Source: Escherichia phage vB_EcoP_PW8
Sequence record: PQ362703.1
Length of the DNA stretch: 64,000 bases
Direction: 5' to 3' (one strand)
Shown here: positions 1-64,000 of the stretch, piece after piece
Layout of the letters: each line of letters starts with the position of its first letter
Position numbering within the stretch: the stretch's first letter is position 1
The notes under the pieces: generated by a model
Databases searched by the model: none
Seen by the model: only the letters and a program-made list of their open reading frames with translations
Told to the model about the DNA's origin: nothing
Program-made: the position numbers and the translations under genes

Positions 1-2135
1 TCTGAAAATATGCCCTCATTGTTCTTGAACGTTAGTCTTGCTGAAAAATCAGAGCTGTGCATGGAGGCTCCACTTGGTGTGTTAAGCCCAGAAACATAAA
101 CATGATTCGCCACGTCAGAGTTAGGGAATTTACTGACTGTCAATTCCCGAAAATCACCAGTGGTGTCTACCGTTATGTTACCAACTTGAGCTAAAGTGTT
201 GCAGCGTATAGTGCTGTTGTATAACTTACTCTTTATACCGGCGGTATCGGTTGTGGTGTACACACCTCCAATAAAACCCCGCATTTGAGCAGGCCCGGTG
301 TCGCCTGATGCATACGAAAGTGATGTTGCTATAGGGTCATTTTTCTGACCTATGTTTATGTCGAGGGAGTATTGTTCAAGGCTTATACCAGCTAGTAGTG
401 TGAATGCAGATATTTTTGACGAACATTTACCTACGCTTATGTTGCTAAAGTTTTGGGACAGCCCGTGCCCTACTGGGTCAGCGGTCCGAGGTAACAGTCG
501 TATAATCCTGTCACCGCCTGCTATAGTAGTTTCATCCGCAATTTCACCTATTTCCACAAAAAGGCGGTCATTGCCAAGCATTTCAAAAACACAAAAATCG
601 TTTGGGCGTGTTTTAAATACTACTCTATCAATTAAGATTTTTCCTACACCATTTCCGTTAACTCTAGTAGCTGTCACACCTCTGTTAGTCACATTGGTTA
701 ATGTTGTATTCCCTGAGATGTTTACATCAGCTATAAGACCGTTAGGGAAAATATTAAGTTCCAAACCAGTATACGCACCATTGATGTATGGGTTTGAGAT
801 TTCACAATTAATCAATCGAGGGACAGTGTACCCAGGCACGCTTTCATCTGCCTCTGGTTCAACATCTATACCAGATTTTGGCATAGCTCCCTCTACCCCA
901 CCATAGTCACCTATATTATAAATCTCGGGGTTAACTATCAGGACATTCTCTCCAGAGGTTAGGCTTATGCCATTACGGCGGCATTGTCGTATGACCGGTT
1001 TTTCTATGTAAATGTTTCCGGGTACTGTGCCATCTGTAGTGCCCCATTTCATGCCGATGTATATCCCATCTCCGAACATATTGGTATACAGTCCACCTAT
1101 AACTCGGATGTTGGAAGATTGGAGTATTGTAAGCCCCCAGCCATGTTCCCCTACTGTGGTATTTGTGAGCCGATCCCCCTCTAGTACAGGGTTGTAAATA
1201 TTTACGTTTTGAACACCATTTGCGACGTAAATGATGTGGCTTTGAGGTCTGCCTTGATTGGCCAGACGTAGTGCGCCGTCACCTACGAAACGTATTGTTG
1301 AGTTGCTAACACAACAAATAACTGACTTGAGGGCGTTATTACCAGGACTTACAGGGTCATCTGTAGATGCCATCAGACCCGTCATATTTTTATCAATAAT
1401 AAAATCACACGATAGTGCAACGGATGTGGTGTACGCTTTCATAAGAGAAGGGGTATCCGTACAAAAATCAGACGCGTATATCCCAGTCGCGGATGTTAAC
1501 TCCCACACAGCCCCATCGGCAGATGCTATTTTTGTAATTCCGTCAACCGCTCCGGTGGACCTGGAATACACGTAACGAACCCCAATGCATACAGTATCGT
1601 AGATGTCACTAATATTGGTGGTAGATATCTCGGAGATTTCCTTAAAGTAAGCTGATACCAGTCTTAAATCATTCCGCAGGTTTGGACCAGTCTGTGGCTT
1701 CCAGTCACCATTACCCACCGGGTTAGTCTCTGACGTAATAGTTACAGGTAGAGTTCCTAAGTAGGTGTAACCAATGCCATTATGGAACAATACTTCATTT
1801 CGTGTATTCACTACCAAATCAGTAGCAAATGAGTCGGATAGACACACAAATTCTCTACGTGTAGCAGCCAGTTCCCCCAAATCAACTGTACCTGCTGAAT
1901 GAACCAGAACTGCATGTTCATTGAGGCTTACGGCAGTGGTTTCTGCTGGAAGTACAGGTAATGAGTAAGCACGTTGGGTAGACTTATCATAGATTACTTT
2001 GTAACCACCTAAGTCTACACCTACAGAAAAGTAGACCACCTCATTCTGCTTAACACCAAATTTACGGGCAATAGCTTGCTTATTGGTAAGAATACCAGTA
2101 GAGCCTTTGCCACCTTGGGAGAATAATTCGTTCAT
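1..2135 (-). CDS. tail fiber/tailspike-like virion protein, 3' end cut by window start
   Basis: Uninterrupted minus-strand reading frame from ATG at 2135-2133 (AAGAGG RBS just upstream) to the window edge, so absent from the ORF track. Product is rich in short N/G/T/V/I repeats typical of beta-helix tailspikes. Read by eye. Confidence 0.5.
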   Translation of the reverse strand, partial: MNELFSQGGKGSTGILTNKQAIARKFGVKQNEVVYFSVGVDLGGYKVIYDKSTQRAYSLPVLPAETTAVSLNEHAVLVHSAGTVDLGELAATRREFVCLSDSFATDLVVNTRNEVLFHNGIGYTYLGTLPVTITSETNPVGNGDWKPQTGPNLRNDLRLVSAYFKEISEISTTNISDIYDTVCIGVRYVYSRSTGAVDGITKIASADGAVWELTSATGIYASDFCTDTPSLMKAYTTSVALSCDFIIDKNMTGLMASTDDPVSPGNNALKSVICCVSNSTIRFVGDGALRLANQGRPQSHIIYVANGVQNVNIYNPVLEGDRLTNTTVGEHGWGLTILQSSNIRVIGGLYTNMFGDGIYIGMKWGTTDGTVPGNIYIEKPVIRQCRRNGISLTSGENVLIVNPEIYNIGDYGGVEGAMPKSGIDVEPEADESVPGYTVPRLINCEISNPYINGAYTGLELNIFPNGLIADVNISGNTTLTNVTNRGVTATRVNGNGVGKILIDRVVFKTRPNDFCVFEMLGNDRLFVEIGEIADETTIAGGDRIIRLLPRTADPVGHGLSQNFSNISVGKCSSKISAFTLLAGISLEQYSLDINIGQKNDPIATSLSYASGDTGPAQMRGFIGGVYTTTDTAGIKSKLYNSTIRCNTLAQVGNITVDTTGDFRELTVSKFPNSDVANHVYVSGLNTPSGASMHSSDFSARLTFKNNEGIFS

Positions 2136-2183
2136 GTAGCAACCTCTTTGTTTTTCTATAGGCCACATTGTTGTGGCCTTATT

Positions 2184-3317
2184 TTACAAAATAGTAATAG
2201 GAATCAATGTCACTACTACGTTACCAGGTACATAAGTAAGCTGATCACCTGTTACTGAGCCTACCCTAACGTTAGTAGGTAGCGGAGGTAGCTTATATGA
2301 CTTCTGCTGCCCAGTGACATAAATGACAGCTTTGTCATTAAGATAAGTAGTAGTATCTACATCTAGGATTACCTCAGAGTCTTTAATATTAAACCCCCGG
2401 GCAATCTCTTGAATGGTGCGATCTGTAGCATAGATAGTTTCAATATTACCGCCGATAGAGACAATCAATACATCATCAGTTGCCAGAGGTTCAGTTAGGA
2501 ATATGCGATGATTATTTGGGTCAATTGTATAGGACTTACTTGCCAGTCCCTTGTATCTGCGTAAACCGTTAACATAGATGGCAGGCACATCAAGGAATTC
2601 GAAAGGTATATCAATTACCTGCTCACCACCTACTGCATTACCGTAGTTATATAGCCAGTTAACAACACGCCAATTGTCAATGGTTGGCTTATCAGGAGAA
2701 GCAGGAACTCCTGTAAGGAAAGCGATTACTTCCTGCCCAGCTTCTAGTTCCTGTGCTAAGGTAATTACACCAGTAGTAGGATTAAACTCAAAACCCTTGC
2801 CTACTATCTGAACAAACCCATCTACAGTAATGAAGGGAACACCTACTGTATCTACGGGTACATTTACAGTTGTTTCCCCACCAACAGCATCATAGCTAAA
2901 CAAGATATATGTACTACTTCCTTCAGTAGGTTGGTCACCAGAACTAGAACTAACAGCTACCCAAGAACCGGAGGCAGAAGGGTTATCTGGAATAATCCCA
3001 GTAAGGTCGCCATCAACGTAAAGGTAGTCAGTGATTATACGCTTACCATCTATAGCAGTTTCGTAAATACGGGCATACTTAGCATCAGTAGTAAGAGCCT
3101 TAAGTTCGGCCTCAGACTGTATGCCAATAACCATTCCATACTGGTTCAGAAAATCATACAGGAGTTTAAGGTTACCCAAATTACAGTACACAGTACGAAC
3201 CACATGGTAAGCATTACCTAGTAGTGCATCTACCATTGGGTCATTGGAACTGTTCTGACAGTAAGGATTGGACCAATCCTGCTTTGCATCGAAGGGGTTG
3301 TGTGCGTTCATCGCCAT
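2184..3317 (-). CDS. virion/tail-associated structural protein
   Basis: 377-aa minus-strand ORF between the tail fiber-like gene and the terminase, in the late operon. No motif recognised. Confidence 0.4.
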   Translation of the reverse strand: MAMNAHNPFDAKQDWSNPYCQNSSNDPMVDALLGNAYHVVRTVYCNLGNLKLLYDFLNQYGMVIGIQSEAELKALTTDAKYARIYETAIDGKRIITDYLYVDGDLTGIIPDNPSASGSWVAVSSSSGDQPTEGSSTYILFSYDAVGGETTVNVPVDTVGVPFITVDGFVQIVGKGFEFNPTTGVITLAQELEAGQEVIAFLTGVPASPDKPTIDNWRVVNWLYNYGNAVGGEQVIDIPFEFLDVPAIYVNGLRRYKGLASKSYTIDPNNHRIFLTEPLATDDVLIVSIGGNIETIYATDRTIQEIARGFNIKDSEVILDVDTTTYLNDKAVIYVTGQQKSYKLPPLPTNVRVGSVTGDQLTYVPGNVVVTLIPITIL

Positions 3318-4018
3318 CCTCGTTGTTCAAATTTAGTTTCGGTAATTGAAATACTTCCATTAGCCAGGTCGTAATCAACAACCTCACCACAGATGCTTTC
3401 ATACGTTTGCAGATACTCTGCTGCCTTAGCATTAGCTTCCGGAGTATTCAAACCAGTGTGGTAACGATAACCCACCCAGTTATGAAGTGCTGTCATTAAT
3501 GTGTCTGCTAAGTCAACTTCCTGTTCTTCATCACCCGTAAGTACTGGGTGCTTAGCTTGATAAGTTACGTTAAGTGCCTCGAAGTGTCGAGGTCGCATAC
3601 ACTGAATAGTATCAGGCCGAGGGGTAAAAATTGCATGTGGGTCTGAATCGTCGTTCAGTCTACGTCTATTCCCAGAGCTATCAAATACATTTAAGATTTT
3701 AATAACATCATCCTGGAAAGGTTTCATGAACCCATCCATGATGTATGGATATTGAATCTCAAGAGTAGGCTTAGTAAAACGAGAATAGGCATATTTGGAT
3801 TGAAGAGGGTAATCAGTACGACCTTCCTTCATTTCCACAATACAACTATTAGTTCTGAGAGGAAAACGACTATGTAGTCGTACCAGCCCCTCATTAATAG
3901 CAGCCAGTATCTCAGGCTTACTATCTGGTTCAATATCTAATCTGTCATCCGTGACTGCACCAGTACCCTTCAAGGTACTCAATGCCAAGCCACGATATAC
4001 TTCCGATAATTTTTGCAT
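3308..4018 (-). CDS. hypothetical late protein adjacent to terminase
   Basis: 236-aa ORF directly downstream of the large terminase on the same strand. No motif recognised. Confidence 0.35.
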   Translation of the reverse strand: MQKLSEVYRGLALSTLKGTGAVTDDRLDIEPDSKPEILAAINEGLVRLHSRFPLRTNSCIVEMKEGRTDYPLQSKYAYSRFTKPTLEIQYPYIMDGFMKPFQDDVIKILNVFDSSGNRRRLNDDSDPHAIFTPRPDTIQCMRPRHFEALNVTYQAKHPVLTGDEEQEVDLADTLMTALHNWVGYRYHTGLNTPEANAKAAEYLQTYESICGEVVDYDLANGSISITETKFEQRGWR

Positions 4019-4024
4019 GGTTCC

Positions 4025-5635
4025 TCACACAATGTATGAACGCAGTGGGTTAATACTATCTTCTTCTTCATCATCCCACATTGGGTCACCCTTGTTATCC
4101 ACCATAGTCATACCTGCTTGTGGTTTCCAGGGATTGAGATAACCCAGCATAGAGATAGTATCAATACAGTCATCCTTACCTTTGATTCCATTAATGGTAG
4201 CTAATTTAATCTGGCCCATGAATAAACCCATAATAGTTGAATCTCTCAACTCTTCCGGGAAGTACATTTTACCAGCTTTGAACCATGGAACTACCAGGTT
4301 AAAACGTGACAGCTTAGAGGTTACAGGACGTATGCCTGGCTTACCACCCTCAGAGGATGCAAAGTTAAAGAAGACATTACGGTTAATCATTTCTTTCTGA
4401 AGAAGCGAGATGAACCCACCTTGCTGCCCTGTAATTTCGACCCCAACGTTTTGTGGTTGGTATTCCTGAACCAGACGGAACAGGTCATCAAAGTTTTTAT
4501 CCATAAGCTGACGATTAGCCACACCATCAACCCAGAACCAATCTCCATTAGAACTATAGGCCCAAACTGATATGACACTGTAGTCACTGGTCTGTTTCTC
4601 CGAAGTAGCAAAGTCGGTTGTAATGTAATAGTTGTAGCAGGACTTCATCCTTAATAGTTGCTGTCTGCTATACCATCTAATTTCACTATCCTGAACCAGT
4701 CTCTCATCTTCAGAGCTAATACGGAGCATAAGTTCCTGATAGAAGCCTGCAAGCTTACCCGTCTTAACTGCCATATCATATTGAGCCTTAATGTAGTCAT
4801 AAGAGAAACGGTCATCCCATGCACCCTGAAATTCTTCTCTACTACAAGGGAACTTCTCACACACAGGCCATACGTTGACATCCCATGCACCAGACTCAAC
4901 TGCTTCAATGATAATGTCTTCCTTATTAAAGGGAGTACCATTGAAGATTACTTTACGACGAGTAGGATCAAGGGCATGGTTCACACCTTTATAGACGGTG
5001 TCTTTAATAGCTTCCATGCTTGTTTTAGAGTTAGCATCACCATCACTAATCAGGTCATCCAATACACAGAGTGTTGGACGTTTGCCATATATCTTCGTAC
5101 CACGAAGACCTGTCTTAGCACCAAATAGCTTAACACCAAGTCGATGCCCTTCTACATTACGAAACTCTAACAGGTTATCCGTAAAGGTAGCTTCAGGTAT
5201 CCATTGCTGAAGGAACTCACTATTCTTGTAACGAAACTCAATGTTCTTACGTGCAGACTTAGCTCCGTTATCCATTGAGTCAGATACGTAAATCATTCCT
5301 TCTACCTTACCAAGACTTGGTAAGTGCCCAAACACTGCCAAGAACAAAGTAAAGTATTCCATGAATACAGCAGTCTTACCTGCACCACGGAAGCACAGGT
5401 TAACTACATACTGGTTCGGACTAATCATCTTATCCAGCATCTTCAAGTGAACTGGCGGTGTTTTGTTGGATTCACCTTCCTTACCATTAACCAACTTAAT
5501 GAAGTTGGCAAAGGTAAGAGCAAACTGACTAGGAACATAGTTAGATGAATTTAGGTGGGAGTAATCCACCTGGTCTAGCCATTCATCCAGTTCCTGTTTA
5601 ATTAACTCAGACATCTGTAATGTCCTCATCTGCAC
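4025..5635 (-). CDS. terL: terminase large subunit
   Basis: 536 aa. N-terminal P-loop (FRGAGKTAV) and C-terminal nuclease-like acidic segment (YYITTDFATSEKQTSDYSVISVW). Confidence 0.8.
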   Translation of the reverse strand: MQMRTLQMSELIKQELDEWLDQVDYSHLNSSNYVPSQFALTFANFIKLVNGKEGESNKTPPVHLKMLDKMISPNQYVVNLCFRGAGKTAVFMEYFTLFLAVFGHLPSLGKVEGMIYVSDSMDNGAKSARKNIEFRYKNSEFLQQWIPEATFTDNLLEFRNVEGHRLGVKLFGAKTGLRGTKIYGKRPTLCVLDDLISDGDANSKTSMEAIKDTVYKGVNHALDPTRRKVIFNGTPFNKEDIIIEAVESGAWDVNVWPVCEKFPCSREEFQGAWDDRFSYDYIKAQYDMAVKTGKLAGFYQELMLRISSEDERLVQDSEIRWYSRQQLLRMKSCYNYYITTDFATSEKQTSDYSVISVWAYSSNGDWFWVDGVANRQLMDKNFDDLFRLVQEYQPQNVGVEITGQQGGFISLLQKEMINRNVFFNFASSEGGKPGIRPVTSKLSRFNLVVPWFKAGKMYFPEELRDSTIMGLFMGQIKLATINGIKGKDDCIDTISMLGYLNPWKPQAGMTMVDNKGDPMWDDEEEDSINPLRSYIV

Positions 5636-6296
5636 GTACTAGTTTAGAACCAGCAACCTCTTTGGTAGGTACACCACTATTGATTGCATTAATCTGCTGT
5701 TCAGCTAATGCAGCAAGTGTTGCCTTGAGGTCGGTCAATCCAGAGTTCTCTCTCAAGTCCAGATTGATATTTGTTACCTGGTCTTTTGGTTTAGCTAAGT
5801 GAGTAAGGATAGAGTTAGCTGCATCACATCTTACCTTCTCGCTTGCTGCTGTAGTCATCAGTTCAACCTGAACGTTGATTGCCTTCTGGTAGTTGTCCTG
5901 GTTCACAATCCACACTGGAACCAGACTTTGTTCCATGATGAGGTTAACTAACTTACCTCTGTGATATGCAGATACATAAGCACTAATATCTTTCTCACTG
6001 GTTCCTCGTGCTACTAGTTCTGCTTGTCGGTTAGGGAATGTCTTGAAGTAGGCTTCCTTATTTGAGTAGCCCATATGTTTATAAGTCACATACTGAACTG
6101 CATTCATGTAGTCCTGCGTCTTAAACTTACCTTCCTTCATTACACCAGAGTAGGAGATAAAGTTTTCACGGAAGGACTCAGCAACCAGTTGATCTTGGAT
6201 TATGTTGTTAATTGTGTCTACCAACTCCTGGGTCACACTGTTCTTAAAGTTAGTAGGTAGTGCATTAATAATCTGCTGCTTAGTTAGTTCACTCAT
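5607..6296 (-). CDS. putative terminase small subunit
   Basis: 229-aa ORF immediately upstream of and overlapping terL on the same strand. Assignment by position only. Confidence 0.3.
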   Translation of the reverse strand: MSELTKQQIINALPTNFKNSVTQELVDTINNIIQDQLVAESFRENFISYSGVMKEGKFKTQDYMNAVQYVTYKHMGYSNKEAYFKTFPNRQAELVARGTSEKDISAYVSAYHRGKLVNLIMEQSLVPVWIVNQDNYQKAINVQVELMTTAASEKVRCDAANSILTHLAKPKDQVTNINLDLRENSGLTDLKATLAALAEQQINAINSGVPTKEVAGSKLVRADEDITDV

Positions 6297-6466
6297 ACTT
6301 ATCTCGCTACAAAGTTATGTCTATTAAAGAAGATTCTTTTCTTGGGGTGAGTTACCCCTTGAATAGACGATACCATACAGTTACACTTTAGTCATGATAT
6401 AGAAAAGTTCATGATACTGTATAGTATGTAATGTTCCGATGACCTTATTCCCCAAAGGAGTAACCT

Positions 6467-6757
6467 TTGAGAATCTATATGAGAGTCCACGACTCTAAAG
6501 ATGAATACAAAGAGCTAGACCACACCAAGGCTGGTATTCTTTCAGGTGATATTATCATTACCCATGATGAAGATACTTACCATGAATTAGCTGGGATGAT
6601 GCTGTTAGATAATCGTCATGGCATTAAGATCCTAGAACCAAGAGAAACTTACTCTTTAGAAAAACGTCCTTCATCTCTTGTGTTCTTCACAAAATTACCT
6701 CATAGTGTCTCCGTCAGTCGAAGCAAAGACAGTGTTCGGATGATGGTGACGATGTGA
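6467..6757 (+). CDS. early protein, paralog family member 1
   Basis: Carries the shared core motif (IIITHDEDTYHELAGMMLLDNRHGIKILEP) seen in five downstream ORFs. Track start is TTG at 6467; an ATG lies at 6479. Confidence 0.5.
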   Translation: MRIYMRVHDSKDEYKELDHTKAGILSGDIIITHDEDTYHELAGMMLLDNRHGIKILEPRETYSLEKRPSSLVFFTKLPHSVSVSRSKDSVRMMVTM

Positions 6758-6957
6758 TTAGTCATGCCGCCTAGTAGACAGTGGCGGTACTCGTAAAGAG
6801 TTAATAACTTCTACAGTCAGGGTTGCCCGGCTCCTTTCCTACCTAGTAGGCTAACGATACACATGTATCTAGGGTGATGAACTGACCCGTGATAGAAAAC
6901 GGTAAGGGGTAGAGTCGAGAGGCTCTACCCCATTTCTTTTTCAGGAGGTATGCAATT

Positions 6958-7353
6958 ATGAGCATCTACGCCTTTGACATTGATATTACCGGTGTACTCC
7001 GTAAGCAGGAACCCTACTACCTAGGGGAACCTGAGATGGTTAGTAAATTCCTATCTAAACATGTAGTCTTCCTACCAGACTGTGGGGAATCCCATGAGAT
7101 AGTTGGTTCATTTTTCTTAAGTAATCTGCAAATTAACACTGAGATACTTACTGAACCAAAGGTGTATGATCTTACTGAGTACTCTGACTTCGAAACATTC
7201 TTCCCAGGAATCAGGTTCTATAAAGTACCTGGTTGGGAAATGATTGTTGAACATAACCTATTTAATAAAACGCTTTCCGTTTACTTCAGACACATTCCTA
7301 AAGGAAGGAAAATCCATCATGAAATTCATACTAACCGCCCCCAGTTTTGTTAA
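6958..7353 (+). CDS. early protein, paralog family member 2
   Basis: Core motif VVFLPDCGESHEIVGSFFLSNLQINTEILTEP. Confidence 0.5.
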   Translation: MSIYAFDIDITGVLRKQEPYYLGEPEMVSKFLSKHVVFLPDCGESHEIVGSFFLSNLQINTEILTEPKVYDLTEYSDFETFFPGIRFYKVPGWEMIVEHNLFNKTLSVYFRHIPKGRKIHHEIHTNRPQFC

Positions 7354-7633
7354 AGGGGAATTCTTATACACAACAGACTTTACTTTAGAAGAAGTCATAG
7401 ATAGCAATCCTCAGCATGTAATCCTGGTTCCTACCTTAGAGGATTATCATGAAGTAAGGGGTCAGCTCTTCTTATCAGGTAACGACCGTAAAGTTGTATG
7501 CATCATTCCTCCATCAGTGTATACCGATAGTAGTGCGTATGACGCTTTGCCTTTCATGATGGTATCCGATAACTACCAATGGGATTGTAGGCATGAGGAT
7601 GAGAAATACCATTACTACTATGTAAGGAAGTAA
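7319..7633 (+). CDS. early protein, paralog family member 3
   Basis: Core motif VILVPTLEDYHEVRGQLFLSGNDRKVVCIIPP. Start placed at ATG 7319 (AAGGAAGG RBS) rather than track start 7244. Confidence 0.5.
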   Translation: MKFILTAPSFVKGEFLYTTDFTLEEVIDSNPQHVILVPTLEDYHEVRGQLFLSGNDRKVVCIIPPSVYTDSSAYDALPFMMVSDNYQWDCRHEDEKYHYYYVRK

Positions 7634-7636
7634 GAT

Positions 7637-7960
7637 ATGCACCTGTATTGCCTGCTTAGTTTTGCCACTACATGTTATTTATCCCCATACACGCTGGATA
7701 ATATTCTGGCAGGTAAGGGCAGTGTTACCACCATCCTGTATGAACCAAGTGAAGAAGCAGAAGAGTTCATTGGTTCCTGTATCATGTTAGGAATACCTAT
7801 TACCTTGACTAAGATAAATACTTCCATTGTAGTACCAGAAGGTAAGCTAGTGTATATCTTCTCTTCCCAAGAACCCATGGTAGTTACTACCCTAACTGGT
7901 AGACTTATTACCCTCTATCCTTCTACCTCATATTTATCTAGCGACGAGTGTGCCCCATGA
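7637..7960 (+). CDS. early protein, paralog family member 4 (divergent)
   Basis: Weaker version of the motif (TILYEPSEEAEEFIGSCIMLGIPITLTKINTSIVVPEGK). Same size and tandem position. Confidence 0.4.
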   Translation: MHLYCLLSFATTCYLSPYTLDNILAGKGSVTTILYEPSEEAEEFIGSCIMLGIPITLTKINTSIVVPEGKLVYIFSSQEPMVVTTLTGRLITLYPSTSYLSSDECAP

Positions 7961-8295
7961 ATAGAGTACTGTATCTCCATCAGTATAAGGATGAAGTCTC
8001 TGTTTACTCCGAGAATATCAATGAAGCTATTGAGTGGTTACTACTACAAGACTGTCATATGCTTATGCTATCAGGAGATCTAGCAGATAGTACCCGTGGT
8101 TCAATTCTTCTACTTAATAGCCCGGCTAAGTTAACCATCCTTAATCCGGGGGAATTCATAAAGATACCTGCTGGTGAATCTGCATTCTTGTTCTTTGAAC
8201 CAAGGATAGAAGAAGGGTTTGTCGGGCTTACTATAGATAGTAGACCTAATAAAGATTTTAAAAGAGTAAGGATTATATCCCATGAAACTTACTAA
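7948..8295 (+). CDS. early protein, paralog family member 5
   Basis: Motif MLMLSGDLADSTRGSILLLNSPAKLTILNPGE. Overlaps its neighbours by about 13 nt. Confidence 0.45.
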   Translation: MCPMNRVLYLHQYKDEVSVYSENINEAIEWLLLQDCHMLMLSGDLADSTRGSILLLNSPAKLTILNPGEFIKIPAGESAFLFFEPRIEEGFVGLTIDSRPNKDFKRVRIISHETY

Positions 8296-8608
8296 GATAG
8301 GTTATGCTGGTGGACCTATTTCCACTACCCATACAACCTTACAAGACCTTGTGCCAGGTAGGCTCACTCCTATTATCCTAGTACCGGACGAACAAACACT
8401 GCACGAAGTTAAAGGATTAGCTTTATTACTAAACAAGGAGGTTATCGTAGAAGTCCTTGAACCAGGAAAAGAACTACCATGGTCCTCCTACATGTACTCC
8501 CCCTGGCATGTGAATGCGGATAAGTACACTCTTACCTTTGGTATCACAAATGAACTGCAAACCCCTCACTTGGTATATGCTTCCTCCTATTTATCTGCTT
8601 ATAAGTAA
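8282..8608 (+). CDS. early protein, paralog family member 6
   Basis: Motif IILVPDEQTLHEVKGLALLLNKEVIVEVLEPGKE, the closest match to members 1 and 3. Confidence 0.5.
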   Translation: MKLTKIGYAGGPISTTHTTLQDLVPGRLTPIILVPDEQTLHEVKGLALLLNKEVIVEVLEPGKELPWSSYMYSPWHVNADKYTLTFGITNELQTPHLVYASSYLSAYK

Positions 8609-8752
8609 GATAGCTATCATATTTTTGCATATGAAAAGTAGCATAGTTATGTATGGCTATAGTGCTACACCTGGGGCTACACCCTTACACTCAACCATCC
8701 CCCCCGGTATGTTGACGGTGTAGCCACTACCCTACCCCACCTTACACGTTAC

Positions 8753-8767
8753 ACATGCTCCGCATGT
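8753..8767 (+). promoter_or_regulatory. candidate virion-RNAP hairpin promoter (ACATGC-TCC-GCATGT)
   Basis: Perfect 6-bp stem with 3-nt TCC loop (GGA on the other strand), about 45 nt upstream of the gene at 8810. Same GC-TCC-GC core as the hairpins at 9242 and 12405. Confidence 0.45.
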
Positions 8768-8809
8768 TATGGACATGTCGTCCTATCATCAACTATTGGA
8801 GCTATCATC

Positions 8810-9133
8810 ATGACTACTCAAGCTACTGTACGTATGACTGCAGGAACTTTACTTGGTACTGTTAACTCAGCTGCTACTACTGTTGCAGATACATTCAGCA
8901 CTGCAACTAAAGCAGTAGGTATGCTTAATTCGTATGTTAGTACGATGGCAGAGAAACAAGCCATTCGTACTAAATTAGAAATGCATACCTTTGTTAATAA
9001 ACTGGCTGAAGAAACAGCTATGACCGAGACTCTGCGTAAGAAAAGTATTGAGGAATTCTGCAAGGATTCAGAGAACGCTCGTATCTATAACGCAGAATAT
9101 TCAAAAGTAATCGACATCCTGACTAAAGACTAA
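8810..9133 (+). CDS. early protein, hypothetical
   Basis: 107-aa ORF with GGAG RBS, preceded by a hairpin promoter candidate and followed by a strong terminator. Confidence 0.45.
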   Translation: MTTQATVRMTAGTLLGTVNSAATTVADTFSTATKAVGMLNSYVSTMAEKQAIRTKLEMHTFVNKLAEETAMTETLRKKSIEEFCKDSENARIYNAEYSKVIDILTKD

Positions 9134-9141
9134 GTCACCTA

Positions 9142-9168
9142 GGAGGCTCTTCGGAGTCTCCTTTTATA
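9142..9168 (+). terminator. intrinsic terminator (8-bp stem, TTCG loop, T-tract)
   Basis: GGAGGCTC-ttcg-GAGTCTCC followed by TTTTAT. Confidence 0.65.
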
Positions 9169-9241
9169 AACATTAGATAGATAGTCAAAAGTAGATAACT
9201 ATCTACTTTAAGTTAACTAACTCGCACTATCTTTAAAAGAA

Positions 9242-9256
9242 AGACGCTCCGCGTCT
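9242..9256 (+). promoter_or_regulatory. candidate virion-RNAP hairpin promoter (AGACGC-TCC-GCGTCT)
   Basis: Perfect 6-bp stem with TCC loop, 12 nt upstream of the ATG at 9268. Confidence 0.45.
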
Positions 9257-9267
9257 AAAGGATAAGA

Positions 9268-9747
9268 ATGAATCCACTTCTTATCGAAATCTTAAGTCTT
9301 TTCTTGGGTTTAGTCACCGACGGACAAACCCATAAATCAAAAAATCATTTATCTGGAGAGTACAAAATGTCTATTCAAAAATTCACTTTCGGTCAATCTA
9401 ACGCTGCTGCTTCTACTGCTAAAACTGATAAACCAAAAGCTCAGTTATGGCTGAACATTGGTTATGTAGCTAATGAAGGCTCTGATGATGAGAAATTCAT
9501 CTCTCTGCCTACTGGTATTCCACTGGATACTCAGGAACCGCTGCCTACTAATAGCAGCAATGCTGACTTCCGTGCTATGCGTTGTGCACAGAACGACTTG
9601 CTGGAACAGTTAATCGCATATGCTCAGAACCTGGAACCAGGTGAAGAGGGTATCATTAACCTGCAAGTTCAACTTCGTCGTGTGAAAGCAGAGGCTGCTG
9701 ACATCCCAGCAGACGAGAATAAATATGCCCGTAAACTGACTTTCTAA
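9268..9747 (+). CDS. early protein, hypothetical
   Basis: 159-aa ORF. An alternative ATG at about 9366 has a GGAGAG RBS. Strong terminator follows. Confidence 0.45.
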
Positions 9748-9757
9748 TCAACTACTA

Positions 9758-9785
9758 GACTCCCTTCGGGGAGTCTTTTATTTTT
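9758..9785 (+). terminator. intrinsic terminator (GACTCCC-ttcg-GGGAGTC plus T-tract)
   Basis: Perfect 7-bp stem, TTCG loop, then TTTTATTTTT. Confidence 0.7.
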
Positions 9786-9887
9786 AACTATGCGAAAGGC
9801 TATTTCTACTTTTTGAGTATCTTTAGACGAAGGGTACTGAAACAGTAACCAGATAGATATAGATTTATATTAGAAGAGGAATTAACC

Positions 9888-10076
9888 ATGTTAGATTTCA
9901 TCACTTTCTGTGTAATCTTCTACTTTCTGGGTTGGAAGTTACGTCATAAATGGTTGCTTATTGCTAAGCTGCCATTCGTTACTATCGAGTGTCTCATTGC
10001 TAGTGTTAAACATAAGAAAGCAATGACTCAGTACTACAAGCAACAAGCAGAAGAGTTTGCAAAGAGGAACCAGTGA
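9888..10076 (+). CDS. small early protein, hypothetical
   Basis: 62-aa ORF with a hydrophobic N-terminus. Confidence 0.3.
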   Translation: MLDFITFCVIFYFLGWKLRHKWLLIAKLPFVTIECLIASVKHKKAMTQYYKQQAEEFAKRNQ

Positions 10077-10255
10077 TATTCACTAACATAGAAGATGCCA
10101 TTGAAGAATGTATCTTTCGTAGGTATCACACTGGTGTACAGAAACGACACTATGGTGTTGTGCAACTCAATGGTTATCAAATGGTTGTAAGAATTGTACG
10201 TAACAATAAACCTTTTAACTTTATGTGGAGTACTAAATCATGCGTAAATCATTAA
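10073..10255 (+). CDS. small early protein, hypothetical
   Basis: 60-aa ORF overlapping the upstream stop codon. Confidence 0.3.
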   Translation: MIFTNIEDAIEECIFRRYHTGVQKRHYGVVQLNGYQMVVRIVRNNKPFNFMWSTKSCVNH

Positions 10256-10368
10256 TCATGGGAACCAAAGAAGATGTACAGAAGATGAAAGGGCGTCTGG
10301 CTGCTAAGAAACAGGCATCTGAACCAGTACGTAAGATTGTTACCTTCAACCATCCATGTATCAAATAA
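10240..10368 (+). CDS. small basic protein (42 aa), below the track cutoff
   Basis: ATG at 10240 with GGAG 9 nt upstream, stop at 10366-10368, terminator immediately downstream. Read by eye. Confidence 0.3.
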   Translation: MRKSLIMGTKEDVQKMKGRLAAKKQASEPVRKIVTFNHPCIK

Positions 10369-10373
10369 CAAGG

Positions 10374-10405
10374 AGTCCTCCATTAGGAGGGCTTCTATTT
10401 TTTAT
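10374..10405 (+). terminator. intrinsic terminator
   Basis: AGTCCTCC-atta-GGAGGGCT (one G-U pair) followed by TCTATTTTTTATT. Confidence 0.55.
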
Positions 10406-10446
10406 TCTTGAATAGTTAGATATGTATTTAAATAGGAGAAATAACC

Positions 10447-10764
10447 TTGAACGAAATTGTTTGTATACTTCCACATTCAGCTAAGATAGCTGACCGGAAT
10501 ATACGTATCCACTTACCATTCCCACTAAGCAATCCATTCTCTCGTAATGAAAGAACCACAGTAGAAGATATAGAGGTAGCTTATGAAGCTTACCTTCGTA
10601 ATCGTCTTATTAGTGGTGACAAGTTAATTACAGCAGAGATGGAAAGGATTGCATCCTTTGTAACAGATAGTACAGGTAAGCCTGTAGGCCTAATAGGTAC
10701 TGAATCTGATGTAAATGTTATTCGTAAAATACTACTGGAGGCACTAAGTGAACAACCTCAGTGA
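10447..10764 (+). CDS. hypothetical early protein
   Basis: 105-aa ORF with TTG start in the track. Confidence 0.35.
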   Translation: MNEIVCILPHSAKIADRNIRIHLPFPLSNPFSRNERTTVEDIEVAYEAYLRNRLISGDKLITAEMERIASFVTDSTGKPVGLIGTESDVNVIRKILLEALSEQPQ

Positions 10765-10981
10765 TGTAATTGTAGGTAATGAGATATTCGTTGACCGAAA
10801 AGGCTATGCAAGAATTAAACTAAAGGGTACTAACAGAACTATTGTTCGTAAGGTGTACTCTAAACCTTTTAGCAATTTCTCTATTGATGAAGTACGCATT
10901 AATAACAAGATGTACTTCATAGATAGTAAAGTATCTGTATGCCATACAGATGGTAAAACCTCTCTTGAATATACTTACTAA
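10748..10981 (+). CDS. hypothetical early protein
   Basis: 77-aa ORF overlapping its neighbour. Confidence 0.3.
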   Translation: MNNLSDVIVGNEIFVDRKGYARIKLKGTNRTIVRKVYSKPFSNFSIDEVRINNKMYFIDSKVSVCHTDGKTSLEYTY

Positions 10982-10993
10982 GGAGTAAGCAAA

Positions 10994-11215
10994 ATGCTGT
11001 TCAGCACTAATTATGGAATCTGCCCAATCTGTAAGAAAGGAAGAGGAGTTGCTAATCATAAGAAGTGTAGTCGTATCCTACAGAAACAACGGAACCAGAA
11101 GGAATGGGATAAGATACTGGAAAATCAGCACAAAGATGAGTTCAAGGAGACAGCTATTAAAGCATCTACTCAGCTTATTCGTCGTACTAACTTCATAGAA
11201 GGCTACCAGAAATGA
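10994..11215 (+). CDS. small zinc-ribbon-like protein
   Basis: 73 aa with CPIC...HKKC cysteine/histidine spacing. Confidence 0.35.
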   Translation: MLFSTNYGICPICKKGRGVANHKKCSRILQKQRNQKEWDKILENQHKDEFKETAIKASTQLIRRTNFIEGYQK

Positions 11216-11466
11216 TTATTACGTATCCTACGGGCAAGAACGTGGAATATATGAAACATACTATTCAAGTGCCTCACTGGGTTAAGTATATAGCGTTATA
11301 TACTCGACAGTATAAGAGTGCTAATACCTCATTAATAGGATTCTCTAAGAAGCCTAAACTAACAGAAAACAATATCTGGGTATCCTCTGGGAGACAAGAA
11401 GAGATTGGTTTTTGCGATTTGAGTATTGTCGATAATAACATCTATGGGACATTGAGAAAGGTATGA
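11212..11466 (+). CDS. hypothetical protein
   Basis: 84-aa ORF, start overlaps upstream stop. Confidence 0.35.
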   Translation: MIITYPTGKNVEYMKHTIQVPHWVKYIALYTRQYKSANTSLIGFSKKPKLTENNIWVSSGRQEEIGFCDLSIVDNNIYGTLRKV

Positions 11467-11783
11467 AAACTATTCTAGTAGTTCATGATTCTACATTTAC
11501 TGATGTAGATAAGATGATGCGTAATATTGATTATGTATCTCAGACAAGCCAGGCATTCAACGAAGAGTTTACTCTCTACTGTAATGCTAAATCACCGCTG
11601 GTTCCTATTCTTAAGGAATCAGGTCTACCCTTCTCTACAGAGAACTTCCCGGAAGAACCAGACTATGTAATCTCATTTATCTATGACTTACATGATGGTT
11701 CTGAAATAAGTGAATTAGCTATGAACCAGTGGCGTAGTAAACGTCCTGTGTTCGCATTTCAGGTACTTAAACCAAAGGATTAA
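11463..11783 (+). CDS. hypothetical protein
   Basis: 106-aa ORF, start overlaps upstream stop. Confidence 0.35.
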   Translation: MKTILVVHDSTFTDVDKMMRNIDYVSQTSQAFNEEFTLYCNAKSPLVPILKESGLPFSTENFPEEPDYVISFIYDLHDGSEISELAMNQWRSKRPVFAFQVLKPKD

Positions 11784-11785
11784 AT

Positions 11786-12136
11786 ATGAAAGAAATCTTA
11801 GTATTCACTACCAATGTACTTGGGCAGCATACTAATGCTGCTGCCAAATTAGCTTATAAGAAACACGGTGCTCGCTGGGGTATGGCCTATGGTCATTATG
11901 GTAATAGCTTTGCCATTCCAGTAAGAGATGGCAATGGTAACCGAATTAAAGAGGGAGCTATTTATGGCTTCATCGAAGGCTTCATTGCCTATTCATCTTC
12001 TAATCCACAGTGGGATTTTAAAGTCATGAGTAATGACTATCTGGACCCATACCAGTTCATCAATGTAACAGGCAATGTACTGTTACCAGAAGCATGGCGT
12101 AAACACTTAGGTGATGCTTACAACTACTGGAGTTAA
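11786..12136 (+). CDS. hypothetical protein (Gly/aromatic-rich)
   Basis: 116-aa ORF. Motif GARWGMAYGHYGNSFAIP not recognised. Confidence 0.35.
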   Translation: MKEILVFTTNVLGQHTNAAAKLAYKKHGARWGMAYGHYGNSFAIPVRDGNGNRIKEGAIYGFIEGFIAYSSSNPQWDFKVMSNDYLDPYQFINVTGNVLLPEAWRKHLGDAYNYWS

Positions 12137-12138
12137 TA

Positions 12139-12399
12139 ATGACATATGAAGAACTGTGGTCTGCTCAAGTCAGAGCCAGAGCACTCACACGACACGATAT
12201 CTATTATGCATTACAAAATGAATTAAAGAGTCGTACTAAGCTGGGTCACATATCTGGTTTTATTAAGATACCTATGACTAGCCTAGTCTGGCCTTATCAA
12301 AAGAAAAGTAATGAGTTTAACAGTAATGGTCTGCATGTACGTATCGACTACCTTGGTCAAGAGAACAGTATTCGTATTACCTTTTGGACTAAGCGTTAG
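12139..12399 (+). CDS. hypothetical protein
   Basis: 86-aa ORF. Confidence 0.35.
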   Translation: MTYEELWSAQVRARALTRHDIYYALQNELKSRTKLGHISGFIKIPMTSLVWPYQKKSNEFNSNGLHVRIDYLGQENSIRITFWTKR

Positions 12400-12404
12400 G
12401 TAAC

Positions 12405-12419
12405 AGCTGCTCCGCAGCT
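12405..12419 (+). promoter_or_regulatory. candidate virion-RNAP hairpin promoter (AGCTGC-TCC-GCAGCT); could also act as terminator
   Basis: Perfect 6-bp stem with TCC loop, about 35 nt upstream of the RNAP II small-subunit gene. Followed by TTTTGG. Confidence 0.4.
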
Positions 12420-12452
12420 TTTGGTTATTAATCACATTTAGGAGAATAAGCG

Positions 12453-13268
12453 ATGTACTCATCTATTGAACATCAGAAGCAGCTCGAAAAACTATTCAAT
12501 AAAAATCAGCTCTTGCCTCGCATGAGGAAGGAATTCGAGGACTCCGAAGAAATTGACTTTAAGGCTTTTGCTGCCTATTTAGAAATTGATTATAAGCTGC
12601 TCATTGATGCAATGGTGCAGATTGCCCTACATAAACGTGCTGACATCCAAACTATGATTGGCTCTCTCATGAGTCATTCAGATGATGCTCAGTATATCGC
12701 TGACTGTCTGTATAAGATGGCAGAGAATGACTGCTTCAACTATGACCCTACCATCGACAAGTTCGGTGTTATTTATGAGATTAGTGAAGATGTACAGATG
12801 GAACTGGAAGCATTCCAGTACCCATTGCCTATCGTAAGTGCTCCTAAGCCTGTTAAGTGTAACCGTGATACTGGTTACTACGAAAGCAGAGGTAGCATCA
12901 TCCTCAAGAAGAACCATCATGAGATGGATGTCTGTCTTGACCATATCAACCGTATGAACAATCAACGTCTCTGCATTAACTGGGACGTTGCTAACTATGT
13001 AAAAGACTCCCGTCCTAACATGGATAAACCCAAAGAGGGTGAAACCCGTCAGGACTACGAGAAGCGTGTTAAAGCCTTTGAGAAGTACAGCCGTACAGCT
13101 AAGGAAGTAATGGAGCTAGTGACCAAAGAAGGTAATAACTTCTCCTTGGCTCATCGTTACGATAAGAGAGGACGCACTTACTGTTCCGGATATCATATAT
13201 CCTATCAAGGCACTTCCTATAACAAAGCTGTTATTGAATTTGCAGACAAAGAACTAGTAGAGGACTAA
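12453..13268 (+). CDS. phage RNA polymerase II small subunit (T7-like RNAP N-terminal part)
   Basis: 271 aa, immediately upstream of the catalytic subunit. Assignment by size and synteny with the N4 two-gene RNAP II. Confidence 0.45.
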   Translation: MYSSIEHQKQLEKLFNKNQLLPRMRKEFEDSEEIDFKAFAAYLEIDYKLLIDAMVQIALHKRADIQTMIGSLMSHSDDAQYIADCLYKMAENDCFNYDPTIDKFGVIYEISEDVQMELEAFQYPLPIVSAPKPVKCNRDTGYYESRGSIILKKNHHEMDVCLDHINRMNNQRLCINWDVANYVKDSRPNMDKPKEGETRQDYEKRVKAFEKYSRTAKEVMELVTKEGNNFSLAHRYDKRGRTYCSGYHISYQGTSYNKAVIEFADKELVED

Positions 13269-13774
13269 TGAAACCAACTCAAGCAGAGTTGATGGAACTA
13301 ATCGACTATGGCCCAGTGAATGGAACATTTCATTGGACTCATAGTCCATTGGTGTACATCAACGTAAGAGGTAAGGAGACTGGCTTATCAGGCTCCAGAG
13401 GACATCGAAAGATTGTCATTAATAAACAGGAATACAAGGCTCATCACGTAGCCTGGTGTATCATGACTGGTTCATGGCCTGAACAGGTGGATCATAATGA
13501 TACAAACCGGGCCAACAACCGTTGGAATAACCTACGTGAGGCAACTCATGCACAGAACATGTGCAATAGAACCATGAACAAGAATAACACTTCTGGATTT
13601 AAAGGTGTGCGTATTCGTAATGGTAAATACTTAGCCCAAATTCAAGTCAAAGGCACCAAAATAGCATTAGGTTCATTCACTGATCCAGTGGATGCTGCTA
13701 AGGCTTATGATGCTGCCGCAATTAAATACTTTGGTGAGTTCGCCAAAACAAACAAAGAACTCAATAACTATTAA
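13268..13774 (+). CDS. HNH homing endonuclease with AP2-like DNA-binding domain
   Basis: 168 aa. HNH-type signature (HHVAW...DHND...N) plus AP2-like C-terminus (SGFKGV...YGEFAKTN). ATG overlaps upstream stop (TAATG). Confidence 0.8.
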   Translation: MKPTQAELMELIDYGPVNGTFHWTHSPLVYINVRGKETGLSGSRGHRKIVINKQEYKAHHVAWCIMTGSWPEQVDHNDTNRANNRWNNLREATHAQNMCNRTMNKNNTSGFKGVRIRNGKYLAQIQVKGTKIALGSFTDPVDAAKAYDAAAIKYFGEFAKTNKELNNY

Positions 13775-13791
13775 TCCATTATGCGAGCCAA

Positions 13792-15036
13792 GTGGCTCAA
13801 GACGCTAAGGAACATAAAATGCAACTGTTAACCGCTCGTGAATACCTGAAAGTAGATATCGCCAATTCTTATGGCTTGGATAAAAAGACATGGGATGAAC
13901 GTATTGCTTGGTTTGATGAGAACGAAGCTAACCTGCTTAATCTGGTAGATGAAGCTGAAGATTCTGCTCTGTTCTTTGCTGGTGTAAACGCATGGAAAGA
14001 TATGAAAGCAGGTAAACCTATTGGTTATGCCGTAGCTCTTGATGCTACATCATCTGGCTTGCAGTTACTGGCCTGCCTGACTGGTGACCGTTCTGCTGCT
14101 GAACTGTGTAACGTAGTTAACTACATGGGCGAGAATGGTAAGCCATTACGTCGTGATGCTTATACAGTCATCTATCACAAGATGCTGGACATCCTTGGTG
14201 AAGCATCCCGTATTAAACGTAGTGACACTAAGCAGGCAGTTATGACTGCATTCTATGGTTCAGAAGCCAAGCCTAAAGAAGTATTCGGTGAAGGTATTCG
14301 TCTCAAGACTTTTGAGAATGTAATGGAAACTGTTGCTAGTGGTCCTTGGGCACTTAACAAGTTCTTACTGCAATGTGGTAATCCAGATGCCAACCGTTAT
14401 GTATGGGTACTTCCTGACAACTTCCACGCTGTCATTAAGGTCATGATTCCAGAAGTACAGACTGTTAACTTCTTAGGTAAGCCATTTGACATCACTCGTA
14501 TGGTTCAAGGTACTGAAGAGAAGACCCGTATGCTCTCTGCTAACATCACCCACTCTATTGATGGAATGGTGGTACGTGAGATGCTGCGTCGTTGTAACTT
14601 CGACATGAACCAGATGAGCTATGTTAAGGCTCTTTGTGAGGGAACTGGTGAATACACGGTAGGTTCTGATGATAATTATGAAATGGTTAATACACTATGG
14701 ACTAGTTATGAGAAGTCTGGATTCCTGTCTACCCGTATCTTTGATTATCTGGACTCAGAAACCATTGCATTGGTAGATACAGATGTAATCTTAGCTATGC
14801 TCAATACTATGCCTAAGAAGCCATTCCCTGTAATGACTGTACATGACTGCTTCCGTTGCCATCCTAACTACGGTAATGACCTACGTCGTCAGTACAATCA
14901 GATTCTGTCCGACATTGCTAAGAGTGACCTACTGGGTTTCATCCTGTCTCAGGTACTAGGACAAGAGTTCTCTGCTGGTAAGCTGGATGACAGCCTCTGG
15001 CAGGACATTCTTGAAACAGACTATGCGTTGAGTTAA
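13792..15036 (+). CDS. phage RNA polymerase II catalytic subunit (T7-like single-subunit RNAP)
   Basis: 414 aa. T7 RNAP-like motif A (ALDATSSGLQLLAC), motif B (RSDTKQAVMTAFYGS) and motif C (VHDCF). Confidence 0.75.
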   Translation: MAQDAKEHKMQLLTAREYLKVDIANSYGLDKKTWDERIAWFDENEANLLNLVDEAEDSALFFAGVNAWKDMKAGKPIGYAVALDATSSGLQLLACLTGDRSAAELCNVVNYMGENGKPLRRDAYTVIYHKMLDILGEASRIKRSDTKQAVMTAFYGSEAKPKEVFGEGIRLKTFENVMETVASGPWALNKFLLQCGNPDANRYVWVLPDNFHAVIKVMIPEVQTVNFLGKPFDITRMVQGTEEKTRMLSANITHSIDGMVVREMLRRCNFDMNQMSYVKALCEGTGEYTVGSDDNYEMVNTLWTSYEKSGFLSTRIFDYLDSETIALVDTDVILAMLNTMPKKPFPVMTVHDCFRCHPNYGNDLRRQYNQILSDIAKSDLLGFILSQVLGQEFSAGKLDDSLWQDILETDYALS

Positions 15037-15043
15037 TAAACTA

Positions 15044-15076
15044 GCCTCATTCCTTCGGGAGTGAGGCCTATTTTTT
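15044..15076 (+). terminator. intrinsic terminator (10-bp stem, TTCG loop)
   Basis: GCCTCATTCC-ttcg-GGAGTGAGGC followed by CTATTTTTTG. Confidence 0.65.
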
Positions 15077-15093
15077 GCTTGGAGGTAGCAACT

Positions 15094-15276
15094 ATGCTAA
15101 TCAATTTTGAAGTAATCTTTCAGCTAATACTGATAGTTTTATCTGTACTGGTTCTGGCTACGATAATCCGTGCCCACAAATCTAAGTTTGCTTACTGCTA
15201 CTATGGAGCATACTCACTTGGCTGTTTTGTAATAGCAGGATGGATAGCTTTTGCTATCTACTGCGTAAACAACTAA
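15094..15276 (+). CDS. small membrane protein
   Basis: 60 aa from ATG 15094 (GGAGG RBS). Two hydrophobic helices. Track start 15061 lies inside the upstream terminator. Confidence 0.35.
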   Translation: MLINFEVIFQLILIVLSVLVLATIIRAHKSKFAYCYYGAYSLGCFVIAGWIAFAIYCVNN

Positions 15277-15277
15277 C

Positions 15278-15303
15278 CCTCCTAACGGAGGATTTATTTT
15301 TTT
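15278..15303 (+). terminator. intrinsic terminator (short stem)
   Basis: CCTCC-taac-GGAGG followed by ATTTATTTTTTT. Confidence 0.5.
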
Positions 15304-15350
15304 ACATGTCATGTATACTAATCCTGCTATTTACTTATGAGGAAATTGAT

Positions 15351-16184
15351 ATGCCAACTTTGAAAGTAGGTTTTAACAAAACCACTAATGTTGTAACCGT
15401 ACTGGATGCCGGTGGTTCTATCCCGGGTGGTTCCGTAGAAGTAGGAACCTTTGTACACCCGGACGCCACTTACCCAGATAGCTTAGTTATCTTCCATGGT
15501 GTTCGTGATCTGCTGTATAAACGCTCTGCTAAAGATCCTAGTAAAGCAGGCTTCTGGCCTAACAATATCGTGGATATGCAGTCTATCTCTATTGATATGA
15601 AAGCTACCCCACGACTGACTATTGCTACTAAACTAGCTCGTGTAGTCTCCGCTATCGAAGGTGAAGACATCAACTGGCATGTTGATGTAGCGGGTGGCAA
15701 AGCACCATTTACTTATAAATGGCAGTTCAAAGCTGATACTGCTGGTGCAGCATTCGCTGATATTAGCTCCAGTACTAACCAATCAGCTGCTACTGCAACG
15801 CTGACCCTTAAAGGCGTAACAGCTGCTTCTGCTGGTACTTACAAAGTGATTGTTACTGATGCTAATGGAACCACGGTAGAAGATGAGTCACTGCTGGCTG
15901 TAGGCTACTACGAAGCAAGCTCTCTGGTAGCTACTCCTGCTTCACTGGATCTGTCTGTTGCTGCTGATATTACCGATGGCAAGACTGTAACCATTGTTGC
16001 TATGCCTGTTGGTTCTTCTTCTGGTGCTTTATCTATCAAGACTGCTCCAGAATCTGGTCGTGCTACAGCTACCATTGCTGGTAACGTACTGACAGTTAAG
16101 CCTGTGGCTGCTGGCGATGCTACTTCTGTAGTAGTTACCAACGGTACTGTCGATGTAACTATCCCTATTACTGTTGCAGAATAA
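15351..16184 (+). CDS. Ig-like domain protein, probable capsid decoration protein
   Basis: Start placed at ATG 15351 (GAGGA RBS); track start 15240 overlaps the terminator. Ig-like segment (FTYKWQFK...GTYKVIVTD) and Ala/Thr/Val-rich beta repeats. Confidence 0.5.
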   Translation: MPTLKVGFNKTTNVVTVLDAGGSIPGGSVEVGTFVHPDATYPDSLVIFHGVRDLLYKRSAKDPSKAGFWPNNIVDMQSISIDMKATPRLTIATKLARVVSAIEGEDINWHVDVAGGKAPFTYKWQFKADTAGAAFADISSSTNQSAATATLTLKGVTAASAGTYKVIVTDANGTTVEDESLLAVGYYEASSLVATPASLDLSVAADITDGKTVTIVAMPVGSSSGALSIKTAPESGRATATIAGNVLTVKPVAAGDATSVVVTNGTVDVTIPITVAE

Positions 16185-16234
16185 GGGTATTCTTTGTTTG
16201 GGGTTATAAACCCTGAAATAAAACTCCCAAGTTT

Positions 16235-16264
16235 GACCTCCCTATTGAAGGGAGGTCTTTTTTT
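16235..16264 (+). terminator. intrinsic terminator
   Basis: GACCTCCC-tattgaa-GGGAGGTC followed by TTTTTTT. Confidence 0.7.
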
Positions 16265-16289
16265 GACTTAAAAATCCTGGAGCCAGGAA

Positions 16290-16478
16290 ATGTATAAAGA
16301 AATTGCATTCTTCTCGTTCTTACTTGGTGGTTTGATAGGTGCAGGATTTGTAGCTATTTCTAATACCTACTTTGGTTCTACCCCAAACTCTGTAACACAA
16401 ACCCTCAAGCATGAATGTGAATTGAATATCCCTCGTAATCAAAACTGTGTAATGCAGTTCATACCGGAGAAGAGATGA
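16290..16478 (+). CDS. small membrane protein
   Basis: 62 aa, GGAG RBS, one hydrophobic helix. Confidence 0.35.
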   Translation: MYKEIAFFSFLLGGLIGAGFVAISNTYFGSTPNSVTQTLKHECELNIPRNQNCVMQFIPEKR

Positions 16479-16660
16479 AATTAACCCAGTCCCAGATTAT
16501 TTTCCTTCGCATGGTTCAAGGTGGTTCTGCCACCAGCAACCGTAATAACAAAACTGCACAGTCTCTTAAGAAACTGGGCTTAGTACAGTTCAATACTGGT
16601 CTTGGGTGGTCATTAACCCCTATCGGTGTACTTCAACTCAGTGAAATGAAAGGTAACTAA
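16475..16660 (+). CDS. small protein, possible helix-turn-helix
   Basis: 61-aa ORF. Confidence 0.3.
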   Translation: MKLTQSQIIFLRMVQGGSATSNRNNKTAQSLKKLGLVQFNTGLGWSLTPIGVLQLSEMKGN

Positions 16661-16990
16661 ATGAAAACTTTACTTAAAGGTGTTGCTGTAGCTGCACTGA
16701 TAGCTTTGGTTCCAAATGCACAGGCAATTAAACCAGAACCAATTCTGGAAGGTGCTCAGGCTTACCTGGATGACACTCGTGATGCGTTCGGACAAGGATT
16801 CTTCATGGGCAGTATGATCTCTTACATCGAGAACACTAATAACTGTGTTCCTGAAGGTATTAAGTATTCAGTCATTCTGCCTAAGATTGCCAAAGTAGTT
16901 ATTTACGACTCTGCAATCCTCAAGATGAAGAATACATCTCAAATTGTTGTGTACTCAGTACACAAGGCATACCCCTGCACCAAATCTTAA
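16661..16990 (+). CDS. secreted/periplasmic small protein
   Basis: 109 aa with signal-peptide-like N-terminus (MKTLLKGVAVAALIALVPNAQA). Confidence 0.4.
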   Translation: MKTLLKGVAVAALIALVPNAQAIKPEPILEGAQAYLDDTRDAFGQGFFMGSMISYIENTNNCVPEGIKYSVILPKIAKVVIYDSAILKMKNTSQIVVYSVHKAYPCTKS

Positions 16991-17024
16991 TCAGTAATTC
17001 CATTAGCTTTAGGAGAGTAAGTAA

Positions 17025-17224
17025 ATGGCAAGCATCGACTCCTTGACTGTATGTAATTCACGTCAAGCTCGTAACTTTATTATCCGTGCCCTGAAAGCAG
17101 GTAACGTACCGTTCCTGACTTCATCACCAGGCATGGGTAAATCTGCAATTATTCGTTCTATTGCAGAAGAATTTGGTATGAAGCTGATAGACCATCGTCT
17201 GTCTACTTCTGCCCCGGAAGACCT
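17025..17224 (+). CDS. MoxR-like AAA+ ATPase, exon 1
   Basis: Contains Walker A (SSPGMGKSA). Frame stops 2 codons after the proposed 5' splice site at 17224. Confidence 0.55.
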
Positions 17225-18098
17225 TAACTAATAGGGCTTTGTGAGGGTGACCTCACATCGAAAGCTATCTAAATGGGGAAACTCCTACTATTACAGGGAA
17301 ACCATGATACACTCTGGTTTCCCAATAGAGGACAATCCCATGCTAAATATTAATGAAAGTTGGAAAGACATTGTTGGTTATGAAGGTTACTACGAAGTCT
17401 CTACGCATGGTCGTGTTAGAAATACCCATACAGGTATGATAAAGAACCAATGTGTACAGACTAGCGGCAAGTATCTACAAGTTAGTTTGTGGAAAGGCAA
17501 CAAAGAAAAAAGATGTTTAGTACATCGCTTAGTTGCTATAGCCTTCATTCCTAACCCCGAAGACAAGCCTCAAGTAAACCATTTAGACAAAAATGATAAG
17601 AACAACCATGTTCAAAATTTGGAATGGGTAACCATATCCGAGAATCATTTACATGCATTTGCTAATGGTAGAAAAGGCTCCAAATCCCGACTAGGTGAAA
17701 AAACTAGTAAAGCCTCTCAGTATCGATATGTGTACTGGGATACCAAAAGAGCTGTTTGGAAAGCATCTATAAAGATAGACGGCAAAACAGTAAACATTGG
17801 TAGATTCAATACTGACCTAGAAGCAGCTTTAGCCGCTGATGAGGCAATTGATTCCTGGGGCTGGGATAGAATTAAAAACTTTCAATAATTAAATGCCTAA
17901 CGACTATCGAAAACACGTAGTGATACGGAAGTGAGTAGAGTAGGGTGCAAGCCAATGGCACTCGAAAAGATAGCCACCCGGACAGGTAAAGCTGAGGGTG
18001 TTGATATAGTCTGGTCTGCGTAGTAATACGTAGCTGTATATGTCCAACTCGCATATACGGGTAGAGCCTTGCAAACTCTACTGAACATAACGTAGTGG
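17225..18098 (+). mobile_element. group I intron carrying an HNH homing endonuclease gene
   Basis: P-like (17271-17303, GGGGAAAC/CAGGGAAACC), Q-like (17334-17343 AATCCCATGC), R-like (17895-17909 GCCTAACGACTATCG) and S-like (18001-18014 TTGATATAGTCTGG) elements. Exon ACCU can pair with intron GGGU at 17245-17248. Last intron nucleotide is G at 18098. Splicing restores a DLLP motif. Confidence 0.6.
17340..17888 (+). CDS. intron-encoded HNH homing endonuclease
   Basis: Motifs WKDIVGYEGYYEVSTHGRVRN, HRLVAIAF...NHLDKNDKNNHVQNLEWVT and an AP2-like C-terminus. Start uncertain: ATG 17340 or 17304, or track start GTG 17241. Confidence 0.75.
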   Translation: MLNINESWKDIVGYEGYYEVSTHGRVRNTHTGMIKNQCVQTSGKYLQVSLWKGNKEKRCLVHRLVAIAFIPNPEDKPQVNHLDKNDKNNHVQNLEWVTISENHLHAFANGRKGSKSRLGEKTSKASQYRYVYWDTKRAVWKASIKIDGKTVNIGRFNTDLEAALAADEAIDSWGWDRIKNFQ

Positions 18099-18945
18099 TT
18101 TGCCATTCCGTAATGGTGACCGTGCAGAGTTTATTCCATTCGCTGACTTATTTCCCATTGAGGGAGACGAAGTACCCGAAGGTTATAATGGCTGGCTCCT
18201 GTTCCTTGATGAGTTCAACTCAGCTAGGAAAGAAGTGGTAGCTGCTGCATACAAACTGATTCTCGACCGTATGACTGGTCAGAAAAAACTTCATCCCAAT
18301 GTGATGATTGTTTGTGCTGGTAACAAAGCTACCGACCGTGCAATTGTTAACCCACTAGGTACTGCAATGCAGTCTCGTGTGGTTCACTTTGAAATGGAAC
18401 TTAACTTCGACATCTTCGTTGAAGACGTAATGATTCCACAACAATGGGATGAACGTCTGGTTGCATTTCTACATGCTAACCCTGGCTATCTGCACGACTT
18501 CGACCCTGCTCATAAGAACAAAACATTCTGTTGTCCTCGTACCTGGGACTTTGTTAACAAAGATCTCAAGAACCAACCAGAAGGTGCATTGCCTGACGAG
18601 GATTCCCTGTACTACAGTGGATTTGTTACACCAGGTAAGGCTGTAGAGTTTGTTCAGTTCACCCAGGTGTACAATCGTATCATTACGATCGAAAAGGTAG
18701 TCAAAGACCCATTGGGCTGTGCACTACCAGAAGATAACAACCTGTGCTGGGCTACCGTTAACCACTTGGCTAACAAAACTACTGAAGAGAACTTCGCTGA
18801 TGTTCTTCAGTACATTGAACGCTTTAAAACGTTCACTCATAAGATTCTGTACTTCCGTACAGTAGGCAGAGCATTGCCAGAACTTCAGGCTACCCCTGAA
18901 TGGCGTAAGGCTGCTGCTAATATCTCTCGTTACATTCACGGATAA
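18099..18945 (+). CDS. MoxR-like AAA+ ATPase, exon 2
   Basis: Begins LPFRNGD and contains Walker B (LLFLDEFN) about 45 residues after the exon 1 Walker A, then ...IVCAGN. Frame is open from 18091. Confidence 0.55.
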
Positions 18946-18949
18946 AACA

Positions 18950-20125
18950 ATGAACCAATTTCCTCAGCACACTCTTAGTGATGAACAACTCATGCGTGAG
19001 TATGACCGTATTCAAGCTCAGGCTTTCCTAGGACGCAGCGCAGCCTTCTTTGGTTCATTACTATGTAGTCTTAAATTCTCATGGAAACGTGGGGATTGCC
19101 CCACTGCATGTACGGATGGGATAGAACTCCATTTCAATCCTGATTTCTTTATCTGGATGTGTCCAGATGCAAGAGAAACAGTATTAATGCACGAACTATG
19201 GCATGTGGCATATCTACATGACATCCGTCGTGGAAGCCGTGACCCAGAAGTCTGGAACCAGGCATGTGACCACTTCATTAACCTTCAGTTAGAAGAGGAT
19301 GGTTATAAGTTCACTGGTATTGATGAAGGCATTTGCAAAGACCCCCAATATAAAGGATGGGTCGAAGAAGACATCTATGATGACCTGATGAAGAACCCTC
19401 AGAAAAGGCAAAAGCCGTCAGGGGGTGCTGGAGCAGGTCTTGCTGGCGACATGAAATCCCCCACTTCGGGGCAGTCCCAGGGTGCTGTCGTCAACAACGT
19501 AGTACGTGCAATGCAGAGCCAGAAGATGGCAGGTGGAACAATGCCTGGTAAGGGTGCTGGTCGTATGGAAGAGGTCATTACCCAATTCCTTAAACCAGTG
19601 GTTCCCTGGCAGGAAGTTCTGATGAATTTCTTTACCGACATTGATGACACTCATTATACGTGGGCCAGACCTAACCGTCGTTACACTGACATCTATCTAC
19701 CTTCCCTGGAAGATGATGAAGGGCGATTACGACACTTAGCCTACTTTGAGGATGTATCCGGTTCTATTAGTAGTGCTGACTCTCTGCGTTTTAACTCAGA
19801 GGTTGCCTACGTTAAGAGCCAGTTCAATCCTAAGAAGATGACCCTAATCACCTTCGATGATGTTATCCAAGAAGAGATAGACATCACTGAAGAAGATACT
19901 TTTGAGGAGATTAAGATTACTGGTCGTGGTGGTACAAACCTGGAACCAGTACGTGATTGGATTATTAAGAATAAGCCAACCGCTGCAATCATATTCTCTG
20001 ATATGTATGTTCGTCCAATGGAAGAACTACCATTTGATATCCCAATCATCTGGTGTGTTCTGAATAATCCTAATGCTACCGTACCTTTTGGGGAGGTAGT
20101 TCATATCCCTAAAGGAATGAAATAA
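18950..20125 (+). CDS. metallopeptidase-like / VWA-like protein, partner of the MoxR ATPase
   Basis: 391 aa with HExxH motif (HELWHVAYLH), directly downstream of the AAA+ ATPase gene. Confidence 0.5.
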   Translation: MNQFPQHTLSDEQLMREYDRIQAQAFLGRSAAFFGSLLCSLKFSWKRGDCPTACTDGIELHFNPDFFIWMCPDARETVLMHELWHVAYLHDIRRGSRDPEVWNQACDHFINLQLEEDGYKFTGIDEGICKDPQYKGWVEEDIYDDLMKNPQKRQKPSGGAGAGLAGDMKSPTSGQSQGAVVNNVVRAMQSQKMAGGTMPGKGAGRMEEVITQFLKPVVPWQEVLMNFFTDIDDTHYTWARPNRRYTDIYLPSLEDDEGRLRHLAYFEDVSGSISSADSLRFNSEVAYVKSQFNPKKMTLITFDDVIQEEIDITEEDTFEEIKITGRGGTNLEPVRDWIIKNKPTAAIIFSDMYVRPMEELPFDIPIIWCVLNNPNATVPFGEVVHIPKGMK

Positions 20126-20631
20126 TGGTTGTTAATGGTAATTCTCTATATCGTTCATCCCAGTTGCTAGATGTTCCTGACCATAAGGTATCCGAGCACG
20201 GTGTAAGCTATGGTTTAGGTGAAGCTGGTTATGATATTCGTATCAAACAAGACATTACCTTCTATCGCTTATTTGGGTTGATTCCAATGGTGAAAGTCGT
20301 TGATGGAAAACAAGTATCACGTCATTTCGGCAAGTTCACGTTGGCTTCAGCAATCGAGAAATTCAACATGTCCCCATCCTGTGTAGCAATCGTTCACGAT
20401 AAATCTACCTGGGCAAGACATGCATTATCAGTGTTCAATACCGTAATCGAACCAGGGTGGAAAGGTTGGCTTACTTTAGAGCTTGTCTATCATGGTCGTA
20501 AGAAATTGCATATCCCGGCTGGTTCTGGGATAGCTCAAGTATTATTTCATCTGGTTCAAGAACCTGCTAATTACAATGGCAAGTACATGAATCAGGAAAA
20601 CAAACCAGTAGCTGCAAGAAGCAGTAAATAA
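20125..20631 (+). CDS. dCTP deaminase / dUTPase-superfamily protein
   Basis: 168 aa with GYDIRI, S..AR and IEPGWKGWLTLEL motifs. Confidence 0.5.
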   Translation: MVVNGNSLYRSSQLLDVPDHKVSEHGVSYGLGEAGYDIRIKQDITFYRLFGLIPMVKVVDGKQVSRHFGKFTLASAIEKFNMSPSCVAIVHDKSTWARHALSVFNTVIEPGWKGWLTLELVYHGRKKLHIPAGSGIAQVLFHLVQEPANYNGKYMNQENKPVAARSSK

Positions 20632-20640
20632 GGAAACAAC

Positions 20641-20850
20641 ATGTCAGTATTTCAAGTAACTCATGCAACCTCAGATGTACGCTTAACCATTAATGCTGCA
20701 AATGTAATTGCAGTAGAACAGATTCCACAGTCTGACCATGCACGCGTCATATTTGTAGATAATAACTATATAGAAACCAAAGAAACCTATCGTTCAGTAC
20801 GCAATTACCTGAAGAAAGCTCTTACACCTGCAAGCAAAGACTCTGAGTAA
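20641..20850 (+). CDS. hypothetical protein
   Basis: 69-aa ORF. Confidence 0.3.
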   Translation: MSVFQVTHATSDVRLTINAANVIAVEQIPQSDHARVIFVDNNYIETKETYRSVRNYLKKALTPASKDSE

Positions 20851-20887
20851 GTAGCTGCCTAAATAGCCCAACTATGTTGGGCTATTT

Positions 20888-21166
20888 GTGAAGAAACTAA
20901 CTCAACCCCACATAGGAACCATCATGGAATCTTTAGCAGCAATCCTTGTTATGTTATTTGTATTAGCTGTATACCTTATCCCTACTATCATTGCTTTTTC
21001 ACGAGGCCATGTCTCTAAGTGGGGCATTGGTGTGCTTAATATCGTATTAGGCTGGTCTTTAGTCTTCTGGGTAGTAGCACTGATTTGGTCACTGTCCAAC
21101 AAAGGTCAGAACCAGGTTACGAATGTAACTGTTGTTCAAACCAATGGTGGCAGTAAAGCAGAGTAA
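20888..21166 (+). CDS. small two-helix membrane protein, superinfection-immunity-like (tentative)
   Basis: 92 aa, two hydrophobic helices with YLIPTIIAFSRGH between them. Confidence 0.35.
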   Translation: MKKLTQPHIGTIMESLAAILVMLFVLAVYLIPTIIAFSRGHVSKWGIGVLNIVLGWSLVFWVVALIWSLSNKGQNQVTNVTVVQTNGGSKAE

Positions 21167-21240
21167 CTAATCTAAGCATCATTACATAGTGGTGCTTGTG
21201 GAAGTTGCTTCCAGCTCATTGCTTATCCATCTCCTAACCC

Positions 21241-21270
21241 AAGCCCACCTAACCCGTGGGCTTTTTTAAT
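21241..21270 (+). terminator. intrinsic terminator
   Basis: AAGCCCAC-ctaaccc-GTGGGCTT followed by TTTTAAT. Confidence 0.6.
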
Positions 21271-21283
21271 TACAGGTACTCTT

Positions 21284-21667
21284 ATGCCAAACAGACAAAA
21301 TGGTAAGTCTATCTTATATGGACTGGACTTAAGTAAACTGGAACAAACTGCAATGCTTACTTTAGGTAAAACTATGCATGACCAAGTGGAGAATGAAACT
21401 GAATCAGATGTTTATGCATTAATGCAGGATCTTATTCAGAAAGGATGGCCCAGCAGAATATTTAATGTCCCTTCATACATCCCCCCAGAACCTCATCTGA
21501 AATCTAAGGTAGATCATATCATAGATAAGTTCTGGGCATATCCAGGAGAAGGTCACATGTACCTATACCTGGAGCAGTTACGAAAGAATCCCATTACTCG
21601 TGACTTGTTCAAGGGTAAAAGCACTACTCACCACTGCCCCTGGTATAGAAGAGGTAGTAAATACTAA
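21284..21667 (+). CDS. hypothetical protein
   Basis: 127-aa ORF. Confidence 0.35.
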   Translation: MPNRQNGKSILYGLDLSKLEQTAMLTLGKTMHDQVENETESDVYALMQDLIQKGWPSRIFNVPSYIPPEPHLKSKVDHIIDKFWAYPGEGHMYLYLEQLRKNPITRDLFKGKSTTHHCPWYRRGSKY

Positions 21668-22110
21668 TGCGTATCCCATTCCTAAGAAAAAGAGAACAAA
21701 TACATGTTCTTTATAAGAAAGGTATAGAAAATGAGTATGAACTCAACCGTAAGTCTCGTTCCTACATAACAAAATTATTTATGGGGACTAACAACCCTGA
21801 TAGATTACTGGACTTTGTTTTTGAACAAGTCTTTATCATATACAGCTTAGCTATGTCTGCTGGTTCACAGGAAGTAAGTGATAAGGCAAGACATGCTCTC
21901 TGTATGCTCCGTAAAGAGTATGAAGCCCTCATGTATGAAGACTTGTACTCCTTTAAAAAAGAAACCGCTGTAGCGTGTTCTGAGGCTCTTACTGAAGGTG
22001 TAGCAGTATTACAAGAACTACCTCGTAGTGAGTTTAAGCTGGTATATGTTCAGGTTAAGAGAATCACAGAGACGAGAAGTGGTATCACCAACTATCTAAG
22101 GTCATTCTAA
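21667..22110 (+). CDS. hypothetical protein
   Basis: 147-aa ORF, start overlaps upstream stop. Confidence 0.35.
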   Translation: MRIPFLRKREQIHVLYKKGIENEYELNRKSRSYITKLFMGTNNPDRLLDFVFEQVFIIYSLAMSAGSQEVSDKARHALCMLRKEYEALMYEDLYSFKKETAVACSEALTEGVAVLQELPRSEFKLVYVQVKRITETRSGITNYLRSF

Positions 22111-23054
22111 TGATTAAGGCATCAGTAATTGCAGATTCCGTTCATCCAGAAACAGGAACTCGTATCACAACATTTGAATTGGTTTATCCCCGATTCATTC
22201 ACAGTGAGTTTATGACTCACCGTGTATTCAACCGTAATGCCTCAAGCAGTCGTGCAATCCCTACTTCTAAGTTGATTGAACAGGTTCGTAATGAACCAGT
22301 GATGCCAAGTCACTGGGGTAAGAACCAGAAAGGTATGCAAGCATTTGAAGAACTTACTCCTATGGAGATTGAAGATGCTAAGTTTATCTGGGATAACGCT
22401 GCTTCTGCTGCTGCTGTGTATGCCGAACAGTTACGTCGTGGGCAAGTACACAAGCAAATTGTTAACCGTATTCTGGAACCATTTACACATATCCGTGTAG
22501 TGGTAACCTCAACTAGCTGGGCTAACTTCTATGGACTGCGTGACCACAAAGATGCACAACCAGAGATTCGTGAACTGGCTCAGGCAATGCGTAAGGCACA
22601 TGAAGAAAGCACACCAAGAGCACTATCATATGGTCAATGGCATATGCCGTACATTGCTCATATTGATCGTGTTGGTGCTCACAATTTCTGCAAACGCAAT
22701 CGAATTACACGCGATGAGCCAAGTGTTGCAGAAGTGTATGGACTGCTTCTTAAAGTAAGTGCTGCACGTTGTGCTCGTGCTTCTTACAACAATTTCGAAG
22801 GCCGTCCTTCTACTATCGAAGAAGACCTTGGCTTATTTGCTAAGTTAGTGGAAGACCAACCTATTCATGCTTCTCCAACAGAACATCAGGCTACTCCTAT
22901 GAATCTTGGTGAGAAGTACGTGAATAACATGAACCCAGTTACATGGGAACAAGGTGTTACATCCATGGATAAAGAAGGGAATCTGTACTCGGGTAACCTG
23001 CTCCACTTTATCCAATTCCGTAAGTTAATTCCTGGTGAGGCCATTACTGAATGA
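22110..23054 (+). CDS. thyX: flavin-dependent thymidylate synthase (ThyX-like)
   Basis: 314 aa with ThyX-like signature (FMTHRVFNRNASSSRAIP). Confidence 0.65.
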   Translation: MIKASVIADSVHPETGTRITTFELVYPRFIHSEFMTHRVFNRNASSSRAIPTSKLIEQVRNEPVMPSHWGKNQKGMQAFEELTPMEIEDAKFIWDNAASAAAVYAEQLRRGQVHKQIVNRILEPFTHIRVVVTSTSWANFYGLRDHKDAQPEIRELAQAMRKAHEESTPRALSYGQWHMPYIAHIDRVGAHNFCKRNRITRDEPSVAEVYGLLLKVSAARCARASYNNFEGRPSTIEEDLGLFAKLVEDQPIHASPTEHQATPMNLGEKYVNNMNPVTWEQGVTSMDKEGNLYSGNLLHFIQFRKLIPGEAITE

Positions 23055-23263
23055 AAAAACTAGCTCTGTACGCAATGCTAATTAGTGCCTTACTCACACT
23101 GACCTACGCATACAAAGTCGCCTTTGTGGTAGGAACAGATATACAGTTAATTCTAGCTAGTGTTCTGTTTTTTGTAAGTGAGATTGGTTTGTGGTGTATC
23201 TATTATTTTGCTCGTGACTATGAAGCAATTCGTGAACATGATGAAGCAAAAGAACGTATGTGA
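23051..23263 (+). CDS. small membrane protein
   Basis: 70 aa, two hydrophobic segments. Confidence 0.35.
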   Translation: MKKLALYAMLISALLTLTYAYKVAFVVGTDIQLILASVLFFVSEIGLWCIYYFARDYEAIREHDEAKERM

Positions 23264-23296
23264 CACTTCATTGAAGAAAATAGTAAGTAAACCTAA

Positions 23297-23321
23297 GACC
23301 TCCTCCGGGAGGTCTTTTTTT
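23297..23321 (+). terminator. intrinsic terminator
   Basis: GACCTCC-tccg-GGAGGTC followed by TTTTTTT. Confidence 0.7.
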
Positions 23322-23350
23322 GGTTTCAATTAACTCTTTTAGGATGGTTT

Positions 23351-23563
23351 ATGCCTGCTAAATACCGTATCAAAGACACACCCGTAATGTGTGAGGGAGA
23401 GAAAGGTGACATTGTACATGCCTGTATCCAGGACGATTTCAATGCTGCTCAAATGTTAACTCAAATGACAAATACACTGCATGTATCAGTAACACTGGAC
23501 CCTACTGGTGACTATCCATGCTTCCCCATTCCTGCCCATAACCTGGAGCAAATTTATGATTAA
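23351..23563 (+). CDS. hypothetical protein
   Basis: 70-aa ORF. Confidence 0.3.
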   Translation: MPAKYRIKDTPVMCEGEKGDIVHACIQDDFNAAQMLTQMTNTLHVSVTLDPTGDYPCFPIPAHNLEQIYD

Positions 23564-23870
23564 CCCTGAAGTAATTCATAGTAAAACCGGTAAAGCTGTC
23601 CCACTTAGTGAGATTGCAGTAACTGGGGATATTGCTGCTTGCCCAGCAAACATTGCCTCTCTATGTATGTGCATTGCTGCACTGGCAGAGGAACGTAAGT
23701 TATGGCTGGAGCCAAGCAAGGAAATGGTTCTAGCTGGTATGGCTGAACTGAATGCACTTCTGAAAGAAATGTATGACGAGAATGGTCAATTAGTTGAACC
23801 AACTGATGACCAAATTTCAGACGCTGTAGTATTTGTCCTTCAAGCAATGGCAGGTAAACGTAATGGTTAA
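23556..23870 (+). CDS. hypothetical protein
   Basis: Start placed at ATG 23556 (GGAG RBS); track start is 23508. Confidence 0.35.
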   Translation: MINPEVIHSKTGKAVPLSEIAVTGDIAACPANIASLCMCIAALAEERKLWLEPSKEMVLAGMAELNALLKEMYDENGQLVEPTDDQISDAVVFVLQAMAGKRNG

Positions 23871-24075
23871 ATTTAAACCTGGTGATGTGTTCTATGATTC
23901 AAAAAATAAATGTCATTTTGTTTTGGAACTGGAGCTTAGAGTACTGGAATCTTTCTGTGTAAGAATGCTTACCAAAAACAATAATTTATATGGAAAACCT
24001 CTGACACTGGTAGGTTATAACCACCTAGAACTTTCACGATTCACATTAGTGGGACGCAAAGCAGTAATCAAATAA
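23863..24075 (+). CDS. hypothetical protein
   Basis: ATG 23863 overlapping upstream stop; track start TTG 23833. Confidence 0.3.
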   Translation: MVKFKPGDVFYDSKNKCHFVLELELRVLESFCVRMLTKNNNLYGKPLTLVGYNHLELSRFTLVGRKAVIK

Positions 24076-24102
24076 GCAACATTTAATCCGGAGAGTAAAT
24101 AA

Positions 24103-26670
24103 ATGTTAGTTGCAGATACCAATGAAGTAGCTACCTCAGCGACACTGGGTGGCAAAGAAACAATTGCCTTTGGCATCTCCGATGACCCGGCATTCTTTCA
24201 CGTATTAAGTACTTCCCTGTATAACAATCCTACCCTGGCAGTAGTCCGTGAGACTATCTGTAACAGTTGGGATGCTCATATTGAAGCAGGTAAGACTGAT
24301 ACCCCTATCCGTATCACTATTGATACAGACAACTTTATTACCTTCCGTGACTACGGTAATGGTATTCCAGATGAACTCATTGGTTCCATTTATGGTGTCT
24401 ATGGTGCATCTACTAAGAAAGCCAACAGTAGTGCTACTGGTGGTTTTGGTCTGGGATGTAAATCCCCATTCGCTTATACAGATAGCTTCCAGGTTACTTC
24501 ATGGAACCAGGGAAAGATGTCGGTATATAACGTAGCTAAGGCTGCGATTGAGAATGATGGTAAGCCTGGCATTGTTCCTATCGTTACTAATATTCCTACT
24601 GAGGAATCCGGTATGGAAGTTAAATTCCAGTTAGGCAAGCATGATGTAAATACCTTTGTACATTACATCACATCAATTGTGTTCAATGGTGAGATTAAAG
24701 CTGAGCTTAGTATCCCTAAACTCGTTAAAACAGAAGCAGGTAATAGTATTCAACAAGGTGATTACACTTTACTGAATACGTTAGGTATGTCATTTGAACC
24801 TGGTTCATATGATATGTCTGATAGCTGGTATAAAGGCTATATGGGTAACAGTAACATATTCGTTCGTTACGGTAACGTAATGTACCCAATAGTATCTAGC
24901 CCAGCTAGTGAAGAAGCTGTAGGTCTTATCCTCAACTTTATGAACATCATTGGTGCTTCTAATTTAGTAGTTCAGGCTGCACCAGACACCCTGGCTATTG
25001 CTCCTAGTCGAGAAACTCTGTCTAACCAGAAGTTAACCGACGATGGTATTACTACTCTGTGTGTTGATTTAGTAGACCGTATGGAGAAAGAGATTAAGGC
25101 TAAAATTCCTGAAGCTATTAAGCAGGTTGAGAAATATGCCTCTGAAGCCACTACTTGCTATTGGAAATATCCACCTTTCCTGTCTGCTGTTAAAGACTCC
25201 ATTGTTCAACGATATATGTCCTCTAGTTTGTGGGCTAAGCAACGTAAGCATCATATCAAGCACTGGCGTAACTTATCCAATAAGGCATTATTAGCTCGTC
25301 CTGAATATGCAGGTCTTAAGAAACTGTATGGTAAGGCTATGCGTGCTCTTAAGGATACTCGTGAAGAAAGTACATACTCCCCATTCCATGAATTAGTATA
25401 TCGTCATCTGCACTTACCCCAGCTTGCTGCTTTAAAAGCTATAGGTATTAAGTGGTCTGGCTACATAGTGAACCAGGGTAACAGTGTTGATTTGGAGAAA
25501 GGTAAACTCGCTGACTACTTTAGAATATTCCATAACTCCCACCAGAGTATTGGCATATTCACTACCAAGAACGTTGTAGTTACCCGACGTTTATCTGACT
25601 GTGCAGACTCTTTCTCGTACTTCCCTGAGTACAACCGAGGTGACTTGGAGCGTACAGCTTTTGTTCACGTCGTTGGACCTAAGAAGGGTGCGGCAGAGGA
25701 AGCTGTAGCTAAGTTCACTGCTATGGGTTATCGGGTAATTGACCTTACTCAATACAATGAGTGGGACAAACCAACTAACTTCCGTAGGGAACAGGCTAAG
25801 ATAGCTGCTGAGAGACGAGCTAAGACAATAGCTACCAATAAAACCAAAGCAGGAGGTAAAACTAATGCTCTGATTTCATTGAATGCAGTTAATGGTACTA
25901 CTATTGTACGGGATAAAAATGGTGATTGGTTATCTAAGCCTTATATTCAGAAGGAGTTTGCTGACCCAAGCCGCCATGATAAATCTGGTTTCGTTGAAGT
26001 AGAGAAGCCAAAGTACTATGTACTGGCTAATCAGGTTGGTTCAGGTAGCCCAGTAACTGCCAGTATTGGAACCATGTGGAAATGGCATGAGTTGTCCGAT
26101 GAGATGAAAGCAGAGACAGTTGTCTGCCGCAATCAAATCGAAGCTAACAAGGCCAAACGACGGGGTGCTATCCACATTGATGATGTTCGCTTTAGGGAAC
26201 TGATGTCAGTCATTACCAGTAAGGGATTCAAGAAGTATATCACTGAACACCGTATTGGTATTCTGGAATACGTAGGACTAGATGACAGAGAGTATTGGGA
26301 AATCCTAGATATTCTTGGTCTAACATTCAAACCATTACAGAATCTGATTTTTAAACCAGAGTATGAATGGGCATATGACTTTTTACGAAATCGACCACAC
26401 GACAACAAAGAAAAACTTGTTGAAATGGGTTGTATTAAGTCAGTTGATGACCTAGAGCCATATATAGTGATGACTAATCCCCGTAACCATAAGTATTTCC
26501 AAATACTTAATGATTACAAAGGACTATTCAGCTATAGCTGGGCTAAAAATGACATCCTACAGACACTGGACTTAGGTAGTTTGGTCAAGCACCTTAAGAA
26601 GAATCCAGAGGATATTCCTGGGTTTAAGTGCCTCTACCGTAATCGTCTAAATAAACTGAAAGGTAACTAA
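24103..26670 (+). CDS. rIIA: rIIA-like protein with N-terminal GHKL-type ATPase fold
   Basis: 855 aa. GHKL-like N box (NSWDAH), G1 (DYGNGI) and G2 (GGFGLG). Confidence 0.55.
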   Translation: MLVADTNEVATSATLGGKETIAFGISDDPAFFHVLSTSLYNNPTLAVVRETICNSWDAHIEAGKTDTPIRITIDTDNFITFRDYGNGIPDELIGSIYGVYGASTKKANSSATGGFGLGCKSPFAYTDSFQVTSWNQGKMSVYNVAKAAIENDGKPGIVPIVTNIPTEESGMEVKFQLGKHDVNTFVHYITSIVFNGEIKAELSIPKLVKTEAGNSIQQGDYTLLNTLGMSFEPGSYDMSDSWYKGYMGNSNIFVRYGNVMYPIVSSPASEEAVGLILNFMNIIGASNLVVQAAPDTLAIAPSRETLSNQKLTDDGITTLCVDLVDRMEKEIKAKIPEAIKQVEKYASEATTCYWKYPPFLSAVKDSIVQRYMSSSLWAKQRKHHIKHWRNLSNKALLARPEYAGLKKLYGKAMRALKDTREESTYSPFHELVYRHLHLPQLAALKAIGIKWSGYIVNQGNSVDLEKGKLADYFRIFHNSHQSIGIFTTKNVVVTRRLSDCADSFSYFPEYNRGDLERTAFVHVVGPKKGAAEEAVAKFTAMGYRVIDLTQYNEWDKPTNFRREQAKIAAERRAKTIATNKTKAGGKTNALISLNAVNGTTIVRDKNGDWLSKPYIQKEFADPSRHDKSGFVEVEKPKYYVLANQVGSGSPVTASIGTMWKWHELSDEMKAETVVCRNQIEANKAKRRGAIHIDDVRFRELMSVITSKGFKKYITEHRIGILEYVGLDDREYWEILDILGLTFKPLQNLIFKPEYEWAYDFLRNRPHDNKEKLVEMGCIKSVDDLEPYIVMTNPRNHKYFQILNDYKGLFSYSWAKNDILQTLDLGSLVKHLKKNPEDIPGFKCLYRNRLNKLKGN

Positions 26671-26674
26671 TCTG

Positions 26675-28720
26675 ATGAAAATCGAATTGATTTCTATCAT
26701 CGCACTGGCAGTTGACAGTCGTAACCTTACACTGTGGAAGCCTGATGGCTCCACGATTGTATATCCCCAGAGCGACCTACGGGTTGCTCGCATTGTATCT
26801 GAAGCACAAACCAAAGGTCTGGGAACTACCAAAGACCAAGTAGAAGTAAACATTGCACCGGAAGTAGAACTGCGTACTGAATATCTGGAAGCAGAGAAGA
26901 ACACTAACGGATTCGTCCGTTTCTTCAAGGTAGCAAAAGCTAAACTCAAAGAGTTCTTCCAGGATGGTACAGGTACTCAACCTGACCGTATTATTTCTGA
27001 TATTAAGCTAGGTAATCCTACTAAGACACTGGTGTCTAAAGCTATGGATACCTTCCTGGCTGTACAGGCTAATGAACCAGAAGTAACCGTATCTGACGGT
27101 TTTTATGACAGTCGTGACAATCTGATGTGGGTTACTGGCTGGAATAAGGACCATAACCATCCTGCACTGGTTCGTTTTATCAATGACGTACTGCGTTGTG
27201 GTTATGACCATACCAACCGTACTCTTGCACAAGATTGGCCTATTGCAATTCGTGCAGTATCTGATGATGAAATGGGTGAGTTTGCTAAACAAGCTCAGCA
27301 CATCAAAGGAGTACACATTGTATTTACCAGTCGTGATGAAACGCCACTACCCTATGTGGAAGTGGTTAAAACTACGAACCAGGATAAGCTGGCTGCTGCT
27401 TCTGAGAAACTAGCTGCATTAGGTGCTATCAGTACTGATGATGCTAACTTCCACACTGACGTGAAGGAAGATGAAGTGGTTGTTGCTGTTACCAACAATG
27501 GGGTTATCCCTGGAGTTGAGAATCTGCATCGTCACTTACGTCAGTCTGCAAAACTGAAAGATTACAAGGGCTTTACTAAGTTCCTTGAGCGTCTGGCTCC
27601 GGTTATTAAAGACCGTCTGCACTCAGTGGAAGACCTGATGAAGTTCATGGAAACTGCTGAACTGCCTATTGCTGATGACGGTTCAATCCTGTTCCTGAAG
27701 CGTCTGAAGTTTAAAGAAGTAAATGGTGGTAAGCGTGTATTTGTTGACTGTCACTCAGGTAATATCCGTCAATGGGTAGGCTGTAAAGTGCAGGTACGAG
27801 AAGACCTGGTAGACCCTGACCGTCGTCAGGACTGCTCTAACGGTTTGCATGTAGCATCCATGAGCTATATCCGTAGCTTCGGTGGTAACGTAACTATCCT
27901 TGGTAAAGTAGCACCGGAAGATGTATTTGCTGTTCCTCAGTACAGCACCAATAAGATGCGTGTATCTGCATATCATATTATTGCTGAACTGCCGGAAGAA
28001 GAACGTAATAACGTTAACAACGGTATCTACCTGTCTAAAACAGAAGTAGGTAAGAAGTTGCTTAATGATGCCATCGTTGGGAACCATAGTTCACCTACCA
28101 CACTTATTATGGTTGGTGGTCATCGTGGTACTAACCTCAAATACACTAATCTCACATCTGGTTCTGTAGAACAATTCCGTACAGTTGCTAGTAAAGAAGC
28201 ACTGAACATGGAAGAGTCACTAAATGAAGCTGTAGCTGCTGAACCAGTGAAAGCTACTGACCTTAAACCTGTTATTAAGAAGGCTCCTACTGTGAAAGAA
28301 CAAATCCAGGAACTGGTCAAAGAGTTCCTCAATGCAACAACACCAGAAGATAAGTTAGCTGCTGCTGATTTACTTGTGGAAATGCGAGGCAAGGCTCGTA
28401 AGCCATGGGCTGCTTTAGGAGTTAGTTCCGATGTGGTGGATGCAATTGCTACTATTCGTAGTACTCGTATTCCTGCACCAAAAGCTAAGTCAGTGAAGAA
28501 AACTAAACCTATGCGTTCTGCTACTGCCACTAAAGTAGCTCCGTCTGGTAAACATGCTGATAATCTGCGTAGCATCCTGAACGATACGACGTACTCTGAC
28601 TATCAGAAAGGCCATGCTCTGCAAGACTATAAGCGTCATGCCAAGAAGTCATTCACTGCAATGGGTCTGACTGAAGAAGAAGCTAAGTTAGCTACCAAGC
28701 TAGTTAAGGCTGCTAAGTAA
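26675..28720 (+). CDS. rIIB: rIIB-like protein (by synteny)
   Basis: 681 aa, immediately downstream of the rIIA-like gene. No motif verified. Confidence 0.35.
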   Translation: MKIELISIIALAVDSRNLTLWKPDGSTIVYPQSDLRVARIVSEAQTKGLGTTKDQVEVNIAPEVELRTEYLEAEKNTNGFVRFFKVAKAKLKEFFQDGTGTQPDRIISDIKLGNPTKTLVSKAMDTFLAVQANEPEVTVSDGFYDSRDNLMWVTGWNKDHNHPALVRFINDVLRCGYDHTNRTLAQDWPIAIRAVSDDEMGEFAKQAQHIKGVHIVFTSRDETPLPYVEVVKTTNQDKLAAASEKLAALGAISTDDANFHTDVKEDEVVVAVTNNGVIPGVENLHRHLRQSAKLKDYKGFTKFLERLAPVIKDRLHSVEDLMKFMETAELPIADDGSILFLKRLKFKEVNGGKRVFVDCHSGNIRQWVGCKVQVREDLVDPDRRQDCSNGLHVASMSYIRSFGGNVTILGKVAPEDVFAVPQYSTNKMRVSAYHIIAELPEEERNNVNNGIYLSKTEVGKKLLNDAIVGNHSSPTTLIMVGGHRGTNLKYTNLTSGSVEQFRTVASKEALNMEESLNEAVAAEPVKATDLKPVIKKAPTVKEQIQELVKEFLNATTPEDKLAAADLLVEMRGKARKPWAALGVSSDVVDAIATIRSTRIPAPKAKSVKKTKPMRSATATKVAPSGKHADNLRSILNDTTYSDYQKGHALQDYKRHAKKSFTAMGLTEEEAKLATKLVKAAK

Positions 28721-28735
28721 TAGCCTGTTCAAACG

Positions 28736-28770
28736 CCCTCACTTGTAATAAAGTGAGGGTAATTTTGAGG
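28736..28770 (+). terminator. hairpin / weak terminator
   Basis: CCCTCACT-(8 nt loop)-AGTGAGGG followed by TAATTTTG. Confidence 0.4.
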
Positions 28771-28782
28771 AGGAAATGTACT

Positions 28783-29178
28783 ATGAGTAAAGTATTCAGA
28801 AGTAATCGCAAAGCAACCGATGAAGACATCATTCGTATGAATGCTGTTGGGTTATCCCTCGCAACTATCGCTAAGACGTTGGGGGTTCACCCCACTACGG
28901 TTACTTTGCGATTGCGTTCTCTAAACATTGAACCAGCCGACACACGTCGGACGTTCATGGAAAACGTATTACGTCCTTTACCAACCCATGTGGCTGATTG
29001 GCTGTCAGAACAAGTTGGTCCTGCTTATGAGATTCGCTCATATGTAAGAGACTTGATTCTGGAAGCATATAATAATCGCCACCTTAACCAAGAGAGTGAG
29101 CATGACAAGTTCATCCGTTTGTACGCTGGCAAATACGGAAGCCTGGTTCCGGAAAGCAGTACCAAATCCGACGAGTAA
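28783..29178 (+). CDS. small DNA-binding protein (helix-turn-helix)
   Basis: Start placed at ATG 28783 (GAGGAGG RBS); track start GTG 28753 overlaps the hairpin. HTH-like segment LSLATIAKTLGVHPTTVTLRL. Confidence 0.4.
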   Translation: MSKVFRSNRKATDEDIIRMNAVGLSLATIAKTLGVHPTTVTLRLRSLNIEPADTRRTFMENVLRPLPTHVADWLSEQVGPAYEIRSYVRDLILEAYNNRHLNQESEHDKFIRLYAGKYGSLVPESSTKSDE

Positions 29179-29563
29179 AAACATTAGTACCCAGATTGGT
29201 TGCCATCTGGAAGAAGTAGTAGAAATGTTAGATGAATTGACCCCATCCTGCGAGGATAGTATGCAAGTGTTAGCCGATGCACAGGCTGCTTTGGGTAAAT
29301 TATCACTGCTGATGAAAACAAACCACATGGCTATTTTCCCAGCGAATAGCAATCGCTTAGCCTTGCTGGATTCACTGGCAGACCAGATTGTTACAGCAAC
29401 TGGCGTCGGTACTTTCCTTGGGATGAATGTCCCTGGAGCATTGGCTGAGGTCAATCGCTCAAACTATTCTAAGTTTGAAGATGGAGAACCTGTCTTCAAT
29501 GAGAATATGAAAGTTATGAAAGGGAAAGACTATACTCCCCCGGATTTAACGCCGTATATCTGA
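29096..29563 (+). CDS. MazG-like nucleotide pyrophosphohydrolase (tentative), start uncertain
   Basis: EExxE-type motif (HLEEVVEMLDEL). Track start overlaps the upstream gene by 83 nt; alternative ATG at 29225. Confidence 0.3.
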   Translation: MSMTSSSVCTLANTEAWFRKAVPNPTSKNISTQIGCHLEEVVEMLDELTPSCEDSMQVLADAQAALGKLSLLMKTNHMAIFPANSNRLALLDSLADQIVTATGVGTFLGMNVPGALAEVNRSNYSKFEDGEPVFNENMKVMKGKDYTPPDLTPYI

Positions 29564-29570
29564 GGTATGT

Positions 29571-29702
29571 ATGACTGAAGATTTTCTGACATGGTTTGAA
29601 AAGACTTTTCCCGTGCATCTTTGGCCCTCTGAAGAAGAACGGGAGGAACTAAAAACCTACACCTGGCTAGCTTGGCGTGATGCCAAAAGAGTAACTACTT
29701 AA
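29571..29702 (+). CDS. small protein (43 aa), below the track cutoff
   Basis: ATG 29571 with GAGG RBS, stop at 29700-29702, terminator immediately downstream. Read by eye. Confidence 0.3.
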   Translation: MTEDFLTWFEKTFPVHLWPSEEEREELKTYTWLAWRDAKRVTT

Positions 29703-29707
29703 AAACA

Positions 29708-29729
29708 ACCCTCTACGGAGGGTTTTTTA
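29708..29729 (+). terminator. intrinsic terminator
   Basis: ACCCTC-tacg-GAGGGT followed by TTTTTT. Confidence 0.6.
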
Positions 29730-29741
29730 CTGGAGATTTTA

Positions 29742-31052
29742 ATGTTTTCCAAACCTACCAAAGCCCCACTGAACAAGGGGCAAGAAGCGGTTGCGAAGGA
29801 GTTCTTCGACTTCCTGCTCGACCCTAATGCTACCGAATTCAATATTAGTGGCCCAGGGGGAACTGGCAAGACATTCCTGATGTCGCACCTCATTGATGAC
29901 ACTATGCCTGCATATATGGAAACTTGCTCCCTTATGGGAACCAAGCCTATGTATAACGAGGTTGTTATGACTGCGACCACGAACAAGGCTGCTGAAGTTC
30001 TGGCTCAGGCTACTGGACGTCCAACATCTACCTATCATTCCTTCCAGGGATTGATTGTTAAGAATGACTTTAAGACTGGTGAGGCTAATGTCGTACCGTC
30101 CAAATCATTCAATATTAAGAAGAACAAAATCATCTTCGTAGACGAAGCATCCATGATTGACCGTCAGCTGCTTAAGTATGCTCGTGAAGGTACTCACCAG
30201 TGCAAACTGGTATTCGTAGGCGATGCTTCTCAGCTTCTACCTGTTAAAGAGAATAAATCTCCAGTATATGCAGGTAATATCCCAACACACTACCTGACTG
30301 AACAGATGCGTACCGATGCACCGGAACTCAAAGCATTGCACCAACAATTGCGTGATACAGTGGAAGGTAAGACAGGCTTCCTGCCTATTAAGTGTATTCC
30401 AGGCATCATTGACTGGGTACAAGGAGAAGAGATGGAGAAACTGGTTCTCAGCCACTTCACTCAACCCACCAATAGTCGTATTGTTGCTTACACGAATGAC
30501 CAGGTTATTAATTACAATAACTACATTCGTGAAGCCAATGGTTACGTAGGTGAGTACTCCATCGGTGAACAGTTAGTTTCTAACTCTGCTGTTCGCTTAG
30601 GTGTGGAAGACCGTCTGTCTATCGAGCAAGACGTAAAACTCATTGACCAGGATAGCAGTACTCGCATGATTCAGGTTACAGGTGACCTGGAACTAGAAGT
30701 TCGTGATAGTACTCTGGACCTTGGTTATGGTGGTATTGTAAGTGAAGTTCCAGTACCTACTGACCCAGAATACTTCAACCGTTTGGTTAAGTGGCTAGGT
30801 AAAGAGAAGAACTGGGAACCATACTTCCGTCTTAAAGAAACCATTCCAGACCTGCGTGCTACTCATGCATGTACTGTCCATAAATCACAAGGCTCTACTT
30901 ACGACACAATCTTCATTGATGCAGATGACCTCTCAAGCTGTCGCCAACCTGATATGGTTGCCCGTCTGCTTTACGTAGCTGTGTCTCGTGCCCGTAAACG
31001 AGTAGTGTTCTATGGCAATCTTGCCAGTAAGTACGGTGGCCTAACTTTCTAA
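29742..31052 (+). CDS. SF1 DNA helicase (Dda/RecD-like)
   Basis: 436 aa. Walker A (SGPGGTGKTF), motif II (FVDEASMI), C-terminal TVHKSQGSTYD. Confidence 0.7.
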   Translation: MFSKPTKAPLNKGQEAVAKEFFDFLLDPNATEFNISGPGGTGKTFLMSHLIDDTMPAYMETCSLMGTKPMYNEVVMTATTNKAAEVLAQATGRPTSTYHSFQGLIVKNDFKTGEANVVPSKSFNIKKNKIIFVDEASMIDRQLLKYAREGTHQCKLVFVGDASQLLPVKENKSPVYAGNIPTHYLTEQMRTDAPELKALHQQLRDTVEGKTGFLPIKCIPGIIDWVQGEEMEKLVLSHFTQPTNSRIVAYTNDQVINYNNYIREANGYVGEYSIGEQLVSNSAVRLGVEDRLSIEQDVKLIDQDSSTRMIQVTGDLELEVRDSTLDLGYGGIVSEVPVPTDPEYFNRLVKWLGKEKNWEPYFRLKETIPDLRATHACTVHKSQGSTYDTIFIDADDLSSCRQPDMVARLLYVAVSRARKRVVFYGNLASKYGGLTF

Positions 31053-31062
31053 GGGAGGATAT

Positions 31063-31593
31063 ATGCCTCAGATTGGTTCAGCGACTATTGGTCAAGTTGC
31101 CAATAGCAGCGAGATAGTCAAACACCTGTTCTTAGCAGAACTGGTTCGTCTTGATAGTGTGTTAAATGGTATCATTGATAAGAACGACCGTATTAATGGT
31201 ATTGATGTATCGGCTGGATTCCTTTATCAAGGGGAATTCTATCAGCGTTCTAATGCTGCCAGACCTCCTACCTATGGTGAACGGTTAACACTTAATCCAG
31301 AACTTTGGCCTGCAATGGACAAGTATCTGAAAGCCTCCAGTCGTCTGATTATGGAAGTACACCTTGTGAACCAGACTGTATATCGCCTGGTTCGTGGTTG
31401 TATGTCCTATCAGGATGTACGTGATGCTTTACCTGAATGCCTGGTAGCCCAAGACCAGACTGGTAAGTACAAGGAACTGCCACGTACTCGTGAAGCAGCC
31501 TGGACACTTGCTGGTGATCCTATGGCAATAAAACAGTATGAGAAGATTCTTCCATCTATTGAGTACTATGCAGCTTCTCATCTGATTTTCTAA
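31063..31593 (+). CDS. hypothetical protein
   Basis: 176-aa ORF with GGAGG RBS. Confidence 0.4.
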   Translation: MPQIGSATIGQVANSSEIVKHLFLAELVRLDSVLNGIIDKNDRINGIDVSAGFLYQGEFYQRSNAARPPTYGERLTLNPELWPAMDKYLKASSRLIMEVHLVNQTVYRLVRGCMSYQDVRDALPECLVAQDQTGKYKELPRTREAAWTLAGDPMAIKQYEKILPSIEYYAASHLIF

Positions 31594-31602
31594 GGTAAAG
31601 CT

Positions 31603-34182
31603 ATGCGTTATATCACCTCTCAAGACACGGGTAAGTATCCTATTGCTATCCTCGGTCATCAAATCCGAAGGGAGGAGATGATTAAAACCTACCTGCTGCC
31701 TAATGACTTAAGCATGGAAGATTTCATCTTCATTGAACTTCATTCTGCCCCTGGCAAGAAGAAGACTCCTGCAAGGGAAATTAAAGAGTTCATACAGCAG
31801 GAACTGCAACAAGTACTGGATGATGCAGAGACTCAATACATTATCTGTACTGATTCTGATTACTTCAAAATACTGACCAAAGAAGCTAAAGCAGAGGCTA
31901 ATCTCGGCTACGTTTGTGATTCAGTATGGGGTAAACAGAAGGTTATCTATGCACCTAGCTACAGGCAGGTCTTTTATGACCCACCTGTAGTGAAAGCCAA
32001 GATTGCTCAGGGCATGGATGCATTACTTAACCACATTCGTGGACAGTATGCCGAACCAGGTCAGGGAATCATTGAGTTTGAGGCTTACCCGGATACTCCA
32101 GAGAAGATTAAAGCCTGGTTAGACCAATTGCTTGAGATGAATAAGCCTCTGGCTATAGACATTGAAGCATTTGGTTTAAAGCACTATAACGCCGGTATAG
32201 GAACAATTACGTTCTGTTGGAGTAAGACACAGGGCATAGCCTTTAATGTGGACTACGAGCCAATTCCTGGAGCTACAGAAGCACCTTATGGGCGTATCAA
32301 CAGAAATGATGTTGTTCGAAATCTTCTGCGTGAGTTCTTCATTAAGTACACCCAACGGCAGATGTATCACAACATTAGCTATGACGTGTATGTGCTTATC
32401 TATCAGTTATTCATGGATAACCTGATTGATACAGAAGGCTTACTGTATGGCATGGAAATCATGCTACGTAACTGGGACTGTACTAAGTTAATCACCTACC
32501 TGGCTACTAACAGTTGCGCTGGTAATCACCTTAGTCTGAAAGACCAGGCTCAGGAGTATGCTGGTAACTATGCTCAGGATGATATTAAAGACATCCGTCT
32601 TATTCCTAATGAGCAATTGTTACGCTACAACCTCATTGACGGCTTGTGTACCTGGTACACCTATGAGAAGCACTGGGATACTCTCATTGCTGACGACCAG
32701 CTAGATGTTTACAACAACATCTTTAAGCCAGCATGTGAAGACATCATCCAGATGCAGTTAACCGGTATGCCCATGAATATGGATACCGTTAACCAAGTAG
32801 CTAAAGAGATGGAAACTGACAGGAACCAGGCCCTGAAAACTATTCGTGAGTCCAAGCTCATGAAGAACTTCACCCTGATGCTTCGTCAGGAATGGGTAGA
32901 CGATAAGAATGCTAAGCTCAAGAAGAAGCAAGTAACACTTGCTGACTGTGACATAGAGTTTAATCCTAACTCAGGTCCACAATTACAAAAGCTGTTATTT
33001 GATTATATTGGCTTACCGGTTCTTGGTCTTACTAAGAACAAGCAACCTGCTACTGATGGTGACACCATTAAAGCACTGCGAACACATACGCAGAGTGAAG
33101 ATGTTAAGGAACTGCTCAATGCACTTATCGACTATAAGCTCGTGGATAAGATTATCACTAGCTTCATCCCGGCTTTCAGGAATGCACAACCAGGACCGGA
33201 TGGCTGGCACTATCTATTCGGCAACCTCAATCTGGGGGGAACGGTTTCTGGTAGATTATCTGCCTCCGAGCCAAACCTGCAAACCATACCGTCTGGCTCC
33301 AAATATGCCAAGAAGATTAAAAAATGCTTCGAAGCCCCACCAGGTTGGATCTTTTGTGGACTGGACTTTGCGAGCCTTGAAGACCGTATCTCAGCTTTAA
33401 CTACTAAAGACCCACAGAAGCTTAAGGTATATACCGATGGCTATGATGGACACAGTCTACGTGCATATGCTTACTTTGGTGAGCAGATGCCAGACATAGA
33501 GGACACAGTAGAATCCATTAACTCCATTCAGCACAAATACAAATCATTACGTAGTGACTCGAAGGCTCCAACCTTCCTGCTTACCTATGGTGGTACGTAT
33601 ATGGGCTTAATGAAAAACTGTGGCTTCTCAGAAGAGAAAGCTAAAACAACAGAGAAACGTTATCACGATCTCTATGTAGTTAGTGATATGTGGGTTCAGG
33701 CTAAGCTAGATGAAGCTGCCAAAACTGGTTATGTTACTGCCGCATTCGGTTTGAGAGTGCGTACTCCTTTACTGGCTCAGGTTTTACGTGGGACATGTAA
33801 GACTCCGTATGAAGCAGAAGCAGAAGGCAGAACTGCTGGTAATGCTTTAGGGCAAAGCTGGTGTCTACTGAATAACCGTGCTGGTTCAGAATTTATGCGT
33901 AAAGTCAGAGCCAGTGAGTTCAGGTTAGATATACGTCCTAGTATTCATATCCATGATGCTCAGTACTTCATGATTCGTGACAACATGGATACCTTGCAGT
34001 TCACAAACAAGCACTTGGTTGAAGCCGTTAACTGGCAAGACCATCCTGATATTGCTCATTCAGAGGTTGGCTTGGGTGGGGAACTATCCTTGTTTTACCC
34101 AACGTGGGCTAACGAGATTGAAATTCCAAATCACGCTACCCCAGAAGAAGTTCATCAAATAATTCAAAAGGCATTCTCATGA
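31603..34182 (+). CDS. family A DNA polymerase with 3'-5' exonuclease domain
   Basis: 859 aa. Exo I (LAIDIEAFGL), Pol A motif A (GLDFASLEDRI), motif B (RSDSKAPTFLLTYGG), motif C (IHIHDAQ). Confidence 0.85.
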   Translation: MRYITSQDTGKYPIAILGHQIRREEMIKTYLLPNDLSMEDFIFIELHSAPGKKKTPAREIKEFIQQELQQVLDDAETQYIICTDSDYFKILTKEAKAEANLGYVCDSVWGKQKVIYAPSYRQVFYDPPVVKAKIAQGMDALLNHIRGQYAEPGQGIIEFEAYPDTPEKIKAWLDQLLEMNKPLAIDIEAFGLKHYNAGIGTITFCWSKTQGIAFNVDYEPIPGATEAPYGRINRNDVVRNLLREFFIKYTQRQMYHNISYDVYVLIYQLFMDNLIDTEGLLYGMEIMLRNWDCTKLITYLATNSCAGNHLSLKDQAQEYAGNYAQDDIKDIRLIPNEQLLRYNLIDGLCTWYTYEKHWDTLIADDQLDVYNNIFKPACEDIIQMQLTGMPMNMDTVNQVAKEMETDRNQALKTIRESKLMKNFTLMLRQEWVDDKNAKLKKKQVTLADCDIEFNPNSGPQLQKLLFDYIGLPVLGLTKNKQPATDGDTIKALRTHTQSEDVKELLNALIDYKLVDKIITSFIPAFRNAQPGPDGWHYLFGNLNLGGTVSGRLSASEPNLQTIPSGSKYAKKIKKCFEAPPGWIFCGLDFASLEDRISALTTKDPQKLKVYTDGYDGHSLRAYAYFGEQMPDIEDTVESINSIQHKYKSLRSDSKAPTFLLTYGGTYMGLMKNCGFSEEKAKTTEKRYHDLYVVSDMWVQAKLDEAAKTGYVTAAFGLRVRTPLLAQVLRGTCKTPYEAEAEGRTAGNALGQSWCLLNNRAGSEFMRKVRASEFRLDIRPSIHIHDAQYFMIRDNMDTLQFTNKHLVEAVNWQDHPDIAHSEVGLGGELSLFYPTWANEIEIPNHATPEEVHQIIQKAFS

Positions 34183-34484
34183 CCAAAAGTACTAAAGAAA
34201 CTGTAGTCAGAAAATATCATTGGATGGTAGCAGCACAAGTAGTATTCCAGCTTCCTAAAGTGGACGATGGTTCCCTGCTTACCATGAACACAATGCTGCT
34301 CACTGACGAACCTTATGTGACTTATAAAGATTTGGCCCGTGCTAATCATTCCCTGAAGATTAGTCTGGACCAGCGTTTTGATACCTCGGTTGACCTGAAA
34401 GACATTGTTTATCTGTCCCTTAGCAACCTGGGTCTGATGTCCGAACCAGAGTTCCAGGCAAACATGATTCCTAAGGATAAATAA
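34179..34484 (+). CDS. hypothetical protein
   Basis: 101-aa ORF. Confidence 0.35.
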   Translation: MTKSTKETVVRKYHWMVAAQVVFQLPKVDDGSLLTMNTMLLTDEPYVTYKDLARANHSLKISLDQRFDTSVDLKDIVYLSLSNLGLMSEPEFQANMIPKDK

Positions 34485-34960
34485 TGGCTAAGCTCTCCGG
34501 TGGATTAAATAACTGGTATGTAGTGCCAGTTAAGCACCCTCAACGGAAAGAGCAAGAGCCATACCAAGCAGAGTGTGAGGATATTATCCAAGCACTGGGC
34601 ATGACCTTCGATGAAGGTTGTGCCTTTAAAGCTCTATGGCGAAATGCTGCTGCCCGTATGGGTAATGGTAAACCTGGTAATACTGCTGTTTACGATGCAG
34701 AGAAGCTGGTTCATTATGCTAATCGTATTCTTGCTAAGGAGAAGTTAGCTAGTGAGTTATTTCCGGATCCTGCTACGAATGTAAATACCGTTGGTAGTTA
34801 TTGGCATCATACAAACAATGGTAAACCTCACTTCACTAAAGAATTTTCATTCATTGAGATTGTTTATAAAGATGAACGAGATGAAATTTACTCGTATAAC
34901 TTCAATCAGCTAAGTGAAATTAAGTGGAACCGGGTTCACAGATACAGGATTACTTACTAA
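34484..34960 (+). CDS. hypothetical protein
   Basis: 158-aa ORF. Confidence 0.4.
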   Translation: MAKLSGGLNNWYVVPVKHPQRKEQEPYQAECEDIIQALGMTFDEGCAFKALWRNAAARMGNGKPGNTAVYDAEKLVHYANRILAKEKLASELFPDPATNVNTVGSYWHHTNNGKPHFTKEFSFIEIVYKDERDEIYSYNFNQLSEIKWNRVHRYRITY

Positions 34961-35025
34961 TGAAGATAACCAACAATCATGATGTCTCACTGGCCCTGGC
35001 TGTATGGCTATTACATGATGAGTAA
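34960..35025 (+). pseudogene. 21-codon duplicate of the exonuclease N-terminus (homing-endonuclease insertion footprint)
   Basis: ATG overlapping the upstream stop encodes MKITNNHDVSLALAVWLLHDE, matching MKLTNKHDVSLALAVWLVTDD at 35526 with mostly third-position differences. Confidence 0.5.
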
Positions 35026-35031
35026 CTAATT

Positions 35032-35529
35032 ATGAAACAGAGGATTGCCCATGACAGGCTTTTACAGCTTGTTAGTTATGACCCTATTTCCGGAATTTTT
35101 ACTCGTAGGAATACTGGGAAGGTATCCGGTTACCTAATGAAGAGTGGCTACACTCAGCTCCGTGTGGATAGCGTGTTGTACTATGGGCATATCCTTGCAT
35201 GGTTCTATGTGCATGGCGTATGGCCTACGGATAGGATTGACCATAAGGACAATATACGCCATCACAACTGGATAGATAACCTCAGAGAAGCGACCCACAA
35301 GCAGAATAACCAGAGTGCTGTTTTATCTAAAACAAACACATCTGGATTTAAGGGGGTATCCTTTTCAAAGAATTTAGGTAAATACAGAGCAACTATTTGG
35401 GTTAACAGCAAACCAATTACATTAGGTTTCACAGATGACCCAAGAGAAGCTGCTGTTCTCTATGATGAAGCTGCTATAACTCATTATGGTGAGTTTGCTA
35501 AAACTAATAAGCAATTGGGACTGTTATGA
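35032..35529 (+). CDS. HNH homing endonuclease with AP2-like domain, paralog of the 13268 gene
   Basis: 165 aa. HILAWFYVHG...DHKDN...N, then SGFKGV and YGEFAKTNKQL, closely matching the 13268 protein. Confidence 0.8.
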   Translation: MKQRIAHDRLLQLVSYDPISGIFTRRNTGKVSGYLMKSGYTQLRVDSVLYYGHILAWFYVHGVWPTDRIDHKDNIRHHNWIDNLREATHKQNNQSAVLSKTNTSGFKGVSFSKNLGKYRATIWVNSKPITLGFTDDPREAAVLYDEAAITHYGEFAKTNKQLGLL

Positions 35530-36506
35530 AACTTACCAACAAACACGACGTTAGTCTTGCACTAGCGGTATGGCTTGTAACGGATGATTATGATTACGTA
35601 GATAACCCCAAATATCTATCCGTTACTACACTGCTTAAACCCATTAAGCAAATCGTCATGAAGCATCGTGTAGATTTAAGTGACCAGTCAATTGATGTTA
35701 TGGATTTCGTCTCCACATCAATGGGTACTGGTTTACATGATTCTATCGAGAAAGCCTGGAAGCTGGGTCATAAGACTGCATTGAAGAAGCTAGGTTATCC
35801 TCAGCGTGTAATTGATGCAGTAGTCATTAACCCAACCAAGGAAGACTTTGATGCTAACCCTGACCTTATCCCAATCTACATTGAACAACGTGGAACCAAG
35901 GTAGTTAAGGGTTGGACTATCGGTGGTAAGTTCGACATCGTAACAGAAGGTCTGCTGCAAGATTTTAAGTCTACCTCAACCTATTCCTGGGTTGCTGGTT
36001 CCCGTGATGATGAACACAAGATGCAAGGTAGCTTGTACCGTTGGATTCACAACGACATCATTACCGAGGATGTAATTCGCATTAACTACATCTTCACTGA
36101 CTTCATGAAGCACATGGCTAATAGCAATCCGAACTATCCTGCTAATCGTATTATGCACAAGGATATTCCGTTGCTATCTGTCGAGAAGACTGAACGTTGG
36201 GTAGAAGAGAAGATTCACCTCATTGAGAAGTACTGGAATACACCTGAAGAGGAAATTCCTGAGTGTACTGACGAGGAGTTGTGGCGAACAGAACCACAGT
36301 TCAAGTACTTCTCTGATGCTTCTAAGGTAGATGTACCTGGAGCCAGAAGTACCAAAAACTTTGACGATATGGCATCTGCTCGTATCTTCATGGCTGAAAA
36401 AGGTGGCAAGGGTGCTATCAAGGTCGTGGAGGGGCAGGTTAAGCGTTGTCTGTACTGCCCTGTCGCATCCATTTGCAAACAAAGAGAGAGATATTTTCCA
36501 TCATGA
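35526..36506 (+). CDS. PD-(D/E)XK exonuclease, RecB/Cas4-like, with C-terminal Cys cluster
   Basis: 326 aa. Nuclease core FDIVTEGLLQDFKS and terminal CLYCPVASIC cysteines. Confidence 0.55.
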   Translation: MKLTNKHDVSLALAVWLVTDDYDYVDNPKYLSVTTLLKPIKQIVMKHRVDLSDQSIDVMDFVSTSMGTGLHDSIEKAWKLGHKTALKKLGYPQRVIDAVVINPTKEDFDANPDLIPIYIEQRGTKVVKGWTIGGKFDIVTEGLLQDFKSTSTYSWVAGSRDDEHKMQGSLYRWIHNDIITEDVIRINYIFTDFMKHMANSNPNYPANRIMHKDIPLLSVEKTERWVEEKIHLIEKYWNTPEEEIPECTDEELWRTEPQFKYFSDASKVDVPGARSTKNFDDMASARIFMAEKGGKGAIKVVEGQVKRCLYCPVASICKQRERYFPS

Positions 36507-38656
36507 GTATTGACCTGACCGGAGTCACTCACCACGCTGCAATTGAAGAAATTGTAGACGTGCTGTGTAACAAGACACAAAACAACGACAGAGGATTCTT
36601 CCGTGTCGAAGTAGCCTACTTCCTGGCTAAAATGGCATCCTGCATGGGTGCAACCATTGTCACTAAAGACCGTGGTGACTTACCAGTCAACATTTACGCT
36701 ATGGCATTAGCAACGTCTGGCTTCGGTAAAGGTCACTCGGTAAATATTATTGAAGACGGGTTCATGACTGGCTTCCGTAAACGCTTTATGGAAGACACCA
36801 TGCCCGTCATTGCAAATGACCGTTTATGGAAGATTGCTAACGAACGTGCTGCTCGTCAGGGTACAGACCAGAATGATGAGTTTGATAAAGTTGAAGCAGA
36901 GTATAAACGTGCTGGGGCATACCCGTTTACGTTTGACTCAGGTACTCCACCAGCAGTTAAACAACTACGTCATAAACTGTTAATGGCTGGGTGTGGTTCA
37001 ATCAACCTTCAGATTGATGAAATTGGTTCAAACCTGCTGGCTAACACAGACGTACTAACCTTATTCCTGGAGCTATATGACCAGGGTAAGGTTAAGCAGA
37101 AGCTAACCAAGAACACTGCTGAAAGCGTTCGTGGTGAAGAACTGGATGGTAAGACTCCAGCTAACCTATTGCTGTTCGGTACACCAAGTAAGCTACTGGA
37201 TGGGGGTCAGACTGAAGACCAGTTCTATGACTTCCTTGATACGGGGTATGCACGTCGTTGTCTATTTGCCATTGGGCATTTAGACAAACGAGCACATGCA
37301 ACAATGTCTCCTGAAGAAATCTACCGTAACCTCATTAAGCAGGATAACGTTCAGTCTCTAGGTAAGTGGGCTAACCACTTTCATAGTTTGGCTGACCCAA
37401 ACCTGTTCGGTTTTAAGATGGTTGTGGAAGATGCAGTGGGAATTGCTTTGATTACTTACAAAATTGATTGTGAGAAGAAAGCAGAAGCTATGGCTGACCA
37501 CGAAGAGATTCGTAAAGCTGAAATGTCTCACCGTTACTTCAAAGCTCTTAAACTGGCAGGTGCATTGGCGTTTGTTGACCAGAGTTCCTTCATTGAGATG
37601 TCTCATCTTAAACAAGCAATTCTGCTTGTAGAGGAATCTGGGGCAGCATTCCAGGGTATTCTCAATCGTGAGAAAGCCTATGTGAAGCTGGCTAAGTACA
37701 TTGCTTCTGTAGGTAAAGAAGTGACTCATGCTGATTTACTTGAGTCATTACCGTTCTATAAGAGTGGCAATGCAGCTCGTAATGAGATGATGACCCTTGC
37801 TACAGCATGGGGCTACAAACAGCACATCATCATTAAGAAAACCTTCAACGAAGGCATTGAATTTTTCCGTGGGGAAACTCTGAAAGAAACTGACATCAAT
37901 GAGATCATAGTGGCATATAGTGATAGCTTTGCCTATGACTACATTGGTGAACGTGTACCGTTCGACCAGTTGCATGTATTAACCCAAGCTCCTGGTATGC
38001 ACTGGGTAAACCATCACATGAAGAATGGGCATCGTTCTGAAGAGAACGTTATTCCAGGATTTAACATGATTGTTATTGACTGTGATGGTGGAGTACCACT
38101 GCATACGTGCCATGAACTGATGAAGGAATATAAGTTCATGACCTATACCACTAAACGTCATTCCGATGAAGAGAACCGATTCCGACTGATTATTCCAATG
38201 AACTATGAGTTACACCTAGACACCGAGGAATACAAAGAGTTCATGAATAACGTTATGTCTTGGCTACCGTTCGAAACGGATGAATCTGCTAACCAACGAG
38301 CCAAGAAATGGATGTCCTGTGAGACTGGTTCTTATCATTACAATCTTGAAGCAAATCTGTTAGACGTGCGTGACTTTATTCCTCGTACTAGTAAGAACGA
38401 GCAGTTCCAGAACCAGATGAAGGAAGTACAGTCGTTGGATAGTCTGGAGCGTTGGTTCGCTAGTCGTATTGCTACCGGTAATCGTAATAATCAAATGATT
38501 AAGTACGCACTGGCATTGGTTGACAGTGGTTGGGATTTTGCCCAAGTACAGCAAGCCGTACACTCATTCAATAAGAAACTGGCTAATCCATTGCCAGATG
38601 ATGAATTGAATGCAACCGTAATGGTCACCGTGGCTAAACGCTTCGCTGGCAAGTAA
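36503..38656 (+). CDS. DNA primase (primase-polymerase type with C-terminal PriCT-like domain)
   Basis: ATG 36503 overlaps upstream stop (ATGA). Acidic motif VIDCDGG and PriCT-like end (GNRNNQMIKYALALVDSGW...PLPDDEL). Confidence 0.55.
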   Translation: MSIDLTGVTHHAAIEEIVDVLCNKTQNNDRGFFRVEVAYFLAKMASCMGATIVTKDRGDLPVNIYAMALATSGFGKGHSVNIIEDGFMTGFRKRFMEDTMPVIANDRLWKIANERAARQGTDQNDEFDKVEAEYKRAGAYPFTFDSGTPPAVKQLRHKLLMAGCGSINLQIDEIGSNLLANTDVLTLFLELYDQGKVKQKLTKNTAESVRGEELDGKTPANLLLFGTPSKLLDGGQTEDQFYDFLDTGYARRCLFAIGHLDKRAHATMSPEEIYRNLIKQDNVQSLGKWANHFHSLADPNLFGFKMVVEDAVGIALITYKIDCEKKAEAMADHEEIRKAEMSHRYFKALKLAGALAFVDQSSFIEMSHLKQAILLVEESGAAFQGILNREKAYVKLAKYIASVGKEVTHADLLESLPFYKSGNAARNEMMTLATAWGYKQHIIIKKTFNEGIEFFRGETLKETDINEIIVAYSDSFAYDYIGERVPFDQLHVLTQAPGMHWVNHHMKNGHRSEENVIPGFNMIVIDCDGGVPLHTCHELMKEYKFMTYTTKRHSDEENRFRLIIPMNYELHLDTEEYKEFMNNVMSWLPFETDESANQRAKKWMSCETGSYHYNLEANLLDVRDFIPRTSKNEQFQNQMKEVQSLDSLERWFASRIATGNRNNQMIKYALALVDSGWDFAQVQQAVHSFNKKLANPLPDDELNATVMVTVAKRFAGK

Positions 38657-38712
38657 GCAAACAGGAGTCTTTCTTTGGTTTGAAGGACTCCTAAATTAAA
38701 TGAGGAAAAATA

Positions 38713-39045
38713 ATGACCGAAGTAATTCCCAATGATATGAACACTCAGCTAATCCTGATTGCAGGATTCTCAGCGAGTGGTAAATCAGCATCACTGCGTA
38801 ACATCCGGAACCAGGAACGCTGGCTCTATCTGAATACTGAAGCAGGTAAACGTCTGCCTTTCCGTAACAAATTCAATACCTACAACATTGAAGACCCATA
38901 CCAGATTTGGGAAGCATTTGATGTTGCATCTCCTGGTGGAGAAATGGCAGATGATGTTGATGGTATCATTATTGACTCAGCAACCTTTATGATGGACATG
39001 CTGGAATCTCAGTATGTATTACCCTCTGCAAACACGCAAAAGGCT
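38713..39045 (+). CDS. P-loop ATPase (AAA_24/Sak4-like, tentative), exon 1
   Basis: Walker A (GFSASGKSA) and Walker B-like IIIDSATF. Proposed 5' splice site after U at 39045. Confidence 0.45.
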
Positions 39046-48100: not shown

Positions 48101-51100
48101 CTGCTGTGCATAGTAACGGTCAGCAGGGTTAGTACTATCCGGGTTAGCCATGAATGATTCAACAGTCAGGTTCTTAGTAACATGCGTGTAGTATTCCTGT
48201 GCACGAGCCATAGCAGCAGGGTTAACAGCAGCCTCGGTAGCCAGTGCAGCAACAATATTGGTAAAGAGACGCTGTTCCTGCATATTCATGGTGAAGCCAT
48301 GAGCCTGAACATCACGGGTTACTTTAGTTGCATTTACTACTGCATCAGAGAACTTACCTTTACGAATTACTTGCTGTACTGGTTCTGAACCAATGTAGTC
48401 AGTAATCAGCTTATCAAATGTTTTCCCTAACTCTTCCAGACGGGTATTGTCACCATATGCCTTGTTATGGAACAGGGTAGTGTCTTTGGCTACAGCAGCA
48501 GTAGGAGCCTGTCCACGCATTACTACAGCAGAGTTAAACAGTAAGCCTGAGAACATATCATCTGCATTAGCAGGAGCTTTCTTACGTCCAAATACCAGAC
48601 GTTTGATTGCTTCATATACAGCCTGAACCATAGTTTTAAGTGCAGTGGTTTTCTTCTGCTTATTAATAAGTTCACGGTTAGTTAAACCCCAAGCCATGTA
48701 CTCATTCAGAGCAGCAGCTTTAGCCATCGCCGGTTCAATGAAGCCATTAGACAGGTGTCCATTAATGGTATTCAGTGCATCTGCATATGCTTCACGTACT
48801 GCCGGAGATTCATCCTTAACATCCAGAGCACGGAACTGGTTCATCAAATCTTCAATGTTCTGAACTGCTTCATTAGGAGTACCTTCATAGTGAGCCAGTA
48901 CAGATTCAAAAGTAGAAGCGTGTACCAATTCATGAACCAGAGTTTCTAAGGAAGGAGTAACTAAGTAGATGGTCTTATCTTCAAAGTTAGTCCAGCCGTA
49001 TGCATTACCTGCTTCAGCAGCTTCAATATCTTCTGGTGCTGGACGAGCAATGTTCTTCTCAATAGCGTAGGCATCCAGTTGAGAAGGCGTACCGTAAACA
49101 ACCTTATAGTCTTTAGCAGCAAGGGATTTCTGTATCTCTTTCAATACTGCTTGCTGTTCAGGAGACATCTCTTTAGCTAGTTTAGCAATGGCAGTATTAG
49201 ACAGCAGACGTACACCAGACTTCAGTACATGACCAACCAATTCTATTGCTGGTACTTCTTTCACTGGTTCTGCTTTAGCAGCACGTACTGCATCACGACG
49301 CTTGTTTAATTCAGCATCAAACAGTTCGTTCAGCTTAGCTACTTGCTGGTCTACGGTAAGCCCTTCCAGAGAGATTTTACCGTTGTTCACGTAAGGAGCA
49401 CCTACGGCAGCCATCTGGTCAACAGTGACCTGTACCTGGTCCATTACCTTGTGACGAATATCTACACCCAGAGCAATGTTACGCAGATTACGTTCAATCT
49501 GTTCAGCACCAACACGTAACAGGTCATCAGTAGCACCCTCACGCTGGTCATATTCCAGAGCAGACTTAGCAATAGCCTGTTTAGTTTCATCAGACAGTTT
49601 ACTGAAGTCTACGTTCTTCATGAACTTAGCGAAGGAGTCATAAACATTCTTGATAGGGTTTCCTTGCCAAGAAGTATATACAGCCTCATTAGCTTTACGA
49701 CTTGCATCAGTGATGTCATTGATACCAATGTTCATACCGTCAAAGATTTTCAGGGTATTCTTCGGAGCACCCTTCATAGTAGAAAGAGTCTGCATCATCA
49801 TGCCATCACCAGTACCGATGGTCATAAATGGAATACCTGCAACACCTGCCTGTGAAGGAGCATAGATGCTCATTGGCACACGCATACGATCATCTAAGTT
49901 GGTAGCCAATACTTGGTTAGCAACATCAGTATTCTCACTACCAGCAATGTAGAAAGTCTGTGAACCAGTCTCAATCATTGGAGCCAGTGGAGCTAAGCTA
50001 TTCTGGATTTCATTCAGTTCTTTCTGTGTTAAGAAATCACCTTTCTTCCATGTTGGGTCTTTTTCTTTTTCTGCCAGCTTAGCCTGTACTGCTTGTTGAA
50101 ACATATCCTGCAATACCAGTGATTGAATCTGAGTAGCCTTCTGCAAATTCTCAGTAGAGTACATCAGACCTTCGCCAACAGTATTTCGGATACCAGTACG
50201 CATTGGCTCAACGAATAAGTGAAGCATGTTCTCTTGTAAGTTCTTAAGAGCATTACCAGATACGGTAAACTTCTGGGGATCTAGCTTACCAGTCAAAGCA
50301 CCATCTACTTGTTGAATAGATAACTCACCTTTACGCATAACTGGAACATTACCAGTCAGTGCTTCCATAGAAGTAAGGAAAGTATCCAGCATAGCCTGAG
50401 CAGCAGCCTCAGATGCAGCCTCCTTACCAAACATTGCCATAGCTGGGGAAATGCTAGGGTCAGCAGCACGGGCTTGCAGAACGTCACTGAAGCGTTCGTA
50501 GATGGTATCAGTAATTGCACTTACCATTTTGCCTGCAATACCACGAGCACCGGAACCATAGATGGTAATGGTCAGTGGGTTTTTAGCTATACCACGTTTC
50601 AGGTCCAGAGTACCATCTTCATTCAGATTAAAGTCTTTAATGAACAGGTCCATTAACTTCTGGAGATGCTTCATCTGGTTCGTAACAGGAACGTTGTTAC
50701 GGTAAGTATTACGTAGCTCATTCAGTGCCTGTTGCAGACCATTAGTGGATGCTTCATACAAGTCAACACTATCCTCATGCGAATGATGCTCATTCATAGT
50801 CTTGCCAGCTTTACCGAAGAACAAGCCACCCTTAGCAGTATTCTTAATCCAGTCTGGGGTGAACTTACCACCAGTCATTAATACCATTGCGTTGATTGGA
50901 CCGTTGGTTACACCATCAGCTTCAACGTACAGCGGAGTATTAAAATTGGTACGGTCATCACTGTTAAGATAACGGGCATATTCCATAAGAGCCATGAGAG
51001 CTACGAATGATTTATCACTACCCAGAGAAGTCTTCAGAATATCCACTGCATTGGTTGGTAAGTGTCCAGACTTATCAAACTCAACCATCATATCAACAGC

Positions 51101-54100
51101 AGGTTTCAGTTTGCCTTCCAGGGCTTTAGTCAGCTCATCTGACATAACTTCACGAGACATTTTATGAACTTTGATGCCTAATGCTTGAGCCAGACCTAAC
51201 TGGAAGTCAGAGAAGGTTTGGCTGTTTTCATTACTCAAGTCGATAGTAGAGAAGGTTGGTAGGATTGCTTCACGTACCAGCTTGCTGGACTGTGGATTGT
51301 TCTTACCAAGCATCTGCATACGACCTACACGGGTCATGTTGTAACCATAGTGAATAGGTGTATCCAGTCCATTCTCTTGTTCCTTAATCTGATTGATTAC
51401 ACCAAACAAGGAATCATATGCCATAGAAACGGATAGGTTTTTACCTTCCAGAGATTTAGCAGTATTCACATTCAGCAATTCTGGGTTAAGAGCACCAGCA
51501 CCCATCAGTTCAAGAATGTTGTCACGACCCAATGCCTCATAGAAATTAACCATCGGCATATGTACACGGAACTCAGTAGCCTGTTCAGCTTTAAGAGCAG
51601 CTTTCTGTTCCGGGGTATTGCGGACAGCCGGGTTACGTAACTGAGTTTGAGCCACAGAAGGAATATCATCACCCAGATACAGTTTCTCTTCTGGTTCTAA
51701 AAGGACAGCTTCCTCAATAGCAGTGGGGAATTTATTAATGGCATCATTATCATCCAGCTTCTCAATGGTATACAGACCAATAGTCTTATTAGATTCTGGG
51801 TCAATCTCAGATACATCCAGCATGGACTCTTTAACTTCACCCATCTCAATAAGGGAAGACAGAATCTCTGTAGCCATTGCCATTGGGATACCCTTGGTAT
51901 AGCCCAGTGGTGCATTAGGATTACGATTCAAACCCCAATAGGATTCAATCTTTTGAGCCAGTGAGTTAGTAGCCTCAACCAGAGTCTGAGCATTCTCGAA
52001 GTCAGCCAGAATACCTTCTGGTAACAGAGATGCTTCTACTCCAGTAATAGCAGCTACGTCTTTCATATCTTTAACAGCAGCATTCTGTGTAGCAGTTAGT
52101 CGCCATTGCAAACCAGCAAGTACAGCAGTCTCTAGCAACTGGTCATTGAACTTAAAGGTGTCACCATCTTTCTCTACGATGTTAAGTAATTTACCACCTA
52201 CCCAACGGTTAGCCTCAGTTCCTTCTGCAAAACGTTTACCAACATTCTTGTTAGCAAGGAACTTAGCCAGACGGTCAGACAGTGTAGTCTTCAGAGTTTC
52301 ACCAAAAGCAAACAAATCCTGGTAACGCTTAATCACATCACCTGTAAGAGCGTTATTTTCTTTTTGAGTAAATGCTTCAAAACGAGCAGCAGAAGATAAT
52401 GCTTTCTTAACATCAGTCAAAGGAGATTCAGAACCAATGGTACGGGACTTAGGTTCCTCTGGCAGAGAAAATGCTTTAAGGAACTGGTTCGGTGTTTTGT
52501 CATTGTTATAGACATGGAACACTGCTTCCATTTCTGTTTTAGTTTCAGCTATTTCCTGAGTGTTATCCTCATTAGTGAGGGTAACATCCTGTTTTTCAGA
52601 CTGGTTCTCAGGTTCTTTTACAGCCTGTGGTTTAGACTCTTTAATAGTAGGTTCTGTTTTAACAGCTTCACTAACAGAGGGTTTAGTCTGTACAGTAGGG
52701 GTAACTGGTTCCTGTTTTGTAACAGGAGTATCATCAACCTGATTCACTGGTTCATTAGTCTGTTGGGATTGAGCAGCGTCAAGATTGCCCTGACGGAACT
52801 CTTTAACTACCTGAGCAGCAGGTTTGTTCAGACGTGAATCCAATGGGATAACTTTCACATGAGAAACATTAAGCTCCGGGTAAGCCGTAGCAAGTGCGTT
52901 AGCAATATCAGCTACGGTCTTGGCTTCCAGTCCTACTTGCTGGGCAAACTTAACCGACTTGGTATCATACGGATTGACACCGAGGCCAGTACGACTACGT
53001 ACCCATTCACGCGAGGAAGTAAGAGCCTGATAATGGACAGACTTATTCTTATCCGCATTCCCCGAAATCAGATGCTCATTCAACGCTCCGACCTTATTCT
53101 GCATGTGCTGGGCGAACTTCATAAAGTCGTCGAGATAAGCGGAAGCCAAATCGAAGTTACCAGAGTTGTACGCAGAACGAATGCGTTTAGCATGTTGCAA
53201 CGCAGAGTACTGGCCTTCATTAGAACGAGATTCGTCGGTTTTAATTTGTTTACTAACAATGTCTTGAGGACGTAAGCCTAGTTCTTCTGCTTTAGCGTCA
53301 AACTCTCGTGCTCCTTGCAATAAAGCAGCAGCAGATTGCAGGGCAGCACGCTGACGATTCCCAAGTGTAATCTTACCTTCACTTGCATGTTTCAGAACCA
53401 TGTTCACTGAATCTGCATCCAGTACTTCTGGAGACATGTCAGCAGCCATGGCAATGCTGTTTGCCTGAGCTTGATTAGCTTCTTCAGTAGCTTTCAGTTT
53501 ACCTGCTTCAGCCTGTTCCTGAATCATGGAATGAATAGCACGGAATGCACGGAGTACCTTCGGTGTATTCTGAACGTTAGCCATCAGACCGGAGAACTGG
53601 TCAACAATATTAGCAGCAGGAGAACCTTGTTCCAGATTAGCTAATGCACCAGGGTCACGGTTAATGAAGCTATCCATAGACATGATGTTGTCATACATCT
53701 GGATTGCAGCTTCCATTTGAACGTTAGGGTCTTCAGCAGTATTAACCAGGTCAGCCATCTTCTGAATAGCTTCAACACGGTTAGTGGAACCAGAAACAGC
53801 TTCACGGATTGCTGGACTAGCTTGCTCCAGTTCTACTGGGTCAAACTTCATTACCTGAGTTAAATCAGCAGCGTACTGGGTAGCAGCAGCTTTCTCTTCT
53901 GGAGTAATATCCATTGCATCTACTGCTTCCTGTACAGTTGCTTGTGCTTGTTCTGCTTGAGCAGTAGCTTCCTGTGCAGCAGCATTAACTGTAGCGTCTG
54001 ATACAGGAGATGCTTGTTCATTACGCTTAGCAACTTCTTCACCACGCTGAACCAGAATGTTAGTAATAGGGGAGGCAGCTTTTGCTAATACATTACCCGC

Positions 54101-55507
54101 CAGAGAAGCACCAGCCAGGGTAGTACGTACAGCAGGACCAACGGCAGCACCAGCAGCCTTAACAGTTGCACCAGGAGCTTGAGCAACTCCAGCAGAACCA
54201 AAGCCATACAATGCACCAAGACCAGTTTGTTCACCCACACCTTTAAGCAAATCACGCTTAGCATCTACATTACCCTGAATTGCCTTGTTCTGTGCAAACT
54301 GACTTGTACCAGACTGGATACCTTCTTCCACAGTTTCACGGAGCAAGTTAGAACCAGCACCAGCCAGAGAACCTACCTTAAGTGGGTTAAGTTCAAACTT
54401 AGATACCAGTGGGCCAGTAAGAGCAGCAACCGGAGCAGTTAGGCCAGCAGCAGTGATACCCGTTTCAGATGCAGTCTGACGACGAGCTTCTTCAGGAGTT
54501 AAGCCGTCTTTAATGTGTTGTTGGTATACAGGAGATTTAGCAGCCAGTTCACTGAATGGCATTTCCATAATTTCATTAGCAGTCTGTTGGTATGCACCAC
54601 CAGCTTCCATACCACCAATTGCTATAGCAGGTGCAGCAATACGCCCGGTAGCTAATGCAGTACGTGCAGGACGCGAACCTAACTCAGCAGCTAAGGTAAT
54701 ACCCTTAACAGCTTTATCACCACCTACCATTACTTTACCGAGTGCAGATACACCACGGATTAATGGACCACCAGTAAACAGAGAACCAACACCTTCAGCA
54801 ATACCATCTGTAGCAGCCATGTCATTGGATAAGGTGTTAGCAACAGAATCATAAGCATCACGACCAATACGAGACAGAGAAGCAACGAGTTCACTTTCCC
54901 CTTTAGCAATATCCTGCTTATAGAGTTTCTCATTTTCCTGTGCAGAGATTACATTCTGGTTCTGTACTACATTACGACGAGCATTCAATGCATCAGACTG
55001 TAGGTTGTGTACACCTTTATTCAACCAGTCAAGACTGGAAGCAATGGATGCCCCGGCATTATCATTGACCAAGCCTGTGCCAAGAGCAGCAATGCCCCCA
55101 AGGGTATTAGCAACACCAAGACCAACACCAGAAAGGGTATCGCCAAATGCTTCTGCGTTAGTACGTTGTTTAGATAAGTCCTGGCGTACAGCATCAGCAG
55201 CATTAGCTCGACTATTAAGAATCTGTAGACCTTGCTCATTACCATACTTATTAATGATTTCTAATGGGGAGGCCTGAGTGAAATCTGCCTGAAGTGAACC
55301 TGGTTCAAATGCACCAGCACCTAAGTTACCTGCACGACCTGCCTGTAATTGGTAAGCGTTCTGTGGGGTTAATTGGAAAGGGTTTTGCCCTTGTTCAGCT
55401 TGCTTCCGGGAGGTTGCAGTAGAGACATCGACTTGCTTAGCATTAGTGATGCTGTCTGCGAAACCTGCCAGACGGTCAAATGTTGACATAGCATGTTTCC
55501 TGTTCAA
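45131..55507 (-). CDS. virion-encapsidated RNA polymerase (N4 vRNAP-like)
   Basis: Single 3458-aa ORF. Central region has T7-like catalytic motifs (YVEADGVTNGPINAMVL and KIFDGMNIG). Confidence 0.9.
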   Translation of the reverse strand: MNRKHAMSTFDRLAGFADSITNAKQVDVSTATSRKQAEQGQNPFQLTPQNAYQLQAGRAGNLGAGAFEPGSLQADFTQASPLEIINKYGNEQGLQILNSRANAADAVRQDLSKQRTNAEAFGDTLSGVGLGVANTLGGIAALGTGLVNDNAGASIASSLDWLNKGVHNLQSDALNARRNVVQNQNVISAQENEKLYKQDIAKGESELVASLSRIGRDAYDSVANTLSNDMAATDGIAEGVGSLFTGGPLIRGVSALGKVMVGGDKAVKGITLAAELGSRPARTALATGRIAAPAIAIGGMEAGGAYQQTANEIMEMPFSELAAKSPVYQQHIKDGLTPEEARRQTASETGITAAGLTAPVAALTGPLVSKFELNPLKVGSLAGAGSNLLRETVEEGIQSGTSQFAQNKAIQGNVDAKRDLLKGVGEQTGLGALYGFGSAGVAQAPGATVKAAGAAVGPAVRTTLAGASLAGNVLAKAASPITNILVQRGEEVAKRNEQASPVSDATVNAAAQEATAQAEQAQATVQEAVDAMDITPEEKAAATQYAADLTQVMKFDPVELEQASPAIREAVSGSTNRVEAIQKMADLVNTAEDPNVQMEAAIQMYDNIMSMDSFINRDPGALANLEQGSPAANIVDQFSGLMANVQNTPKVLRAFRAIHSMIQEQAEAGKLKATEEANQAQANSIAMAADMSPEVLDADSVNMVLKHASEGKITLGNRQRAALQSAAALLQGAREFDAKAEELGLRPQDIVSKQIKTDESRSNEGQYSALQHAKRIRSAYNSGNFDLASAYLDDFMKFAQHMQNKVGALNEHLISGNADKNKSVHYQALTSSREWVRSRTGLGVNPYDTKSVKFAQQVGLEAKTVADIANALATAYPELNVSHVKVIPLDSRLNKPAAQVVKEFRQGNLDAAQSQQTNEPVNQVDDTPVTKQEPVTPTVQTKPSVSEAVKTEPTIKESKPQAVKEPENQSEKQDVTLTNEDNTQEIAETKTEMEAVFHVYNNDKTPNQFLKAFSLPEEPKSRTIGSESPLTDVKKALSSAARFEAFTQKENNALTGDVIKRYQDLFAFGETLKTTLSDRLAKFLANKNVGKRFAEGTEANRWVGGKLLNIVEKDGDTFKFNDQLLETAVLAGLQWRLTATQNAAVKDMKDVAAITGVEASLLPEGILADFENAQTLVEATNSLAQKIESYWGLNRNPNAPLGYTKGIPMAMATEILSSLIEMGEVKESMLDVSEIDPESNKTIGLYTIEKLDDNDAINKFPTAIEEAVLLEPEEKLYLGDDIPSVAQTQLRNPAVRNTPEQKAALKAEQATEFRVHMPMVNFYEALGRDNILELMGAGALNPELLNVNTAKSLEGKNLSVSMAYDSLFGVINQIKEQENGLDTPIHYGYNMTRVGRMQMLGKNNPQSSKLVREAILPTFSTIDLSNENSQTFSDFQLGLAQALGIKVHKMSREVMSDELTKALEGKLKPAVDMMVEFDKSGHLPTNAVDILKTSLGSDKSFVALMALMEYARYLNSDDRTNFNTPLYVEADGVTNGPINAMVLMTGGKFTPDWIKNTAKGGLFFGKAGKTMNEHHSHEDSVDLYEASTNGLQQALNELRNTYRNNVPVTNQMKHLQKLMDLFIKDFNLNEDGTLDLKRGIAKNPLTITIYGSGARGIAGKMVSAITDTIYERFSDVLQARAADPSISPAMAMFGKEAASEAAAQAMLDTFLTSMEALTGNVPVMRKGELSIQQVDGALTGKLDPQKFTVSGNALKNLQENMLHLFVEPMRTGIRNTVGEGLMYSTENLQKATQIQSLVLQDMFQQAVQAKLAEKEKDPTWKKGDFLTQKELNEIQNSLAPLAPMIETGSQTFYIAGSENTDVANQVLATNLDDRMRVPMSIYAPSQAGVAGIPFMTIGTGDGMMMQTLSTMKGAPKNTLKIFDGMNIGINDITDASRKANEAVYTSWQGNPIKNVYDSFAKFMKNVDFSKLSDETKQAIAKSALEYDQREGATDDLLRVGAEQIERNLRNIALGVDIRHKVMDQVQVTVDQMAAVGAPYVNNGKISLEGLTVDQQVAKLNELFDAELNKRRDAVRAAKAEPVKEVPAIELVGHVLKSGVRLLSNTAIAKLAKEMSPEQQAVLKEIQKSLAAKDYKVVYGTPSQLDAYAIEKNIARPAPEDIEAAEAGNAYGWTNFEDKTIYLVTPSLETLVHELVHASTFESVLAHYEGTPNEAVQNIEDLMNQFRALDVKDESPAVREAYADALNTINGHLSNGFIEPAMAKAAALNEYMAWGLTNRELINKQKKTTALKTMVQAVYEAIKRLVFGRKKAPANADDMFSGLLFNSAVVMRGQAPTAAVAKDTTLFHNKAYGDNTRLEELGKTFDKLITDYIGSEPVQQVIRKGKFSDAVVNATKVTRDVQAHGFTMNMQEQRLFTNIVAALATEAAVNPAAMARAQEYYTHVTKNLTVESFMANPDSTNPADRYYAQQKFDTIMGANNIEFDAQGRSSLLPTFVGLAMVSEEVRKVLAEIPVMKADKKSGNTVDAMLTNIGTAAMASLNARVAGDTKATNVQEGMDALAQTIMQTSLNAESFYDSVATPTGNAIDRANQYLVDSIDVLSTRALEGAREVAANTKNPLVKGAAHAAQLVAAIATEKNGSIVAEGVMAAMNQGKVWQPFHDLVNDIVGRTKSNASVYDLIKAVRAQVQADRQQFREHLPTAIASKFSRRLTNEEWKAMHTGMGKTDLAVLRDTMSLGEIRDLLTDQKIVDREVNKLEADLQKQAGRNWPLISRKSKQLAQYMINGTVGNNLLRNATAISRLLGERKTTRSVVDVAQLDKLITLYALEAMGKTDREMLSSLAQTEIEGMDFATSYLVGQRKDEMAKAKSDSRATLNQYKGYIPSETKQGVNLIVAEDSQFADLIEKSYVRLGTYQGSSANRGPARSYYFAPVQAQAPFSQGILQNVRNTAGGVDLGTGFTMGTMVAGRITDKPSVDRITKALARGERGNEPLLPVYDANGNVVAYEQSIDPNMLKHIEGENHLARAIGVWRGRQVEEAKAQRFNDMLIENLHSMYENDLKMSASNKSQYVNLLGSKLDPVTADALKLMNSETRQKAESLFGPGELWVRRDMLNDALGYRAASVGDAWSGNSRWSPETLDTFKKAMLGVFGNRAYKYVMGGENLVQNLVKEAKTLIVVKSVVVPAVNFLANLYQMVARGVPVKNIAKSIPQKTAEINQYLKSRLRQVDAEAELRAATNPNQIRKLKAEIQSITDSHKRLSIWPLLEAGEFSSIADAGIGRDDILITEGKLHEYMEKLADKLPKSVRNAGRYALITKDTALFQGIQKTVEYSDFIAKAIIYDELTQRKGKTREEALGRVTEEFINYDRLPGRFRGYMESVGLMWFYNFKIRSAKVAVSMIRNNPVHAAMAMLAPTPTMFGNVGLPIQDNIFSIAAQGNLGYSFGFGQGLRAHTLNPWLNLTN

Positions 55508-55554
55508 ACTTATATCGTATATAGGAAGCTTACTCTACAGTAAGCCAGTGTAAG

Positions 55555-55577
55555 AAAAAAGCCCCGAAGGGCTTTTG
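55555..55577 (-). terminator. minus-strand intrinsic terminator between the upstream virion gene and vRNAP
   Basis: On the minus strand: AAAAGCCC-ttcg-GGGCTTTTTT. Confidence 0.55.
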
Positions 55578-55583
55578 TTAGTA

Positions 55584-57548
55584 TTACCGATTTTGTCTTG
55601 GTTGCATATACTCAGGCAAACCTTGTGCCTGACGTAGGTAACGTGCAGCACGTTCTTCATCTTCCTTGGCTCGTGCTCTGTCCACACTAGCCTGTGACCG
55701 GAAACCTCTTGGAGCCAAGTTAGATGGGTCTGCTTGAACTTGAGCTTGTGCAGCTTGTAGCATTGCAGCAGCTTTAGTAACAGCTTCCTGACGAGCGGGC
55801 AACAATGCAGTAAGACCTGTCTGTCCGGTGTTAATCTTGTTCTGGGTATTTGTCAGTGCAGCTACAGCAGCATCATAAGCAGTCTGTGCTGCCTGAATAT
55901 TCTGCATAGCCTGTGCACGTCCAAGATTACGTACACTGCCTTCTAGTGGTTCACCTCGTTGTACGCCCTCAATTAACTGGTCTACCAGACGGTCATTAAG
56001 ACGCATACCATTACCGGCTTCGTTAGTAATGAATGGGTTAACTGCATCAATAGCACGACTAATATAACCCTCTGGAACACCTGTCTGTGCACGTTGCATA
56101 ACAGCAGCAGCCATAGCTGGAGACATATTCCCACGTTGAGAAATATCAGTTAGTCGGTTAAGTACCCAGTTACGGTCAGCACCCTTAAAGTCACCATCCA
56201 GCAGACGATTAGCAATCTCACCTACTGGAGTATTATCGGTGACAGTACCCAGGAAATCGGTATTAAGACTACCGGTATTATCCTGCATAGAGCGAGTACC
56301 AATCATACCTTGAGCCAAGGTAGATACTGCCTGATTTCCTTGATTATTCTGAATCAGAGCGAATGGGTCAGCTCCTACCTCAGCTTGAGCAATAACAGGC
56401 TTAATCTGTTCCCAAGTCATATCCTTATAAGCACCTGGAGTTGAGTTAGGTAAAGCAGCCCAGGTATCTTTAAGGTTACCGTTCTTACGAGCCTCAAAAA
56501 TGGCCTTACCAATCTTCTCCTGGTTCTCAGGGGAAAGGGGCTGGTTCTGCCAATCTGAACCAAGAACTTTGGGAGCAAAGTCTTGTAAAGTAGCCTGGTT
56601 AATCTGGAATGCACCAACAGGGGAAGCACCCTGATTAGTCTTCATGACATCCTGGTGTTTAATTACATCACCAATACTCATTTGAGTAATAGGAGTAGAT
56701 GTACCGGCAAACTGATAAGTAACATCATAAGGAGAACCCTGGCGAGTACCAGCAGTACCAGGAGCAGATGTAGCACCGACATTATTGCCGTAAACACCCG
56801 GGTATGCACGGGCTAGTATTTCCTGTAAACGTGCCTGTGCAACAGGGGACAGATTTTTACTATATGCTTCTGCCAACAGACGAGCATCGTTGGGGTTCTC
56901 AGCGCCACGGGTAATTTGTGACATTACACCCATAGCTGCTTGACTATCCGCATCATTACGTTGAGCCACACCCAAATCAAAACGGTTCTGTGCTTGGTTA
57001 ATAGCAGCACCACCTTGTCCTTGGAGACTACTCAACAATTCCAGTTGTTGGTCAGCAGGAAGTGCAGATAATGCATCACGGGTTTGACCTAATGCAGTAT
57101 TAATACGGTTCTGGTCACCAGACTGATAAGCCTCAGACAGTAATCGAATAGCTGGTGAAGCATTATCTAGTGCAGAGTTAACATCCTTTAAGCGACCGAA
57201 GGTATAAGCATTATAGTCGTTGGTCCCCTGTTGACCTTGTTGAGTCAGAAGAGTACCTGCTCGCTCATCCAGATTCTGAAGAGTACGCTGACTTACCAAT
57301 GAAGGGTCAACTCCCTGAAACAATGCACCAGATGCCAGAGCATTACGATACTCAGTAGGGTCTTGATACTGCATAGCATTCATCATGACGGCATTGCCAG
57401 CCTCCTGCTTGGCAGCGTTCTGGAAATTACCCAGTGCATCACTTAAGCCGGAGGTGGCGTTACCAATCATGTTTCCAAATGTGCGAATGTTGTCACCAAC
57501 TCCAGAGAAGTTAGGTGCATCAACATTACGCCATGTTATCTGACTCAT
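55584..57548 (-). CDS. virion protein, hypothetical
   Basis: 654-aa ORF directly upstream of vRNAP in the late operon. Gln/Ala/Asn-rich. Confidence 0.45.
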   Translation of the reverse strand: MSQITWRNVDAPNFSGVGDNIRTFGNMIGNATSGLSDALGNFQNAAKQEAGNAVMMNAMQYQDPTEYRNALASGALFQGVDPSLVSQRTLQNLDERAGTLLTQQGQQGTNDYNAYTFGRLKDVNSALDNASPAIRLLSEAYQSGDQNRINTALGQTRDALSALPADQQLELLSSLQGQGGAAINQAQNRFDLGVAQRNDADSQAAMGVMSQITRGAENPNDARLLAEAYSKNLSPVAQARLQEILARAYPGVYGNNVGATSAPGTAGTRQGSPYDVTYQFAGTSTPITQMSIGDVIKHQDVMKTNQGASPVGAFQINQATLQDFAPKVLGSDWQNQPLSPENQEKIGKAIFEARKNGNLKDTWAALPNSTPGAYKDMTWEQIKPVIAQAEVGADPFALIQNNQGNQAVSTLAQGMIGTRSMQDNTGSLNTDFLGTVTDNTPVGEIANRLLDGDFKGADRNWVLNRLTDISQRGNMSPAMAAAVMQRAQTGVPEGYISRAIDAVNPFITNEAGNGMRLNDRLVDQLIEGVQRGEPLEGSVRNLGRAQAMQNIQAAQTAYDAAVAALTNTQNKINTGQTGLTALLPARQEAVTKAAAMLQAAQAQVQADPSNLAPRGFRSQASVDRARAKEDEERAARYLRQAQGLPEYMQPRQNR

Positions 57549-57560
57549 GATGGATTCCTA

Positions 57561-58004
57561 TTAACGAGTTAGCTTATTAGCTGCAATGTAAGCATCAGCA
57601 GTAGATTGGTCACGGTTTTCTGCTGTAGCACGACTACGAGCACGGTCTTCCAGTGCAGTGTTATAAGACTTAATCTGGTTATTCAGATTAGTGTTAGTAA
57701 CACTCTTAGTAAAGTTCAACTGGTCTTTAGCTAACTTATTGGCTTGGAAACCACTATAGATATTAGCCAATGAACCAAGTGCACCCAGTCCTAATTGGAA
57801 GGTAGGTACGTTCATACCTAACTGACTAGCCGAGCCAGACATGAAAGTATTGGGAGCAGATGTACCAAAATTCGTACTCATACCAATAGCTGCACCTGGG
57901 TTGTAGTTCATAGCTGGGGTATTAAAGTTCTGATTGTTATTAGACATCCAGGACATAGCAGCTGGCTGTGGGATTTGGTTGCCTGTTAAGAATGATAAAT
58001 CCAT
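57561..58004 (-). CDS. virion protein, hypothetical
   Basis: 147-aa ORF in the late operon. Confidence 0.4.
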   Translation of the reverse strand: MDLSFLTGNQIPQPAAMSWMSNNNQNFNTPAMNYNPGAAIGMSTNFGTSAPNTFMSGSASQLGMNVPTFQLGLGALGSLANIYSGFQANKLAKDQLNFTKSVTNTNLNNQIKSYNTALEDRARSRATAENRDQSTADAYIAANKLTR

Positions 58005-58017
58005 GGGGATTCTCCTG

Positions 58018-60672
58018 TTAAACTAGGTCGGTATTAAGGGTCATGTCAGAGTAGTTACCTATCATGTCTAGAGACAAGTCAGCTATATCTGAACCAGTCA
58101 TGAGAGTACGTGATAAGAATGAATCCAGTGACTCCATTGACACGAATTGCATAGGGTCAATTACACCCTGCCCAGCAGTACCAAACATTTCTTCATACTG
58201 CTTATTGATTGCCATCATATCAGTGTTGTACTGCTGCATTACTTTCTCTGCTTTCTGAATAGTAGCAGCCGTAGATGCATTAATATACTGACTAATACCA
58301 TTACCTACTGAACTGGTAAGCTGCATGATGTTTTGTGCATTCATCATCTCACCTGCTAGGGTGGATAGGGATGTACCAGTAGACAAAGCAGTACCAACAT
58401 TCATAGCTACCATTGAAGCAATAGCTGCAATAATAAAGCCTAATTTATCACCGAACAGTGCAGTGGATACTTTTGTAATAATGGATACCAGAATCATTCC
58501 AGCAATAGCGTTTGCTACAGCACCAACTATCACGGCAGCTAATCCAACAAAGCCAAGTGATGCACCAACTGCACCATATGCTCCAAGTATGCCTGCACCA
58601 CCAGCACCCATAGTGAATACGGATACAACGACAGCAACTACAACAACCACAATCTTAAAAGCAGATGTTTGATACCACTTCTTCTTAACCTTCTTATATG
58701 AGTTCATCACTAAGTAGGAGCAAGCAGTGGATAGCTGAGTACTTCGAACCAGTGACATTGAACGGTAGATGTTAGTATGTAGTGGAATAATGAATCCGCT
58801 CTCCTCTGCATCACCCATTGCTTCGGCGACATCAATGTGCACTGACTTATTCTTATATACCCTGTTGTTGTGGTTTAGGCCCAGTATTCTAAGTTTACGG
58901 TAGGTATTATTACCATCCTGCCAAAGTAACTCATACTCCTGCATTGAATAGAATGTGTACGTTACCTCAAGTTTCTTAGAAGAGCCGGAGTTACGGGAGG
59001 TACGCATATTCTTACGAGTAAGGGTTATATCCCCTGCATACCTGGATCGAAGCTGCCCCTGTTTAGCACCAGACCATGCTTGCCCTGAGTGGGTAGTTTC
59101 AAATACATAGTTCCAGCCAATAGTCATGTCATACTTGTAATGCTTATTACTATGTACCCTAAATTCTCGCTTAGGTATAACAGGATATTCAGGTAGTGGT
59201 GGCGGTGTTCCAATAGTATGCCCTCCAGTCATATTCCACCATTTTACATATGCATCAACTGCATCATTAGCTGCCTGATAACCTGCAATTACTGCTTCCA
59301 AAGTTGGGTAGGTTGGGTCAGGTGGAAATGCTTCTGTAGCCATCTGAAAGAAACGGTAGATGTATTCCTTAGCAGTATCCTCTGGAGAATTAAGAGATAC
59401 ACCGAATGTGCCATAAATGTATTGGATATCACCTATGTCCTTATTCTTCTTAAGCTCAGTTATTACATTATTGAGTTTGCCACCAGTAGCTTTATAAAGA
59501 GCCTTTTTACAGTGAGGGTAGATTGGGTCATTCTCTACCCATTGCTTATCATTCCTGATTGGAATGAATGGGTAGAATCGATTATCAGTAGCTTCAGTCT
59601 CAAACAGTGAATCCAGTGCAACGTTACCAGAGTTCTGCTTATAGATAAGCATCTTAGGTGTACCAACAGCAGTCATCTCTGTATCAGTACGAGTAGTCTG
59701 GGATGAATACTTACGAACCAGTGTCTCTGTGGTTGTAGTGATTGTATCGGTACGAGTAACTCCACCACCTAAATCAACTACATTAGTAGTTACAGAAGTA
59801 CTAGACTGAACCTCACCAAACTTTTTATGAGTCATTACCCGGTCAGATACAACTACAGTCACATCATTAGGTTTCTCAGTAAACCCTCTGCGGTAAACCT
59901 TAACGTAAGAGTTCCAGTTATCTACACTTGGTTCAGTGACTGTACTATCCTCATCCGGTCTGTCATCAGAGTAAACAGAATGAGTATGTATAGTCTTAGT
60001 AAGGTTAGTTGTATTAGCTGTTGTATCACTTGATACAGTATTCCATAGCAAAGTAGAAGGTAAGTCACTCTCGCTATCATAAACAGTAGTCGGTCCTACT
60101 ACCGGTGGATTGATAGTAGGAGATTTATAGAAAGAGTAGTCAACATAGAGATACAAAGCACCTGGTTCAAAGTTAGTTGGTGTGAATTTAATAGTAGAAC
60201 CTCCATCCAAGGAGGTCATAGTAATTTCATTGGTATCTTCATCAATGTCTATGTCGAATCGTTCCATGATTCGACTCGGAGCATTCTCATAAAGATACTG
60301 GTCACACCATTGCTCAAAATCAGCAAAGCCAATCTCTGCTGCCTGAACATAAACAGATTCTCCAGCAGGGGGCGTAATTTGACCCTCTATAACAGTAGGG
60401 TCAATCTTAGCCAATACACCCAATGAAGAACCAGCCATACCTATTTTTGAATCATAGTGGTTCTTACTCCAGCTGGAGAACAATCGCATACGAATACCAG
60501 GTCCATTCAGATAACTATCAGAGATAGTGTCTGCCATAGTGAATCCTGTATTGGAAACAATGTTACCAATGACTACAGTCTTCATATAGTTAGGACGTTT
60601 GTGTATGTCCCCTGCCATATTGTAGACAGAGGATGCTACGTATACTTTGGTCTTACTACTGAATAAGCCCAT
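58018..60672 (-). CDS. large virion protein with C-terminal hydrophobic Gly-rich segment
   Basis: 884 aa. About 100 residues of Gly/Ala/Val-rich hydrophobic sequence near the C-terminus. Confidence 0.45.
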   Translation of the reverse strand: MGLFSSKTKVYVASSVYNMAGDIHKRPNYMKTVVIGNIVSNTGFTMADTISDSYLNGPGIRMRLFSSWSKNHYDSKIGMAGSSLGVLAKIDPTVIEGQITPPAGESVYVQAAEIGFADFEQWCDQYLYENAPSRIMERFDIDIDEDTNEITMTSLDGGSTIKFTPTNFEPGALYLYVDYSFYKSPTINPPVVGPTTVYDSESDLPSTLLWNTVSSDTTANTTNLTKTIHTHSVYSDDRPDEDSTVTEPSVDNWNSYVKVYRRGFTEKPNDVTVVVSDRVMTHKKFGEVQSSTSVTTNVVDLGGGVTRTDTITTTTETLVRKYSSQTTRTDTEMTAVGTPKMLIYKQNSGNVALDSLFETEATDNRFYPFIPIRNDKQWVENDPIYPHCKKALYKATGGKLNNVITELKKNKDIGDIQYIYGTFGVSLNSPEDTAKEYIYRFFQMATEAFPPDPTYPTLEAVIAGYQAANDAVDAYVKWWNMTGGHTIGTPPPLPEYPVIPKREFRVHSNKHYKYDMTIGWNYVFETTHSGQAWSGAKQGQLRSRYAGDITLTRKNMRTSRNSGSSKKLEVTYTFYSMQEYELLWQDGNNTYRKLRILGLNHNNRVYKNKSVHIDVAEAMGDAEESGFIIPLHTNIYRSMSLVRSTQLSTACSYLVMNSYKKVKKKWYQTSAFKIVVVVVAVVVSVFTMGAGGAGILGAYGAVGASLGFVGLAAVIVGAVANAIAGMILVSIITKVSTALFGDKLGFIIAAIASMVAMNVGTALSTGTSLSTLAGEMMNAQNIMQLTSSVGNGISQYINASTAATIQKAEKVMQQYNTDMMAINKQYEEMFGTAGQGVIDPMQFVSMESLDSFLSRTLMTGSDIADLSLDMIGNYSDMTLNTDLV

Positions 60673-60673
60673 A

Positions 60674-61516
60674 TTAGTTCAGCCCGTTGTTAGACTTCAG
60701 CTTGGTTAAAATGGTATCAATACTTGCGTTAGTGAAACCATTTGGTGGGTTCAAGCCTTCATCAATAGTCTTCTGTGTAATCCATGCATCAGTAAACAGC
60801 TTAGATGCTTTAACCTCTGCATCACGTTGGTAAGAAGTAATCTGTTGAGAGTACAGTTCTTTCTGTTTACCTACAGAACCAGTAACAGTAGCACCATCAC
60901 TACGGGTATCTAGTGTCTGTGCACGTTGTGCTTCGGTCTGCTCAGTAATCAGCTTAAGCTGTTGAGGTAACATCTGATTAGCATTAAACAATGCAGCACA
61001 GTACGTCTCAGACTCAGTAGCAATCTTCATCTTAGTAAGAGCGTATTCACTCTTAGCAGACAGTGCCTGAATCTTAGCTAGTACAAACTGAGCTTTAGAA
61101 GTAGCCAATGTAACACGTGCAGTAACTGCCTGAATCTGTGCCAGTGCAGCAGCCCAGTATGCCTGGTCACGACCAAGTAAGAACTGAACAGCATTACTCA
61201 TGCATGATTCCATCATAGCAATGTATGCTTTGGTATATTCACCACCTGTAATACGGTTAGCTTTAAACTCAGCTTTAAGGTGATTATGTGCAGATTCCAT
61301 TAATGCATCAAACGTACCACTACCACCTACTTCACGAGTAGTAAGAGATTCATTGGTTATTTTAGTAATGGCACCAAAGATTGGAGAACCATCCCCACCA
61401 GGGATATCCCATTCGGGGCCAGACATATCAATATCAGGAAGGGCAAAGTCATCACCCTTAGTTAACTCTTCAAGGAGTCGGTTAGCTTCTACCTCAGCAG
61501 AACAAGACATAATCAT
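60674..61516 (-). CDS. virion protein with predicted coiled-coil
   Basis: 280 aa, Ala/Gln/Lys-rich heptad-like region. Confidence 0.4.
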
Positions 61517-61586
61517 TCCTCTTGGTTCAAAAAGAAACGGCCCACGGAGTTACCCCAGTGAGCCGTGTTGAACTGTAGCTTATACG

Positions 61587-62228
61587 TTAATCGTTAAGGC
61601 TACCAGCAGCAATCTGTGCTTGAGCCAGTTGAGCTAATTCAGCTTCAGTCAACGGAGGCAGTACTTCGATGGAGAACTCTCGTGCTTCTGTTGCACGGAT
61701 ATCCGGTAAGCCATTCTTGCCTTTACGGGTAGTAATGTTAATGAACTTACGTTCTTTAAGGAACTCGTAGATACAGTACGGAATATGATAACCATTGTCG
61801 GTTACTTCACCGAATGGAACAAACTTACGTACAGTACCCATATATTCGTTAGCTACGGTGATAATCTCACCCGGCAGGTCTTTCTTCTTAGGATCAAGGT
61901 TCTGGATACGTACACGGATCAGTCGAGTCTGCTCTGCACGAATCTTTTGACCCAGGGTCATCTTCTTAACACCAGCTTCTTGCTTAGCACCCAGTGGATT
62001 AACAGCAGCTTCTTCTACTACTGGTTCATCTTTTACTTGTGCAGCTTCAATCTTTTCACGAAGCTTCTCAACGGAAATGTTGTTAGAGAACTTGATATTC
62101 ATCAACGTTGCACGTTGCTTAAGAACTTCAAGTTCACTAGGCATTGCAATATCGTTAACGGTATCTTCGTTGCCCTGTACGTTCTGTTCCACGCCAGTGG
62201 TCGGTTTATCGTTAATGCTCATGTTCAT
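61587..62228 (-). CDS. virion-associated protein, hypothetical
   Basis: 213-aa ORF immediately downstream of the major capsid gene. Confidence 0.4.
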   Translation of the reverse strand: MNMSINDKPTTGVEQNVQGNEDTVNDIAMPSELEVLKQRATLMNIKFSNNISVEKLREKIEAAQVKDEPVVEEAAVNPLGAKQEAGVKKMTLGQKIRAEQTRLIRVRIQNLDPKKKDLPGEIITVANEYMGTVRKFVPFGEVTDNGYHIPYCIYEFLKERKFINITTRKGKNGLPDIRATEAREFSIEVLPPLTEAELAQLAQAQIAAGSLND

Positions 62229-62295
62229 ATTTCCTATGGTTCATTTAGTTTTATTAAGAGGGGGACTAATGTCCCCCTTGTTTTATTTCGGACTA

Positions 62296-63498
62296 TTACA
62301 GAGGAGCAACAGTCTTAATCAGAGCCAGACGTTCTGGGCGTTTAACCAGAATACCATAGTACCACTTGATAGAACTGAAGCCAGTTTCACCATACGGGTC
62401 ATTACGGTCAGCAGTTTCTTTACCCGGCATCTTAGTCATGATGGTGAACTTAACAGACTTACCATCAGTCTGGAAGCCAATGGTAGAGAAGGAATCATCA
62501 CCAACTACCAGCATCGGGAATACGTCGTAGTGCTCCTGACCAGATACCATAGAAGTACGATAACCTGGGTTAGTAGTAACCTGTGCACCAGCACCTGCCC
62601 AGTGCAGCATCTCAGGAACCTGGATAATACGGAACTTATCAATACAACCGATTTCACCATTCATCAGAGTACCAGCATCTGCATAGTGCTGAACTTCAAT
62701 GAATGCTTTGTTACCGAACAGGTCTTTCATCGCTTTCAGTTCTGGAACCAGTTCAGAACCAACGTACATTACACGAGTACCACCAAGTACTTTGGTATCA
62801 GTAAGTTTAGAACCAGTAATGATAGTAGTCTGAGTCGGGGTACGGTTCTCAGTAAGAATCTGGTCAAGACGCATCAGGTTCTTATAAGAAACTACAGACG
62901 GGGTAGCACCTTCACCGGTGATGGTAGCATCAGAGACAGCAGCACCTGCATACAGTACAGTACCAGCAGCAGCCAGCAGGTCTTTCTGAAGAACAGCTTC
63001 AGTCAACTGTACAGCACCGTTCATCAGTTCACGAGACAGGTGTTCTTTCAGTTGATCATCAGAATCGAAGTCCAGAGACTCTTGGGTAAATTCATAGAAG
63101 AAACCGAACTTATGAATAGAACCTTCACGAGCCAGACGAGTAAAGCCTACACGGTTAACACGACCACCGTTCTCTGACAGCAGAGGCAGTTTAGAGGTGA
63201 TGTTACCAACGTCTTTAGAAGAACCATACAGGTTACCGTTAACGATGGTAGCACCATTAGCATCAATACCCTGGTCGTTAATGTTCTTGTCATCGAGCAG
63301 AGGAACGTACTCATACACCTTAACAGTCTTACCATAGTTCTTCGGCATGTTAACGGTGTTAGCCAGTGGCATAAAGTACTGGTCTTTACGGGACTGAATA
63401 ATAGCTTTCTTCAGCCAGTAATAGGTATTCATCTGGTCGGAACCAGCACCGTCAATGCTAGATTTCTGACCGTCAATTGGAGCGTTATAGTTTAACAT
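62296..63498 (-). CDS. major capsid protein
   Basis: 400 aa. Assignment by size and position in the late operon; a stable hairpin lies just downstream. Confidence 0.6.
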
Positions 63499-63514
63499 AT
63501 CATCTCATTCCTGT

Positions 63515-64000
63515 TTAAAGACTACCCGGTACTGGGAGTTTAGCGAAATCTTCATCACTCATAGCGAGTGGGTTTACAATAGGTGTTGCTTTACGTGTAG
63601 CAGCCCGATTAAGGGAAGCTGCTTTAGCTTGCTCACTGTTAGCCAGAGTCTGCTTAGGTCGTGCTACACGCACTACCGGCTGAACTGCTGGTTTAACTGC
63701 TTGTACCGGTTCAGGCTTAGCCACTTGGTTAAATGCACCCTGCTGTGCAAGGAGATTACCAACGTGGTTATAAGCCTGAATAAATGGAGTACCTACCGGA
63801 ATCTGGCCTAACATCTGAAGACGATTCACTTCATTAGTAATGATGTCATAAATACCATTCTCACGTTGTTCATGAATGGTATGAAGTAAGCCACGATTCT
63901 GATAAAGAGCATCTTTACTGGCAGCATCCCATGTCGAGCTAATAACACCTAATGTAGCTTGTCCTTCTTGAGTAGACTTTAAGTCGTCAATTTCGGTTGC
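63515..64000 (-). CDS. virion protein, 5' end beyond window
   Basis: Minus-strand frame stays open from the stop at 63515 to position 64000. The track shows only the part from an internal GTG at 63829. Confidence 0.4.
   Translation of the reverse strand, partial: ATEIDDLKSTQEGQATLGVISSTWDAASKDALYQNRGLLHTIHEQRENGIYDIITNEVNRLQMLGQIPVGTPFIQAYNHVGNLLAQQGAFNQVAKPEPVQAVKPAVQPVVRVARPKQTLANSEQAKAASLNRAATRKATPIVNPLAMSDEDFAKLPVPGSL

Follow-up and report, generated by a model that had tools for sequence, protein, structure and literature searches.

A putative gene-start-replacement cassette: an HNH-AP2 endonuclease gene lodged within the 5' end of an exonuclease gene in G7C-like coliphages

The 64,000-nucleotide stretch of DNA analysed here (the window) derives from a G7C-like N4-type coliphage (Gamaleyavirus), in which a free-standing homing endonuclease gene of the HNH-AP2 type is flanked by two versions of the start of the neighbouring exonuclease gene. 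We consider it likely that this arrangement reflects homing by replacement of a gene start, wherein a unit inserted near the 5' end of the coding sequence of gp42, the exonuclease gene, carries along the endonuclease ORF with a stop codon ahead of it and, behind it, a substitute start for the gene that it enters. Such a mobile unit would leave the exonuclease unsplit and rebuild it at full length, with neither an intron nor an intein being needed, and the displaced native start would stay behind as a 21-codon leader ORF.

All the genes concerned lie on the plus strand. The upstream neighbour, a gp41 homologue (34484..34960), ends in a TAA that overlaps the ATG of a mini-ORF (TAATG). This mini-ORF (34960..35025; 21 codons and a TAA) encodes MKITNNHDVSLALAVWLLHDE and is without annotation in all GenBank records inspected. 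Its TAA, together with a 6-nucleotide spacer (CTAATT; jointly 35023..35031), ends it 6 nt before the ATG of the HNH gene (35032..35529), a homologue of G7C gp41.1 coding for 165 aa. The TGA of the HNH gene in turn overlaps, as ATGA, the start codon of the complete exonuclease gene (35526..36506), a homologue of N4 gp42 of the PD-(D/E)XK type, which starts MKLTNKHDVSLALAVWLVTDD and whose 326 aa equal the length seen in HNH-less relatives. The exonuclease stop overlaps the primase start in a further ATGA at 36503-36506. The coordinates and peptides given for 34960-35600 in a preliminary description of this DNA were reproduced exactly.

That description had pointed to the likeness between the mini-ORF directly upstream of the HNH gene and the exonuclease start, and to the different codons used for much the same protein; both points hold up. 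The mini-ORF and the first 63 nt of the exonuclease gene are identical at 43/63 nt and 16/21 aa, with 10 of the 14 degenerate codons for shared residues differing between them, including a TCA/AGT serine switch. This pair is the best short match in a six-frame self-comparison of the window (E 2e-11), and analytically ~6e-10 matches with 16/21 or more identities are expected in the whole window; a chance origin of the likeness is excluded. A second self-match, on the minus strand (58654-58451 vs 54230-54162, E 7.6e-9), is out of frame with long annotated ORFs and was taken as compositional.

The relation of the two copies was read from 8 phages with the HNH gene and at least 12 HNH-less Gamaleyaviruses. 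In the latter, which include St11Ph5, PhAPEC5/7, ST4, PE007, nithesis, phiG17 and ZQ2, gp41 is followed directly by gp42, which starts MKITNNHDVSLALAVWLLHDE and continues into YDY. The first 63 nt of these native gp42 alleles match the mini-ORF at 59-61/63 nt (2/19 silent sites differ) and run on in frame into ...YDYVDNPKYLS, and the TAATG overlap between the gp41 stop and the mini-ORF ATG in the window is that between the gp41 stop and the exonuclease ATG in the relatives. In contrast, the start of the window's exonuclease matches the native alleles at 41-44/63 nt and 16/21 aa. By its sequence, the mini-ORF is the original start of the exonuclease gene, now displaced, and it was not seen as an independent conserved gene in the related genomes compared. 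The earlier account of a recoded duplicate thus stands as to the pair itself, but not as to its polarity: the empty-site relatives identify the upstream mini-ORF as native and the beginning of the functional exonuclease gene as the diverged, recoded copy.

These relatives, having an exact empty site, also bear out the proposed insertion of the HNH gene near the exonuclease start. The segment that they lack is 566 bp in the window (35023..35588, beginning with the TAA of the mini-ORF), with a 2-nt ambiguity in its boundaries, TA being common to both junctions. Whereas native alleles read ...CATGATGAG directly followed by TATGATTAC..., in the window ...CATGATGAG leads into TAACTAATT... and the insert ends in GATGAT before TATGATTAC. 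The insertion point is the codon 21/22 boundary in the conserved motif WLLHDE/YDY, and presence or absence at this one site involves a single design of 563-566 bp in all eight HNH-containing phages, which are 8 of about 60 sampled relatives. The 3' part of the insert is the substitute start (35526..35588), an ATG plus 21 codons in frame with resident codon 22, which reads MKLTN[K/N]HDVSLALAVWLVTDD in 8/8 of these phages. The cassette occurs on different backgrounds: the C-terminal half of gp41 is a swappable module of three unrelated types, all of them seen beside the HNH cassette and at least two also found without it. Likewise, the mini-ORF polymorphisms of HNH-containing phages all segregate in native gp42 alleles, the G7C mini-ORF being the native 5' end of L017; the exception is a 3-nt junction deletion in EC1-UPM and 24-32N, which changes the peptide (D20G, E21 lost).

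The carried start differs from the native one far more than its surroundings do. Silent-site divergence of the window from native alleles is 10/14 (71%) over codons 1-21, 8/17 (47%) over codons 22-38 and 24/268 (9%) over codons 39-326, and N4 differs from native alleles at 12/18 silent sites, which calibrates the between-genus level. Thus, the substitute start and the next 17 codons in the window show between-genus-level divergence from native, amid flanks that are about 90% identical. This gradient suggests that the carried tract is deeply diverged and probably foreign. Its right edge varies, being farthest out in the window, intermediate in Bp4/PD38 and nearest in ECBP1/G7C. The extended tract over codons 22-38 (35589..35639) is seen in the window only and has 8 silent differences from every relative compared, two of which (GAT, AAC) are common to Bp4/PD38. 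On the junction side, CTA TTA CAT GAT GAG is respelled as CTT GTA ACG GAT GAT, yielding L18V, H19T and E21D. The first 21-38 gp42 codons of HNH-containing phages are not DNA orthologues of those of their relatives, and recombination and phylogenetic analyses that include them can be distorted.

Profile comparisons support an HNH catalytic domain and a C-terminal AP2 DNA-binding domain in the endonuclease. Pfam HNH_3 scores 36.9 bits on the window protein (cut-off 24.8) and matches 10/10 family members, and Pfam AP2 matches 7/10 (best E 6.6e-9), with the single window sequence at 19.3 bits falling under the AP2 cut-off of 33.3. The family profile matches the HNH domain of I-HmuI (1u3e, E 2e-4) and the AP2 domains of the plant proteins WRI1 (E 1e-14), TEM1 and ERF1, and the D70-H71...N79...N83...N92 columns are invariant in the HNH family alignment. 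In all eight phages the ORF is intact, with the HNH residues conserved and 93-99% aa identity.

The preliminary description had also suggested that recoding may guard against self-cleavage. We infer that it is the carried start that would confer such target-site immunity, because the target would be put together again if the copy were not recoded, because His19, which adjoins the junction, is replaced in 4/4 sampled HNH-adjacent lineages, and because certain HNH-less alleles keep the recoded tract. Of the unique HNH-adjacent N-termini, 5/5 have another residue in place of His19, as against 18/54 of those without HNH (Fisher p 0.007), a test that spans four lineages, is not corrected for phylogeny and sets them against a group of which one third is also without His19. 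The HNH-less alleles in question, those of K57alpha1.2 and NAN33P5, have a chimeric native/recoded 5' end, MKITNNHDVSLALAVWLVTDD. Their derivation by simple repeat recombination is awkward, as the crossover falls in a 2-nt identity, and co-conversion without transfer of the endonuclease would be an equal alternative.

In the homing process that we propose, the enzyme would cleave alleles without the HNH gene in or close to codons 17-22, and the 566 bp would be copied in when the break is repaired on the template of an HNH-containing genome. Owing to the respelling beside the junction, the restored gene would not present the target again, and the 68% identity between the repeats would also disfavour recombinational loss. 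As for the cassette itself, it may have arisen through repair of a break from a donor with the HNH-then-exonuclease order that other N4-like phages show, with homologous recombination in the YDY region forming the right end and illegitimate joining at the break the left end. This order is found in HNH relatives (45-56% identity) that lie directly upstream of the exonuclease gene, without a mini-ORF, in Burkholderia phage HN01, Salmonella phage As2 and the metagenomic L086/88/89. In a comparison of L088 with L077 the HNH gene sits exactly before the exonuclease ATG, and a local diverged tract would not stand out against the overall divergence of the pair (about 80-85%).

As to provenance, the carried start might instead have originated in situ, without import of foreign exonuclease sequence. 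The 5' end would have been duplicated locally at HNH insertion, and the downstream copy, no longer exchanging with native alleles, would have diverged within the lineage because self-cleavage and recombination between the repeats were selected against; we regard this as rather unlikely. It accords with the donor searches: a donor with an LVTDD-type exonuclease start, an upstream HNH gene and no mini-ORF was not found in phage records, IMG/VR or metagenomes, nor was the recoded start found there outside the HNH-containing phages and the two HNH-less derivatives. Specifically, no donor came up when the recoded tract was compared with phage records by blastn, a degenerate pattern of the recoded peptide matched ECBP1 alone in IMG/VR, 80 IMG/VR exonuclease loci that were inspected contained no donor and had the recoded start only in HNH-containing phages, and metagenome contigs searched for HNH relatives gave 45% identity at best and no donor. 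The recoded peptide is also nearest to Gamaleyavirus-type starts, at 16/21, and an endonuclease-linked tract could diverge while recombination homogenises its flanks. Against such an origin, silent sites are near saturation over 21 codons, and over 17 more in the window, which is well beyond the vicinity of the junction; the TCA/AGT switch requires non-synonymous intermediates; the carried starts are 55-62/63 nt identical among themselves as against 43/63 to native; and the donor-type gene order does exist in other N4-like phages.

Other explanations concern the present state of the locus. The HNH gene might no longer be an active homing element, being inactive, domesticated or moved by ordinary recombination, with the duplicate a frozen scar that has no current role in immunity. 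Its presence in only 8 of about 60 relatives would fit this, and general recombination in a mosaic region could place it beside different gp41 modules. The intact and conserved ORF speaks against inactivity, as does the mini-ORF haplotype, which follows native backgrounds to within a few nucleotides of the junction, and the variable-length recoded tracts and HNH-less recoded alleles look like products of co-conversion; we regard the inactive state as rather unlikely. We give still less credence to the mini-ORF being a small gene or leader peptide selected for its own product rather than a relic. It is intact in 8/8 HNH-containing phages with silent substitutions, and its sole indel is in frame and leaves the stop still 6 nt before the HNH ATG. 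Yet all its silent variants also occur in functional native gp42 alleles, probably having come with recipient genomes in which selection had already acted on the whole exonuclease, and selection on the peptide, as suggested by the silent-only pattern, was dropped for this reason. Moreover, the sole private change is the one that alters the peptide, the sequence in phages without HNH is plainly codons 1-21 of gp42, and a role in translational coupling explains the conserved frame and stop equally well. Finally, in relatives the adjacent DNA polymerase gene does hold an intron that contains an HNH, which brings up a group I intron or intein interrupting the exonuclease gene, with the mini-ORF as exon 1. 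This can be discounted almost entirely: the downstream gene already encodes codons 1-21, leaving nothing to splice, the TAA at 35023-35025 and a frame change separate the ORFs, and an Rfam scan of 34000-36700 at E up to 1 found no intron or other RNA family, one chance snoRNA match aside. An intein is ruled out by that TAA, by the HNH gene's own start and stop and by the exonuclease's own ATG.

On the preferred reading of a carried gene start, the displaced native start may have acquired a use. Translation could be coupled from gp41 (TAATG) through the mini-ORF (stop, 6 nt), HNH (ATGA) and exonuclease (ATGA) to primase; this coupling is read from spacing alone, and both the HNH and the exonuclease start are preceded by weak Shine-Dalgarno-like sequences. 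The distance of 6 nt from the mini-ORF stop to the HNH ATG is kept in 8/8 HNH-containing phages, including the two with the in-frame junction deletion.

If this reading is true, the carried respelled codons would have two functions, restoring the gene that the cassette has entered and conferring target-site immunity, and the old start would find a new use as a translated leader that supplies the endonuclease with ribosomes; a selfish nuclease could in this way settle in a coding region that looks essential without cost to its host gene. Phage genomes could then be scanned for such elements by the signature of an unannotated mini-ORF that repeats the opening codons of a neighbour. The missing annotation in every record inspected is a practical warning. 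Sequenced, culturable coliphages hold three allele states: a native one predicted to be susceptible, an endonuclease-containing one with the substitute start, and a recoded one without the endonuclease. The host on record for St11Ph5 is E. coli 4s; the G7C record lists none, and we take its host to be E. coli 4s as well. If the two share this host, experiments could directly address homing, translational coupling and the immunity that respelling would give.

A description of the mini-ORF or the duplication in G7C-like phages was not found in the literature covered, which did not include the original G7C paper. We raise, tentatively, the possibility that self-contained gene-start replacement cassettes can be added to introns and inteins as a third general means by which homing endonucleases inhabit conserved coding sequence. 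Integrating elements, such as e14 and phage 21 in icd and prophages in tRNA genes, also restore the gene that they interrupt, by carrying a diverged substitute gene end and leaving a pseudo-copy of the native end, and they use an integrase and att sites. The phage cassette, in contrast, is without an integrase, and break-and-repair homing is proposed for it.

Among free-standing homing endonuclease genes of the T4 type, intronless homing is known for SegF, SegG and MobE (PMC2988022, PMC2790892). As in those cases, the endonuclease gene here adjoins its predicted target gene and is present or absent among relatives, and the co-conversion of flanks and immunity through sequence differences of the carrier reported there may be likened to what we predict for the cassette. 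However, the T4 cases are intergenic or divide a gene so that two polypeptides result, as with mobE in Aeh1 nrdA and mobA in gene 60, and PMC2988022 and PMC2790892 describe none that brings along a replacement for the start of a gene. In ICP1 and other phages, small ORFs beside homing endonuclease genes are fragments of neighbouring essential genes, proposed as recombination substrates, and an HNH-plus-AP2 architecture has also been described (PMC10055350 / PMC10448857). Those islands involve other phages and endonuclease genes than here, and the parts of these two sources that we consulted do not describe for the ICP1 system the design of stop, endonuclease and recoded start, the proof from empty sites or recoded HNH-less alleles.

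The closest parallel is offered by the fungal mitochondrial mORFs that carry a foreign gene terminus, found in Allomyces macrogynus atp6 and in Glomus atp6, atp9, cox2 and nad3 (PMC3630166). Of the features that mark these, the phage locus has the in-frame carried end and the retained native end; a foreign donor of the carried end was not found in phage records, IMG/VR or metagenomes. In both systems an endonuclease ORF brings a diverged gene end that is joined in frame, leaving the gene whole, and the displaced native end stays alongside, near-identical to that of relatives; the DNA identity of the carried end is about 64-81% in the fungal mORFs and 68% in the phage, with the protein conserved in both. 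They differ in that the fungal elements (PMC3630166) replace the 3' (C-terminal) end and encode LAGLIDADG or GIY-YIG enzymes in organelles, whereas the phage cassette replaces the 5' end and start codon, encodes an HNH-AP2 enzyme and resides in a lytic phage, where the displaced piece is a translatable leader ORF in a predicted coupled operon.

The region matches Escherichia phage ECBP1 at 96.5% identity and about 60 further G7C-like N4-type coliphages (Gamaleyavirus, Schitoviridae) at 86-96%. It comprises the genes for DNA polymerase gp39 (31603-34182, + strand), gp40 (34179-34484) and gp41 (34484-34960), the 21-codon mini-ORF (34960-35025), an HNH gene homologous to G7C gp41.1 (35032-35529), and the genes for the PD-(D/E)XK exonuclease gp42 (35526-36506) and primase gp43 (from 36503). 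The polymerase gene is unbroken in the window (859 aa); the PhAPEC5 and PhAPEC7 records annotate an intron with an HNH gene within it, and it is annotated as two pieces in phiG17, ST4 and Bp4, with an HNH gene at the split only in phiG17. The mini-ORF is annotated in none of the GenBank records inspected. The preliminary description, exact in its sequences and coordinates, had reported a high protein match with respelled codons between the mini-ORF and the exonuclease start, and this is what we found: the mini-ORF and exonuclease codons 1-21 share 16/21 residues and 43/63 nucleotides. Where a degenerate codon specifies the same residue in both, the spelling differs in 10 of 14 cases, one of them a serine switched between TCA and AGT. 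No other short match scores as high when the window is compared with itself in all six frames (E 2e-11), and about 6e-10 matches of this quality are expected by chance. A separate 21-aa match between 58451-58654 (-) and 54162-54230 (-) (67% identity, E 7.6e-9), whose two segments are not in frame with the long ORFs annotated at those places, is probably compositional.

The history of the duplicate emerges from relatives lacking this HNH gene, namely St11Ph5, PhAPEC5, PhAPEC7, ST4, PE007, nithesis, phiG17, ZQ2, IME11 and two IMG/VR genomes. In every one of these gp41 runs straight into gp42, its stop overlapping the exonuclease start, and the exonuclease begins MKITNNHDVSLALAVWLLHDE-YDYVDNPKYLS. 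The first 63 nucleotides of these native genes match the window mini-ORF at 59-61 positions and the window exonuclease start at only 41-44. By this alignment the mini-ORF is the native 5' end, now displaced, and the exonuclease gene currently starts with the diverged copy. Hence, while the proposed duplicate and a homing endonuclease insertion near the exonuclease start are both upheld, the mini-ORF is not the recoded copy. The insert spans 566 bp (35023-35588, its boundaries ambiguous through a shared TA) and consists of TAA plus CTAATT, the HNH ORF, and ATG plus 21 substitute codons in frame with resident codon 22 (TAT GAT TAC); the rebuilt exonuclease gene has 326 codons, as in relatives.

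The HNH protein matches Pfam HNH_3 above cut-off and AP2 weakly, and a profile of ten homologues matches I-HmuI (E 2e-4) and plant AP2 domains (WRI1, E 1e-14), with HNH_3 found in 10/10 and AP2 in 7/10 family members. This domain pairing is the HNH-AP2 homing endonuclease architecture described in PMC10055350. No intron RNA was detected around the gene, and an intein is ruled out by the stop codons. Three other lineages, Burkholderia phage HN01, Salmonella phage As2 and the metagenomic phages L086, L088 and L089, have a related HNH gene (45-56% identity) immediately upstream of this exonuclease and no mini-ORF. Comparison of L088 with its HNH-less relative L077 puts the gene precisely at the boundary of intergenic region and exonuclease ATG. 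This is the donor-type arrangement. A second HNH-AP2 paralogue in the window (13268-13774, +; 168 aa, 55% identical over 103 aa) is flanked by ORFs 12453-13268 and 13792-15036, which by N4 gp15/gp16 would encode the two subunits of RNA polymerase II; a search for a duplicated gene fragment next to this paralogue found none. Yet another related HNH gene occupies exactly the exonuclease/primase junction, where stop and start overlap in the window (ATGA, 36503-36506), in PhAPEC5 (L007 4029-4544), ZQ2 (L013 2495-3010), Moo19 (L011 2504-3019), EC1-UPM (L098 3598-4086) and HN01 (L012 3969-4481), so two homing endonuclease genes can bracket the exonuclease.

The WLLHDEYDY motif is widely conserved among N4-like exonucleases. 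Its His19 codon is replaced in 4/4 HNH-adjacent lineages (LVTDD, LLADD, AMFDE, LSTDE); His19 occurs in 0/5 unique HNH-adjacent N-termini versus 36/54 without an upstream HNH gene (Fisher p 0.007, uncorrected for phylogeny). Together with the insertion point at the codon 21/22 boundary and the changes at 6 of the 15 nucleotides immediately to its left in the substitute copy, this loss suggests a putative recognition or cleavage site spanning codons 17-22. Since a natively spelled copy would rebuild the cassette's own target, respelling would be the simplest source of immunity. We infer that a native genome broken at codon 21/22 was repaired from a donor with the HNH-then-exonuclease order. Recombination in the conserved YDY region would have formed the right end and illegitimate joining at the break the left, trapping the native 63 nucleotides upstream. 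With ordinary homology on both sides, from gp41 and the mini-ORF to the left and from exonuclease codon 22 onward to the right, such a cassette could home among Gamaleyaviruses. The start/stop spacing (TAATG overlap from gp41 to mini-ORF, stop and 6 nt to HNH, ATGA overlaps into exonuclease and primase) suggests that all five may be coupled in translation; Shine-Dalgarno-like sequences are weak before the HNH and exonuclease starts.

Silent-site divergence, counted as differing codons among degenerate same-residue codons against a native allele, is 10/14 in exonuclease codons 1-21, 8/17 in codons 22-38 of the window, 24/268 in codons 39-326 and 2/19 in the mini-ORF; the N4 exonuclease start, a calibration from a different genus, gives 12/18. 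The substitute start therefore looks foreign or very old. No donor was found in IMG/VR, where ECBP1 alone carries the exact recoded peptide, among 80 exonuclease loci (at best 45/63 nucleotides identical) or among metagenome relatives of the HNH protein (at most 45% identity); a less likely alternative to foreign import is that this endonuclease-linked tract was long isolated within the lineage. The full set of eight silent changes in codons 22-38 (to ~35639) is absent from ECBP1, G7C and other HNH-bearing phages, and the first two (GAT, AAC) also occur in Bp4, PD38 and the HNH-less pSb-1. The right edge of the diverged tract thus varies among carriers, as co-conversion tracts do.

The same structure occurs in eight phages (the window, ECBP1, Bp4, PD38, EC1-UPM, G7C, Mimir124 and 24-32N); in PD38 and EC1-UPM the HNH gene is annotated from an internal start, ~35 codons short. 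The cassette adjoins three unrelated gp41 C-terminal modules, two of which (ECBP1 and phiG17 types) are also found without it. Apart from a junction deletion, all mini-ORF polymorphisms in carriers occur in native exonuclease alleles of HNH-less phages, so the mini-ORF looks recipient-derived to within a few nucleotides of the junction; that of G7C is identical to the native start in L017. This sharing also takes away what had looked like evidence of selection on the peptide. Only EC1-UPM (L098 2061-2130) and 24-32N (L100 2058-2127) have a private change, the in-frame loss of 3 nt at the junction; together with substitutions it turns the mini-ORF end CATGATGAGTAACTAATT into CATGGGTAACTAGTT and alters the peptide, while the stop still lies 6 nt ahead of the HNH start. 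Entry of the cassette into several backgrounds, or recombination into them, would be expected to leave such a recipient-type mini-ORF; the carriers share the cassette's design, which has moved. The gp41 C-terminal half (34740-34960) itself exists in at least three unrelated versions in close relatives (ECBP1/PE007, G7C and phiG17/Mimir124 types), with an additional St11Ph5/PhAPEC7 variant, and the module-swap boundary lies directly upstream of the HNH site. In pSb-1 (L004 1585-1870; exonuclease annotated at 873 nt), PD205, HK2, E20, F22 and Bas96, among several relatives covering only ~64-68% of the query in three pieces, the gp41 region is much shorter, which adds to the rearrangements at this junction.

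Klebsiella phage K57alpha1.2 and Gamaleyavirus NAN33P5 lack the HNH gene and carry an exonuclease start that is native at nucleotides 1-9 and recoded, G7C-type, from 12 to 63 (MKITNNHDVSLALAVWLVTDD). These alleles arose either by HNH loss through recombination between the two repeats or by break repair in which the recoded tract was copied and the endonuclease was not; we keep both origins because the crossover falls within a 2-nt identity. With either, three kinds of allele (native, endonuclease-plus, and recoded but endonuclease-less) coexist in the population, the classes that a homing cycle would be expected to produce. In the K57alpha1.2 record (OY979416.1; L101 1-3135) the gp41/exonuclease region is labelled as portal protein, spanin, endolysin and holin genes, all flagged pseudogenes and placed on the opposite strand; the annotation seems to be shifted against the sequence.

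The duplicate is thus confirmed and the insertion reading supported, with its polarity corrected and the immunity role inferred. The locus is valuable chiefly as a clean case that lends itself to experiment. We found no description of the mini-ORF in G7C-like phages in the part of the literature covered. T4-type free-standing endonuclease genes are either intergenic or divide a gene so that it yields two polypeptides (PMC2988022), and essential-gene fragments beside phage endonuclease genes are noted for ICP1-type HEG islands (PMC10055350). In the nearest described parallel, fungal mitochondrial mORFs bring along a foreign C-terminal end for atp6, atp9, cox2 or nad3 while the native end stays next to it, and the identity figures are very similar to those of the cassette (PMC3630166). 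Unlike these, the phage cassette carries a 5' end with its start codon, encodes an HNH-AP2 enzyme and resides in a lytic phage.

Follow-up and report, generated by a model that had tools for sequence, protein, structure and literature searches.

A transmembrane-like hydrophobic stretch in the phage PW8 ortholog of N4 gp53 probably serves to cork the tail tube

The stretch of Escherichia phage vB_EcoP_PW8 DNA analysed here (sequence record PQ362703.1; 64,000 nucleotides, hereafter the window) carries on its minus strand a block of virion genes in the order MCP, a 213-aa protein, tail tube, a gene for an 884-aa protein, gp52, gp51 and virion RNA polymerase (vRNAP). The genes that bear on the role of the 884-aa protein are as follows.

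60674..61516, minus strand: gp54 ortholog, tail tube protein of 280 aa by PDB matches; would form the dodecameric tube plugged by the knot described below
58018..60672 (including the stop codon), minus strand: gp53 ortholog, probable tail plug protein of 884 aa, by homology to N4 gp53
57561..58004, minus strand: gp52 ortholog, 147 aa, matching PDB 9YF4_OA ('16.5 kDa protein') at 4e-45; by homology an ejection protein of the tail lumen that forms membrane channels
55584..57548, minus strand: gp51 ortholog, ejection protein of 654 aa, matching PDB 11MN_A ('66 kDa protein') at 8.5e-130
45131..55507, minus strand: vRNAP, gp50 ortholog, an ORF of 3458 aa whose syntenic St11Ph5 gene is annotated 'virion RNA polymerase, gp50'

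The order of the genes, gp56-gp55-gp54-gp53-gp52-gp51-gp50, is kept, and the neighbours each match a solved counterpart from N4, Moo19 or DEV. In the PDB search the 280-aa tail tube protein matched the Moo19 tail protein (9D80_C) at 5e-151, N4 Gp54 (9LC0/9YF4/9YF5/9YFT) at 2e-123 and the DEV gp75 tail tube at 8e-20, and the 147-aa protein additionally matched the DEV 'N4 gp52-like protein' (8VXQ). The orthologs of gp52, gp51 and gp50 adjoin the 884-aa gene within the window, with vRNAP three genes downstream of it.

The 884-aa protein itself aligned with N4 gp53 (9YFT_FA) over residues 1-883 of both proteins at E=0, 1073 bits and 55% identity, rising to 68-72% over the hydrophobic region, and with the DEV plug (9ZE4_M) at 2.1e-17. 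These two plug proteins were the sole significant PDB matches, and similarity to ejection proteins, whether of the T7 gp14/15/16 type or those of DEV and N4, was found neither in sequence nor in fold. Scans against Pfam and NCBIfam returned no family for the protein, while PHROGs placed it at full length in phrog_2220, an unnamed family, with 1099 bits. The 884-aa protein shares the fold of a solved plug. It resembles N4 gp53 (885 aa) in being alignable from end to end, in lying between the gp54 tail tube and gp52, and in possessing a β-feather, both halves of the hydrophobic knot (71% and 68% identity), the hydrophobic stretch that follows the knot and the conserved motif near the C-terminus; it differs in that the two β-feathers are merely 40% identical.

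N4 gp53 is a single-copy tail plug by cryo-EM (PDB 9YFT; Bellis et al., Nat Commun 2026, PMC13434306), and six short helices from its residues 29-56 and 670-716 make up a 'hydrophobic knot' corking the gp54 tail tube, a 12-mer. The model covers residues 9-724, and the following ~160 residues run into the tail lumen without resolved density, where they lie beside gp52 and ahead of all ejected material; most of the protein is outside the tube, and it persists on particles emptied of DNA (PMC13434306). Mass spectrometry has also found N4 gp53 in virions. A further study of N4, by Zheng et al. (Structure 2025), is cited by Bellis et al. Using an offset of four residues taken from the PDB alignment with N4 gp53 (N4 670-716 becoming 674-720), we divided the PW8 protein into the following parts.

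60505..60588, minus strand: aa 29-56, putative N-terminal knot half, homologous to residues 29-56 of N4 gp53
59653..60060, minus strand: ~aa 205-340, predicted long β-sheet 'feather' protrusion, from AF2 strands and the N4 paper description
58669..58695, minus strand: aa 660-668, basic/aromatic flank KKVKKKWYQ directly before the hydrophobic run, with K663, W666 and Y667 conserved
58513..58653, minus strand: aa 674-720, putative C-terminal half of the hydrophobic knot, equivalent to N4 gp53 residues 670-716 by N4 cryo-EM and alignment
58351..58512, minus strand: aa 721-774, second hydrophobic stretch, with invariant N721, an LFGDK motif and a predicted helix at 744-762
58021..58350, minus strand: aa 775-884, polar tail at the C-terminus, bearing a conserved end motif and presumed lumenal

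The ~100-residue hydrophobic, Gly/Ala-rich segment from which the original prediction started is real: its coordinates, 58380-58700, correspond to aa 658-765, and the hydrophobic stretch proper spans aa 674-774. These 101 residues (A19 V18 G16 I10 L9) are 35% G+A and 79% G/A/V/I/L/M/F, compared with 12% and 37% in the remaining protein, and contain only three charged residues (K734, D742 and K743) where 21% of residues elsewhere are charged. The first 60 of them, aa 674-733, form a charge-free run; when the protein was shuffled 2000 times, 2 shuffles had a run as long or longer. On classical scales aa 674-774 look transmembrane, as had been proposed. The Kyte-Doolittle maximum over a 19-residue window is 2.52, mean hydrophobicity on the Eisenberg scale lies at 0.70-0.78, the hydrophobic moment being low, and the Hessa apparent insertion free energy, summed over 19 residues, is ~0 at both aa 674-692 and aa 714-732 and 1.95 at aa 744-762. 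All other virion proteins in the block have Hessa minima of at least 4.4; those of the gp50, gp51 and gp52 segments in the window are 4.4-11.7, so that the plug stretch is more transmembrane-like than any of them. Small-xxx-small-xxx-small motifs occur in the stretch. Rather than the buried β-core that had been named in advance as counting against a membrane segment, AF2 gave helices here, at low confidence, and the equivalent part of the N4 structure consists of short α-helices. The hydrophobic segment reaches ~55 residues past the resolved knot, a transmembrane-like excess that plugging alone does not obviously explain.

Conservation was evaluated across 37 homologs at 30-94% identity. Within aa 691-720 charged residues make up 0.1% of positions across this set; G707 and N721 are invariant, and conservation is 90% or higher at K663, W666, Y667, G694, G697, G703, G710, A713, G717, A724, G741 and G745. 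The hydrophobic stretch is conserved and is therefore no compositional accident. Mean conservation is 0.47 and 0.58 in the two knot halves, against 0.44 for the protein as a whole and 0.29 for the β-feather, the most variable part, which is gapped in shorter homologs and missing from the ~740-aa plugs of DEV type; aa 721-774 are conserved to the same degree as the resolved knot. The fixed Gly, Ala and Asn positions suggest tight helix packing, not a generic lipid-facing surface. Glycine-zipper motifs of the form (G/A/S)xxxGxxxG in transmembrane segments occur in channel-forming membrane proteins, and the PW8 stretch resembles them in placing small residues three to four apart on hydrophobic helices (G703, G707, G710, A713, G717, N721, A724). 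It differs in that, in the solved N4 relative, these residues pack a protein-enclosed, soluble-phase knot inside the tube and not a bilayer-spanning oligomer. The end motif at aa 841-870 has a mean column identity of 0.65, and the C-terminal module to which it belongs, matched by 561 cluster representatives at E<=1e-30, is without exception C-terminal in proteins of ~700-920 aa.

Both sequence elements of the bipartite knot are present and conserved in the 884-aa protein. The N-terminal element, aa 29-56, is 71% identical to the N4-type sequence P0053, with helices predicted at 29-40 and 46-55, and aa 674-720 are 68% identical to the N4-type sequence with the Gly/Ala positions conserved. AF2, run on a 37-sequence alignment, was confident over aa 1-665, where it placed the β strands of the feather at 211-334 (pLDDT 87-93); it did not reproduce the packing of the knot, residues 688-884 being modelled at pLDDT 30-50. 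Mean-field DCA on 243 homologs (effective number ~202), from which gappy columns were removed since indel columns otherwise dominated, had low power and gave no signal for contact between the two knot elements: the best-scoring pair linking aa 29-56 with aa 674-720 ranked 4365 of 63691.

We consider it probable (roughly 0.8) that the 884-aa protein plugs the tail of an N4-like (Gamaleyavirus) podophage as a single copy, that it is orthologous to N4 gp53 and DEV gp74, and that its aa 674-720 and aa 29-56 together cork the tube. That estimate covers the cork reading as a whole, for which N4 cryo-EM shows the plug's position and copy number, its knot and its persistence on empty particles, and DEV supplies the genetics. 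The two elements would fold into a compact bundle of short helices packed through Gly and Ala, occupying the distal opening of the dodecameric gp54 tube and sealing it, such that DNA and the lumenal ejection proteins are kept inside the virion. The β-feather and globular core would remain outside the tube, and aa 721-774 together with the C-terminal tail, aa 775-884, would extend up the tail lumen, where they probably touch gp52. Engagement of the host receptor by the receptor-binding protein would lead to the plug being pulled sideways from the tube, and the opened tube would permit the exit of gp52, gp51, gp50 (vRNAP) and DNA. By orthology we infer this role for the PW8 protein; the trigger of release, and whichever protein keeps the plug in place in this genus, are presumptive. 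The hydrophobic stretch is thus largely explained already by the known structure of the N4 plug.

A less likely reading, which we hold as a minority possibility, retains the cork and adds a second state: after dislodgement, the knot and the lumenal aa 714-774 would enter the outer membrane, anchor the tail tip or disturb the bilayer, and so allow gp52 to insert and the ejectosome to start. The transmembrane-like composition, with two Hessa windows near zero, high Eisenberg values and a low moment, is consistent with this proposal, as are the basic KKVKKKW flank, the description of N4 gp53 in an independent N4 study as predicted to contain TMDs, and the finding that aa 721-774 match the resolved knot in conservation. 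The comparison with the ejection proteins points the same way, for the gp50, gp51 and gp52 segments score far less favourably and yet their N4 versions insert into bilayers or nanodiscs; so does the position of the C-terminal ~160 residues in N4, lumenal, next to gp52 and ahead of the ejected cargo. However, conserved Gly, Ala and Asn positions are likewise required by a protein-protein knot, and the N4 plug is back on the tube in emptied particles and so need not leave the tail, although those particles had released their DNA in vitro and not into a cell. Moreover, three or four helices from a single copy could anchor a tail tip but could not line a ~35 Å channel. The plug might, at some distance behind the simple cork in plausibility, be a two-state device that acts first as a cork and then, especially through aa 721-774, as an outer-membrane pilot anchoring the tail tip and seeding the gp52 pore; if so, it would be the first component of the ejectosome instead of a passive stopper.

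The original prediction took the 884-aa protein to be a virion protein, encoded near vRNAP, and suggested a membrane-inserting ejection or channel protein delivering the 3458-aa polymerase. Its placement of the gene was correct, and its virion assignment is upheld by homology only, through the detection of N4 gp53 and Moo19 gp70 in virions. That the protein is itself ejected and forms such a channel in the membrane we regard as very improbable. The transmembrane-like segment and the adjoining gp52-gp51-gp50 ejection cassette would fit it, but the N4 ortholog is single-copy, mostly external and retained on emptied particles, and significant PDB matches were confined to the two plug proteins, with no likeness to ejection proteins. 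Channel activity in N4 has been assigned by experiment to gp52 (lipid bilayer data) and gp51, and nanodisc insertion to the N-terminal domain of gp50, not to gp53. Because the equivalent residues of the N4 ortholog form a knot plugging the tube and the membrane roles are assigned to gp52, gp51 and gp50, the claim of a membrane channel is unsupported; what survives of the proposed ejection role is that the protein would be part of the apparatus controlling vRNAP release, and not the channel through which the polymerase is delivered.

It is equally improbable that the helices act in the infected cell, holding new gp53 at the inner membrane while tails assemble or affecting lysis timing: on synthesis in the cytoplasm, so hydrophobic a segment would be expected to enter the inner membrane unless shielded, and an N4 rapid-lysis line carried gp53 Q98R, but in the N4 virion the segment has a defined structural place and the lysis genes are located elsewhere (gp60-gp63 in St11Ph5). 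A link between the segment and lysis was rejected, as Q98R rebuilt in a clean background failed to reproduce rapid lysis.

Returning to the cork reading, comparison with other phages bears on how the plug might be held. DEV gp74 is the tail plug of that Pseudomonas phage (PDB 9ZE4 chain M; Nieto Noblecia et al., mBio 2026, PMC12892993), and DEV virions made without gp56, part of the plug-holding fibre, leak DNA (PMC12892993). At 740 aa, without a β-feather and at 12-14% identity in structural alignments, DEV gp74 differs from the PW8 protein, and its holder is the gp56-gp55-gp54 receptor-binding fibre. In N4 the sheath/receptor-binding protein gp65, paired with gp64, holds the plug through its domains D9-D10. 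St11Ph5, a close relative within Gamaleyavirus, instead has the tailspike/fibre genes gp63.1 and gp66; neither gp64 nor gp65 is annotated in St11Ph5, and the matching region of the PW8 genome lies outside the window. G7C-like phages appear to lack the N4 sheath. The tail tube protein of Moo19, a G7C-like Shigella phage, is the best PDB match of the PW8 gp54 ortholog, and Moo19 gp70 (96 kDa, 'similar to N4's gp53') is present in virions by mass spectrometry; the tip of its tube, however, shows only weak density that was left unassigned, and plugs of this group of phages lack a model (Sci Adv 2024, PMC11654681). The tail needle or plug proteins of P22-like phages (P22 gp26, Sf6, HK620) are alike in being distal stoppers that seal the tail channel after packaging and are removed on receptor contact.

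In annotation, the name tail plug can replace the 'hypothetical protein' given to the gene in close relatives, and the hydrophobic segment should not be taken as a sign of a membrane protein or of holin-like function. Structural elements enclosed by protein can, as this case shows, be strongly transmembrane-like.

The hydrophobic, Gly/Ala-rich segment at window positions 58380-58700 (aa 658-765) of an 884-aa protein had been read as part of a membrane-inserting ejection or channel protein that delivers the virion RNA polymerase (vRNAP). The corresponding features, named after the tail plug gp53 of phage N4, in which residues 29-56 and 670-716 form a hydrophobic knot of six short helices, are as follows.

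58018-60672, minus strand: 884-aa ORF, holding the flagged segment
58513-58653, minus strand: C-terminal half of the knot, aa 674-720, equal to N4 670-716
58351-58512, minus strand: second hydrophobic stretch, aa 721-774, whose N4 counterpart lies in the tail lumen and is not resolved past 724

The hydrophobic stretch spans 101 residues, aa 674 to about aa 774 (19 Ala, 18 Val, 16 Gly, 10 Ile, 9 Leu), and G/A/V/I/L/M/F make up 79% of it versus 37% of the remainder of the protein. Its only charged residues are K734, D742 and K743, compared with 21% charged residues elsewhere, and it opens with a 60-residue charge-free run that 2 of 2000 shuffles equalled or surpassed; the stretch is preceded by the basic sequence KKVKKKWYQ, itself conserved. 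On the Kyte-Doolittle scale the highest 19-residue value is 2.52, the Eisenberg scale gives a mean hydrophobicity of 0.70-0.78 and a low hydrophobic moment, and the Hessa insertion sum is ~0 at aa 674-692 and aa 714-732 and 1.95 at aa 744-762. In every other virion protein of the gene block the Hessa sum stays at 4.4 or above. By these classical, sequence-derived measures the stretch resembles two to three transmembrane helices. The composition, shuffle and hydrophobicity values therefore establish that the observation behind the original prediction was correct and that the segment is no chance feature. A 115-aa ORF at 58325-58672 (plus strand), antisense to the segment, very likely reflects the scarcity of stops in the reverse complement of Gly/Ala/Val codons and is no gene.

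A PDB sequence search with the 884-aa protein returned 9YFT chain FA, 'Gp53' (885 aa, E=0, residues 1-883 aligned to 1-883), followed by 9ZE4 chain M, 'N4 gp53-like protein' (2e-17), whose best match falls on aa 602-867, the hydrophobic C-terminal module. The numbering is shared with N4 over aa 29-56, and an alignment offset of four residues in the C-terminal region places N4 residues 670-716 at aa 674-720, which begins exactly where the charge-free run begins. Against the N4-type sequence, aa 29-56 are 71% identical, aa 674-720 68% and aa 721-774 72%, relative to 55% for the whole protein and 40% for the feather, a long beta-sheet protrusion (~aa 205-340). By homology, the flagged feature corresponds to the hydrophobic knot already described in the tail plug of Schitoviridae, and the predicted status as a virion protein is supported by orthology to N4 gp53.

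At the DNA level the region shares 91-93% identity with phages of Escherichia and Shigella (nithesis, pSb-1, St11Ph5, Bp4 and others); among these, St11Ph5 is assigned to Schitoviridae, Enquatrovirinae, Gamaleyavirus (G7C-like N4 relatives). The gene order, all on the minus strand and numbered after N4, is:

gp56, first in order: major capsid protein
gp55, between gp56 and gp54: 213-aa protein
gp54: 280-aa tail tube (Moo19 9D80_C, 5e-151; N4 Gp54, 2e-123; DEV gp75)
gp53, between gp54 and gp52: the 884-aa protein
gp52: 147-aa protein (N4 gp52 9YF4_OA, 4e-45; also DEV 'N4 gp52-like protein')
gp51: 654-aa protein (N4 gp51 11MN_A, 8.5e-130)
gp50, last in order: 3458-aa vRNAP

As mechanically called, the vRNAP ORF opens at a TTG (55487-55507, minus strand: MNRKHAMSTFDRL...); the true start may instead be an ATG lying six codons further on (MSTFDRL...), giving 3452 aa.

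Across 37 homologs of the 884-aa protein, which share 30-94% identity, conservation is among the highest at aa 601-750, with a mean column identity of 0.58-0.69 versus 0.26-0.50 for most of the protein's middle, and charged residues make up 0.1% of aa 691-720. G707 and N721 are invariant, and K663, W666, Y667, G694, G697, G703, G710, A713, G717, A724, G741, G745 and N781 are at least 90% conserved. Small residues recur three to four apart (703, 707, 710, 713, 717, 721, 724), forming a stripe of small side chains that would favour very close helix packing. A tightly woven knot should show this pattern, but helices associating within a membrane could show it too, and it therefore does not tell these possibilities apart. 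When 1.84 billion cluster representatives were queried with aa 601-884, 561 proteins matched at E<=1e-30, and the module is C-terminal in every near-full-length protein (~700-920 aa) among the matches listed. Homolog lengths peak at ~700-800 and 850-950 aa, the shorter ones being without the feather region. The extreme C-terminus (aa 841-884; 58021-58152, minus strand) carries a conserved motif, ES.DSFL.RTLMTGSDIA.MSL, with invariant E847, F852, R855, T856 and G860; this portion of the protein is not seen in the N4 map, and the motif is a candidate for contacting gp52 or the lumen of the tube.

The asymmetric N4 tail tip has been solved (Bellis et al., Nat Commun 2026, PMC13434306), with a tube:sheath:plug symmetry mismatch of 12:6:1, the plug gripped by domains D9-D10 of gp65, the sheath protein that binds the receptor, and gp53 lumenal residues outside the resolved model that may add to a poorly resolved double ring with gp52. 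The tube of DEV is plugged by the homolog gp74, which a gp56-gp55-gp54 fibre holds in place, and deletion of DEV gp56 causes DNA loss from virions (PMC12892993). The G7C-like phage Moo19 has gp70, 'similar to N4's gp53', in its virion by mass spectrometry, and its tube-tip density is too weak to assign (PMC11654681). By orthology with N4 and DEV, we consider the 884-aa protein to be a tail stopper, with a probability of about 0.8 for the mechanism as a whole. The knot (aa 29-56 and aa 674-720) would fill the gp54 dodecamer at its distal opening, the last 160 residues of the protein would reach up the lumen beside gp52, and the receptor-binding apparatus would hold the plug's external core until receptor engagement draws the plug aside, permitting exit of gp52, gp51, gp50 and DNA. 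The structural steps were demonstrated for N4 and genome retention for DEV; we infer that receptor engagement is the trigger.

The original prediction is thus partly borne out in spirit: the segment is helical and membrane-like, with transmembrane-like values on hydrophobicity scales, and the protein belongs to the machinery releasing vRNAP. The proposed mechanism is very probably wrong. Channel formation in planar bilayers was measured for N4 gp52 and gp51, and nanodisc insertion was shown for the gp50 N-terminal domain, neither activity being reported for gp53 in that paper (PMC13434306). Its abstract describes gp51 as the outer-membrane complex and gp52 as the periplasmic tunnel, whereas its results text and model figure place gp52 in the outer membrane and gp51 as the tunnel; we follow the results text. 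The N4 plug is seen on full and emptied particles alike (PMC13434306), and gp53 cannot be the conduit because it is present in single copy and still on emptied particles. Nor is the segment a buried beta core; its helices would, as in N4, be buried within the tail tube and not in a membrane. The segment is far more hydrophobic than any gp50, gp51 or gp52 stretch in the window, it continues with equal conservation for ~55 residues beyond the resolved knot, and an independent N4 lysis study mentions a prediction of TMDs in gp53; we therefore retain a secondary membrane contact after unplugging as an unlikely addition to the tail-stopper role.

The holder of the plug may differ between relatives: N4 uses gp65, whereas the St11Ph5 locus (MG208881.1 55800-72444) encodes gp63.1, gp66 and gp67 and has no annotated gp64 or gp65 sheath genes. 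The vB_EcoP_PW8 counterpart of this locus lies mostly beyond position 64000. St11Ph5 gp66 is a single gene of ~945 aa, whereas the G7C gp66-like tail protein here seems split into two ORFs (2184-3317 and 1-2138, both minus strand). The first, of 377 aa, matches only positions 1-378 of the 1048-position tail-protein profile phrog_12242 (2.6e-219); directly after it, a separate ORF starts at ~2138 (MNELFSQGG...), and runs off the window start at a length of at least 712 aa. Its match to the right-handed beta-helix family PF13229 is weak (21.5 bits, under the Pfam cutoff). The pair looks like an adaptor with an exchangeable tailspike.

Follow-up and report, generated by a model that had tools for sequence, protein, structure and literature searches.

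What does a hairpin do when it stands directly behind the major capsid gene of an N4-like phage, ahead of the next late gene, and its best T-run lies on the strand opposite to that of these genes? This question is raised by the junction between the capsid gene and gp55 in Escherichia phage vB_EcoP_PW8, of which we analyzed 64,000 nucleotides (sequence record PQ362703.1; hereafter the window). The first-pass annotation took the misplaced T-run as a sign that the hairpin is an RNA-stabilizing or attenuating structure rather than a clean terminator. Structure, family conservation and transcript maps of a relative were used here to examine this view.

A GC-rich hairpin behind the capsid gene

The window phage is a G7C-like (Gamaleyavirus, Schitoviridae), N4-like coliphage, and the window shows 94-97% identity to ShWW44, EC1-UPM, St11Ph5, Bp4 and G7C. 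Its late genes lie on the minus strand in the order gp57, capsid (gp56), gp55, gp54, gp53 and onward to the gene of the 3458-aa virion RNA polymerase. The capsid ORF matched the PHROG profile "major head protein" (E=7.6e-151), and its homologs in related phages are annotated as major head or coat proteins; its stop codon TAA occupies 62296-62298 and is directly followed by TAG. The mechanical ORF call places the start of gp55 at the ATG at 62228, while the genes of relatives begin at the second ATG (MSINDKP...). The true start of gp55 is probably this second ATG, at 62222 on the minus strand, for which the Shine-Dalgarno spacing is also better (AGGA, 9 nt, ATG). Between the hairpin and the ATG at 62222 there is a gap of 36 nt. 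The features of the junction are collected in Table 1.

Table 1. Features at the capsid/gp55 junction of the window phage
Feature	Position	Strand	Description
Major capsid protein gene, N4 gp56 homolog, 400 aa	62296-63498	minus	hairpin at its 3' end
Plus-strand T-tract TTGTTTTATTTCG	62278-62290	plus	equals the A-rich flank GAAAUAAAACAA on the coding strand
Stem-loop	62259-62278	minus (coding)	AGGGGGAC-AUUA-GUCCCCCU, 8 Watson-Crick pairs
Coding-strand tail CUCUUAAUAAAACU	62245-62258	minus	weak, interrupted U-tract; 4 U in 8 nt past the GC core
gp55-like gene (phrog_2130), N4 gp55 homolog	61587-62228	minus	
Canonical intrinsic terminator after gp55	61529-61566	minus	ACGGCUCAC..GUGGGCCGU then UUCUUUUU

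On the plus strand, positions 62258-62279 read GAGGGGGAC-TAAT-GTCCCCCTT and are followed by GTTTTATTTCG up to 62290. Residues 62259-62266 pair with 62271-62278 around a 4-nt loop (62267-62270), and six of the eight pairs are GC; a ninth, terminal pair (G.T in DNA, G.U in RNA) forms on the plus strand only and stretches the stem to 62258-62279. On the coding strand, the hairpin begins 18 nt past the capsid stop, and the region reads UAAUAG-UCCGAAAUAAAACA-AGGGGGAC-AUUA-GUCCCCCU-CUUAAUAAAACUAAAUGAACCAUAGGAAAUAUGAACAUG. The predicted folding energy was -16.0 kcal/mol for the minus-strand RNA and -17.7 kcal/mol for the plus-strand RNA; the fold had a z value of about -3.8, and none of 200 shuffled sequences folded as well. 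The first-pass annotation had described a stable hairpin with an 8-9 bp stem just past the capsid stop, and these results bear it out, the ninth pair being confined to the plus strand.

The pattern GGGGGACNNNNGTCCCCC, searched with at most two mismatches, occurred once in the window against an expectation of 0.06. The window contained 15 perfect GC-rich hairpins, while its dinucleotide-shuffled versions contained 3.1 +/- 1.4; four hairpins had a stem of 8 bp or longer with 6 or more GC pairs, where 0.13 would be expected. All but one of the 15 fell outside ORFs of at least 100 aa, which make up 82% of the window. A covariance scan of 61.4-62.5 kb against Rfam, with E values up to 10, returned only noise and no match at the hairpin. 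An RNase III processing site was considered and rejected; the 8-bp stem is too short compared with the roughly 20 bp or more of double-stranded RNA required.

To compare the tails on the two strands, stems were trimmed to their GC-closed core and scored with a TransTermHP-style formula, whose scores serve as a relative measure only. The plus-strand tail of the hairpin, TTGTTTTATTT, scored 4.54 and contains 6 T in its first 8 residues; most of the plus-strand terminators that follow plus-strand genes of this phage scored 4.18-5.72, with 5-7 T in 8. The minus-strand tail, UCUUAAUA, scored 3.14 with 4 U in its first 8, whereas the bona fide terminators of the minus strand, which lie behind gp51, at 44622 and behind the polymerase gene, scored 4.06-5.47, with 6-7 in 8. 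In a consensus terminator scan, the hairpin was the top plus-strand site in 56-64 kb and was not called on the minus strand. The coding strand thus carries the stem-loop of a Rho-independent terminator (8 bp, a 4-nt loop, 18 nt past the stop), but its U-tract UCUUAAUA, at 4/8, falls below the canonical threshold of at least 5/8. The plus strand carries both the canonical stem and the U-tract, namely GAGGGGGAC-TAAT-GTCCCCCTT followed by GTTTTATTTC. Viewed as a bidirectional terminator, the hairpin has the A-rich flank AAAUAAAACAA and a weak U-run on the sense side. The T-run is therefore on the plus strand, as had been noted, and the coding-strand tail CUCUUAAUAAAACU holds no good T-run.

In the record of PhAPEC7, a G7C-like phage that was examined in detail, an ARNold terminator is annotated only after gp55 and none after the capsid gene. 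The terminator after gp55 was invariant across 15 G7C-like sequences. The interval 61517-61586, which covers this terminator and the ribosome-binding region of gp54, showed zero nucleotide diversity among 15 distinct G7C-like sequences, and in the same set the flanks and loop of the post-capsid hairpin were more variable than average.

Conservation of the hairpin among N4-like phages

We searched IMG/VR with the capsid protein and recovered 71 loci with 45-100% capsid identity, from which 58 non-identical downstream regions, including those of N4, LUZ7 and the window, were compared by the GC-closed core-stem definition. A GC-rich hairpin lay 4-30 nt past the capsid stop in all 58 of these regions. 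The stems themselves differ, and examples are GGGGGAC/GTCCCCC, GGGGGAG/CTCCCCC, GGGGAGG/CCTCCCC and GGGAAGGGG/CCCCTTCCC, with lengths of 15-23 bp in some lineages. Throughout the set, the G-rich arm was the 5' arm on the coding strand, and G.U pairs outnumbered A.C pairs by 34 to 13 when the post-capsid stems were read from that strand. The G-rich 5' arm and the excess of G.U over A.C indicate that the functional molecule is an RNA read from the coding strand. In addition, out of 56 loci of about 6 kb, each with about 20-45 perfect stems, 47 had the post-capsid hairpin among their top three stems and 24 had it in first place, while the chance of a top-three stem landing in a given 70-nt slot is about 3%. 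RNAalifold predicted the hairpin for 12 diverse intergenic regions with compensatory changes at 4 of 7 pairs, but MAFFT mis-registered several sequences in the alignment, so that we give this result little weight.

The tail is less uniform than the stem. A clean U-run follows the hairpin on the sense strand in LUZ7 and several other lineages, N4 and the other members of its subfamily have a modest sense tail with 4-5 U in 8, and the long-stem lineages have none. Among close G7C-like relatives, the sense tail varies through U to C changes, and the G7C-like tail is no worse than that of N4 and its other subfamily members.

Among the G7C-like phages of the capsid-anchored set, the stem was invariant; separate pattern searches of G7C-like relatives held the stem fixed by design. 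The 4-nt loop took seven forms among G7C-like relatives and varied freely, including flips. Two pairs of these forms are reverse complements within near-identical flanks, namely ATAA (6 sequences) with TTAT (4) and ATTA (the window and L081) with TAAT (L045); the further forms were TAGT, GTAA and ATGA. The loop variants at 62267-62270 were seen in L002, L045, L063, L075, L081, L082, L084 and others. From the sequences, this looks like repeated inversion of the loop by template switching in a perfect palindrome, and the sequence and orientation of the loop appear unconstrained.

Several distant lineages (L014, L020, L021, L026, L027, L037 and L069) possess post-capsid stems of 15-23 bp with G.U pairs and no U-tract, and such long stems resemble a substrate of RNase III or a pure stabilizer more than they do a terminator. 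In many lineages, the 5' arm contains a Shine-Dalgarno-like GGAGG and the 3' arm an anti-Shine-Dalgarno-like CCUCC, with GNRA loops (GAAA, GUAA or GCAA); hairpins of the GGAGG/CCUCC type were found in N4 (L013/L074), LUZ7 (L073), L011, L022, L040, L065 and L071. The identical stem GGGGAGG/CCUCCCC is present in N4, LUZ7 and L011 despite their different genera or subfamilies.

The LUZ7 junction and the proposed direction of termination

The transcripts of the Pseudomonas N4-like phage LUZ7 have been mapped by ONT-cappable-seq (Putzeys et al. 2022, PMC9163698; bioRxiv 10.1101/2022.03.18.484859, Tables S2-S4), and its terminators are further described by Lammens et al. (2023, PMC10204088). An end mapped by ONT-cappable-seq may stem from true termination or from an exonuclease that trimmed the RNA back to a hairpin, and the method does not tell the two apart. 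The terminator T56 of LUZ7 has its TTS at 59943(-), with orf79 as the upstream gene and a 3'UTR of 35 nt; it was predicted to be intrinsic and had an efficiency of 0.65 at 20 min. We found that orf79 is the capsid gene (59978-61171) and that the gp55-like gene, orf78, occupies 59280-59918, so that T56 lies between them; the mapped end is the last U of UUUUUU past GGGGAGG-gaaa-CCUCCCC. On the opposite strand, T57 (TTS 59974(+), efficiency 0.39 at 10 min and 0.44 at 20 min) lies 6 nt beyond the T56 hairpin and has no U-tract. Transcription units TU70, TU72 and TU76 finish at T56, while TU71 reads through to orf78, and the LUZ7 start map contains no minus-strand TSS between T56 and orf78. TU69 is a 214-nt antisense RNA that runs from a late start at 59760(+), inside orf78, to T57 at 59974. 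In LUZ7, therefore, 3' ends are found on both strands at this hairpin and the gp55-like gene relies on read-through. In both LUZ7 and LIT1, middle transcripts run antisense through the late cassettes (PMC9163698). One of the four bidirectional terminator regions of the LUZ7 study is not between convergent genes, and we infer that this is T56/T57, because both sit between the co-directional orf79 and orf78.

In placement and arm polarity, the hairpin of the window phage is the positional homolog of the N4-like post-capsid hairpin at the LUZ7 T56 locus. The two share the intergenic slot between the capsid and gp55-like genes, a GC-rich stem of 7-10 bp, a 4-nt loop, a G-rich 5' arm and a downstream gp55-like gene without a promoter of its own. 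They differ in the stem, which is GGGGAGG/CCUCCCC in LUZ7 and GGGGGAC/GUCCCCC in the window phage, and in the tails, since the clean UUUUUU of LUZ7 is on the coding strand, with no such run on the antisense side, whereas the window phage shows the reverse. In addition, LUZ7 belongs to another subfamily, infects another host and uses another type of middle promoter, and its 3' ends are mapped on both strands. In the set of papers that was searched, there were no transcript maps of N4 or G7C, and PMC10914365 contains nothing on capsid-gene terminators.

About half of our confidence goes to a reading in which the hairpin works on both strands, as a partial terminator and as a 3'-end hairpin; it would leak in the sense direction and act more strongly on antisense RNA. 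In the sense direction, the host RNA polymerase transcribing the late operon would meet the 8-bp GC stem 18 nt past the capsid stop, and only a fraction of the polymerases would release, because the U-tract is weak. Transcripts that end or are cleaved just downstream would be trimmed to the 3' hairpin, which would block 3'-5' exonucleases, and the outcome would be an excess of capsid-only mRNA. Read-through would supply gp55 and stop at the canonical terminator behind that gene. A gap of 36 nt is too short to hold a promoter for gp55, so read-through must occur, which matches LUZ7. In the antisense direction, the stem together with UUGUUUUAUUU would act as a canonical intrinsic terminator and halt plus-strand RNA before it enters the capsid gene; such RNA could come from read-through of middle transcription or, as in LUZ7, from a start within gp55. 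From the tails and the LUZ7 maps we infer both that the two activities exist in the window phage and how their strengths compare. Termination in the sense direction with UCUUAAUA may be very low.

The description of the hairpin as attenuating or stabilizing rather than a clean terminator thus stands in part. It fits the poor coding-strand U-tract (4/8, with no call in the minus-strand scan) and the required read-through, but the LUZ7 homolog T56 is a genuine intrinsic terminator with 65% efficiency, so that "terminator" is not wrong as long as it is understood as leaky. Likewise, the plus-strand T-run is indeed misplaced for sense termination, but treating it only as a reason to downgrade the terminator misses an antisense role, to which LUZ7 T57/TU69 and the tail score of 4.54 (a relative measure) point; the T-run is more likely the mark of a second terminator function, one that faces antisense transcripts.

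The first-pass view of an element that works in the sense direction only, as a leaky terminator and/or an exonuclease-blocking 3' stabilizer of the capsid mRNA that raises capsid output relative to the downstream genes, is plausible, and we would give it about one third of our confidence. The plus-strand T-run would then be an incidental AT-rich spacer, and the A-rich upstream flank could be a mere reflection of the AT-rich intergenic composition. The conservation in the family is tied to the coding strand through the G-rich 5' arm and the excess of G.U over A.C; most lineages, including N4 and LUZ7, carry the better tail on that strand; and the 65% efficiency of T56 agrees with sense termination. 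Three strong plus-strand terminators lie upstream in the 44-45 kb region, at 44071, 44622 and 45102, which speaks against an antisense role, and they should stop most middle transcription before the late region. A scan of 60.6-62.26 kb, which includes the gp55 antisense region, gave no sigma-70-like promoter on the plus strand at its threshold, and inspection by eye gave nothing convincing. A sliding-window analysis of diversity in 15 G7C-like sequences, aimed at a constrained antisense promoter but too low in power, gave zero in one 30-nt stretch (alignment coding-strand positions 511-540) and also in several others. However, the LUZ7 hairpin stops plus-strand RNAs even without a U-tract (T57, TU69), and in the lineage of the window the plus-strand tail equals those of functional terminators while the sense tail does not.

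It is a tentative and rather doubtful idea that the post-capsid terminator of the G7C-like phages has switched its effective polarity, so that its main job is now to end a cis-antisense RNA or to shield the capsid gene against antisense transcripts. In that case, a short cis-antisense RNA would cover the ribosome-binding site and the 5' part of gp55, as TU69 does in LUZ7. In its extreme form, in which the sense function has decayed and the hairpin mainly ends plus-strand cis-antisense RNA or antisense read-through, such an element seems improbable. The tail asymmetry favors the plus strand, on which the fold is also slightly more stable (-17.7 vs -16.0) owing to the extra G.U pair; the sense tail is not conserved among close relatives; and TU69 is a precedent for such an RNA. 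However, the position and arm polarity of the hairpin are kept with the coding strand across the family, which makes a purely antisense element less likely, and with 4-5 U in 8 the sense tails of other phages in the subfamily are just as modest, so that the G7C tail is unexceptional. Moreover, a stable 3' hairpin affects the decay of the sense mRNA whatever its U-tract.

We regard as very improbable the possibility that the hairpin has no function in RNA, being a chance palindrome or a DNA-level signal for replication, recombination or packaging. The loop inversions among relatives do show a palindrome that is active at the DNA level, through template switching. Yet the hairpin stands far above chance, the position behind the capsid stop is kept in every lineage despite complete turnover of the stem, the purine/pyrimidine polarity of the arms is strand-specific, and RNA 3' ends map at the LUZ7 homolog. 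A chance origin was rejected on the expectation of 0.06 occurrences, the top-three rank in 47 of 56 loci and the shuffle counts.

A DNA hairpin promoter, either an early promoter of the N4 virion RNA polymerase (vRNAP) or a GC-rich hairpin middle promoter of the LUZ7 type, can hardly be entertained and was rejected, because the loop is hypervariable and 4 nt long and no LUZ7 transcript starts there. N4-like phages do use extruded DNA hairpins as promoters, and the middle promoters of LUZ7 are GC-rich hairpins whose stem has 6 bp or more and whose loop has 3-4 nt (PMC9163698). The vRNAP promoters of N4, however, have a 3-nt loop with conserved -11 A/G, -10 G, -8 G and +1 C and are restricted to the left, first-injected genome end (PMC4496689), whereas the loop studied here is also inverted among relatives and the site lies far to the right, at 62.2 kb in a genome about 72 kb long, inside the late region. 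Middle promoters of the N4 type are AT-rich sequence motifs rather than hairpins, and no TSS is mapped at or near the homologous LUZ7 hairpin. The N4 early (P2-like) promoter motif GAAGCGGAGCTTC, searched in the window with at most two mismatches, gave one chance-level match at 9243 and none at the hairpin.

The two-way reading has parallels in known systems. Bidirectional intrinsic terminators are described by Ju et al. (2019), as cited in PMC9163698, and in the passages on LUZ7 T50 in PMC10204088; in these, as here, one hairpin serves both strands and the A-rich flank is the U-tract of the opposite strand. The classic examples separate convergent genes and are flanked by good tracts on either side, whereas the genes flanking the window hairpin are co-directional and only the antisense-facing tract is good. 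The likeness to the terminators behind the capsid genes of T7 and phiX174 is looser, and the closer working likeness is to LUZ7 T56/T57. T-phi follows the T7 capsid gene 10, and weak terminators follow the phiX174 J, F, G and H genes; in these phages, a partial terminator past the major capsid gene yields abundant, stable capsid mRNA while read-through feeds the downstream structural genes at a lower level. T-phi, with its proper U-run, acts on T7 RNA polymerase, neither T7 nor phiX174 is related in sequence to the window phage, and we know of no antisense role described for these terminators. REP elements such as that of malE-malF show that an intercistronic hairpin without a good U-tract can shield the upstream cistron from 3'-5' decay and skew operon expression. 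REPs are repeated, host-encoded and of consensus sequence, whereas the window hairpin is single-copy in the window and specific to the N4-like phage family.

Neighboring signals and biological meaning

Several other signals were observed in the genome. Strong tandem hairpin terminators are present at 44071-44092, 44622-44642 and 45102-45125, at the meeting point of the plus-strand middle genes and the convergent virion RNA polymerase gene. Those at 44622 and 45102 are probably bidirectional, like LUZ7 T50, a reading of the sequence made because their tails are good on both strands. After gp51, on the minus strand (55508-55576), a canonical terminator AAAAGCCC-cuuc-GGGGCUUUU followed by UUCUUAC is succeeded by a second hairpin and then by the AT-rich TATATACGATATAAGT right before the virion RNA polymerase gene; from its sequence, this region may be a terminator-promoter module for this 10-kb gene. 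A GC-rich hairpin of 9 bp, CGGAAGCUG-caacca-CAGCUUCCG, lies just past the right end of the window and was located in L002 (1268-1293). It falls within the first dozen codons of gp57, about 2430 nt upstream of the capsid stop, recurs at the equivalent position in many lineages including N4, and may act on the initiation of gp57 translation.

GAACCA and its complement TGGTTC are the two commonest hexamers of the window, with 90 and 83 copies; base composition predicts about 15, and a 4th-order Markov model 58/56. The copies are evenly distributed, occupy several reading frames in sense and antisense orientation, and often continue as GAACCAG; the excess may stem from a codon-pair effect. A role as promoter or translation signal was rejected, GAACCA being simply the commonest hexamer genome-wide. 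The longer form (C)TGAACCA(A/G)(G/A)G or its complement CTTGGTTC adjoins the post-capsid hairpin in 45 of the 58 non-identical N4-like loci. In the 90 nt past the capsid stop, counted over L002-L071, the density of GAACCA-type motifs was 11.3 per kb beside the hairpin vs 3.6 per kb elsewhere. The motif lies at the base of the 5' arm of the hairpin or just 5' of the gp55 ribosome-binding site, and in the window it is found on the minus strand at 62242 and 61528, preceding gp55 and gp54.

The post-capsid hairpin is an ordinary regulatory element that had not been annotated, rather than a new kind of element, and it leaves the current understanding of phage gene regulation unchanged. It fills a gap in annotation, as the PhAPEC7 record marks only the terminator after gp55. 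If anything is mildly surprising, it is that the tail asymmetry is reversed in the G7C-like phages, a small hint that antisense transcription is managed at the capsid/gp55 junction; should the switch of polarity be true, antisense RNA would be a conserved regulatory layer at this junction in N4-like phages. For use in E. coli, the fragment could possibly provide a compact terminator part that faces antisense transcription or acts both ways. If the two-way reading is true, it would explain how an N4-like phage makes far more capsid mRNA than mRNA of the next genes without a separate promoter.
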